NCBI RefSeq assembly: GCF_902713615.1
Contig: NC_052149.1
Span: forward strand, 87,933,519 to 87,997,518
Length of the DNA stretch: 64,000 nt
DNA from: Scyliorhinus canicula
Lineage: Eukaryota
Direction of reading: 5' to 3'
The notes under the pieces were generated by a model. That model worked only from the letters and a program-made list of their open reading frames with translations. It had not been told where the DNA came from and ran no database searches. A program made the translations under genes and the position numbers. This document shows, piece by piece, positions 1-64,000 of this stretch (positions are counted from its first letter, which is position 1; every line of letters begins with the position of its first letter).

Positions 1-2704
1 TTACTTGGCTCCTTGTTTGGGATTCAGAGGTTGAGCTCAGGAAAAGGAAAAAAATGATCTGTTGAATAGTGTGACGATAAGCTATTGTTGTTGGTGGAAT
101 TAGATGATGAAATGAAGGAAAAGAAGTAGAAGAGAAGAAAACTTTGGAGAAAAATGACCAGTATGATCTGCAGAGAAATTCACAAGCATTTATTCGACAC
201 TCATTATTTCAAAACTTTACTTTAAATAGTCTACTTACTCCCAAAACTGTTTGAATGTAGTGCATAGGGCAGTAGACCGCTAAAACATAGAAAAATACCA
301 CCACATTGTGACAAAGGAATGAGCTATGACTGCCTCTATTAACAAGGTTCAAAGCCGCTTTGGAGAGGAAATCAAATTATCACGCTGCCAACTTGAAAAT
401 CAATCAAATTATAACAGCCTGCCCCAGTCCATTACAAAAATAATCCTGTTTCCAGTGGTACGATAAGTCAAAAAATATAGTAGTTTTTACTCTTTCACAT
501 ACAAACTGCTGGCAGTACTCAGCCAGTCTAACAACGTCTTTGGTTAACATTTAGGGTCAATGACCTTTAATCAGAAAAAGTTAACTCTGGCTGGAGTTTT
601 GCCAAATATAGATAGAATGGCGCTGTGGGCGGCAAAAGCGGTGAGGAAGCTGCCATCTCCAAAGGCAGCTTTCTCTGCTGTATCACTCAGTCAAAATAAA
701 TGAAGGGACGTGTCCCATGATGTTACAATGGCAGGGCAGACTCTGATAGAAGCCAGCAACTTTGGTTTTAAAAGATCTTTCAAAGGCCGCCGCGATACAA
801 GAAATTAAAAATATATCGTCTGCACCCCCTGTTCAACTAGGGCTGGCAACTATATGGATGCACTTTTGTTTACAATGGCAAGATAAAGATAATCAGACTT
901 ACGGTGGTGGCGATGAGTGAGTGAGCTGCACATTCGGTGGCTCTCACTCCGGTGGGATTTGAGGACCTGGTTCCCCGGTTTTGCGGGACTGTGGAGCGCT
1001 GAAAGGATGGCCACGGAGGTGCTGAGGAGCGGGCAGAGCTGTTTGGAACTGCGGGAGAGCAGAAAGCAGCAAATACGGGAGAGGAAGGGACAAAGGCAAG
1101 GTGCAGGGGATGCTGACCTGGAAGCAAATATGGCGCACCTCGGACCCGGTGATCTAGCAAGCGCTGGAAAACATGCTGCAGGCGATAAAAAGCAGTTTTG
1201 AGTCGTTGAAGTGGGATAACTTGGACCCACTTCAGAAGGCAGTGGATCAGTTGAACCAGAGACTGGATGCCCAGGACGAAAAAGTTAAGGAGCTGGGGGA
1301 GGCGGTGGAGGAGCAGGCGGACGCGCAGACGATTGCTGCGCTAGAAGCCGATGGGTTGAAGGAGAGACAGCGAAGACTGCTGGACAGAGTAGAGGAGCTG
1401 GAAAATAGAGCCCGCAGACAAGATCTGAGGAGCAGCCTCGCGGTGCTGTTTGATGTTTCCATCTTGTTTGATCTTTCTCACCTTAATGAGACTGCTCCAG
1501 TGGGTCGGAGTGGGGGATGGTGTGCTGAGGAGTGGGGAGATGAGGTCGGGGAAACAATGGGAGTGGGACAAGTAAATGGGCGCCGGAGGGATGAGTCACC
1601 GGGCTAGCAGATTGGCGAGTCGGGGGGGGGGGGGGGGTACAGCTAGTGAATGGCAGGGGGGGGGTTATCAGGGGATGTTGCTGGGGGGGGGGGGGTTATC
1701 AGGGGATGTTGCTGGGGGGGGGGGGGAGGAAGGGGGAGAGTTATCCTGCTGACGTGGGGGGGGGGGGGAATCTGAAGTAGGCAATGGAGAGGAGGTCGGG
1801 GGTGGAGGTGGCCAAGAGGCGAGCCAAGAATGGTGCGGCGCCGGGGGCGGGCTCAAGAAGGTTATGGCTGACCCGGGGGGGGGGGTGATCACCTGGATTG
1901 TCAGGGGGCTAAATGGGACAGTTAAAAGGGCATGTGTGTTCACGCATTTGCCGGCTTTAAAGGCGGATGTAATTATGCTGCAGGAGACACATTTGAAAGT
2001 GTCTGACCAGACTAAGCTAAGGAAGAGCTGGATCAGCCAGGTCTTCCACTCAGGCTTGGATTCTAAGTCCAGGGGGGTAGCAATTATGATCAATAAGCGG
2101 GTTCAATTTGAGGCAGAGGATGTGGTCGCAGCCGGCGGGGGCAGGTTCCTTCTGGTAAGGGGCAAACTGGAGGGGAGAAGAGTGGTGCTGGTGAGTATAT
2201 ATGCTCCGAACTGGGAGGATGTTGACTTTATCAAAAGAGTGCTGGGGAAGATCTCGGACCTAGATTCATGTAAGTTGACAATGGGGGGGGGGGGGGGGGA
2301 CTTTAATATGGTCCTTGACCCGGGGCTAGACCGGTCATGTCCCAAAACGGGTAGACTCCCAGCAATGGCAAGTAAGCTGAAAGGGTTCATGGAGTAAATG
2401 GGGGCAATGGACCCATGGAAAGCCAGACAGACGACGGGAAGGGGCTATTCGTTCTACTCGCATGTTCATAAAATATAATCTAGGATTGATTTTCTTTATC
2501 TTGAGCAGGGGCCGTGTAGGGGAGGTAAAGAATACGGAATACTCGGCAATCACTATCTTGGACCATGCCCCGCATTAAGTGGACCTGCAGGTCGGGGGGG
2601 GGGGCGAATTACCAACGCCCGCGATGGAGGTTAGACGTAGGATTGTTGTCGGAGGTGGGGATATGTGAAAGACTGCGGAAGTGTATGCAAAATTACTTGC
2701 AGGT

Positions 2705-3054
2705 AGCAAGTAGCAAGTGGGCCTCACGGTAGCATGGTGGTTAGCATCAATGCTTCACAGCTCCAGGGTCCCAGGTTCGATTCCCGGCTGGGTCACTGTC
2801 TGTGTGGAGTCTGCACGTCCTCCCCGTGTGCGCGTGGGTTTCCTCCGGGTGCTCCGGTTTCCTCCCACAGTCCAAAGATGTGCGGGTTAGGTGGATTGGA
2901 GATGCTAAATTGCCCGTAGTGTAAGGTTAATGGGGGGATTGTTGGGTCACGGGTATACGGGTTACGTGGGTTTAAGTGGGGTGATCATTGTTCGGCACAA
3001 CATCGAGGGCCGAAGGGCCTGTTCTGTGCTGTACTGTTCTATGTTCTATGTTCT
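2705..3054 (+). mobile_element. HE1-type V-SINE (tRNA head, V domain, CR1-derived tail) inserted in the L1
   Basis: Pol III A/B boxes (tagcatggtgg...ggttcgattccc), V-domain gtggagtctgcacg...cctccgggtgctccggtttcctccca, tail gggcctgttctgtgctgtactg(ttctatg)n; short aggt duplication. Confidence 0.9.
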
Positions 3055-4189
3055 AGGTGAACGATACGGGGGGGGGGGGGGAGGTTTCAGCAGCGATCCA
3101 GTGGGAGGCGCTGAAGGCAGTAGTGAGGGGGGAGCTGATCTCAATTCGGGCAAATCTCACAGGGTCAGGGCGGATAGACCAGAAATGGACAGATTGGTTA
3201 GAGAGATTTACCGGATAGACGAGGAGCATGGGGGTTCCCCGGGGGAAGGACCTACTCAGGGAGACGGAGATTGCAGGCGAAACTGGGGGTGCTATCCACG
3301 AGTAGGGCCATGGAACAACTTAGGAAGGCGAGGGGAGCGGTGTCTAAGCATGGGGAGAAGGCTAGCAGATTGCTGGCGCAGCAACTCAGGAGGAGGGAGG
3401 CGGCCAGGGAAATAAGTAGAGTGGTTGATGGGGAGGGGAGCAGAGTGGAGGACCTGGCAGGACTGAATAAGGTATTTTGGGACTTCTATAGTAAGCTGTA
3501 CACTTCAGAACCCCCGGAGGAGATGGAAAGGTTCCTGGACGGACTAACCTTCCCAAAAGTAGGCGGGGGACTAGTGGACGGGCTGGGGGCCCTGATTATA
3601 GCGGAGGTATTGGGGTGCCTAAAGGCCATGCAGTCGGGGAAAGCACCGGGGCCGGATGGATACCCAGTAGAATTTTACAAGAAGTCCTCGGAGATAGTGG
3701 GACCAGTCCTGACTAGGGTTTTTAATGAGGCGAGGGACAGAGGGACCCTGCCGCCAATGATGTCGCAAGCCACCATCTCGCTGATATTGAAGCGGGACAA
3801 GGACCCGGAATCCTGCGGGTCATACAGGCCAATCTCCCTGATCAATGTGGATGCCAAGGTCCTGGCAATTAGAATTGAGGACGATCAGACAGGGTTTGTG
3901 AAAGGCAGGCAGCTGACAGCTAACTTGAGAAGATTGCTTAATGTGATCATGATGCCCCTGACGGGCAAGGAGGTGGAGGTAGTGATGGCAATGGACGCTG
4001 AGAAGGCCTTTGACTGGGTGGAGTGGAGCTATTTGTGGGAGGTACTCGGACGGTTTGGGTCTGGGGAGGGACTGGTTAATTGGGTCAGACTATTGTACCA
4101 GGCCCCAAAAACTAGCGTTAGGACGAACAGGATAATGTCAGATTATTTCAGACTACTTCAGTTATTTCAGATGTCAGATTATTTCAGTT

Positions 4190-5832
4190 AAGAGGAAGAA
4201 GGAGAGTTATGTACGGCTGAGGAAACAAGGTTCAGACAGGGCGCTGGAGGGATACAAGACAGCCAGGAGGGAACTGAGGAAAGGGAATAGGAGAGCTAAG
4301 AGAGGGCATGAAAAATATTTGGTGGGTAGGATCAAGGAAAACCCCAAGGCCTTTTACACATTTGTGAGAAATATGAGAATGACTAGAGCGAGGGTAGGTC
4401 TGATCAAGGACCGTAGCGGGAGATTGTGTATCGAGTCTGAAGAGATAGGAGAGGTCTTGAATGAGTACTTTTCTTCAGTATTTACAAACAAGAGGGGCCA
4501 TATTGTTGGAGAGGACAATGTGAAACAGACTGGTAAGCTTGAGGAGATACTTGTTAGGAAGGAAGATGTGTTGGGCGTTTTGAAAAACTTGAGGATAGAC
4601 AAGTCACCCGGGCCTGGCGGGATATATCCAAGGATTCTATGGGAAGCAAGAAATGAAATTGCAGAGCCGTTGGCAATGATCTTTTCGTCTTCACTGTCAA
4701 CAGGGGTGGTACCAGGGGATTGGAGAGTGGCGAATGTCGTGCCCCTGTTCAAAAAAGGGAATAGGGATAACCCTGGGAATTACAGGCCAGTTAGTCTTAC
4801 TTCGGTGGTAGGTAAAGTAATGGAAAGGGTACTGAGGGATAGGATTTCTGAGCATCTGGAAAGACACTGCTTGATTAGGGATAGTCAGCATGGATTTGTG
4901 AGGGGTAGGTCTTGCCGTACAAGTCTGACTTCTTTGAGGAGGTGACCAAGCATGTGGATGAAGGTAAAGCAGTGGATGTAGTGTACATGGATTTTAGTAA
5001 GGCATTTGATAAGTTTCCCCATGGTAGGCTTATGCAGAAAGTAAGGAGGCATGGGATAGTGGGAAATTTGGCCAGTTGGATAACGAACTGGCTAACCAAT
5101 AGAAGTCAGAGAGTGGTGGTGGATGGCAAATATTCAGCCTGGAGCCCAGTTACCAGTGGCGTACCGCAGGGATCAGTTCTGGGTCCTCTGCTGTTTGTGA
5201 TTTTAATTAATGACTTGGATGAGGGAGTTGAAGGGTGGGTCAGTAAATTTGCAGATGATACGAAGATTGGTGGAGTTGTGGATAATGAGGAGGGGTGTTG
5301 TCGGCTGCAAAGAGACATAGATAGGATACAGAGCTGGGCTGAGAAGTGGCAGATGGAGTTTAACCCTGACAAGTGTGAGGTTGTCCATTTTGGAAGGACA
5401 AATATGAATGCGGAATACAGGGTTAAAGGTAGGGTTCTTGTCAATGTAGAGGAGCAGAGAGATCTTGGGGTCTATGTTCATAGATCTTTGAAAGTTGCCA
5501 CTCAAGTGGATAGAGCTGTGAAGAAGGCCTATGGTGTGCTAGCGTTCATTAGCAGAGGGATTGAATTTAAGAGCCGTGAGGTGATGATGTAGCTGTACAA
5601 AACCTTGGTAAGGCCACATTTGGAGTACTGTGTGCAGTTCTGGTCACCTCATTTTAGGAAGGATGTGGAAGCTTTGGAAAAGGTGCAAAGGAGATTTACC
5701 AGGATGTTGCCTGGAATGGTGAGTAGGTCTTATGAGGAAAGGTTAAGGGTGCTAGGCCTTTTCTCATTAGAACGGAGAAGGATGAGGGGCGACTGGATAG
5801 AGGTTTATAAGATGATCAGGGGAATAGATAGA
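4190..5832 (+). mobile_element. CR1-clade LINE ORF2 internal fragment (RT) embedded in the L1
   Basis: IKENPKAFY, KSPGPGGIYP, NYRPVSLTS, QHGF, YMDFSKAFD, GVPQGSVLGP, KFADDTK, RPHLEYCVQFWSP motifs; lacks both the 5' end and the 3' tail. Confidence 0.9.
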
Positions 5833-8800
5833 GGTCTAACACAAGGTCTCTCTCTATGCGGACGACCTGCTCCTATATGTGTCGGACCCACTGGCCGGGA
5901 TGGAAAATATATTGGAAACATTGAGGAAGTTCGGCCGGTTTTCAGGGTACAAATAAAAATGGCCAAGAGTGAGATGTTTGTGGTGTAGGCAAGGGGCCAG
6001 GAGAATAGACTGAAGGAGCTGCCATTTAGGCTGGTTTGGGAAAGTTTCCAGTACTTGGGGATACAGGTGACACGAGACTGGGGCAGGTTGCATAAGTTAA
6101 ATTTGACTAGAGTGGTGGAACAAATGAAGCACTCCCGCTGTCACTGGCGGGGAGGGCGCAGACTGTAAAGATGACAATCCTCCCTAGATTCCTGTTCCAG
6201 TGCCTCCCGATCTTTATCCCATGGTCCTTCTTCAAAAGGACTGGCAAAATCATCATGAGCTTTGTCTGGGCAGGAAAACCCTGCGGGTGAAGGCGATGCT
6301 TGAAAGGAGCCGCAGCGAGGGAGGACTCGCATTGCCGAGTCTGATCAACTACTACTGGGTGGCTAACATAGCCATGATAAGGAAGTGGATGGTGGGTACG
6401 GGGTCTATCTGGGAGCGAGTGGAGGCGGCTTCGTGCAGGGGCACCAGTTTGGCAGTCCTGGTCACGGCTCCCCTAACGCGTTCGTCGGCCAGGCACTCCA
6501 CCAGCCCGGTAGTGGGGGTGGCCCTGCGGATATGGGGCCAGTGGAGGAAACATGTAGGGGAGGTGGGTGCGTCTGTCTGGGCTCCAATATGTGATAACCA
6601 TCGATTTGCCCCCGGGAACATGGATGGAGGGTTTCGAACATGGTGGCGGGAGGGGGTGAGGAGGGTGGCCGATATGTTCCTGGAGGGGAGCTTTGTGAGT
6701 CTGAGGGGTTTGGAGGAGAAATTTGGGCTGGTATGGGGAAATTACTTTAGGTACTTACAGATGCGGGACTTTGTACGCAGACAGGTCCCATCCTTCCCAC
6801 GCCTCCCGCCAATAGGGATCCAGGACCGAATAGTCTCTAGAGGAGAAGGAGGAGAGGGTAGAGTCTTGGATATTTACAAGGTGCTCATGAAGGGGGAAGT
6901 GTCCCAAATGGAGGAACTGAAACTCAAATGGGAGGAGGAGCTTGTCGGGGAGATGGAGGACGGGGTGTGGGCGGAAGCCCTGAGTAGGGTAAACTCAACC
7001 GCAACATGTGCCAGGCTCGGCCTGATTCAGTTTAAGGTCGTTCACCAGGCCCACATGATGGTAGCTCGTATGAGCAAATTCTTTGGGGTAGAGGACAAGT
7101 GCGCTAGATGCGTGGGAGGACCAGCGAACCACGTTCACATGTTTTGGGCATGCCCTAAGCTCAGGGGGTACTGGGAGGGATTTGCGGGGGTCATGTCCCG
7201 GGTGCTGAAAACAAGGGTGGTGATGAGTCCAGGGGTGGCAATTTTCGTGGTTTCAGAAGACCCGGGAGTCCAGGGGGAGAAAGAGGCCGATGTTCTGGCC
7301 TTTGCTTCCCCGATACCTCGTTGGTGAATACTGCTGGCATGGAGGGATTCGAAACCCCCGAAGACCGAACTATGGCTTTCAGACATGTCACGTTTTCTGG
7401 GTATGGAAAAAATCAAGTTCGCCTTGAGGGGATCTGTACTGGGGTTCACCCGAAGGTGGCAACCATTCATCGACTTCTTCGCGGGAGAGTGAACGTCAGC
7501 AGGGAGGGGTGGGAAGAGGGGGAGAGATTAGAGTAGAGTAGGAGGGATAAATAGGCGGGTATGTTCGGTAGGTGAGGAGCGGGTATGTGCATTCTGGTCT
7601 GGTTGAAATGTTGGTTTTTAGTTTTTTGGTTGATGTTTGCATATTTCTGTTATCTGTAACTGTTCACAATGCCAAACAATACCTCAATAAAATTGTTTGT
7701 TTAAAAATAAAGATAACCAGGCTTAAAATAGAATTAATTCTTTGAAGTGAGAAATTACACTCTGTAAGACTCAGTAATAGAAAAGTTGATGGTGATTAAG
7801 TGTCTATCCTTTGTTCAATTACCAGGGATCCTATTTCTTGCTGGTAACACTGTGCGTCAGTTTTGGGTGGCTGCCAGGCAGGCAAGCAAATTGTGGTTGA
7901 CATCCTTAGGAATGAGTCCTTCAAATGGCAGTGATAAACCAGATGGTCAAACTTAAGAGTTTTGTGCGTTTAATACACCTATTTATTCTCCCAATTTAAT
8001 AATTAAACTAGTCTGTAATTCTTTCAATTACAAAACAGCTGTATTGCTGTCCAAATGTTGCTCACAATATTTCTGAGTACAATATAATAGTAATTTGCAG
8101 AACAGAAGCAGGCTATTTGGCCAAACAGGTCAATTCTGGTGTTTATACTCCACCCAATCCTCCCACTCATCTTATCCCATTAACAATTCCCTCTATTCCT
8201 TTCTCGCGCTTGTCCTTCTCTAGATTCCCATTAATTGCTTCTACGCTAGATGCCTTAACTATTCCTTGTGATGGCGAATTCCACATTCTAACCACTTGCC
8301 CGATAAAGACATTTTTCCTGAATTCCCTATTGGATCTATATTTTATTCATGTCTCCTGTCCTCCTTTGCAATTGGAAATATCTCCTCCATGTTTTCCCTA
8401 TCAAACCCTTTCACAATCTCAAAGACCATTATCAGATTAGCTCTGTCTTTTTTTTGTTGAAATAAATACTGGGCAAGTTTAATTTCCCTAATAGTTATAA
8501 CCCCTCAGTTCTGATAATGTTTTAGTGGATCTTCCATGCATCTTCTCTGGGGTCTGTATATCTTTTGTACAATAGGGAGAGCAAAACTGTTTGCAGTACT
8601 AAGTGTGGTCTAACCAAGGTTCTATAGACGTTTAACGTATTGTTTTTGCTTTTCAATTTAGAAACGAATATGAATGCTTTGTTTGCTTTATTAACCTTTG
8701 TCAACAGATTCAGTCCCTAATATAAGGATTGGAAACCTCCAACCAGGAGCTTGAATCTCTATTACTTGGTGCATCCTAGTTAACAATAGTATTTATTCAT

Positions 8801-8893
8801 TCAAGGGACGTAGAAGCATAGAAATAGGGGTAGGCGATTCAGCCTTTTGAGCCTGCTCCACCTTTCAATATAATTGTGGCTGATCCTCTATCT

Positions 8894-9275
8894 CAGGGGT
8901 GGGCAAACTTTTCCGTGCAAGGGCCACATTCAGAAATTCACAATTTTAAAGGGCCGCATAGTATATTAAGTAAAATAATTACTTCACCCGGTTATGATTC
9001 TGGGCGCCTCATATAGAACATAGAACAGTACAGCACAGAACAGGCCCTTCGGCCCTCGACATTGTGCCGAGCAATGATCACCCTACTCAAGTCAACGTAT
9101 CCACCCTATACCAGTAAGTAACCCAACAGTCCCCCCATTAACCTTTAAAAAAAATAATTAAAAAAGTTTTTTTTTTTAATTTGTTTTTTAAATTTTTTTT
9201 TAATGACTTGGTGGGCCGCATAAAGACCTTTGGCAGGCCGCATGCGGCCCGCGGGCCGTAGTTTACCCACCCCTG
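8894..9275. mobile_element. hAT (Charlie-like) non-autonomous MITE containing a SINE 3' fragment
   Basis: TIRs caggggtgggcaaact / agtttacccacccctg; perfect 8-bp TSD ctctatct (8886-8893, 9276-9283); internal minus-strand HE1 tail ~9013-9145. Confidence 0.88.
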
Positions 9276-9329
9276 CTCTATCTTAACACCATACTCTTGC
9301 ACGCTCCCCATACCCCTTGACACTTGCAG

Positions 9330-9975
9330 GCTTCACTGCTAGGCCAGTATTTATTGCCTATTCCTAATTGTCTTTGAGAAGATGGTGGTGAGCTACCTTC
9401 TTGAATCACTGCAGTCCATGTAGGTACACCCACGGTGCACATAGGGACAGAGTTCCAGGACTTTGACCCTGCGACGTTGAAGGGATGGTGGTGTAGTTCC
9501 AAGCTCAGATGGTGAGGAAGGGGACATCCATGTGTCTGCTGACCTTGTCCTAGATGGTAGAGGCCGTGGGTTTGGAAGATGCTGCCGACCGAGTCTTGGT
9601 GAGTTCCTGCAGTGCATCCTGTAAATGGTACACGCTGCTGCTACTGTGTGTAAGTGGTAAAGGGAGTGAACATTTGTGAATACTGTGCCAAGCAAATGGA
9701 CTGCTTTGTCCTGATGCTGTCTAGCTTCTTGAATGTTGTTGGAGCTGCACTCACCTGGCAAGTGGGGAGTTTTCCAACACATTCCTCACTGGTGCCTTGT
9801 AGATGGTGGACAGGGTCTGGGGAGTCGCTGTAGGCTTCTTAGCCTTTGACCTGCTCTTGTAGCTACAGCATTTATATGGCTAGTCCAGTTCATTATCTGG
9901 TCAATGGTAAACCCCCCCCCCCAGGATGTTGATAATGGGGGATTCAGTGATGCTAATGCCATTGAATGTCAGAGT
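9330..9975 (-). mobile_element. Decayed LINE 3' fragment sharing its 3' end with Deu-type SINEs
   Basis: Remnant RT C-terminal coding (QDKAVHLLG..SLYHLHTVAAACTIYRMHC); 3' end gggaataggcaataaatactggcc also seen in the Deu-type SINEs at 10.4, 21.6 and 41.3 kb. Confidence 0.6.
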
Positions 9976-10384
9976 TGTTTTCTGGTTAAAGGAAGGGTGA
10001 GGCATTGACCATTTAGTGCCGTTGGGTGTTATGTCTTGTGATTGCCAGAAGTTTGAAATAATCACACTATTAAACAGATGCTGGAGCTGACATCAAATGT
10101 ATTTCTCAGACCTTGGCATGTCCTGTGGATTGCTGCATTTTTACTTTGTCACGCTGACTGTAGAGCTATAGTGACTAATGTGGCATTCTGGACCGACATC
10201 TAGATGTGCACATAACAATACAGTTCCTAACTTTTTGCAAATAATATAACACTTAGGAATTAAGATCTGCGACTGAAGAGTTTGGAGAGAAATTCTGAGC
10301 CCACGCTTTTTGTATCCAGTTCCATTTTGCGGATTGGAATGTAGTTGTGCAAATCTGCCCTGCCGGAGGTTTTTTTAAAATTTG

Positions 10385-10708
10385 TTATTCATTCATGGGA
10401 CATCGCAGGCTAGGCCAGCATTTATTGCCCATCACTAATTGCCCTTGAGGGGGCAGTTAAGAGAGTCCACCATGTTACTGTGGATCTGGAGACACATATA
10501 GGCATACCAGGTACGGATGGCTTCCGAAAGGCCATTAGTGAACCAGATGGGTTTTGTACGACAATGATTTCATTAGATATTTTAATTCCAGATTTTTATT
10601 GAATCCAAATGTCACCATCTGCCATGGCAGGATTTGAACCTGGATCCCCATAGCATTCCTTTGGTTTACCAGTCCAGTGACAATACCACAACGCCACCAC
10701 CTCCCCCA
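10385..10708 (-). mobile_element. Deu-domain tRNA-SINE (SacSINE1-like)
   Basis: Minus strand: tRNA-like head ggcgttgtggtattgtcactggact..ggttcaaatcc, core aaaacccatctggttcactaatg, tail gggcaataaatgctggcc. Related copies at ~21630-21910 (+) and ~41245-41587 (-). Confidence 0.75.
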
Positions 10709-11037
10709 ATCAAAGTGAATCTGAGTCCCTTTGTGGCCCATGTAGTGGATTCCCTGCATTTCCTTAAGCTCTTTCTCAAATGTTTTACAAAAACCTAGCA
10801 TGCTGTGGAGAGACAAATCACGAGTGGGAGGATAGAGAAACTACAGCTGTTCAGTTCTTATCCTCACAGCAGTCGCAAACAGCAGTCTGGGACTCATCTG
10901 GTCACAACTGGCAAACCTTTCACACTTCTGTTATGAGTTAAGCATTGTCAAGACATAATGTTTAATGGTGAAAAGCGGCAAATGGACAAAGAATGTTACT
11001 TGTACCGAATGGAATAAGTCAGTGGTTTAAATGTTAT

Positions 11038-11358
11038 CATAGAATGCCTACAGTGCAGAAAGGGGATTTGGGCCCATCGTGTCTGCACCAACCCTCTGAA
11101 AGAGCACCCTACCTAGGCCCACACACACACACCCTATCCCCGGAACCCCACCTAACTTTTGGACACTAAGGGGCAATTTATCATGGCCAATCTACCTAAC
11201 CTGCACCTACCTATTTGGACCGCGGGAGGAAACCAGAGCTCCTGGAGGAAAACCACAAAGACACGAGGAGAATGTGCAAACTCCACACAGTTACCCAAGG
11301 TCAGAATCAAACCTGGGTCCCTGGCACTGAGGCAGCAGTGCTAACCACTGTGCCGCCC
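11038..11358 (-). mobile_element. HE1-type V-SINE
   Basis: Reverse complement of tRNA head, V domain and CR1-type tail. Confidence 0.8.
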
Positions 11359-12274
11359 ATATTTTGATAATGTTACAGAAAAATCATTATTAAACTTAAT
11401 GATTTTTAATTTTAGTGGGTAGGTGTTATGAACGTTATAAGCTGGTTATATTTAAACTGTCAGTTAAAATTAAGGTAGAATGCCCTGGAATTGGGAATGG
11501 TAATCATGCTGATATCGGCCCAGAGTCAAGCCCATGTGATTTTGCTGCCATGGGGAAGGAGGGCCAGGTTGAAACTCATAGAAATGCAAGTGCAAACAAT
11601 AAGTAAATAATCTTTATTAGTGTCCAATTTGCCTAACAAGCACGTCTTTTGGGACTTGTGGGAGGAAATCAGAGCACCCAGAGGGAAAAGAAGGGCAGCT
11701 GGGCTTGTTGCACCCAAATGCACCGTCTCAGTCCATCAGACACCTGGAGGCAAAGATCGAAAACAGCCACTGCTGTGTCAAGCAGAGGGAGATTGTTTTT
11801 GTGTTAACCACTAAGCAGAATGCTGGTGAGAACAGATTCCAAGCTTAAAGAGATGGAACCTGTGGAAATTAAGGCCCAGGATTTTCCGGAAGGTATGGTG
11901 CTTTCCAAAGTCAGTTTGAGAAGCCAGGATATTGAGTGGACTTTTACAAGGACACTGGAAGACACTTACTGGTGGGACAGGGAGAAGAGAGCCTGTTAAA
12001 TATCAGGGAGGAATTTGGAACTCTCCGAAGGCTAAATATCTGCTGAGAGTATGGCATAAAGATATGTCATATCTTTTTATGGTGGTGAATTATGTTATCC
12101 GTCTCTTTGTGGATCATAACACAGCACATATATAGATCCTTGCCGGGGTGGGTGGGTGGGTGGGGGGGGGGGGGGGGGGCATCACTTTCTGCTTTCTGCC
12201 ACTCCAAGAAACTTCCATCGAGCCCTGGCCCCTGTTTTTCTGTTTTGTAGCTATCTTTCAATTTTGATTTTAGT

Positions 12275-12470
12275 TCTCACGGCGCTGAGGTCCCAGGTTC
12301 GATCCGGGCTCTGGGTCACTGTCCGTGTGGAGTTTGCACGTTCTCCCCGTGTCTGCGTGGGTTTCGCCCCCACAACCCAAAAATGTGCAGAGTAGGTGGA
12401 TTGGCCACGCTAAATTGCCCCTTAATTGGAAAAAATAATTGGCTAATCTAAATTTTAAAAAAAAAAAAAA
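12275..12470 (+). mobile_element. Poly(A)-tailed V-SINE, 5'-truncated
   Basis: V domain, end gctaaattgcccttaattggaaaaaataattgg..(A)n; flanking duplication attttgattttagtt. Confidence 0.8.
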
Positions 12471-13390
12471 TTTTGATTTTAGTTAAGCAGTTAGGAATTT
12501 GCTGCAGCCTCCATTTATAAGATGGATAAAACCCACCTGTTTCTGGTGGAACAGGAGACTTTTAAAAATTCATTTACAGGATGTGGCCGTGGCTGGATAG
12601 GGCAGCATTTATTGCTCATCCCTGGTTGTCCTTCAGAAGGTGGTGGTGAGTTGCCTCCTTGAACTGCTGCAGTCCTTGAGATGTAGGTACACCCATTGTG
12701 CTGTTAGGGAAGGAGTTCCAGGATTTTGCCCCAGCCACAGTGAAGGAGAGGAATATATTTCCAAATCAGGGGGTGATTTGATAAAATGTCTAAGGCGGTA
12801 AGACCTAGCAGGTAAGCAGACTATACTCATTCATTGAGGACACTGAGATAAAATCGAGTTAAAGACGTGTAACCCAACAAAGAGGAGAAACATTCCAGAG
12901 ACTTGAGCACAAAATCTCTCAAAAGTTGCCCCTGCCAACGCAGTACTGAGAGAGATTTGCACGGTCCGAGGCGTCATCTTTCGTCTGTCCTCCATGATGG
13001 ATTGAAAAGACTTCATGGCATTATTGCTAGAGCAAGAAAGTTCTCCCAGTATCCCGCCAATGTTAATCCCACAATCGGCATCACTAAAACAATCGATCAT
13101 TCTGGCGTTGCCGTGTGTGGGGTTGTTCTTTGATTGCGAGTACACCTCAGAAAGTACGAATGAAGCTGCCAAACACGCAGTGGGCTGTGAAAGGCGCTAT
13201 ACAAATGCAAGTTGTTTTCCTTTAAAAAGGATTGATTGCCATTTATTCGCAGTTGACATTGAGTGCCATACTTCAGATACATTGATGACACGAGTTAGTT
13301 TAATAGAAAACGATTTTAATCAGAAAGACAAGTATCTGGTATCCAGGTCCTGTGTCAGTATATCGACACTAACAAGGTGATCCAGGTCCC

Positions 13391-14206
13391 TCAGTTTGGG
13401 GAAATTCTGAAGATGCTTGGCGATGATTTTGCCGAATTGCTGCCGCGGTTTTCTTGAGGAATCACTGACACCCGATTCACAAAGTTTTGCTTCATTTTCG
13501 TCGTCTGCTGGGGCAGCTCGCGCTGTTTCCCAAAGCCCGCGGTGTTCCTCCTCTGGAATCTCCTGGAAATGGGGATGGAGGCGATGGTCTGAATGCACTT
13601 ATCCGAAGTCAGGCAAGATTTCTGTTTATTAAACAGGGACTGCCCGAAGAAGCGGTTAATCCGCAGAGCCTTCTCCCTCTGAATCTGGCCTTCTTCCCAC
13701 AGTTTTAACACCCGCTCATTTTCACGAGTCAGACTCTTTACCTGACACTGAGCTGCTTGCAGACTGTCTTCCAAAAGCTTCCTCGCGCCTCCCGCCTGAG
13801 CCAAATCCGCCAGCAGTTGGTCTATTTGTTGATTTAACCTGGTATTTTCCTGCAGCAGCATCTTGCCTTGCTCCGCCCTCTCTTTCAGCTCCCTCACCAC
13901 TTCCCTGGTCAGTTTGCTGTGGAGTCTGGTGCTGCTGTCTAACTGCAGCTCAGGTTGGAGTTTTTTGATGGTTCTGTTCAGACTTTTGTTTTCCGAGTTC
14001 AGGGTGTTGACCTTCTCTTTCAGTTCTCGGATCTGAGCCCTGGTCGCCGCCTCGATCGCGTGTAATTTATCCCGGCTGACCTCCCCTCTCCTGATCGCCT
14101 CGTCTCGCTCCCTCTTGTATTTTTGTAAGAGCCTCTTGATCTCGGACTTGGTCAGCGAGTTTGTGTGTGGAACTGAGAGCCGGGGCTCCCCCTTTGAGCC
14201 GGACAT
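13391..14206 (-). CDS. Uncharacterised coiled-coil protein (271 aa from MSGSKGEP; possibly 275 aa with a 4-nt upstream coding exon at 16173-16176)
   Basis: Uninterrupted 816-nt ORF in non-repeat, CpG-retaining sequence; heptad-rich E/K/R/Q/L composition; aaaATG context; acceptor-like tttatcccagccacag immediately upstream (exon start 14214); AATAAA on minus strand at 13242-13247. Confidence 0.75.
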   Translation of the reverse strand: MSGSKGEPRLSVPHTNSLTKSEIKRLLQKYKRERDEAIRRGEVSRDKLHAIEAATRAQIRELKEKVNTLNSENKSLNRTIKKLQPELQLDSSTRLHSKLTREVVRELKERAEQGKMLLQENTRLNQQIDQLLADLAQAGGARKLLEDSLQAAQCQVKSLTRENERVLKLWEEGQIQREKALRINRFFGQSLFNKQKSCLTSDKCIQTIASIPISRRFQRRNTAGFGKQRELPQQTTKMKQNFVNRVSVIPQENRGSNSAKSSPSIFRISPN

Positions 14207-14699
14207 TTTCAAATCTGTGGCTGGGATAAACATGGGTAAATGGATTTGACGCAAGCAATGTACATCCCTCTTAACTTTGGTCCTATCTGAAAACCGCACG
14301 GTTGGGTTACCCACTCTTCCAGGTTCAGGAGAGCCGGGGGCTATTTGCCATGAAACGCTCAATATTGCCACTAATATTGCTGTCCTCGGAGCCAGTCACC
14401 TAGAGCTGCCCATTCACATTTATTTGAAAATAATACTGATTTGATTACTACTAGCTAAACTTTCCGCTGACAGGAAGGTCCACAACCAGCGGACATAGAA
14501 AATAAGATGGGGAGAAATTGGAGGAATTTTATTTAGGCAGTTACCATGACCCGCTGTGCGCTGCCAGCAATGATGGTGGAAGCTGCCACTTTCAAAATGC
14601 AATTGGATAGATACTTGGGAACATGGGACTTAGAGAGGAGAGTAAGGACTGTATAGAACCAGGGCGTTTGGACCAAATGATTTATGTCATTACATAATG

Positions 14700-15033
14700 G
14701 GCAGCAGGGTAGCATAGTGGTTGGCGTCAATGCTTCGCGGATCCGGGGTCCCAGGTTCGGTTCCCGGCTGGGTCACTGTCTGTGCGGAGTCTGCACGTCC
14801 TCCCCGTGTGTGCGTGGGTTTCCTCCGGGTGCTCCGGTTTCCTCCCACAGTTCAAAGATGTGCGGGTTAGGTGGATTGGCCATGCTAAATTGCCCGTAGT
14901 GTCCTAAAAAAAGTAAGGTTAAGGGGGAGTTGTTGGGTTACTGGTATAGGGTGGATATGTGAGTTTGAGTAGGGTGATCATTGCTCGGCACAACATCGAG
15001 GGCCGAAGGGCCTGTTCTGTGCTGTACTGTTCT
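14700..15033 (+). mobile_element. HE1-type V-SINE
   Basis: Near-identical to the copies at 2719 and 56908. Confidence 0.88.
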
Positions 15034-17127
15034 AAATCTAAAAAATGTTCCAAATTGGATATTGCTCGTGCAATATCCTGCCACTCTCTCCCTAACAGCT
15101 ACACAAAAGGGAATGCAGCGGTTCGAGAACCCCCCCCCCCCCCCCCCCCCTACCTTCTCGAATGCAATGAAGAGAGTGAAAATTGCTGGCCTAACCAGCA
15201 CCTCCCCCCCCCCCCCCGCCCCCATGAAGGAATGGCATCATTAATTAAGGACATACCTACCTGCTGGTCGACGGGTTTCAAATTGTTTCTTTGTTGTTGC
15301 TGTGACCCCAGATCTCGAGCATGGCGCTGTTTTAACGGTTCACCTGTTGACCAGTTAGTTATTCCTTTAGGAGGTCTGAGTTCACTAGAAATAAATGTTC
15401 AATAACTTGTCTACATCAAAGTAGCAACAACAACAAAATCTAATCCCCTATTCAACCAAAACGCGCAACAAGATTTATTCATTGAAATATGCAGAAGTTA
15501 TAGAATATTATAGAGACTGACCCAGCCGATCTCTCTCGGCTCTTACCCACATCCCCTGACCTTTACTACACTTTTTTTTATTTTTTCCTCTTTTTTTCCC
15601 CAAATATTTATTCAATCACATAAAGGAAAGAGTTACTGTTTCTCCGCTGTTCCCGCTCGGACGTTTCATATCCTCGCAGGTAATAAAAGCAAATCTAACC
15701 TTGTTCTTGTGCTAATCGGAAATTTGTGTTGACTGGTCAGTCAATGGAAATACCCTCCTTCTAAATATTCAAAATAAACCCCGATCACTTCGAACATCTC
15801 CATCAGATCTCTCAACCTCCTCTGCTGTAGTGAAGAGAGCTCCAGTTTGTGTCGTCTTTCCTGGTGACCCAAACCTCTCCATTTCTGACATTGTGGGCAG
15901 TCTCTTCACCAACCTCCCTGGCTTTGACATTTATTCTGAAGAGTCTATCCGTTACAGCTTCATGTCAGGGTTCACTGAACCCTATTATCCGGGAGCTCAG
16001 CATTTCTTTTCCACCGCTGCCAAACTCCTCAGTCTCCCTGGGCTTAGATAGGGTGCTCTTTCAGAGGGTGGGTGTGGACCGAATGGCCCCTTCTGCACTC
16101 CAGGGATTCTATGATTCTATGGTTCTGTTCTTTGTGCGTTTACAGATTTGTGCAACGCAACGTTGACCTCACCCATCGCATTCCTGCATTTACCCCCTTT
16201 ACCCCAAGGGCTTGCTCCTGTACGCTGGGGGACAGGAAGCTGCCCACAGACGCAGCAATGATTATTTTATCTATTCGCATATTTAATCGTTTACTGAGAA
16301 CTGAGACTTCTGTTGGAAAATAAGACAGCGTTAGATATTTATGTTAGAAAATGGTTCAGGGTAAAAAAGAAACATGCCCTTCATCTATTTTACCCGTGTG
16401 CGCGGCCTTTATACAGACTGTAAAGGGGAAGCTTACTCACCATTTATTCAGAACTTTAATTACAAACATTTTGAACTTCCCGTTCAGATTTATGCACCTC
16501 ATTTCGTGTCGTCTTTCGTTTCACGATTCTTAATTTAGGCCGCTTGAAATGTGAATGAGCCAACATACCCCAGGGCGGCTTAAAATTATTCAATTTGAAT
16601 GGTGTATAATCAGTTTTAGGTAGGTGAGGTTGCTCTGAAGCTGCGCTCATGTTATTCCATACTGACGGCGCCCGTGTGGGCTAGAAATCCGATCTTTGTA
16701 ATGACAGCAAAGCAATGCTGAAACTCTGCACACACGTTCCTTACTTTTCAATGAGTGATGACAGTACACCAGGTCACGGACCTTGATTTGTGCGCATACG
16801 GTTATTAAACAACAGTAAAAGGCAAAAAAAAATCCTTGTCTTTCCCTCACATCAGACTATGAACTGTCTCTTCGTTCAACGTTCAAAAGTTAATGAAAAT
16901 AAACAGCACTTCACCGCGACCATCCAAAAGTAGGTTTAAGACGATAAACATTTCTGATCAATGGGGTTGCTCTGACCAGGAATGACCATGAGTTGAAATT
17001 GAGCTGTTCCGTTGGATGATTTCCAGAGGAGGGGGTCTAGATATTCCTGTAATGTGAGGCGCTCAATTATTTGATGTTTTTGGAAAAAAAAGTCGCCTCC
17101 TGTCCAAAATGGGATAAATATAGTCAT

Positions 17128-17428
17128 CTTTATTATTGCCACAAGTTGGTTTACATTAACACTGCAATGAAGTTACTGTGAAAATCCCCTAGTCGCCACA
17201 CTCTGGCGCCTGTTCGGGTACACTGAGGGAGAATTCAGAATGTCCAATTCACCTAACAGCCGTCTTTCGGGATTTGTGGGAGGAAACCGGAGCACCGGGA
17301 GGAAACCGGAGCAGACACAGGGTGAACGTGCAGACTGCGCGCAGACAGTGACCCAAGCCGGGAATTGAACCTGGCACTCTGGTGCTGTGAAGCAACAGTG
17401 CTAACCACTATGCTACTACCATCCTGCC
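17128..17428 (-). mobile_element. V-SINE with third tail type (...gtgacaataaagattatta)
   Basis: V domain followed by gtgaattggacattctgaattctccc...cacagtaacttcattgcagtgttaatgtaa; same family at 44601-44898 and 46438-46742 (+). Confidence 0.8.
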
Positions 17429-19439
17429 TAATCTGGCTTGATAAACCAGTAACAGGATGATTTACTGCTGATTTTTAAAACTGTGTTGCTTAAATTAGAG
17501 AATATGCAATTGCTATTTCCTATCATTTTTAGAAGTTTTGTTTTTCTGTATCTCCAGTTCTCTCGCCCCTCCAAAGCAGCGATTACTGCTGGGTGGGTCC
17601 ACAGTTACTGGCCAATCTCTATCAGCGGCTGTTGTATTGTCACATTGAGTACACAACACAGAAACAGCCCATTTGGCCCAAATGGTCTGTGAGGGGTCTC
17701 CATACAACCTAATTCATTTATTCTGCTTTTTCCCTGTGTGCTTATCTCGCTCCCCCTTAAATAAATTAACATTTGCCTCAACTACTACTGCATCCTTACC
17801 ACTCTTTGGGTTAAGAAATTTCTCTTGAATTCTCTAATGGATTTACTAATGACTTATCTTATGATAGTCTCTCCATAAGTGGGTTTCCCCAACAAATGAA
17901 AACACCTGAACAAACTCATTATCTTCTACATGAAAGAGACCCAGTTTCTTCAGCTTTTCTGAAGAAGTATATCTTTCCAGATCTGGTGTCATTCTTGTGA
18001 ACCTTTTTTTTGCAACTTCTTCAATCACCTCGACATCTTTATTTTTTATAATATGAATATCAGAACTGTAGAATCTTAGCATTCCTACCATGCAGAAGGA
18101 GGCCATTCAGCCCATCGAGTCTGCACCGACTCTCTGAAAGAGTATCCTATCTAGGCCCACCCCCTCACCCTATCCCTGTACGGAGCACCTGGAGGAAACC
18201 CACGCACGGAGAGAAAGTGCAAACTCCACAGTCACCCAAGACAGGAATTGAACCCAGGTCCCTGGCGCTGTGAAGCAGCAGTGCTAATCACAGTGCCACC
18301 CATGCCGACTCCTAGCCGAGTCTATCTAAGGATCCATACATGTTTAACATCTCTACTTTTCAGTTCTATTCCCTTAGGGTTGGCATGATAGCTAAGTCCA
18401 ATCCTCTCCTTAACATTTATATGGCTGCACTTCCTACCAGAAAATTCTGGCAGCTTTTTACCCAGCTCTGACCCAATCACCACCCTAGTTAAATAGTGGA
18501 TGTTAAATATTATAAAACTACAATTATCGATGTTCTAGTATTACCTGATTAGCAATATCATGCAATTCTTTCACATTTAATTGTGAAAAATGCTCCCTAA
18601 ACCCACGCTTCTTTCCCAATATTTTAACTAGTATTTTTGCTAGAATCCTCAATTTTGTAATTTACTGCATCGTCGGCAATGTGAGGCTGTATTCATTAAC
18701 AAAGTGAAAGATTTAAGCATCTTCATACCTGACTCCTCTTTTTGTTTCATCCAAGATGTAAAAAAGGTCTCTCTTTGGAGAGAGAGGCACTTTGTTTGTG
18801 TGGACAGGACCAGTCAGCTATTTCCTGATTGATTGGTTTTCAGTTCATTGTCAGTGGAAGATCTGACGTTTGCAGGAATTGAACCCTGTCTAATTGTACT
18901 CAAGATGACACAAAGCTCACTTTTCCCTCAGCCACTAACATGGCCAGCTCAAATTGCAGTGATTAATTGTCAAGTAGGTAGAGTACACCTCAGATATAAA
19001 TACCAGAGTGTAACAGTAGATTGTGGTGCTGCCAGAGCTTTGTGCCAACTGCAAGTTATAAAGTCAAATATGGCATAACCTACTTCACTTTTTGCAATAG
19101 CTGAATGATTCTCCCACCACACACCCCCTTTCAATTTTCTCCCCAAGTGAGGAGTTTTTTTCATTGTTATTGGCTGGGTAGTGGGAGGGTCCACAATTCA
19201 AATCCTCAACCAGGTTGCTACTGGGTAGTGTAATGCTTACAATGCTGAGCACGTCAGGAGTTCAAATTCAGGTTTGAGGAGTTGTGAATTTAATAAATGT
19301 TGTCATTTGTGGGCTGACGTGAGAAAAATGACTTAGAATTCTGCTGTTTTTCAATAAATGTACAACAGGTTTGCTACTGACTGGCAAGGAAGGGATTCTG
19401 TCATCTCCTCCTCCCCAGTTTGGTTAACATATCATTCCA

Positions 19440-19658
19440 TGGACAGCACGGTGGTGCAGTGGTAGGACTGCAGTTTCACGAATCAGTCCCAGGTTCGATC
19501 CCGACTCTGGGTCATTGTCCGTGTGGAGTTTACACATTCTCCCCTTGTTTGCATGGGTTTCGCCCCCACAACTCAAAGATGTGCAGGCTAGGTGGATTGA
19601 ACACGCTAAATTGCCCCTTAATTGGAAAAAATGAATTAGGTACACTAAATTTTAAAAA
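19440..19658 (+). mobile_element. Poly(A)-tailed V-SINE
   Basis: tRNA head, V domain and A-rich end; flanking duplication aacat(t)atcattcca. Confidence 0.8.
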
Positions 19659-20949
19659 ACATTATCATTCCAGTTCCACTCAATTTTCGATCATTGCTGA
19701 TATGCTCCTCATACCACACCAAGCACTGGAACTACCACCCGAAGCGGAAACAAAGGAATGAAGATTTGCATTTATTTATTTATTTTTCCAATTAAGGGGC
19801 AATTTAGCATGGCCAATCCACCTACCCTGCACATCTCAAACCCGGGTCCTCGGCACCATGAGGCAACAGTGTTAACCACTGCGCCACCGTGGCCTCCCAA
19901 GACTTGCATTTATATAGCATCTTTCCTGATCTCAGGATATCCCAAAACACCTTACAGGCAATCAAGTAATTTTGAAGTTAAGTGACTCTTGTCATGTAGG
20001 GCACATGGCAGCAAATTTGCAGGCAGCAAAATCCCACAAGCAGCAATATAATTATCAGGTAATAAGTTTAGTGAAGTTGGTTAAAAGATATATAACAGGG
20101 AACCTGGGAGAATTTCACTGCTGCTGTCTTTTTAACATCCACCCGAAATACCTTAACACCTCATCTGCAAGACAGCACCCCAACACTGCAGCACTCGCTT
20201 TGTACTAGGTTGGATTGTCAGTCTAAGGTCTGTGCTCTGAGGTGAGCCCGAAACCTTATGACTTAAAGACATGAGTGCTTTTACTGTGTCATGGTTATCA
20301 GTTCATATCAATTTCAAGCCAGCTTTATTTTTTTTCAAATGTCACAGACTACCAAACAAATATTTAAGATGAAAACATTTCTAAAATTGAAAGCATAGAC
20401 CCCCCCCCCCCCCGATGAAAATATGGCAATCGCAAGAAAAGGTGCAACTTTTTCAGACATTGCCAACCAAAGGTTTTGAGTCTCAATTCTACTTAAACAT
20501 TCAAGAAGGGTGTGGATTAGATTCTTAGATTCCTTCTCGGGGAGTGTAGATATACAAAACTAGATCTGAGCCAAATTGGAATAAATTCAAGTTCATTCTA
20601 AGTTTGAAAAGAAAGATAAGCTTTTCTCAAAGATGGGCAATCTGCTCTTCCATCTGTTCATAAACATGTCTTCTCACGCCTACACTCCTTCCATTTTTTT
20701 ACCCTTTGTTTTTGTTTTGCTTGTTTGCTGTAACTGATTCTAAGGTATCTTTCTTCTTGGAGTTGTCCAGTGATGAGCATATTTGCTGTGTACAGGAATA
20801 AAAGTCCATCCTTACTGTAGTTTTGTATTCAAGAAGCATTCTCTCGTACTACTTGGCACATGTTGGTTTTCTATTTATAGGCCACTGGGATGTTTGAAGT
20901 TAGAGAAAGTGGGACTGTTATCTCTGGAAACCAGCGTTGGTTCTGGAGA

Positions 20950-21630
20950 TGCAAGAACGGGTGGACACCATGAATGAATAAAGACACGAGGAACAGTTGA
21001 GGGTTATGAAAGAGGAATACATTAAGTACAAAAACAGCAGAGGAGTGCATCATATGAGAGAATACTAAGAGGTTAGGAGAGGTCAATAATCAATTTGGAA
21101 GGCAAAAATTAACCAGAAGATTAAATTATCAAGATATTCAAAACAAAATAGTAAAATATTTTACAGGCACGTCGATAAAAAAGGAAGTCTGATAGGAACA
21201 GGACCCAATTAAAGGATAGACAGGATAACACCACAGGTAATGATAGATGACAGAAATGTCAAATCATTATTTTGGTTCAGGGAGTTAGAACAGGTAGACA
21301 TCATATTGAATGATGAGATGAGCAGTTAGCTAATTGCTTTTAAAATAAAAGAGATGTACGGAATAAACTAAACAAACTAAAAGAGGATAATGTCCCTAAT
21401 CCAGATGGATTGCAACCACATATTTTAAAAATAATCTAGGGAAGAGATACCAGAGACAATGCTACACATATTTCATAATTTGTTAGAAAAAGTTGCAGTG
21501 CGAGGGGACTGGTGGATAGCTAATTTAATTATTATATTTAAGATTGGGGCAGAACTTGTCTAGGGAATTATAGACCAATCAATTTAACATCAGTGGAAGG
21601 AAAAATAATGGAATTCCTACTAAAGGCAAG
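20950..21630 (+). mobile_element. Old CR1-type LINE ORF2 fragment
   Basis: Degenerate (S)PNPDGLQPHILK and GNYRPINLTSVEGKIME motifs. Confidence 0.6.
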
Positions 21631-21915
21631 CTGTGGTGTAGTGGTATTGTCACTGGCCTAGTAACCCAGAGACCCAGCGTAATGCTCTGGGGACCTACGT
21701 TTGAATCACATCACAGCAGATCGTGGAATTTAAATTCCAAACATTTTTAAATTAGAAGTCTAATGATGACCAGGAAACCATTGTTGAAAAACCCATCTGG
21801 TTCACTAATGTCCTTTAGGAATGGAAATCTGCACAGCAATGTGGTTACCCGTACCTGCTCCCTCAAGGGCAATAAATGCTGGCCCAGCCAGCGATGCCCA
21901 CATCCCATGAAAAAA
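21630..21915 (+). mobile_element. Deu-domain tRNA-SINE
   Basis: gtggtgtagtggtattgtcactgg head, aaaacccatctggttcactaatgtcctttagg core, gggcaataaatgctggcc tail. Confidence 0.75.
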
Positions 21916-23044
21916 ATAAAAATAAATAAAGGAGAGAATAGAAGAGCATGTAGAGACAGAGGAGGATCAATTAACCATTTCTTGATTCTTCCTTTCATCC
22001 AGATACAGGCAATGCTTCAGAAGACGTGGTTTAGTCACTGTAGGGTGATATTTATTTGCCCAGGATGTACTTACATGTACTGAATTTAGTTCTTGTAATT
22101 CACCTGTGTGAAATTCAATACAAAATCATGAAACATAACAATTTAATTTACTATTGTACATTTGTGAAGTTCAGCTTTTCAAAAGAAATGTAGTAATTTA
22201 CTAATATATATATTTAGCGCAACTAAGTAAATCTCTACATTAATATTCAATAACAGAATATTTGATTTCTTTGTCAAGAAAGACAATGATCAAACAAGAT
22301 TTTACCAAACTAATTTGTGTAGTATCGGAGAAAAACATTTACAGTATGTAACAAATACATCTCTCTTAAGACCATGGAAAAGTAGAACAGAGAATCAAAG
22401 CAGCCACAATGTGAAAATAATCCCAAAGGTTTAGTCGGTTTGGAGCTCTGCAACAGTCAAGTGTTCTGGTGTTCTGTTGAACATACTTCTTTGAAGTTTT
22501 TCTTTAATGATGTAACCCAAATCACATTGATTGGGAAGTCTCCTCAGACTAAACATTTACCAAGACATCAGTGAAAGAATCTGTAAGCAAAGCACAGGAA
22601 CCTTTTCACAAAGAATGCATTTTCACATTTTGCAGATTATGAATGAATTGATGAAGCATTGACGCAGACACAGTTTAATCATGGTGAAAGGGAGGTCAGT
22701 TAATCATTTTCAAAGTTAGGAGCAAGAAGCAAGGTGGAAGTTGAGTAGTCAGAGATTCTTTTATTTTTTAATTAAAGATAGACATGTAGAATAAGTTAGC
22801 AGAAGCGGTAATTGAAACTGACTGCATAAAAGGTTCAGAGACGGATATATTTCTGCAAAGAATGCAATTGAAGGAAGTGGTGAGGAATTGGGAAATGGGG
22901 TGCTATCAATTAAAATGGTTGGGCTTATTTGGACAATAGGCCTTCTCTGTTTCTGAAAATTCTGATATCTCACTATAATAAATAAATTTAAATACCAATG
23001 TTTTCTCATTATTAAAATATCCAGTTTAAAATTTGACAAAATGA

Positions 23045-23232
23045 GGAGATGCCGCCGTTGGACTGGGGTGAGCACAGTAAGAAGTCTTACAACACCAGGT
23101 TAAAGTCCAACAGGTTTGTTTTGAATCACTAGCTTTTGAAGCACTGCTCCTTAGGTGAATGAAGAGGTAGGTTCCAGAAACATATATATAGACAAAGTCA
23201 AAGATGCAAGACGATGCTTTGAATGCGAGTCT
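23045..23232 (-). mobile_element. Penelope-like element terminal (pLTR) fragment with a degenerate hammerhead
   Basis: Reverse complement of the 41790-41905 element (acaacaccaggttaaagtccaacaggtttg..atcactagc); CTGATGA core missing. Confidence 0.7.
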
Positions 23233-23559
23233 CTCGACTTCCTCCGCCTGGAAAAGATTAAGTTTGAATTGAGGGGTTCAGTGGAGGGCTTTGAGACACA
23301 GTGGGGACTGTTCATGACCATGTTTCAGGAATTGTTCATTGCTGGAGGGATGGGGGTGGGGTAAAAACTTGCACAAACTGTGAACTGTGGAGAATGCTCT
23401 TTGATTTATTTATGTCTTTGTACCTTTGAATATGTTTGGAATAAAATACATTTAATACAAGTAGAAAGCAATTGTCCACGAGGTGGCTCCTTCCAGAGTA
23501 CTTTGATTTTGGCCCTTTTCGTCTGGTTTTCAGGGGATTTGGGAAGGAACTTTATTAGT

Positions 23560-26500
23560 TTGATGCGATAGGAGTCCAACATAAAAAGAATGCACATTAA
23601 GTACAAAACGAGGCAGCAGAAAAATAAAGATTCAACGTCAGACTCGGGAGTTTCATGAGCTAAGCTGAGAAAATGGCGGAGGCTTCTGCATCACCTTCGG
23701 GCACTCCATTATCTGCTGAAATGCTGACAGGCATCTTGCCGGGGAACATAAGAAATTGCGGCAGGCTGTCTCTGAAGACCTCGACAGACCAATTGATGTG
23801 CCCTGTCCTCTATTTGTGTGGCCTTGAAAAAACTGCCCAGATGGCAAAGGCGCAAAGTGGTACTAAAGGATGTGGACGCGGCCCTGTCAAGACAGAGTGA
23901 CCAGATTACCTCCCTGGAAGTCTTTATGGAATAGATGGGGGGAGTAGACCCATGGCAATTCTTACATCCAAATGAGAAGGACTTTCTTTTTTTCTCTTGC
24001 TTACATCAGGTCTACTCTTGGACTGACTTTTTTGTGGTGGGTAGGTCTCTCCTTTCTGAGGTGGTGTGATGGGGTATTCGTCAATTGTTATTTTGGAACA
24101 TCTCCACATTTTGTGGATTTGGTGCTGGGGCCGAGAGAATGCCAGTCGTCCATTAGCGCACCATAGTACAGGTGAAGGACTCATGTGGCAGGCAGGTTAC
24201 CGCAGACTTTATAAGTCGGAGCCCGTGGAGGATAGGTTGCCCATGATGGAATTTTTGGATGGCTTTTCTATCCCAGTTGTAGAGTGAGAGGGAAGAGACT
24301 TGTCCTGAGACCACATTGAGCCCGGAGATCATGAAATGCATGAGTTCAATGCAGACGGGTAAGGCTCCAGGCCTGGATGGATTCTCGATTAAATTTTACA
24401 AGAAATTTGCGGGTCAGTTGATCCCATTGTTGTTAGATTTCATAGAATTTACAGTGCAGAAGGAGGCCATTCGGCCCATCGAGTCTGCACCGGCTCCTGG
24501 AAAGAGCACCCCACCCAAGGTTAACACCTCCACCCCATCCCCATAACCCAGTAACCCCACCCAACACTAAGGGCAATTTTGGACACTAAGGGCAATTTAG
24601 CATCTCCAATCCACCTAACATGCACGTCTTTGGACTGTGGGAGGAAACCGGAGCACCCGGAGGAAACCCACGCACACACGGGGAGGATGTGCAGACTCCG
24701 TACAGACAGTGACCCAAACCGGAATCGAACCTGGGACCCTGGAGCTGTGAAGCGATTGTGCTATCCACAATGCTACCGTGTTTAATGATTCCTTATCCCG
24801 CGGGGTCATATTGCTGGTTACATTGGCGCAGGCATCGATCTCTTTGATTTTGAAGAAGGATAAGGATCCGACAGAGTGTGGGTTGTATCACCCTATTTTG
24901 TTATTGAATCCAGACACTAAGCTGTTGGTGAAAGGTTTGGCAATGCGCTTGGAGGTCTGCCTTCCAGGACTGACAGCGGAGGACAGACTGGGTTTGTTGA
25001 GGGCAGGCAGCTTTCGATCAACATAGGGCTACTATTAATATTATTTTGTTCCCCTCTCAAATCCCTGAGCCAAAGGTGGTTATTTCAATGGGCGCTGAAA
25101 AGACATTTGATAGGGTGGAATGGGGGTACCTGTTCGGGATCTTTGGAAGGTTCGGGTTTGGGCCTAGATTTATATCTTGGATCTGCCTTTTATACAGAGC
25201 TCACACTGCGAGTGTTCATATAAATGCCCTGAACTCAGAATAGATCCTGTTAAATAGAGGTTTGAGGCAAGGTTGTCCATTGTCTCTTCCCTCCCGCTAT
25301 GGTTTGCCTTGGCAATTGAGCCTCTGGTCATAGCATTGAGGTCATCAATGGGAGCATAAGGTGTCCTTGTATACAGATGATCTGTCTTTGCATATAATGG
25401 ATCCTCTCTCCAATGTAGAGGAGATAATGAAGCTACTTAGGAGTTCAGACTCTTTCTCAGGGTATAAGTTGAATCTTGACAGGCAGCATGGTGGTGCAGT
25501 GATTAGCACTGCTGCTTCAAGGCGCTGAGGACCTGGGTTCGATCCTGGCCCCGGTCACTGTCCGTGTGGAGTTTGCACATTCTCCCCGAGTCTGTGTGGG
25601 TCTCACCCCCACAACCCAAAAAGATGTGCACGCTAAGTGGATTGGCCACGCTAAATTGCCCTTAATTGGAAAAAAAATAATTGGGTACTTTAAATTAGAG
25701 GTTGAATCTTTTTTTTATGAAGGTGAATAAATTATTCCTTCCTTTATTTGGGCGGTCAAGACCCATGGATTTGTAGAACATTTCTGCAGAGGGAGAGGCA
25801 GTTGGCTGGCCTAGTGCTACCTAATTTGTTATTTTACAATTGGGCGGCAAACATTGAGAAAATATGAGGGTGGCCTAAGGATCCTTATTCCATATGGGGG
25901 CGTATGGAAGGGTACTAGTTTGAGGGCTTGGTTACGGCTCCACTTCAGTTATTCCCACAAAATGTACTTCAAGCTCGGTGGTGGTGGCCACTCTGAGGAT
26001 ATGGAGACAGTTCAGGCAACATTTTCAGCTGGGTGCCATGTCAAAGTTAGTTCCAATCTTCAGAAATCATTGCTTAGTTCTGGCGGTTTTGGACTCGTCG
26101 TCCAGGTCATGAGGAAGGGAGAGATTGGAGCGGTTTGGAGACATGTTTATAGAGGGTAAGTTCACTGGTTTTGAAGATTGGTTGGGTAAATTCCAACTTT
26201 CGAAGTCGAATCTACTAAGGTTTTTTCAGGTGCAAGACATTTTATGCAAGGAGATTCCTTCCTCCCTCTTGGCACCCTCACCCTCCCCTCGCTGTTGGAC
26301 AAAGTCATTTCACTGGCTGAGTTGAGGAAGAAGAAAGATATCAGCTATTTATGGTCAGATTTTGTCAGTGGAGCAAGCTTCAATGGATTAGGTAAGGAGG
26401 GTTGGGGGGTGAGTATGGCCCTTCACAGGGTCAACTTGACCTCCTTATGTGCTAGGCTCAGCTTGATTCAGTGCAAGGTGGCACAGAGGAGACATCTAAC

Positions 26501-27275
26501 CAGGGTGCGGAAGAGTGGATTTTTTCCGGGAGTGGAGGATAAGTATGAGTGTTGTTCTCGGTGGTTGGCCAATCATACACATATGTTCTGGTCATGTCCT
26601 AAACTTGTAAGCTTTTCTGTCTCCTTATTCAACACTATTTAAGGGATTCTTGGGATTGAACTGGAGCCTTGCCTGCTGGTGGCCATTTTTGGGGTCTTGG
26701 ATTTGTCATTGCAGACAGGGGGTGAAAGCGGATGTTCCCGCCTTGGCATCATTAATAGCTCGGAGGCGAGTTCTGCTTCAGTGGAGCACTCCGGTTCGCC
26801 CAGTGTTTCGTCCTGGTTGAGTGACCTTGTTTTTTTTTCCTAATGAAGGGGTAATTTTGAAGGGGTAATTTAGTGCGGCCAATCCACCGCCCCTGCACAC
26901 CTTTGGGTTATGGGGGTGAGACCCACGCAGACACGGGGAGAATGTGCAAACTCCACACGGACAGTGACCTGCGGCAGCAATGCTATCCACTGTGCCGCCT
27001 CTGGTTGAGTGACCTTATAGAGATTTTGTACTTATGGAAGATCACGTACTTCATGAGAAGTTTGGCAGAAGGGTTCTACTTCATTTCATATTTCAGGGAG
27101 TTAGTCACCGTCAATTGTTAGGGATGGGGGGGGGGGGGGGGATCTTCTGGTTACAATTTGTTTTCTTTTTTGTGGGTGGGGCAGAAAGGGAGGATAAGTT
27201 TAGAATTGTATTTGTTCTGTGCTTTGGTTTTACTGTATTATAATGAAAAATTCCCTCAATAAAAATATTTTAAAA
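23560..27275 (+). mobile_element. Heavily decayed, internally deleted L1-clade LINE with nested SINEs (~24440-24780 -, ~25481-25698 +, ~26850-26998 -)
   Basis: MQTGKAPGLDGFSIKFYKKF, QASISLILKKDKDP, GAEKTFDRVEW, SLCARLSLIQ, HMFWSCPKL; aataaaaatatttt end. Confidence 0.8.
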
Positions 27276-27329
27276 GAATAAAAAGCATATATATATAAAT
27301 ATAAAAACTTCTAAATTTGAAATGACTCG

Positions 27330-27933
27330 GACATGCTGCCGGGTCAGGAGGGGCACCACTGCTAGTCATGATGGGCAGGGGGGGTGCGGTGGTCAGTCAG
27401 TGCCGGTAGGAACATGACAAGACACTGTGCGGCCCAGTGAAGATCGCTGTTCTTTTTAGGGCACTGGTGCCGGTCTTCCTGGTGACGCTCCCCGAGCTGA
27501 AGGCTGCTGCCCCCCCCCCCCCCCCCCCCCCAACAGGTGACACTGGCTGCACTGTGGCTGACCCTCCAAGCCCCTCGGGGGAGCAGGGTGTCCGGTCTGG
27601 ACTCACCCATGTCCGAAATTCTGCCCAGGTTGGCATGCCCGAATCGTGGGGCGGATCTCCTCAATGGCATGGCTGCATGTTGTGTGGATTGTACTCTGCA
27701 GGATCTGTTTAATTGCTGCTCCCCCTTGTTAGCAGGGAACCGACAGGCATGGTCCCGGCCTCGGTGAATCAGTCGACAGGTCAATCATTTGCTGCGTGAA
27801 GCCTGTGGGGCCATGTTAAGTGGACCAATTAACGTTTGATACCAGTGACAACCTCGCCGGGTCGACGGTCTGAAAGCTCACGACAGTTCCTGCTCGCTAC
27901 CAAACGTAGAAAGTTTTCCGTTAAATCGTGCCC
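27330..27933 (-). mobile_element. PIF/Harbinger transposon fragment (terminus plus degenerate Myb/SANT-like ORF)
   Basis: Terminus gggcacgatttaacgg on minus strand; remnant MPLRRSAPRFGHANLGRI.. resembles the N-terminus of Harbinger Myb-like proteins. Confidence 0.5.
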
Positions 27934-28676
27934 TATATGTCTGAAAAGCTTCCCACCAAACTCTTTAAATTAGTCTCGAGAGTCCTGAAGTTCACCTGAA
28001 ACTGTGTATGCAATTCTAAAGCTGATATGACAGTTTAATTTAACAATCTCAAAAATTAAAGTTCACTTTTGAGAGTGATTAATTTTTAAAATTGGAAACA
28101 CTGGTCAATCTTAGTAAACATGTTGTATGTGTAGAGAGCTCATGTGAATGAGGTTTAAACAATATCACATTTTAATTTCAAGATTTCTCCCCTCCTGTGG
28201 TAGGGTTCTGTGGAGAGTTCATGTCAGCAGTTATTTTAGGGTGCATCGAAGGCAAGCCTGATCAGCCATTCACAGGTACACACTTTCCGCCGGGTATTAC
28301 TACAAAGTTATATGATGGACAGAGATTGATTTTTTTTCACTTTCTTGTCCAGAAATATTGCAGCCAATTAAATAGCCCCTACTATTGTCCTATCTTAGAT
28401 CAGTTAAATCAGCATGGACTTGGGGTCTTCCTCTTTTGCATGGTTCAGTAGCACATTGTCTGGTACAGTTAATCATTGAGCCATTGGACAGCCTACGTCA
28501 TTAAACATTTTAAATTAGAAACCATCAACCAGTTTCTATACTGTATCTAAGGCAGGAACCCAAGGCAATTGAAGTTAAAACAATCACAATCAAATTGAAA
28601 TGTTAGTATTATGTTTCTTGGCCTGTCAATTACTCTTTCCCAGGGTATGAGGCTATGGAAACACTCACCTGGCAAG

Positions 28677-43510
<14,834 letters not shown>

Positions 43511-44140
43511 TTACTTGATTGTTAGAACTATCAAATGATCAACAAAAAGATTTTTTGTCTGCAAAATATAAATACCGTCATAGTGTTTCAGTTCAGTAAG
43601 AGATGACATTACATTCAGACCACTATAAAACTTTTCAACACAAACCATGGGAATATTTTTGTTAGAAAATATCCAACATGATATGTATAAAAAAAAAAAC
43701 AAAAGCATCACAAACTTTTACACAAAAAATATCCATTAAATAAAATCCCAGATGGGTTTATTTTTTAACATATTGTTCCCATGCTGTGCACAAGTTTTTT
43801 TTAAAGCTGTTCGGGAGGTCTTTATATATGGATTACATTGCTGATATCCTGGTATCATTTTAAATTAAGTACTCTCGTACCATAGTTACAATGCAACACA
43901 ATACGTGAGGATAATTTTCAGTATTGGCTCCCCAATGATGATTAAGGTTCAACTATATACTGTACTGACTAAAAAAGTCATGGTTCTAACCCTGGGTGGT
44001 GTTGAGTTAACCAATCTCAGTTGGGGAGCAGAGGATAGCTATAATTGACTTCAACACTGCCAGTTTTGGGAAAGGTTTCCCTCCTTTGATCCTTAAACCA
44101 GTGACCCTTGCTAGAAGTGCTGTGTGAGATACAAGATGAG

Positions 44141-44293
44141 GACAAGATACAACTCGCTGTGATGCCTTCACTGTCCAATAGCCTGCCAACAGACAAGATA
44201 CAACTCGCTGTGATGCCTTCACTGTCCAATAGCCTGCCAACAGACAAGATACAACTCGCTGTGATGCCTTCACTGTCCAATAGTCTGCCAACA
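44141..44293. repeat. Tandem repeat, 3 x 51 bp
   Basis: Unit gacaagatacaactcgctgtgatgccttcactgtccaatagcctgccaaca; only one mismatch among the copies. Confidence 0.95.
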
Positions 44294-44600
44294 GCTCCTG
44301 TCCAGGATCACACAAGGAGCAGCCACTTGGATAAATAATAAGTGCAAGTTGAAACAGTGGAATGGTACTTTGGCAAAGGAGTAAATGCCCTCATGAGTGC
44401 AAAGAAAATTGACAAAAATATTAAACTGAAGAAGCCGCAGGATCTGTCTAATCTTGGCTGAATAATTCTCCTGGACTCTTTGGAAGCCTTCGCCCTGGCT
44501 TGTGCTACAGCAATGGCAGAATGATTTTTGAATCTCAAAGCATGGACTAGATTTTTATGAGCAAAAAAATGTTAGGAAATAAAACTGAGTCTTGTAAAGC

Positions 44601-44898
44601 ACAGTAACATAGTGGTTAGCACTATAGCTTCGTAGCGCCAGGGTCTCAGGTTCGATTCCTGGCTTGGGTCACTGTCTGTGCGGAGTCTGCACGTTCTCCC
44701 CGTGTCAACATGGGTTTCCTCCGGGTGTTCCGGTTTCCTCCCACAAGTCCCAAAAGACGTGCTATTAGGTATTTTGGACATTCTGAATTCTCCCTCGGTG
44801 TACCCAAGCAGGTGCCGGAATGTGGCGTCCAGGGGCTTTTCACAGTAACTTCATTGCAGTGTTAATGTAAGCCTACTTGTGACAATAAAGATTATTAT
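44601..44898 (+). mobile_element. V-SINE, third tail type
   Basis: tRNA head, V domain, tail ending gacaataaagattatta. Confidence 0.85.
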
Positions 44899-45399
44899 AA
44901 AACCAGTTAACTTCACGTGGTCTAGATTGTTCATAGGAAATTCGTGTGGCTGAAAACCGCCTGTGTTACGTTGCTTACAGTACAGGACATATCCTTTAAC
45001 GATGTGCAATTATGAATGCCAAGAAGGCTTGATTTGAAGGTTAGGATTTTAACCCATTTGTTGAACTACTGGAGGCGTTACCACAGTCAGCAGTGATGAT
45101 GAAGCAACTTTACTAGTCTAAGCAATAGAAAATGGCCTTTTTGCACAACTGCGGGATCCCAACCCTCCTCGTTGCCGGGTTCAGTTGTTTCACATTATCT
45201 CTGGGACAGACTGACCCCTGGGGAATTATTCATCGCCAATCTGTACACCAGGATGGTGTAGTGGGACAGCTGCTGAGGGTACCGGGTTTGGGGGGGGGGG
45301 GGGGGGGGTTTACCATGGTGATTATTAACCCCACCCGCTTTATTACCATGGGAAGGGTCAGTTGCGCTCCGTTGGCATGGAGACAGGCCTAGGCTAGGC

Positions 45400-45907
45400 C
45401 TCCCTGCCCCTCTGGTTGAAGGCCCGCACCTCCGGGTAGCAGCCTGTGTTTACATCGCCACGTTAGATCCGGGTTGGGGGCTAGATCCGGGTTGGGGGCT
45501 AGGGCCGGATTGGGAGCCACAGCGTACGACCCTTCTTAAAGGGATTGTCACACCCCCGTAGACTTTTAATATGCCGACAGATAAAATGTCGGACCTTGCC
45601 CGGGACCGGCCGCACCGACTGGGATCCCACAACTTACTGATCCGGTTAATTTCTTACTTTGACCAACGGCAGCGTTAAAGCTGACAACGCAACTGTCTCT
45701 CCCCCCAGTCTCGTTTACTCACAGGTTATATTTGGAACTGCAGTCGAAACATTTCCGTTCTCTGCATCCAATGAATTCCAGTGTTCACCTCTTTAATATT
45801 TGGGATCCCACCCAACTCTCCCGCCCACTACGCTGCCACGGAAATGATGTTGGTTCTGTTTGGGTTTATTGCACACAGAGCAGAGCGAGAAGGAGTCCTC
45901 TGCTGAC
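45400..45907. promoter_or_regulatory. CpG-rich bidirectional promoter of YIPF1/DIO1 with candidate non-coding YIPF1 exon 1
   Basis: High CpG density; minus-strand donor TCA|GTAAGT (exon end 45638); CCAAT 45768-45772; GC box ccgccc 45821-45826; DIO1 ATG 270 bp from the YIPF1 donor. Confidence 0.65.
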
Positions 45908-46234
45908 ATGGCGAAATTAGCTGCGTATGTGAAGGCCCTGATCATAATCGTCTTTGTTTGTGTGCAAACAGTAATAGGCAAAATTATGCTCCTCCTCTTT
46001 CCTGAAATTGTGAAGTTAGTGCTAAAATCTGGGTTGAAAACCACCCTGACACAAAATCCAAAGTTCAAATATGAAGACTGGGGACTAACATTCTTCAGTT
46101 TGCGCTTTGTGAAGGCGGTGGCTCGGAACCTAATCATGAATTGTGCAGATGAAGCGTTTAAGGGCTCGCCTGCTCCAACACACGATTTGTTGATTTGGAG
46201 AATAAAGAACATAAAGTACTTGATTTTGTGAAAG
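45908..46234 (+). CDS. DIO1: DIO1 exon 1 (TM anchor; -1 frameshift near 46177)
   Basis: MAKLAAYVKALIIIVFVCVQTVIGKIMLLLFPE..TQNPKFKYEDWGLTFFS..DEAFKGSPAP; adding one base restores PNTRFVDLENKEHKVLDFVK and the phase-1 donor AAG|GTATGT. Confidence 0.9.
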
Positions 46235-46809
46235 GTATGTACGAATTAACGAAGATACGTGATAACAGTGGGAACTCTTCTGACAACCTGCTTAAAATTA
46301 AGGAAAGCAAATCCAGTTTTGTGTGTGTGACATAAATACTTTTTTAAAATTTAGAGTACCCAATTCATTTTTCGAATTAAGGGACAATTTAGTGTCCGCT
46401 GCACCACCGTGCTGCCCCCAACATAAACACTTTATGTGGCACCGTAGCATAGTGCTAGCACTGGTACTTGACTACGCCAGGGTCCAAGGTTCAATTCCTG
46501 GCTTGGGTCACTGACTGCGGAGTCTGCACGTTCTCCCTGTATCTGCGTGGGTTTCCTCCCGCTGCTCCGGTTTCCTCCCACAAGTCCCAAAAGACGTGCT
46601 GTTAGGTAATTTGGACATTCTGAATTCTCCGTTTTATCCAAACAGGTGCTGGAATGTAGCATCTAGGGGCTTTTCATAGTAACTTCATTGCAGTGTTAAT
46701 GTAAGCCTACATGTGACAATAAAAGATTATAATAGATTATTATGTAAGTGTGCCTCTCCCTAACTTCTGTATGTTATGTAACAAAGTGCACTTGCTCTTG
46801 AAGAATGTT

Positions 46810-47665
46810 GGGCGTGATTTACTGGCCTCGTGAGACTCGCAAAGCTTCAGATGTCTCAAGAAAGTCAACCAAACCTCGTGAAAAGCCGCGATCTGGATCT
46901 CGCCCTCTCATATTTAATGGCTCTATTAAATATATCTGTGCCCGATTCTCCTGGCCCCTGGGACTTAACGGCCATGCCTGGGAGACCTCGCCAGGGTACG
47001 ATTTAGCACTGGTTTCCACAAAGGTGGATCAGGCGTAACAACACCTGGGAGTGGTCTCCCGGGCTATTGGAGGCCACAGGGTGGTTGGGCTCTGGACAGA
47101 GTGGTACCCTGGCACTCCTGGCACACAGCTTGCCACTGCCATCTGGGCACCCTGGAAGTACCACTCTGGCTGCTTTGGGTGGCACCAGCAGTGCCAAGGT
47201 TGCCTTTGCCAGGGGTCAGCCCATGATACCTTGCCCGTAAAAGTGGGGTGAGTGGAGGAGGCTCGAGGACCCCAGAAGAGATAAGATGGCACCCTAATCC
47301 ATGAGTTATCTTCATAGAATCATAGAATTTACAGTGCAGATGAAGGCCATTTGGCCCAGCGAGTCTGCACCGGCCCTTGAAGCACCCCACTTAAGCCCAC
47401 GCCTCCACCCTATCCCCGGTAACCCAACTTAACCTTTTTGGACACTAAGGGCAATTTAGCATGGCCAATTCTTCTGCACTGATGAGCTCAGCTCACCAAT
47501 GCAGGAAATTATGTAAGTGCGACCTCCATAGGGTGTTCCTCATCGCGACCAAATAAAATGGCGAAGTGTCGTTGAATAATAGGGTCTTTCTCGCCGCTGT
47601 TTTCTTCTGGTTGAAGTGCACCCATTATCTCCAATCACTGTAATGTAATCTGGGCAATTACGCCC
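46810..47665. mobile_element. Harbinger-like non-autonomous element with nested SINE fragment (~47313-47470)
   Basis: Short TIRs gggcgtgatt / aattacgccc; GC-rich interior. Confidence 0.55.
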
Positions 47666-48309
47666 ACCATCAGGGAGTAACACTTAGCTCAATGCCAGAA
47701 AAATGCAGGCTATCAAACATGCAATACTAGATGAGGGTGGTATCATACCTAACATTGCGCATATTCTGATGGCCAATTTTGTGTAAGGCTGCATTAAGCC
47801 GTGCGTGGACCTGGGTGCATAAACAAAGTGTCACTACATGCTGAAGTTTTACCTTTCCCTGATTTTGCAACGGATGGGTCTGGCTTCATTGCTGCAGAAC
47901 GTTCCATTCAGTTTGTCTCTGTTGACCTACCTGTACTCATGGAAAGGTTTATGCAGAAAAACACATTTCATAGAATCATAGCGCAGTGCAGGAAGCCATT
48001 CGGCCCATCGAGTCAGCATCGAGTTATTGGAAATAGCACCCTACTTAAACCCACCCCTCCACCTTATCCCGTAATCTAGTAACCCCACCTAACATTTTGG
48101 ACACTAAGGGGCAATTTAGCTTGGCCAATCCACCTAATCTGCACATCTTTGGATTGTGGGAGGAATGCGGAGCACCCGGAGGAAACCCACACAGACACGG
48201 AGAAAGTGCAAACTCCACAAGTCATCCAAGGCCGGAGTTGAACCCAGGTCCCTGGAGCTGTGAGGTAGCAGTGCTAGCCACCATGCCACACATTTAACCA
48301 TAAACATTG

Positions 48310-48849
48310 TTCTGCATGTAATGCCTTTGAGGCCCTGCAGGAAAAGGAGACGGTGGATCCTGTCAGATGGTTCCCTAAGCAGATTGCCAAAGTCAGTTGG
48401 TAAAATGCCTCATTGCCAAAACTTTCAAACAGGTGCCAAGGCATAGTTTGGTTAATAAGAGGAGCCCTCCCCAGTCAAGTCCTTCCTACACACCTGGAGT
48501 CTCATCTGCACATTGTCCTTGAGGCAGCTGCAATGGGGAAGAAACCATTAACCACTTCCTGGAATATTCCTTGTAAAGCAGGTCTGGAAAAAATATGCAA
48601 CAGATTTTGTTGAGGTTCATCCCAAGTAGCTCTGTAATACACGGCTCTGCGCTGTATGTGCTATTCCGAGAGACACACACCAAGCTAAACATCAACTGCG
48701 GCTGGAGGACCAACAACTTGGTGAAAGACGCTGTTTGGTCTGCCTGAAACCTGATGGTTTTCCAGTACAAAGAGCTGTCAATGACAGAGAGTTGCAGACT
48801 CGCACATTCCAAGGTCCAGGACTACATCCTGAGAAACACTAAAGCTTGG
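48310..48849 (+). mobile_element. Tx1-like LINE 3' fragment interrupted by the Gypsy element (continues ~53402-53435)
   Basis: Remnant LVKDAVWSA*NLMVFQYKELSMTESCRLAHSKVQDYILR; the sequence rejoins across the gatag TSD. Confidence 0.6.
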
Positions 48850-48854
48850 GATAG

Positions 48855-51800
48855 TGTTATAACCTGCCTGCTTACCACTGGCTGGGGATTTATGGCAATC
48901 CCACAATCCTTTGGTAGTATGATCTTCCCAATGAGGGGGGCGGAGAAATCATTAGCAGATTAACGCTTGCCAGTTTGGAACCAGCTAGAGAAGAGTGAGC
49001 AGCAAGGGAGTTGTTGCTGCTGTTGTGTATATGTATATATATATGTTATTGTAAATAAATGTTATTTCTTTCTATCCTTCAACTTGTGCTGGATTCTTCA
49101 TGGCCCTTACAAAACTGGCGATGAGGGTTAAAGTGGATAGCTGTCTACGCTGCTGAAGCCACCTCCCTGGATTTTTGTTGGACAAAGGTTGTAAGTTGTT
49201 TTTCTGTTACGCCATGTCTCTCTATGGACGTTTGGATGCTGCGCTGGAAAGTTGGAACCAGTACACACAATGGTTGCGTTACTATTTCTGGGCAAACAAC
49301 ATCACCGAAAACGAGCGCCAGGTGGTCATTTTGCTCACCGCCTGCGGCCCCCATACGTTTGAGGTGATTAGGAGCCTTACGTACCCAGCTGCACTGGACA
49401 CCAAGGCGTTTGATGAACTTGTGAACTTATTGGGGCAACATTTTAACCCAACCCTGTCCACGATAGTCCAGCGTTACCGGTTTAATACTGCTGAGAGGAC
49501 CCCAGGAGAATCCCTTGCAGAGTTTCTATCCAGGCTACGCAAGATTGCGGAGTACTGTGAGACCTTGTCAGAAATGTTACACGACCGTTTGGTTTGCAGT
49601 ATTAACAATGCGGCCACCCAGAGAAAGATGTTAGCCGAGCCAACATTGACTTTTCAACAGGCCATTCAAATAGTTGTCCCGAGAGAGTGCAGAACGGGGA
49701 ATGCAGGAGCTACAGGGAATGGAGGTGCATGCCTTGGGGCGCAACCCCTTCCGTCCGAAAGCGTCCCCCTGCACCCCTGCGATACATTGGGCGAAGCGAC
49801 GTCCGGGTCGACGCCAGTGGCCGTTGGACATTCCTCCCCGAAGGGAGCCCTCTCCAGAACTAATGGATGAGGAGCCATGTCCACGTCGGACGTGTGGGCA
49901 CCGACCCCGTCACGGATGCCGGTCCTGGGGGCGCCAGAGGCGCCGTCGTTACAACAGAAACTGGAGCCAGCCCAGGGGCCGTACCTTCCATTTGGATGAA
50001 CCTGCGGCGAATACTCGCGAGGACGTGGAGACAGAGGACGACTGCCTGCAGCTGCATTGTGTGGCAGCTCCCCGTGTGGCCCCCATTAAGGTGACACTAT
50101 GGGTCAATGGTCACCTGCTTGAGATGGAGTTGGACACTGGCGCAGCGGTCTCCGTGATCGCCCAGAGGACATTCGACCGCATCAAGCAGGGTATACAGAC
50201 CCTTACATTAACCGACACACAGGCCAAGTTGGCCAACAACACGGGGGGAACCATTGGACATTGCAGGAACTACGATGACCCCTGTTGTTTATGGATGCCA
50301 GGAGGGGTGATTCCCATTTATCGTGGTGCGCGGTCACGGGCCCAGCCTATTGGGTCGGGACTGGTTGCGCCATTTGTAGCTGCAGTGGCAGCACATCCTC
50401 CAAACAGGTTCTGGAGGGTTGAATGAGGTGCTAGGACGGTACCTAGATGTATTCCAGCCCGGTTTGGGGAAAATAAAAGGGGCTGTAGCACGTATCCAAG
50501 TTGAACCAGGAGCCACGGCGCGCTATTTCTGGGCACGCTCGGTACCTTACGCCTTGCTCGAGAAGGAGACATTGGGTATGATATGGCCCGTCCGTTTCGC
50601 TGACTGGGCAGCACCAATTGTACCTGTAATGAAGCCAGATGCCACAGTTTGCTTGTGCGGCGACTAAATTTACAGTCAGTACAGCTTCCCGGCTCGACCG
50701 ATATCCATGCCTTGCATAGAGGATCTCTACGCGAAGCTTGCAGGCGGACTCATGTTCACGAAATTAGATATGAGTCACGCCTACCTACAGTTGGAGCTGG
50801 ACCCTGCCTCCCGGCCATATGTAACTATTAATACAAACCGGGGCCTGTATGAATATACACGGTTGCCCTTTGGGGTATCCTCGCCTGAGCTATTTTTCAA
50901 TGCGTCATGGAGGGCATCTTGAGAGGTTTACCGTGTGTCGCTGTCTACTTAGACAAATTTTTGATTACAGGGACGTGAGAGCCCCGACTGACACTTCGCA
51001 TCTTTGTTCTTTTCTCGGCCTCATAAACTATTACGGGAAGTTCCTCCCCAATCTGGTAACTACACTGGCCCTGCTGCACCTTCTGCTAAAGAAGAATCAC
51101 ATCTGGGATTGGGGTCAGCCGCAAGAAACCGCTTTCCGGCGGGTAAAACAACAATTGTTGTTGTCTGGGTTACTAACCCACTATGATCCTGGCAAGCCTT
51201 TGCTCATCAGGTGTGATGCATCCCATATGGTATTGGGACCGTCCTGTCCCACAAGGTGGAGAACGGGGCCGAGCAGCCGATAGATTTCGCCTCCCGCACA
51301 TTGACTGCAGCGGAAAAGAAGTACGCGCAGATAGAGAAGGAAGACCTGGCCGTGGTCTTTGCGGTGAAACGCTTCCACCAGTATGTATATGGCCGCCACT
51401 TCACTACTGTGACTGATCATAAGCCTCTGCTGGGACTTTTCCGAGAGGATAAGCCAATACCGCCCATTGCTTCCCCACGGATCCAGCGCTGGGCTTTGGT
51501 GTTCGCTGCCTACGAGTATTCTCTGGAGCACAAACCAGGAACCCAGATAGCGAATGTCGACGCAATGAGCCGATTGCCTTTATCGACCGGCCCCACCCCA
51601 CGACTGCTGAGGTGGTTGCAATCCTAAATTTTATGAACTCCTTGCCTGTCACAGCATCACAGATCCGTGAGTGGACCCAGACGGAGCCTTTCCTGTCAAA
51701 GGTTCGGCACATAGTCCTGTATGGTGAGCAGCAAAGACAGCTCCCAGGCGAGTTGCGGGCATTTTCCTCCACGCTGTCAGAATTTAGCGTGGAAGACGGT

Positions 51801-53396
51801 ATCCTCTTGTGGGGGACGCGTGTGGTTGTCCCGGAAAAAGGACAGGAGCAGATACTAAGGGACTTGCACAATGGGCATCCCGGTGTGACCAAAATGGAAA
51901 TGTTGGCCCGGAGTTGTGTCTGGTGGCCAGGCCTCGACACCGACATTGAGAAGGTGGCCCAAAACTGCTCCATTTGCCAGGAGCATCAGAAGCTTCCGCC
52001 GGCTGTGCCCCTACATCACTGAATGGCCAGGGCGGCCTTGGGCGCGCTTGCATGCGGATTTTGCCAGCCCTTTTCAAGGATCCATGTTCCTTCTATTAAT
52101 CGATGACCAGTCTAAATGTTTAGAGGTGCATAAGATGGGAGGCACAACGTCCTGCGCAACAATCGTGAAGATGCATTTGTCTTTCAGTACGCATGGCCTC
52201 CCCAAGGTGCTGGTCACAGACAATGGCACTCCGTGCACAAGTGAGGAGTTTGCGAGGTTCATGAAGATGAACGGCATACGCCATATCTGCACTGCTCCAT
52301 ACCACCCGGCTTCCAATGGGTTGGCGGAGCGCGCAGTGCAGACATTCAAACAAGGCCAAAAGAAGCAGTCTTCTGGGTCTATGGTCATGATACTGGCTTG
52401 TTTTTTTATTTCATATAGGATCACTCCACATGCGGTGACTGGGGTAGCTCCCGCGGAACTCCTATTGGGCCGGAGACTTTGTACCCGCCTTAGCATGGTT
52501 TTCTCGGATATTGGCATAAAAGTACGCTGCACTCAAGAACGGCAGGGACATGGTTTTTCTCGGCATCGGCCAATTCGGCAGTTTGCGCCCGTTGACCCAG
52601 TGTTCGTTCGAAATTTTGCTGGTGGTGCCCAGTGGGTCCCTGGCGTAATCTTTCGCCAAACGGGCCCTATCTCTTACCAGGTGCAAGTCCAGGGTCATCT
52701 CCAGCGCAAGCATATAGACCACGTTCGGTCCAGGAGACCATCTCTTCCAAAGCTTCCCTGCCCCCGGAGCTCATTTCTACAGCCACAGAGACAAGACACA
52801 GTGGAAAGTATTCCTCACAATCTTCCGCTGGTGCCGCACTCAAAGCCTGCGCAGGTCGTTGCAGAACCGTGTGGAGATAGAGACGCTGAGATGACAGAGG
52901 CAGCCGACTCCGAGATGGAGACACAGGACGCCTCAGAGGGGGAGTCCTCAGGCCCACCGGCCGTGGATGTACAACCGTTACGCTGTTCATCATGGAAGCG
53001 CCGTTCTCCATCTCGTTACACGCCGCCAGAGCCAGCGCCTTGTGCAAATGGTGTCTGGCCTGGGGCAAAATGAGTCTGACGCCCTCCTTCGCCAGGGTCT
53101 TTGGTGGATTCCTTGGACTTTGTGGGGGGGGGGGAGGGATGTTATAACCTGCCTGCATACCACTGGCTGCGGACTAATGGCAATCCCACAATCCTTTGGG
53201 AATATGAGCTTCCCCAAATGAGGGGGGCGGAGAAATCATTAGCAGATTCCCTGCATAATTAAAGCTGGCCAGTTTGAAACCAGCTAGAGAGGAGTGAGCA
53301 GCAAGGGAGTTGCTGCTGTGTGTGAGAGTGATATAATATAATGTTATTTCTTTCTATCCTTCAACTCGTGCTGGATTCTTCGTGGCCCTCACAAAA
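48855..53396 (+). mobile_element. Gypsy/Ty3 (Mag-like) LTR retrotransposon, complete structure, decayed ORFs
   Basis: LTRs 48855-49114 and 53140-53396; 5-bp TSD gatag (48850-48854, 53397-53401); PBS tggcgatgagg at 49116; PPT 53124-53139. gag from ATG 49214; protease LDTGAAVS; RT WAAPIVPV/KLDMSHAYLQ/RLPFG; RNase H CDAS/TDHKPL; integrase HNGH..C..C and D,D,E in Gypsy order. Confidence 0.95.
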
Positions 53397-53438
53397 GATA
53401 GCTGCTACAAAAGCGCAATGGGAAAATGCCACTTTAAG

Positions 53439-53471
<33 letters not shown>

Positions 53472-53833
53472 GGGATGGGACAATTGGGCGCGGCCGTTTG
53501 GACGCAGCCGTTTGGGCGCCATGGGACAATTGGGCGCAGCCAATTTGGCGCGGCCGTTTGGGCGCAGACGACAGAAATTCTTTTAGTTTTTGTGGCTAGT
53601 AACTTGTTGCAAATTGTTGCAAGTAAATTTAAAAACCTTAAATTAGTTCATTTAGTTTAGTTCATTTGGTGATTATGAGCAAGGCTCCTCAAGTACTCAA
53701 ATTTTCAAATTTAAGAACACTTTCATGTATTCTTTTATCTTTATTGTAAATTAAAAACCTTAAATTAGTTCATTTAGTTAAAAACCTTAAATTAGTTCAT
53801 TTAGTTAAAAACTAAAGTTAAAAAACCTTTAGT

Positions 53834-55475
53834 TTAGTTCATTTGGTAATTATGAGCAAGACTCCTCAAGTACTCGATAGCATCCATGTTTTCAAATTTT
53901 TTTTTTTTTTTTATAAATTTAGAATACCCAATTCATTTTTTTCAATTAAGGGGCAATTTAGCGTGGCCAATCCACCTACCCTGCACATCTTTTGGGTTGT
54001 GGGGGCAAAACCCACGCAGACACGGGGAGAATGTGCAAACTCCACACGGACAGTGACCCAGAGCCGGGATCGAACCTGGGACCTCGGCGCCGTGAGGCAG
54101 CAGGGCTAACCCACTGCGCCACCGTGCTGCCCTCATGTTTTCAAATTTAAGAACAGTTTCATGTATTCTTTTATCTGCATCTCTATACTTTTTTAGTTTT
54201 TGTGGCGGTTCATGGCCGGCTAGTAACCTTTCATAATATGCATCTCTACCTTTCTGTACTTTACGCAGGCCATCAATTAGTTTCCATATGGTGGGATGAT
54301 GCATGCCAAGTTCATATTTCAATCGACGGTGGGCTGCCTCCGCATTATTGTTTGTGCGGTCTTCCCCGTTTAATGTTCTCTGATAAAGGTTCCAAATCTC
54401 AGGGCGAAATAAAGGTGTTCGTCTACCATTTCCTCGTCTGTTCAGACGACCAACATATGTATCTTCAAACCAGTTGAGTAAATCTTGAAGTTCTTGCGGC
54501 AGTTGGGTCGCAAAAGCATCCAGATATTCATCGATTTTGTTCAAAGGTTTTAGCTTTTATCGCGAAATCTGGATCAGTGTTATACAAACTACGGAACCCC
54601 ATACTAGCTAGATGTTTTTGCATATTTTGAGCTAAATGAAAAAAACATCCTTTTATTTGAACATCAGGGAATATGTCTTTCATAGCACTGTGCGCAGCTT
54701 GTTCATAATCACAGACGATTGAACTGGGTTTCAAGTTGGGTTCGATTTCTTTCAATAATGCGAACATTCTCGTATATGTGGTGCATTGCTTGTTGGGCAA
54801 AAGAGCATAAACCGTAGGAGTAACTCCTCCGTGTTTTTTTACCATAATTACATATATCTGAGAAAAAAGAGGCTGGGAGCAATACTGAATGTGCCATCTG
54901 CAAACCACATATCAGATGTCAATAAGTGCTGTAGCCAGCTCTGTCTTCCGAAGATTAATATCCGGTCGTGACCTGGTCCGCTATCACAAAGTAAAAAATT
55001 TTCTTCCACTCCTGGTTGAGGGACATATATCCTGTAGCATTCTGGCACAATCAATTGTTGTAAATCACTTGGATTGGTGGGGGCGTTCAATACATAATTA
55101 CGCTTTCTGCTTATCATTCTCCTCAAAGCAGATATATTAGGAATGGCTGGTAGACTAGCTTGGGATATGTCTGTCAAACATTCATTAACAACTACAGTCG
55201 GTGCCTCAAGGGTTTCCTGTGCTCTCTTTTTTATTTTAGTTTTCACGAGTGCAACCTCTACTTGTGCAGCAGAAGCATCATGCGAATGGCTGTTCAGCTG
55301 CCTCACCACGTTTGCAGCTTTAGTATGGAGACGTGCTTTGCACCGGTTTTTTTTGCTCACAACGCCAAAATTTCACTTCGCTGTCACCTTTGCTTGTTTT
55401 GTCAAAGATGTAAAGGAATCTGTTATGAACAAATTTTTCTTTACCACGTTTTGTTGATACTGCCTCAGCCATCAT
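53834..55475 (-). pseudogene. FLYWCH-MULE transposase (disrupted)
   Basis: MMAEAVSTKRGKEKFVHNRFLYIFDKTSKGDSEVKFWRCEQK / NRCKARLHT..HSH / WFADGTF / IVCDYEQA..GCFFHLAQ / RTNNNAEAAHRRLK / DAIEYLRSLAHNYQMN*. Confidence 0.88.
53900..54133 (-). mobile_element. Poly(A)-tailed V-SINE inserted in the transposase 3' end
   Basis: 15-bp TSD catgttttcaaattt at 53885-53899 and 54134-54148. Confidence 0.92.
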
Positions 55476-56787
55476 ATGGGTATGCGAATTGGTTTAGTTA
55501 CAAAATATATAAAAAGATGGTGATAGAATGCACCAGCACCCAACTCAACGCACCCGCACCAGCAGCCAACTCACCTGAGGCTAATTCACAAATAAAGAAA
55601 TGTTATTTTGGCGCCAAAACAGCCGGCGCCAAAACGGTTGGCGCCAAAACGGCCGTGCCAAAACGGCCGCGCCCAAATGGCTGCGCCACAACGTACCTAA
55701 CCCCCCTTCCGATAGCATAATGAGGAGCCAGAATCTGTGGGAAACCCCTCTGATTATACACACAAACAAAATAAGGCAGATGCTGGAAATCTGAAATAAA
55801 AACAAAAAATGTTGTAAATGCCCAGCAGATCAAGCAGCATCTGTGAAGAGAAATAGAGTTAATCTTTCAGATCAATTACATTTATTGTGTGCTCTAATGA
55901 AATGCTATTTATCAGAATTGTTTAACAGCTTGGTGCAGCTGCATACAAAGGTGGCCATCAGGTTACTGGTGACTGGGTACTTTTTCTCCCCTTTAGAGAT
56001 TGGTGCACTGCGTTCCTACAGACATGGTCCATTTTCAATCTTCAGATAAAGTTTAAGATGACCTACACCGACATCAGGAGCACCACGCACCTAATGAGCA
56101 GGTTCTTACCAGTAAAGGCTCAGTAGGACAATTAATATATAACAGAAAGCTCCCCTAATAGGTAGATGCATTGTGGTATAAAGCCTTACCTAACAGAATA
56201 TTCTGGATTTGTGTGTCAGGCACTTGTTCGTCAAGATAACATCATAAAGCTACCTATTTCATTCAGCCATTTCATTATGGAGAAGTTATTGTTTTAGTTT
56301 TTTTGACTGTTTTGGATATATATGCTTTTGTTTTAATAGAATCATACAGCATTGAAGGAGGGCATTTTACTTTTTGAAAGAGCTATCTAATTAATTGTAC
56401 GCCCCTGCTCATTCCCTATACAGTTTTAAATATATATAAATTGCCTTTGAAAAATTACTAATGGATCTACCCTTTCAGGCAATGCATTCCCAAGCAAGAT
56501 AATTTGTACAAAAAAAATCTCATCTTCCCTTATGGTTTCTTTGCAAAATATTGTCATTTAAGTTGACAAAATTCCATGAAGAGAAAGCTCCTTTTTATTA
56601 TTCTTCAGTTCGTGTCTTATCATGCATTATTTCCATCACATCTTACGGGATTTGGTATGGTAAGTAATGTATATGTAAGAGTTGCATGTAGACTGCACTA
56701 ACTCTTATTGTTATACAGCAGTTTTCGAAAGTCTGTTGGTGGTTACAAACTCTTCTTATTCTACAATTATTTGTAGTAGATTAAAAT

Positions 56788-57320
56788 ATAAATTTAGAGT
56801 ACCAAATTATTTTCTAATTAAGGGTCAATTTAGCGTGGCCAATCCATCTAACCTGCACATCTTTGGGTTGTGAGGGTGAAACCCACGCAGACAGAAGGAG
56901 AACATAGGGGCCTCACGGTAGCATGGTGGTTAGCATCAATGCTTCACAGCTCCAGGGTCCCAGGTTCGATTCCCGGCTGGGTCACTGTCTGTGTGGAGTC
57001 TGCACGTCCTCCCCGTGTGTGCGTGGGTTTCCTCCGGGTGCTCCGGTTTCCTCCCACAGTCCAAAGATGTGCGGGTTAGGTGGATTGGCCATGCTAAATT
57101 GCCCGTAGTGTAAGGTTAATGGGGGGATTGTTGGGTTACAGGTATATGGGTTTAAGTAGGGTGATCATTGCTCGGCACAACATTGAGGGCTGAAGGGCCT
57201 GTTCTGTGCTGTACTGTTCTATGTTCTATGAGAATGTCCACATTGACAGTGACCCAGGGCCGGGATTCAAATCCGGGTCCTCAGCGCCATAGGCAGCAGT
57301 GCTAACTGCCGTGTCACCCT
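56788..57320 (-). mobile_element. Poly(A)-type V-SINE with a young HE1-type SINE (~56908-57229, +) nested inside
   Basis: Host SINE halves rejoin across a gagaa duplication; the nested copy is nearly identical to the copy at 2719-3054. Confidence 0.85.
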
Positions 57321-57696
57321 TGTAATAGTATTTTATGTTGAGGTAAAGAATAATGGTATTATACAAGCAGAGCTGTTGGAGCATAATTTAACAAAAAAGA
57401 AAATGCTTATACTTATCCATTATTTTCCCTCTTAAACTTAATTTTGTTCCCTCTCTGGATTAGTCATTTCACTGCAGATTGCCTTATATGGTAATCTATT
57501 GCTTAATTCTGTTAACTTCAGTACATTGTTATCCAAACTAATATTTGCTCTCTGTTTAGCACACCTCAGCAACTTTTCTGTTGCTACAGCCATGACCACT
57601 CAAGCTGACAGCTTTATTTTCATCTTGTTGCTGGGCTGACCCTTAACTCTCTCTCTTCTGTATCAACATCCATAGAATGACATGTTTTCTTTTCAG

Positions 57697-57836
57697 ATAA
57701 TAGACCACTGGTGTTGAGTTTTGGAAGCTGTTCCTGACCCCCATTTCTTTTCAAGTTTGCTGAGTTCAAGCAGCTTGTCGAAGTTTGCCTCTAGCTGATT
57801 TCCTCATTGTCTACATTCAGGAGGCTCATGCCACAG
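57697..57836 (+). CDS. DIO1: DIO1 exon 2 with UGA-selenocysteine codon (57735-57737); 4 nt short, frameshifted
   Basis: ttttcag|AT AAT AGA CCA CTG GTG TTG AGT TTT GGA AGC TGT TCC TGA CCC CCA; ADFLIVYIQEAHAT appears in a different frame after 57793; donor CAG|GTAC. Confidence 0.93.
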
Positions 57837-59012
57837 GTACGAAAAGATTACCGGAAGAAAATTACTTTTTGAGTTTGTTTCTTCATTGAACTGTTACTGT
57901 ATCTTCCTTGTTTACTGAAGGCTGGGTGATAAGATGCTTTGCTCAATATTCTGAGTTTATGTATTCCAGAAAGGTCCCAGGTTTCATCCCCAGACTGCTG
58001 GTTAACTGATCCCAGCTGAAGCTGGTAGCACTAGTCAGTTAGCTTACAAGAGAAATTGTCCAGAATTGCCCTATTGATCACTAGCTGATGAACCAAGTTA
58101 GAAATTGCAAATATGTATTGATGTTAGATGAGTATAAGATTAGCTGTGATTGCTGTCATGGTCAAATACCTCATGAACACTTGATGCTTAGGCAGTCACG
58201 AGGGAATGTTACAGGGGCACAATGCCAGAAGGCTGCTGCCAACTAAGAAAGCATGAGTATTTGTCTTGAGGATGGGAAAAACTAGGGGGTGTAACAGGGA
58301 AGAGATTTCATTCTTTATGTCTACACTATTGCTTCAGTGAAGTTCTTCCTTCTTTGTATTGAAATCAAAACTTTTTGTATTGCCCCCTACTTTTAATTGT
58401 ACTAAGCTTTTAAAATGAGTTAGTGGGTCTAGCTGATCTCAGCTGGAATAATAGTATGGGGACTGTAGTTGCTGTCTTCTCTTGATTAGTTTGCAGTGAT
58501 CCCTTTACTGAAGTGCCTGTGCTTGAAAACAACTGAAGACAAAATTAGGTTCTGCTGTAATATCCTCCACAATCAGCCAGCCTGTCAGCATATCCTGTTG
58601 TGGCTCACAAACAAATAATGAATGGGATGTTTCAAGTGCTATTATTGAAGAAACTGTATCCTAGTGAGAGTTATGCCCTTTATGAGGGGAAGAAATTTAA
58701 AACAAAGCTTGGTGCCCGCCCTCCCTCCATCATTGCTGCCTCGTATACTTTATCCTCTCTTCTGCATCTACCAATCCTGGTGGTGTCCAGTAAAATGTAT
58801 TTAGACCCTTTACCTAGGTTTCCTATCAGATTAAATTTCACCTGTTATGCTTTCTTCTTTACATAAATAAAGTTAGGAGTGTTTTGAGTCTATGTCAAAG
58901 TTTGACTAGTTCTACTCACTACCAAGTTTTAAAAATCCCATCTCATCTACAGCAAAATGACATGTGTGGTGCAATCTTTTCAATATTTGCAAAATGTTGC
59001 TATTCATTCCAG

Positions 59013-59212
59013 ATGGCTGGGCTTTCACAAACAAAGTGGATATCAAGCAACACAAAACATTAAGTGATCGTTTTGATGCAGCAAAGCTATTGCTAAGTGA
59101 GGAACCACCCTGCCCATTGGTAGTGGATACTATGGATAATGTAACTAGTGCCAAATATGCAGCTATGCCAGAGAGACTCTACGTGGTGCTCAATAACAGA
59201 GTCATTTACAAG
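59013..59212 (+). CDS. DIO1: DIO1 exon 3 ([14 protein letters not shown]...[15 protein letters not shown])
   Basis: 200 nt, intact, AG/GT boundaries. Confidence 0.96.
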
Positions 59213-59397
59213 GTAACATAGTATTTTGACACTTATGATGTGGCTATTGTCTATTCACTTAGTGATTTCACCACTAGATTTTGAGTTGATATTGTCTTTC
59301 TGCCCAAGTCAAGGAGCGCAGAATAATGCGTTTGATTTCTGGCTCCCTACTTTTCTTGAGGAAGTCAACTCATGCTGGGTTACAATTCCATATGAAA

Positions 59398-59700
59398 CAT
59401 AGAATCCCTACAGTGCAGAAGGAGGCCATTCGGCCCATTGAGTATGCACCAACCCTCCGAAAGCGCACCTTGCCTAGACCACAACCCCGCCCTATCCCCA
59501 AAACCCTGTAACCCACCTAACCTTTGGACACTAAGGGGCAATTTAGCATGTCCAATCCACCTAATATCTTTGGACTATGGGAAAAAACCGGAACACTCCG
59601 AGGAAACCCATGCAGACACGGGGAGAATCACAGTCACCCAAGGTCGGAATCAAACCCGGATTTTGGCGCTGTAAGACAGTCGTACTAACCATTGTGCCAC
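59398..59700 (-). mobile_element. HE1-type V-SINE
   Basis: Reverse complement of head, V domain and tail. Confidence 0.78.
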
Positions 59701-61029
59701 TCCGTCAATGTCAGTGACCCTCTAAAACTTCTATAATTTAATTGCCGTACAATTGTACTTCTGACCTGCTTGTTGTCTTGCTACGCTCCATGCTGTTAAA
59801 AAGAGTAAAAGCAGCAGTATGCTCACATTATTTTTTTTATTTACAAAACTCCCACGACAAAGAGTTGGGGAATGGCCATTCTTCACACTTATTGCTTAAA
59901 TCGAGCATTAGCTTTCAGACAAACCCAGGTTAGATTACTGTAACCAATTAGGGGAAGATGTACAGAGCATCAATGATGGTCATGAGGCCTGTTGGGGTGT
60001 TGAGCCATGCAAAATAGTTGAAATAATTAGAAGAGGTGATAGGTAAATTTGTGGATCTAATTTTATGAATTATTGAAGATTTTAAAGATTTATTGTTATT
60101 TTTGGAGGGATATATTTGGAGTTGGGTAGAATTTTTTTTGTGTTTGGCGAGAAAATTGAAATGTGGGGTAGATTTCTGTATTTGGTGAATATAGGAAGTA
60201 GGAAAGAAGGAAATATGACACTCATCCAGAGGAAATCAGCTCAACAATAACAGCATAGATGACAGATTTGGTACAGAAGTTTTATTATAACACTTTTTGC
60301 ATAAATGTTGGTGTTTGATCTTCAATCCAAGTGTAGCAGTACAATCAGCCGAATTAACTGAAAGTTTAAATAAAGCAGTAGACTTGGATGATTAAAGAAT
60401 GTTGGTTGTTAAAGCCTTTTTAAGCTAGCTTATCAGCAGTATGTTGTCGTGGTCTGTGGCATTCCTAAAATTAGATGTGTAGAGTCAAAGTAAAATGTTC
60501 TGTATTCGGACTGATAATGTCATGTCATGTGTGCTGATGCTTCATCCTGAGCCATTTATTGGCAGTTTTTGTTAGTGGTGGTTTGCCATTGCCTTCCACC
60601 GTCACGGGCAGGACAAGGAGACAGGTCGACCTGAGATGGAACAGGAATTAAATCCGTGCCATTAACATTATTGTGAAATGCATGCCAGCCATCTGGTTAT
60701 AGGAGCTAACCAGCCTCCATCATTAGGACTGACCTCAACTATTTGAGTATAGTGGTCATGTATAATTAGTGTTTATACCAATTTTATTTAGAATTTTATC
60801 GTGAAAGAAAACATGTAAACTTATAGAAACAGAAAACAGGGAGTATTTTATTTAGTGTTTTAAACTGGGCATTTGTGGCTGTGAAAGAATAATCGACATT
60901 AGCCCAATTTCATGGATAAGAAGATTAAAATAAGGTAGGTATTTATTTTGGAGGAGAAGAATATGGTTCCTTAAATCTGCTGGGTTACAAACAAGGCAAG
61001 TCAATGAATCATTATCTATGGCAAAGAGA

Positions 61030-61263
61030 GGGCGGCACAGTGGGTTAGCCCTGCTGCCTCACGGCGCCGAGGTCCCAGGTTCGATCCCGGCTCTGGGTCA
61101 CTGTCCGTGTGGAGTTTGCACATTCTCCCCGTGTTTGCGTAGGTTTCACCCCACAACCCAAAGATGTGCAGGCTAGGTGGATTGGCCACGCTAAATTACC
61201 CCTTAATTGGAAAAAATGAATTGGGTACTCTTTTAAAAAAAAAAAAAAAAAAATTTTTTTAAA
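61030..61263 (+). mobile_element. Poly(A)-tailed V-SINE with 14-bp TSD
   Basis: TSD ctatggcaaagaga at 61016-61029 and 61264-61277. Confidence 0.9.
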
Positions 61264-61329
61264 CTATGGCAAAGAGATTTTTAAAAAATTGTGTTTAATT
61301 CATCCATACAACTAATTTTTGTTTTTCAG

Positions 61330-61395
61330 GGTGAAATGAGACCTTGGGGATATAAACCAGAAGAAGTACGATTAGTTTTACAAAAACTAAGTTAA
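61330..61395 (+). CDS. DIO1: DIO1 exon 4 coding part (GEMRPWGYKPEEVRLVLQKLS*)
   Basis: Acceptor tttttcag|G; matches the DIO1 C-terminus GxxGPWxYxPEEVR. Confidence 0.94.
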   Translation, partial: GEMRPWGYKPEEVRLVLQKLS

Positions 61396-61579
61396 ACCAC
61401 TAGATGGCGGAATCACTACCACCAGGAAACACTGTTGTAATTTTGAGAGAGAACTTTCCAACACTTTCAAATACAAGGAAATGGTAGAATATATATAACC
61501 AAATCAAGAATATAACCAAATCAACAAAGGTTTATTTTCTAAATTGCCAATGATTTTCTCAGTTTTAAATTGGTGACTA

Positions 61580-61907
61580 GGGCGGTATGGTGGTTACCAC
61601 TGCTGTCTCACAGCGCCAGAGTTCAAATCTGGCCTTGGGTCACTGTCTGTGAGGAGTTTGTATGTTCTCCACGTGTCTGCATGGGTTTCCTCTGGGTGCT
61701 CCAGTTTCCTTCCACAGTCCAAAGACGTGCAGGTTAGGTGGATTGGCCATGCTAAATTGCCCCTTTAGTGTCCAGGGCTGTGCAGGTTATGTTATGGGGA
61801 TAGGGTGGAGTGGATGGGGGAGTGGACATGGGTTGAGTGCTCTTTCAGAGGGTTGGTGCAGACTCGATGGGCAAAATGGCCTCCTTCTGCACTGTAGTGA
61901 TTCTATG
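61580..61907 (+). mobile_element. HE1-type V-SINE within the DIO1 3'UTR
   Basis: tRNA head, V domain and tail, located between the stop codon and the SECIS. Confidence 0.82.
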
Positions 61908-62824
61908 ACTGGGATTTGATCATTTAAATACAGAAAAAGAACAATTTGTGTCTTGGTTAATGATTATTTTATGATTTCACACATAGAAAAATTGTAATAA
62001 CTCATTAAAGCCTGTGAAAGATAAGATAGTAAATTCCATCTTGGCAGGGTGCTGCAGGGTGCATAAGGAAAAAATCATGGTACATGAACAGTTTACTGTT
62101 TAACACTGACAATACTAATAAAACCTGAGGGAAAAAACAGGCACATTATTCCAAAATGAACACGGTTTATATCTGCCTGAAAGTTCCAGTCCTAAAGTAC
62201 AAGCCTCGATCAATAATTAAAGTGGGCCCGGAAGATTTGAAGTGGTATTCTGGCCCTCCCAATCCAGGATATCATCTGTCACCCTTTGCCTCTATTCCAA
62301 TTCTCCCTAGTCAGGCTAATCAAAATTATTGAGAAGATTTTTTTTGTAGAAGTGCACAAAGCTAACATATAAATCACCTGAAAATACTGAAATTATTCCA
62401 TAAATTTACAGTAAATCAGAGATTTGAAAATGGAGAAATGTTTCTCAAACTCTAGTTCTTTCCACTTCCATTGTCTACAGAATCATGTAATATATCCAAA
62501 AGGGATATGTGTATATCACATTCCACATTCAGGAAAATATTTTCCTATGGAAATTAATAATCTTACTCTATGATTTCTATACAGCATTGCTTATAAAAAT
62601 TACCAGAAGTAAAACAAACATTTGTAAGAGTTCTGCTATTTTATAAGAAATCCTGTGCAACAAAGTAAATTACTTCTAGTTAGAAAGTGTCAATATTTCA
62701 GATCCTACTTTTCAACTTTCCAGCAATAAGAACTGATGATTATGTCAAATGTAATATTCATTTTCTGCTTTATTTGCCAAAAGCTACAGGATACAAACTA
62801 AGGTCAATCACTGCAAGTACAAAG

Positions 62825-62893
62825 ATTTTAGGTATATTGTTTATGAAGCTTACAGCCCAAACCAGAGAAAGCTGTGGCCTGATGTTCTGAAAT
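62825..62893 (+). promoter_or_regulatory. SECIS element (type I) of DIO1
   Basis: Helix I attttagg/tctgaaat; core ATGAA (62843-62847) / TGAT (62880-62883); helix II gcttacagc/gctgtggcc with one C-C mismatch; apical AAA. Confidence 0.88.
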
Positions 62894-63617
62894 GTAGCTA
62901 AGAGCATGTAAATAAGTGAGATGAAGTTTTATATTCTGTACTTCTGTATATTAAACAATTACTACTCAACCAATGTTTTGAATGTTTTCATTGTATTAAG
63001 TGGAAAAGATAATTTATCCGAAAGGGAATGGAGTATTTATGTTACATTTAGTACCCCAAATTGTTTTAAATATAAAACCAATTCATAGTTGTAAGCAAAA
63101 TTGACATGAATGTCTTCAATTCAGAAGCTTAAGTATTGGTTGAAAGTTTAGTGTGGTGACCAATAAACAAAGTCTGTGGACTGGCAGAATGAGGTGAAGC
63201 AGTGGAAAGTAAGAAAGTACAGTACAAGTACTGTTGGTGGGTCTGGAATTACTCTTGTGTCAGAAAAAATAATCATGTACCAGAGAAAGACCTTCCGAGT
63301 AGTGCAAGTTGAAGATGTTGCAGTAGTTGTGATGGACTATTCAGATGTTGATAAAAGATACTTTCAGGAGTTACTAAAGACGACTATGACAGTGTAGCAA
63401 AACAAGAAGAATTTATTCATATGGATCAATAATTATGCATTGTAACAAATATTGACAACATATTTGTACTAGGAGGTGGATTGACGACGCTAAATTGCCC
63501 CTCAATTGGTAAAGAATAATTGGGTACTCTAAAAAAATTTTAAAATATTTGTACTAGTAATATTGTGCAGCTTCAGTGTTTGAAAATCTTGTTCTTCAAC
63601 AGTTGTGCTGCATAGAC

Positions 63618-63725
63618 TCAAGCACTTTCCTCTGTACCTTCCACTGTAACCTTGTGTATTGACACAAAGTGATCAAAACCAGATTTTATGAGAAACCGAA
63701 GGTGTGTGGCGCTGGTTCCATCCTG
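63618..63725 (-). CDS. IFT25: IFT25/HSPB11 last coding exon ((Q)DGTSATHLRFLIKSGFDHFVSIHKVTVEGTEESA*)
   Basis: Matches the IFT25 (HSPB11) C-terminus ATxLRFxIxSxFDHFxSxH; CAGCAG acceptor; TGA 63618-63620; minus-strand AATAAA 63412-63417; syntenic position downstream of DIO1. Confidence 0.9.
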   Translation of the reverse strand, partial: QDGTSATHLRFLIKSGFDHFVSIHKVTVEGTEESA

Positions 63726-64000
63726 CTGCATAAGAAATATACTTTGTTACTTCACATTACCTTTTAAAAAAAATACTGCTATTCATTAGCTTAGTTGTAG
63801 AAATGCTGGTGAATGCATTACAGAGTTACATAGTCCAAAAGGTTCCAGGTTTGATTCCTGCTCTGTGCTCAGTTAGATTATTACAACTAATGGAACAAAG
63901 GGGCGCTAAATTGCTTTGATGTTTGAGTTAAGAAAAAAACTGTCTGTTCCTGTTCAGTGAAAACTACTGGAAAACACAATCAAGGGATAGGAACAGCTCT

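Follow-up and report, generated by a model that had tools for sequence, protein, structure and literature searches.

Type 1 deiodinase (DIO1) is a selenium enzyme of thyroid hormone metabolism, and the available parts of two selenoproteome surveys list it for every jawed vertebrate that they cover (PMC3316567, PMC13134290). The available part of the 2026 vertebrate survey, which took in nine cartilaginous fishes, gives DIO1 in all lineages but cyclostomes; this tells against a loss in a shark, but the statement is made at the level of lineages (PMC13134290). The yipf1-dio1-hspb11 synteny has also been published (PMC6984359). Our literature search found no report of DIO1 loss or of a DIO1 pseudogene in a shark.

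The window, i.e., the whole stretch of DNA that was analysed, is 64,000 nt of Scyliorhinus canicula (GCF_902713615.1, NC_052149.1, 87,933,519-87,997,518, forward strand), and it carries DIO1 as four exons at the ancestral locus YIPF1 – DIO1 – IFT25/HSPB11. The features are as follows, with positions counted in the window.

28677 to 43510, minus strand: YIPF1, rebuilt as 8 coding exons with a 933-nt open coding sequence (310 aa), used as a control.
45908 to 46234, plus strand: DIO1 exon 1, with the ATG at 45908, encoding the transmembrane anchor and linker; its length is 327 nt, but 328 are needed to match the phase of exon 2.
46013 to 46016, plus strand: one AAG (Lys) codon of exon 1 missing without a shift of frame, with EIVK-LVLK here and EIVKKLVLK in Scyliorhinus torazame.
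46175 to 46178, plus strand: 1-nt deletion in exon 1 that shifts the frame, gct cc/a aca here and gct ccc aat aca in relatives.
46229 to 46231, plus strand: premature TGA that results from the frameshift in exon 1 and precedes the donor by 4 nt.
57697 to 57836, plus strand: DIO1 exon 2, with the catalytic core GSCS-U-PPF; 140 nt, against 144 in the cDNAs of relatives.
57735 to 57737, plus strand: selenocysteine (Sec) codon TGA, kept in frame within the active-site motif GSCS-U-PPF.
57783 to 57794, plus strand: exon 2 is short of 4 nt net, through either two breaks (after 57783 and at 57793) or a single gap of 4 nt; a TAG results at 57792-57794.
59013 to 59212, plus strand: DIO1 exon 3, 200 nt, open, with the private changes N165K (AFTNK) and V193L (CPLVVD).
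61330 to 61395, plus strand: DIO1 exon 4, with GEMRPW (G228R) and the stop TAA at 61393-61395.
62830 to 62900, plus strand: SECIS-like hairpin in the DIO1 3' UTR, with AUGA at 62843-62846, the apical-loop AAA at 62859-62861 and UGAU at 62880-62883.
63621 to 63746, minus strand: last coding exon of IFT25/HSPB11, open, identified by reading alone and used as a control and for synteny.

The best database matches of the S. canicula gene were annotated type I deiodinases. The Pfam T4_deiodinase profile (PF00837) was matched by exon 1 (profile positions 3-83, E=3e-5, with the match ending at the frame break), by exon 3 (149-216, E=1.9e-23) and by exon 4 (214-236, E=5e-3), which reads GEMRPWGYKPEEVRLVLQKLS-stop; an exact look-up of the exon 3 ORF returned nothing on record. 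Three GT-AG introns and the syntenic context indicated that this is the intron-containing ancestral locus, carrying disabling lesions, and no retrocopy. YIPF1 lies upstream on the minus strand and the IFT25-like exon downstream, and the same order, YIPF1(-)/DIO1(+)/140-aa gene(-), was found in S. torazame, whose YIPF1 adjoining DIO1 is also 310 aa long. A Pfam search of the IFT25/HSPB11-like last exon gave no match. An earlier note on this DNA had described the splice sites, the UGA and the SECIS element of DIO1 as intact, and by reading, the ATG, all six splice sites of the three introns (the exon 1 donor is the GT at 46235) and the Sec UGA are indeed intact. For the SECIS, the support consists of motifs read by eye in a region homologous to the 3' UTR of a chondrichthyan DIO1 cDNA (L002), and an Rfam scan for SECIS gave no match on 20 kb nor on 161 nt, even at E<=10.

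As assembled, DIO1 cannot make a deiodinase, because its frame is interrupted by the loss of 1 nt in exon 1 and of 4 nt in exon 2. Exon 1 was aligned to two chondrichthyan DIO1 cDNA contigs with the whole CDS in frame (L001 and L002, the latter from a pooled fish meta-transcriptome project), and the alignment placed a 1-nt gap at GCT-CCAAC, i.e., at 46176/46177, inside the CCC or AAA run. Read in the ATG frame, the exon gives ...GSPAPTHDLLIWRIKNIKYLIL and then the premature TGA, which leaves a 107-aa product with only the membrane anchor, and the DIO1 continuation NTRFVDLENKEHKVLDFVK was found in the +1 frame. The exon length, the base missing near 46177, the stop and the 107-aa product had all been claimed before, and both the reading and the alignment bore them out. 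In exon 2, the frame goes 3 -> 1 -> 2 across gtcgaa g, tttgcctct and a gctgat, and the TAG, 18 codons past the one for Sec, comes before the EAH catalytic histidine region. The exon had been interpreted as carrying two 2-nt deletions, which gives E-x-F-A-S-x-A-D-F, matching DF(N/S)S(V/I)ADF of the relatives; its length, its broken frame and the TAG held, but a single 4-nt deletion with substitutions fits the DNA about equally well (4 vs 3 mismatches). The protein model of S. torazame splices DNRPL to EAHAT around the UGA and is silent on the exon 2 lesion; DIO1 of this relative is in frame over exons 1, 3 and 4 and the ends of exon 2. Rescue of the S. canicula gene by an alternative start, an alternative donor or exon 2 skipping was rejected, since the stop at 46229 comes before the donor of exon 1 and no ATG follows in the shifted frame.

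The in-frame loss of the Lys codon in exon 1 had escaped the earlier note. It lies in an AAGAAG context and is private to the S. canicula gene, and the lost column is K or R in 78/81 orthologues.

Homopolymer indels are the commonest kind of long-read consensus error, and the exon 1 lesion sits in a 3-base homopolymer, so the gene might be functional, with the missing 1 and 4 nt being uncorrected long-read indel errors. The intact ATG, splice sites, UGA and SECIS-like hairpin also speak for such errors, and so does the low dN/dS. The latter was 0.26 on the long branch, vs 0.20 and 0.22 in the same three-taxon estimate, which spans a long branch and is uninformative for a late event. A search with the 107-aa exon 1 product gave no match, in a collection without a read-derived ORF of S. 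canicula. Against assembly error, however, stands the neighbouring coding sequence, which the earlier note had rightly given as a control free of indels: no frame break was found in the 933 nt of YIPF1, in a 981-nt orphan ORF or in DIO1 exons 3-4 (266 nt), the IFT25 exon is open, and TE ORFs in the window are open over >1.1 kb. The 467 nt of exons 1 and 2 thus hold 2 or 3 frameshifting events, and the roughly 2,180 nt of coding sequence around them hold none. Under a uniform error of 1 per kb, three or more such events would arise with a probability of about 0.01, and realistic rates would make this far smaller. Because the neighbours are clean, a uniform assembly error fits poorly, and since 11.5 kb separate the lesions of the two exons, two separate error patches, each striking coding sequence, would be needed; the exon 2 lesion is also outside any homopolymer.

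Comparison with orthologues gave further signs that sequencing errors leave unexplained. S. canicula DIO1 protein was 93% identical to that of S. torazame over 203 columns and was its sister within the chondrichthyan DIO1 clade (support 98/97), in a tree that took in no DIO2 or DIO3, and its terminal branch was 2.7 times longer (0.051 vs 0.019). Polarised replacements numbered 8 in S. canicula vs 3 in S. torazame (binomial p about 0.11), an excess that is not significant by count alone, and the three changes on the S. torazame branch are all at variable sites. Five private residues of S. canicula (L47, F94, K165, L193 and R228) were seen in 0/88 DIO1 orthologues. Position 165 is N in 88/88 of them, and position 228 is G in 86/88, with GEMGPW in S. 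torazame. The exon 4 motif GEMRPW had already been recognised and is confirmed. The claim made with it, that the GxxGP glycine is conserved across Dio1/2/3, holds for DIO1 but is less strict in the whole deiodinase family, where Gly was present in 96/145 sequences of a set including truncated models. Functional orthologues also depart at columns conserved in at least 90% of sequences, with 5 departures in Chiloscyllium punctatum vs 7 here, which tells against decay. P60L in WGPTF was dropped as a sign of decay, as L is found in 20/87 orthologues. Taken together, the private codon loss, the five unseen residues, the 2.7 times longer branch and the clean neighbours favour true decay over consensus error, and we regard assembly error as unlikely.

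The lesions could also be real without being fixed, if working alleles persist in the species and the sequenced individual happened to carry an inactive one. The data show a single haplotype, and D1 loss is tolerated in mice (Dio1 knockout), so null DIO1 alleles could drift. But to gather four separate indels and several unusual replacements, a haplotype would need a long time free of constraint, and a segregating allele could hardly show such decay unless it were very old, which leaves an unfixed null haplotype only a slim chance. It is highly improbable that a functional DIO1 duplicate exists elsewhere and that the syntenic copy decayed after duplication, for other cartilaginous fishes contribute one DIO1 each among the database matches, and the broken gene is the one inside the conserved YIPF1-DIO1-HSPB11 block.

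The best reading, which we consider likely, is that S. canicula DIO1 is truly a unitary pseudogene, inactivated since the lineage parted from S. torazame, and the species is probably without an enzyme that its nearest sequenced relatives keep. The inactivation proposed in the earlier note is thus partly supported, by the broken assembled frame at the syntenic locus and by the signs of decay. In the proposed course of events, the single ancestral DIO1 copy of a shark close to Scyliorhinus would have become a unitary pseudogene, with the frame broken independently in exon 1 and exon 2. Constraint would have been lost after the split from S. torazame, after which small deletions (the in-frame one among them) and replacements at positions fixed elsewhere would have accumulated, with too little time elapsed for hits on the few bases of the ATG, the splice sites, the UGA and the SECIS. 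The animal would then be without D1 activity, and DIO2 and DIO3 would carry the activation and inactivation of thyroid hormone. To call the loss recent, as had been done, appears reasonable from the sequence, given the in-frame exon 1 of S. torazame and a long-branch dN/dS that is still 0.26, but four indel events together with about 9 private replacements point to an age of millions of years and not to a fresh mutation. The rationale offered for the loss, an iodine-replete sea, is weak and unsupported, as in-frame DIO1 sequence is kept by other marine sharks, i.e., Cetorhinus and Chiloscyllium (exons 1, 3 and 4), S. torazame and the chondrichthyan sources of L001 and L002, and an iodine-rich sea alone therefore fails as an explanation. 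We give about even chances to the wider proposition that a catshark-like jawed vertebrate has fixed the loss of DIO1 with no compensating copy and depends solely on DIO2 and DIO3 for its thyroid hormone economy and its salvage of iodine.

If true, this would be the first reported DIO1 loss outside cyclostomes, and a loss so young that nearly all of the inactive gene is still there. A natural shark knockout would give a comparative test of the role of D1, i.e., systemic T3 supply vs clearance of sulphated iodothyronines and iodine salvage, in a lineage that differs greatly in how it handles salts, water and iodine, and if the species is a laboratory catshark, it would be directly usable in enzyme assays. 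Hepatic deiodination in elasmobranchs was reportedly D2-like and not D1-like in older work, and a loss of DIO1 would help to interpret those reports. The locus is also a caution to annotators: where a pipeline splices past the UGA, as happened in the S. torazame model, lesions of this kind can be masked or imitated.

Compared with functional elasmobranch DIO1 (S. torazame scyTo_0015503/P0157, Cetorhinus maximus, C. punctatum and the cDNAs L001 and L002), the S. canicula gene has the same four exons with a phase-1 intron after exon 1, the same GSCS-U-PPF, EAHATDGWAF and C-terminal motifs, a SECIS-like element in the 3' UTR and the same YIPF1 and HSPB11 neighbours. It differs from them in the broken frame of exons 1 and 2, in the missing conserved Lys codon, and in L47, F94, K165, L193 and R228, residues absent from every other DIO1 examined. 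The selenoproteome is known to have eroded in particular lineages, e.g., through the Cys conversion of SELENOP2 in sharks and the loss of SELENOW in Chondrichthyes, but those events, going by the available parts of the two papers, are documented and common to large clades, unlike that in S. canicula DIO1 (PMC13134290; PMC3316567). Cyclostomes, as given in the available part of the survey, lack a working type 1 deiodinase but retain DIO2 and DIO3 (PMC13134290), which parallels the loss proposed here. There, the gene is absent across an ancient clade, whereas here a near-complete and, as we read it, recently disabled gene still stands at its locus in one shark lineage.

The type 1 iodothyronine deiodinase gene (DIO1) occupies four coding exons in the window:

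45908-46234, + strand: DIO1 exon 1, 327 nt, Pfam T4_deiodinase profile positions 3-83
57697-57836, + strand: DIO1 exon 2, 140 nt
59013-59212, + strand: DIO1 exon 3, open, T4_deiodinase positions 149-216 (E=1.9e-23)
61330-61395, + strand: DIO1 exon 4, open, T4_deiodinase positions 214-236

All three introns were bounded by GT-AG with good consensus (AAAG/GTATGT and ttttcag/AT for intron 1, ACAG/GTACGA and cattccag/AT for intron 2, AAG/GTAACA and ttttcag/GG for intron 3), and exon 4 was translated as GEMRPWGYKPEEVRLVLQKLS followed by a stop. The coding total was 733 nt compared with 741 nt expected. Re-reading of exons, frames and stops reproduced every DIO1 coordinate and count of the earlier note. 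The ATG frame of exon 1 ended with GSPAPTHDLLIWRIKNIKYLIL and then TGA at 46229-46231, while the DIO1 continuation NTRFVDLENKEHKVLDFVK lay in the +1 frame, so the product as assembled had 107 residues, with membrane anchor and linker only. Exon 2 opened in the correct frame and then changed frame twice, with ADFLIVYIQEAHAT out of the starting frame, and the break led to TAG at 57792-57794, 18 codons past the selenocysteine (Sec) and ahead of the EAH region. The frame was not rescued by another start codon, by another donor or by skipping of exon 2, and even if exon 1 were mended by reads, the exon 2 stop would still end translation before the EAH region. Judged from these lesions, D1 activity would be absent.

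Intron 1 also carried a decayed LTR-retrotransposon pol at 49175-53073 (+), with Pfam aspartyl protease (49674-50423) and integrase core (51916-53070) matches. At 53945-55360 (-), three successive long ORFs (200, 126 and 170 aa) resembled a DNA-transposase-derived gene; the 200-aa and 170-aa ORFs were scanned and had no Pfam match.

Relatives were found by a representative search with exon 3 and two word-index searches, which gave a partial model from S. torazame (P0157), exon-2-skipped isoforms from Cetorhinus maximus (P0158) and Chiloscyllium punctatum (P0183), and full-length or nearly full-length chondrichthyan DIO1 cDNAs in two Logan transcript contigs (L001 and L002). The joined window exons were aligned at the nucleotide level with L001 and L002, and three gaps appeared on the window side. 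The first (3 nt, GT---GAAG) was in frame and removed one Lys codon of exon 1, at a column that is K or R in 78/81 orthologues; this lesion had not been listed before. The second was 1 nt at GCT-CCAAC (46176/46177, exon 1), and the third was 4 nt in exon 2. The earlier reading of the third as two 2-nt deletions was the better one at the protein level, where it would give E-x-F-A-S-x-A-D-F against DF(N/S)S(V/I)ADF in relatives, but in DNA the one-gap and two-gap readings were only one mismatch apart, so two or three frameshifts are counted, in addition to the in-frame loss.

The two skipped isoforms are annotated in frame by NCBI but without the Sec active site, and full-length Sec DIO1 of these two species was absent from the protein collection searched. 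L002 (SRR6291316) had an open DIO1 frame with UGA, but GPSGY for GPWGY, CPMVVD for CPVVVD, and UAAU at the position homologous to the 3' UGAU of the window SECIS (region L002:1735-1805), which reflects either contig error, a SECIS core elsewhere, or DIO1 drifting in that species too.

The window DIO1 is the ancestral gene, as indicated by the S. torazame flanks (an upstream 310-aa Yip1-domain gene on the opposite strand and a downstream 140-aa gene) together with the neighbours rebuilt in the window:

43510-43480, 42088-41925, 41129-41049, 40706-40619, - strand: YIPF1 coding exons 1-4
39194-39078, 36938-36772, 32044-31862, 28778-28677, - strand: YIPF1 coding exons 5-8
63746-63621, - strand: IFT25/HSPB11-like last exon

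The eight YIPF1 exons formed an open 933-nt CDS (310 aa) with Yip1 profile matches in order, and a yipf1-dio1-hspb11-lrrc42 block has been described (PMC6984359). A decayed copy backed by a functional DIO1 duplicate elsewhere is therefore a very unlikely explanation. The first YIPF1 coding exon (31 nt) was 2.4 kb from the DIO1 ATG, and this head-to-head arrangement suggests a shared bidirectional promoter region. A tandem repeat (51 nt x 3, 99% matches) was found between them at 44141-44294. Downstream of YIPF1, an open 326-aa coiled-coil ORF (13391-14371, -; 981 nt) matched ATG17_like weakly and below threshold (23 bits, cutoff 43) and was used as an indel control.

DIO1 is probably a real unitary pseudogene on the sequence evidence, and the indirect case for decay has two independent legs, namely the indel distribution and features beyond the reach of indel errors. 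Three or four indel events fell in 733 nt of DIO1 coding sequence, all in exons 1-2 (467 nt), and none in exons 3-4. The controls were indeed free of indels, both YIPF1 (933 nt, equal in length to its S. torazame orthologue) and the 981-nt ORF, and several transposable-element ORFs of the window were open over >1.1 kb. Assembly error could produce such frameshifts but is unlikely, since a uniform rate with 2,180 clean coding bases would hardly yield three events in 467 nt, the exon 1 and exon 2 lesions were 11.5 kb apart, and just one lesion lay within a homopolymer. Nor can indel errors create private residues or a longer end branch. The window protein was sister to S. torazame DIO1 (93% identity, support 98/97), with end branches of 0.051 and 0.019, respectively. 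Of 16 differences, those polarised by outgroups split 8:3 between window and S. torazame, a count that is not significant alone (p about 0.11). However, window L47, F94, K165, L193 and R228 occurred in 0/88 orthologues, in which N165 was invariant (88/88), G228 was present in 86/88 and V193 in 82/88, whereas the three S. torazame changes were all at variable sites. Consensus departures at several columns also occurred in some functional orthologues, and P60L, although conspicuous, was weakened as a decay mark by L in 20/87 orthologues. A null haplotype, not fixed in the species, is a rather improbable source of the lesions.

A SECIS-like hairpin was read at the following position:

62830-62900: SECIS-like hairpin, AUGA 62843-62846, apical-loop AAA 62859-62861, UGAU 62880-62883

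Its helix was about 9 bp between AUGA and UGAU, and it aligned with the L002 3' UTR. Motif reading thus suggests an intact SECIS, but Rfam models gave no score, even on 161 nt alone at E<=10. The ATG, the splice sites, the UGA and the SECIS-like hairpin, all intact, amount to only about 25 critical bases, and their survival sets no tighter limit than a few percent on the neutral divergence accumulated after the gene was inactivated. S. torazame exon 1 was in frame through APNTRVVDLENKEHKVLDFVKDNRPL, so the exon 1 frameshift and Lys-codon loss postdate the species split; its model jumped from DNRPL to EAHAT, avoiding the UGA, and is uninformative on the exon 2 lesion. The dN/dS on the long branch between the window and L001 and L002 was 0.26, compared with 0.20 and 0.22, which means most of the lineage's history was constrained. 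On the time-scale of shark evolution the loss may fairly be called recent, although the four indel events point to millions of years.

An iodine-replete sea had been proposed as the reason for the loss, and this is weak because the relatives are equally marine: the DIO1 exons recovered outside exon 2 are in frame in Cetorhinus, Chiloscyllium and S. torazame, as is the whole CDS of L001 and of L002, whose sources also live in the sea. A simpler reading is that a dispensable enzyme was lost by neutral change, and mouse Dio1 knockouts are reportedly viable. No report of DIO1 loss in any shark was found in the literature searched. Two selenoproteome surveys record DIO1 as present throughout the jawed vertebrates and as lost in cyclostomes alone (PMC3316567, PMC13134290); gene loss by small frameshifts is itself a familiar kind of event.
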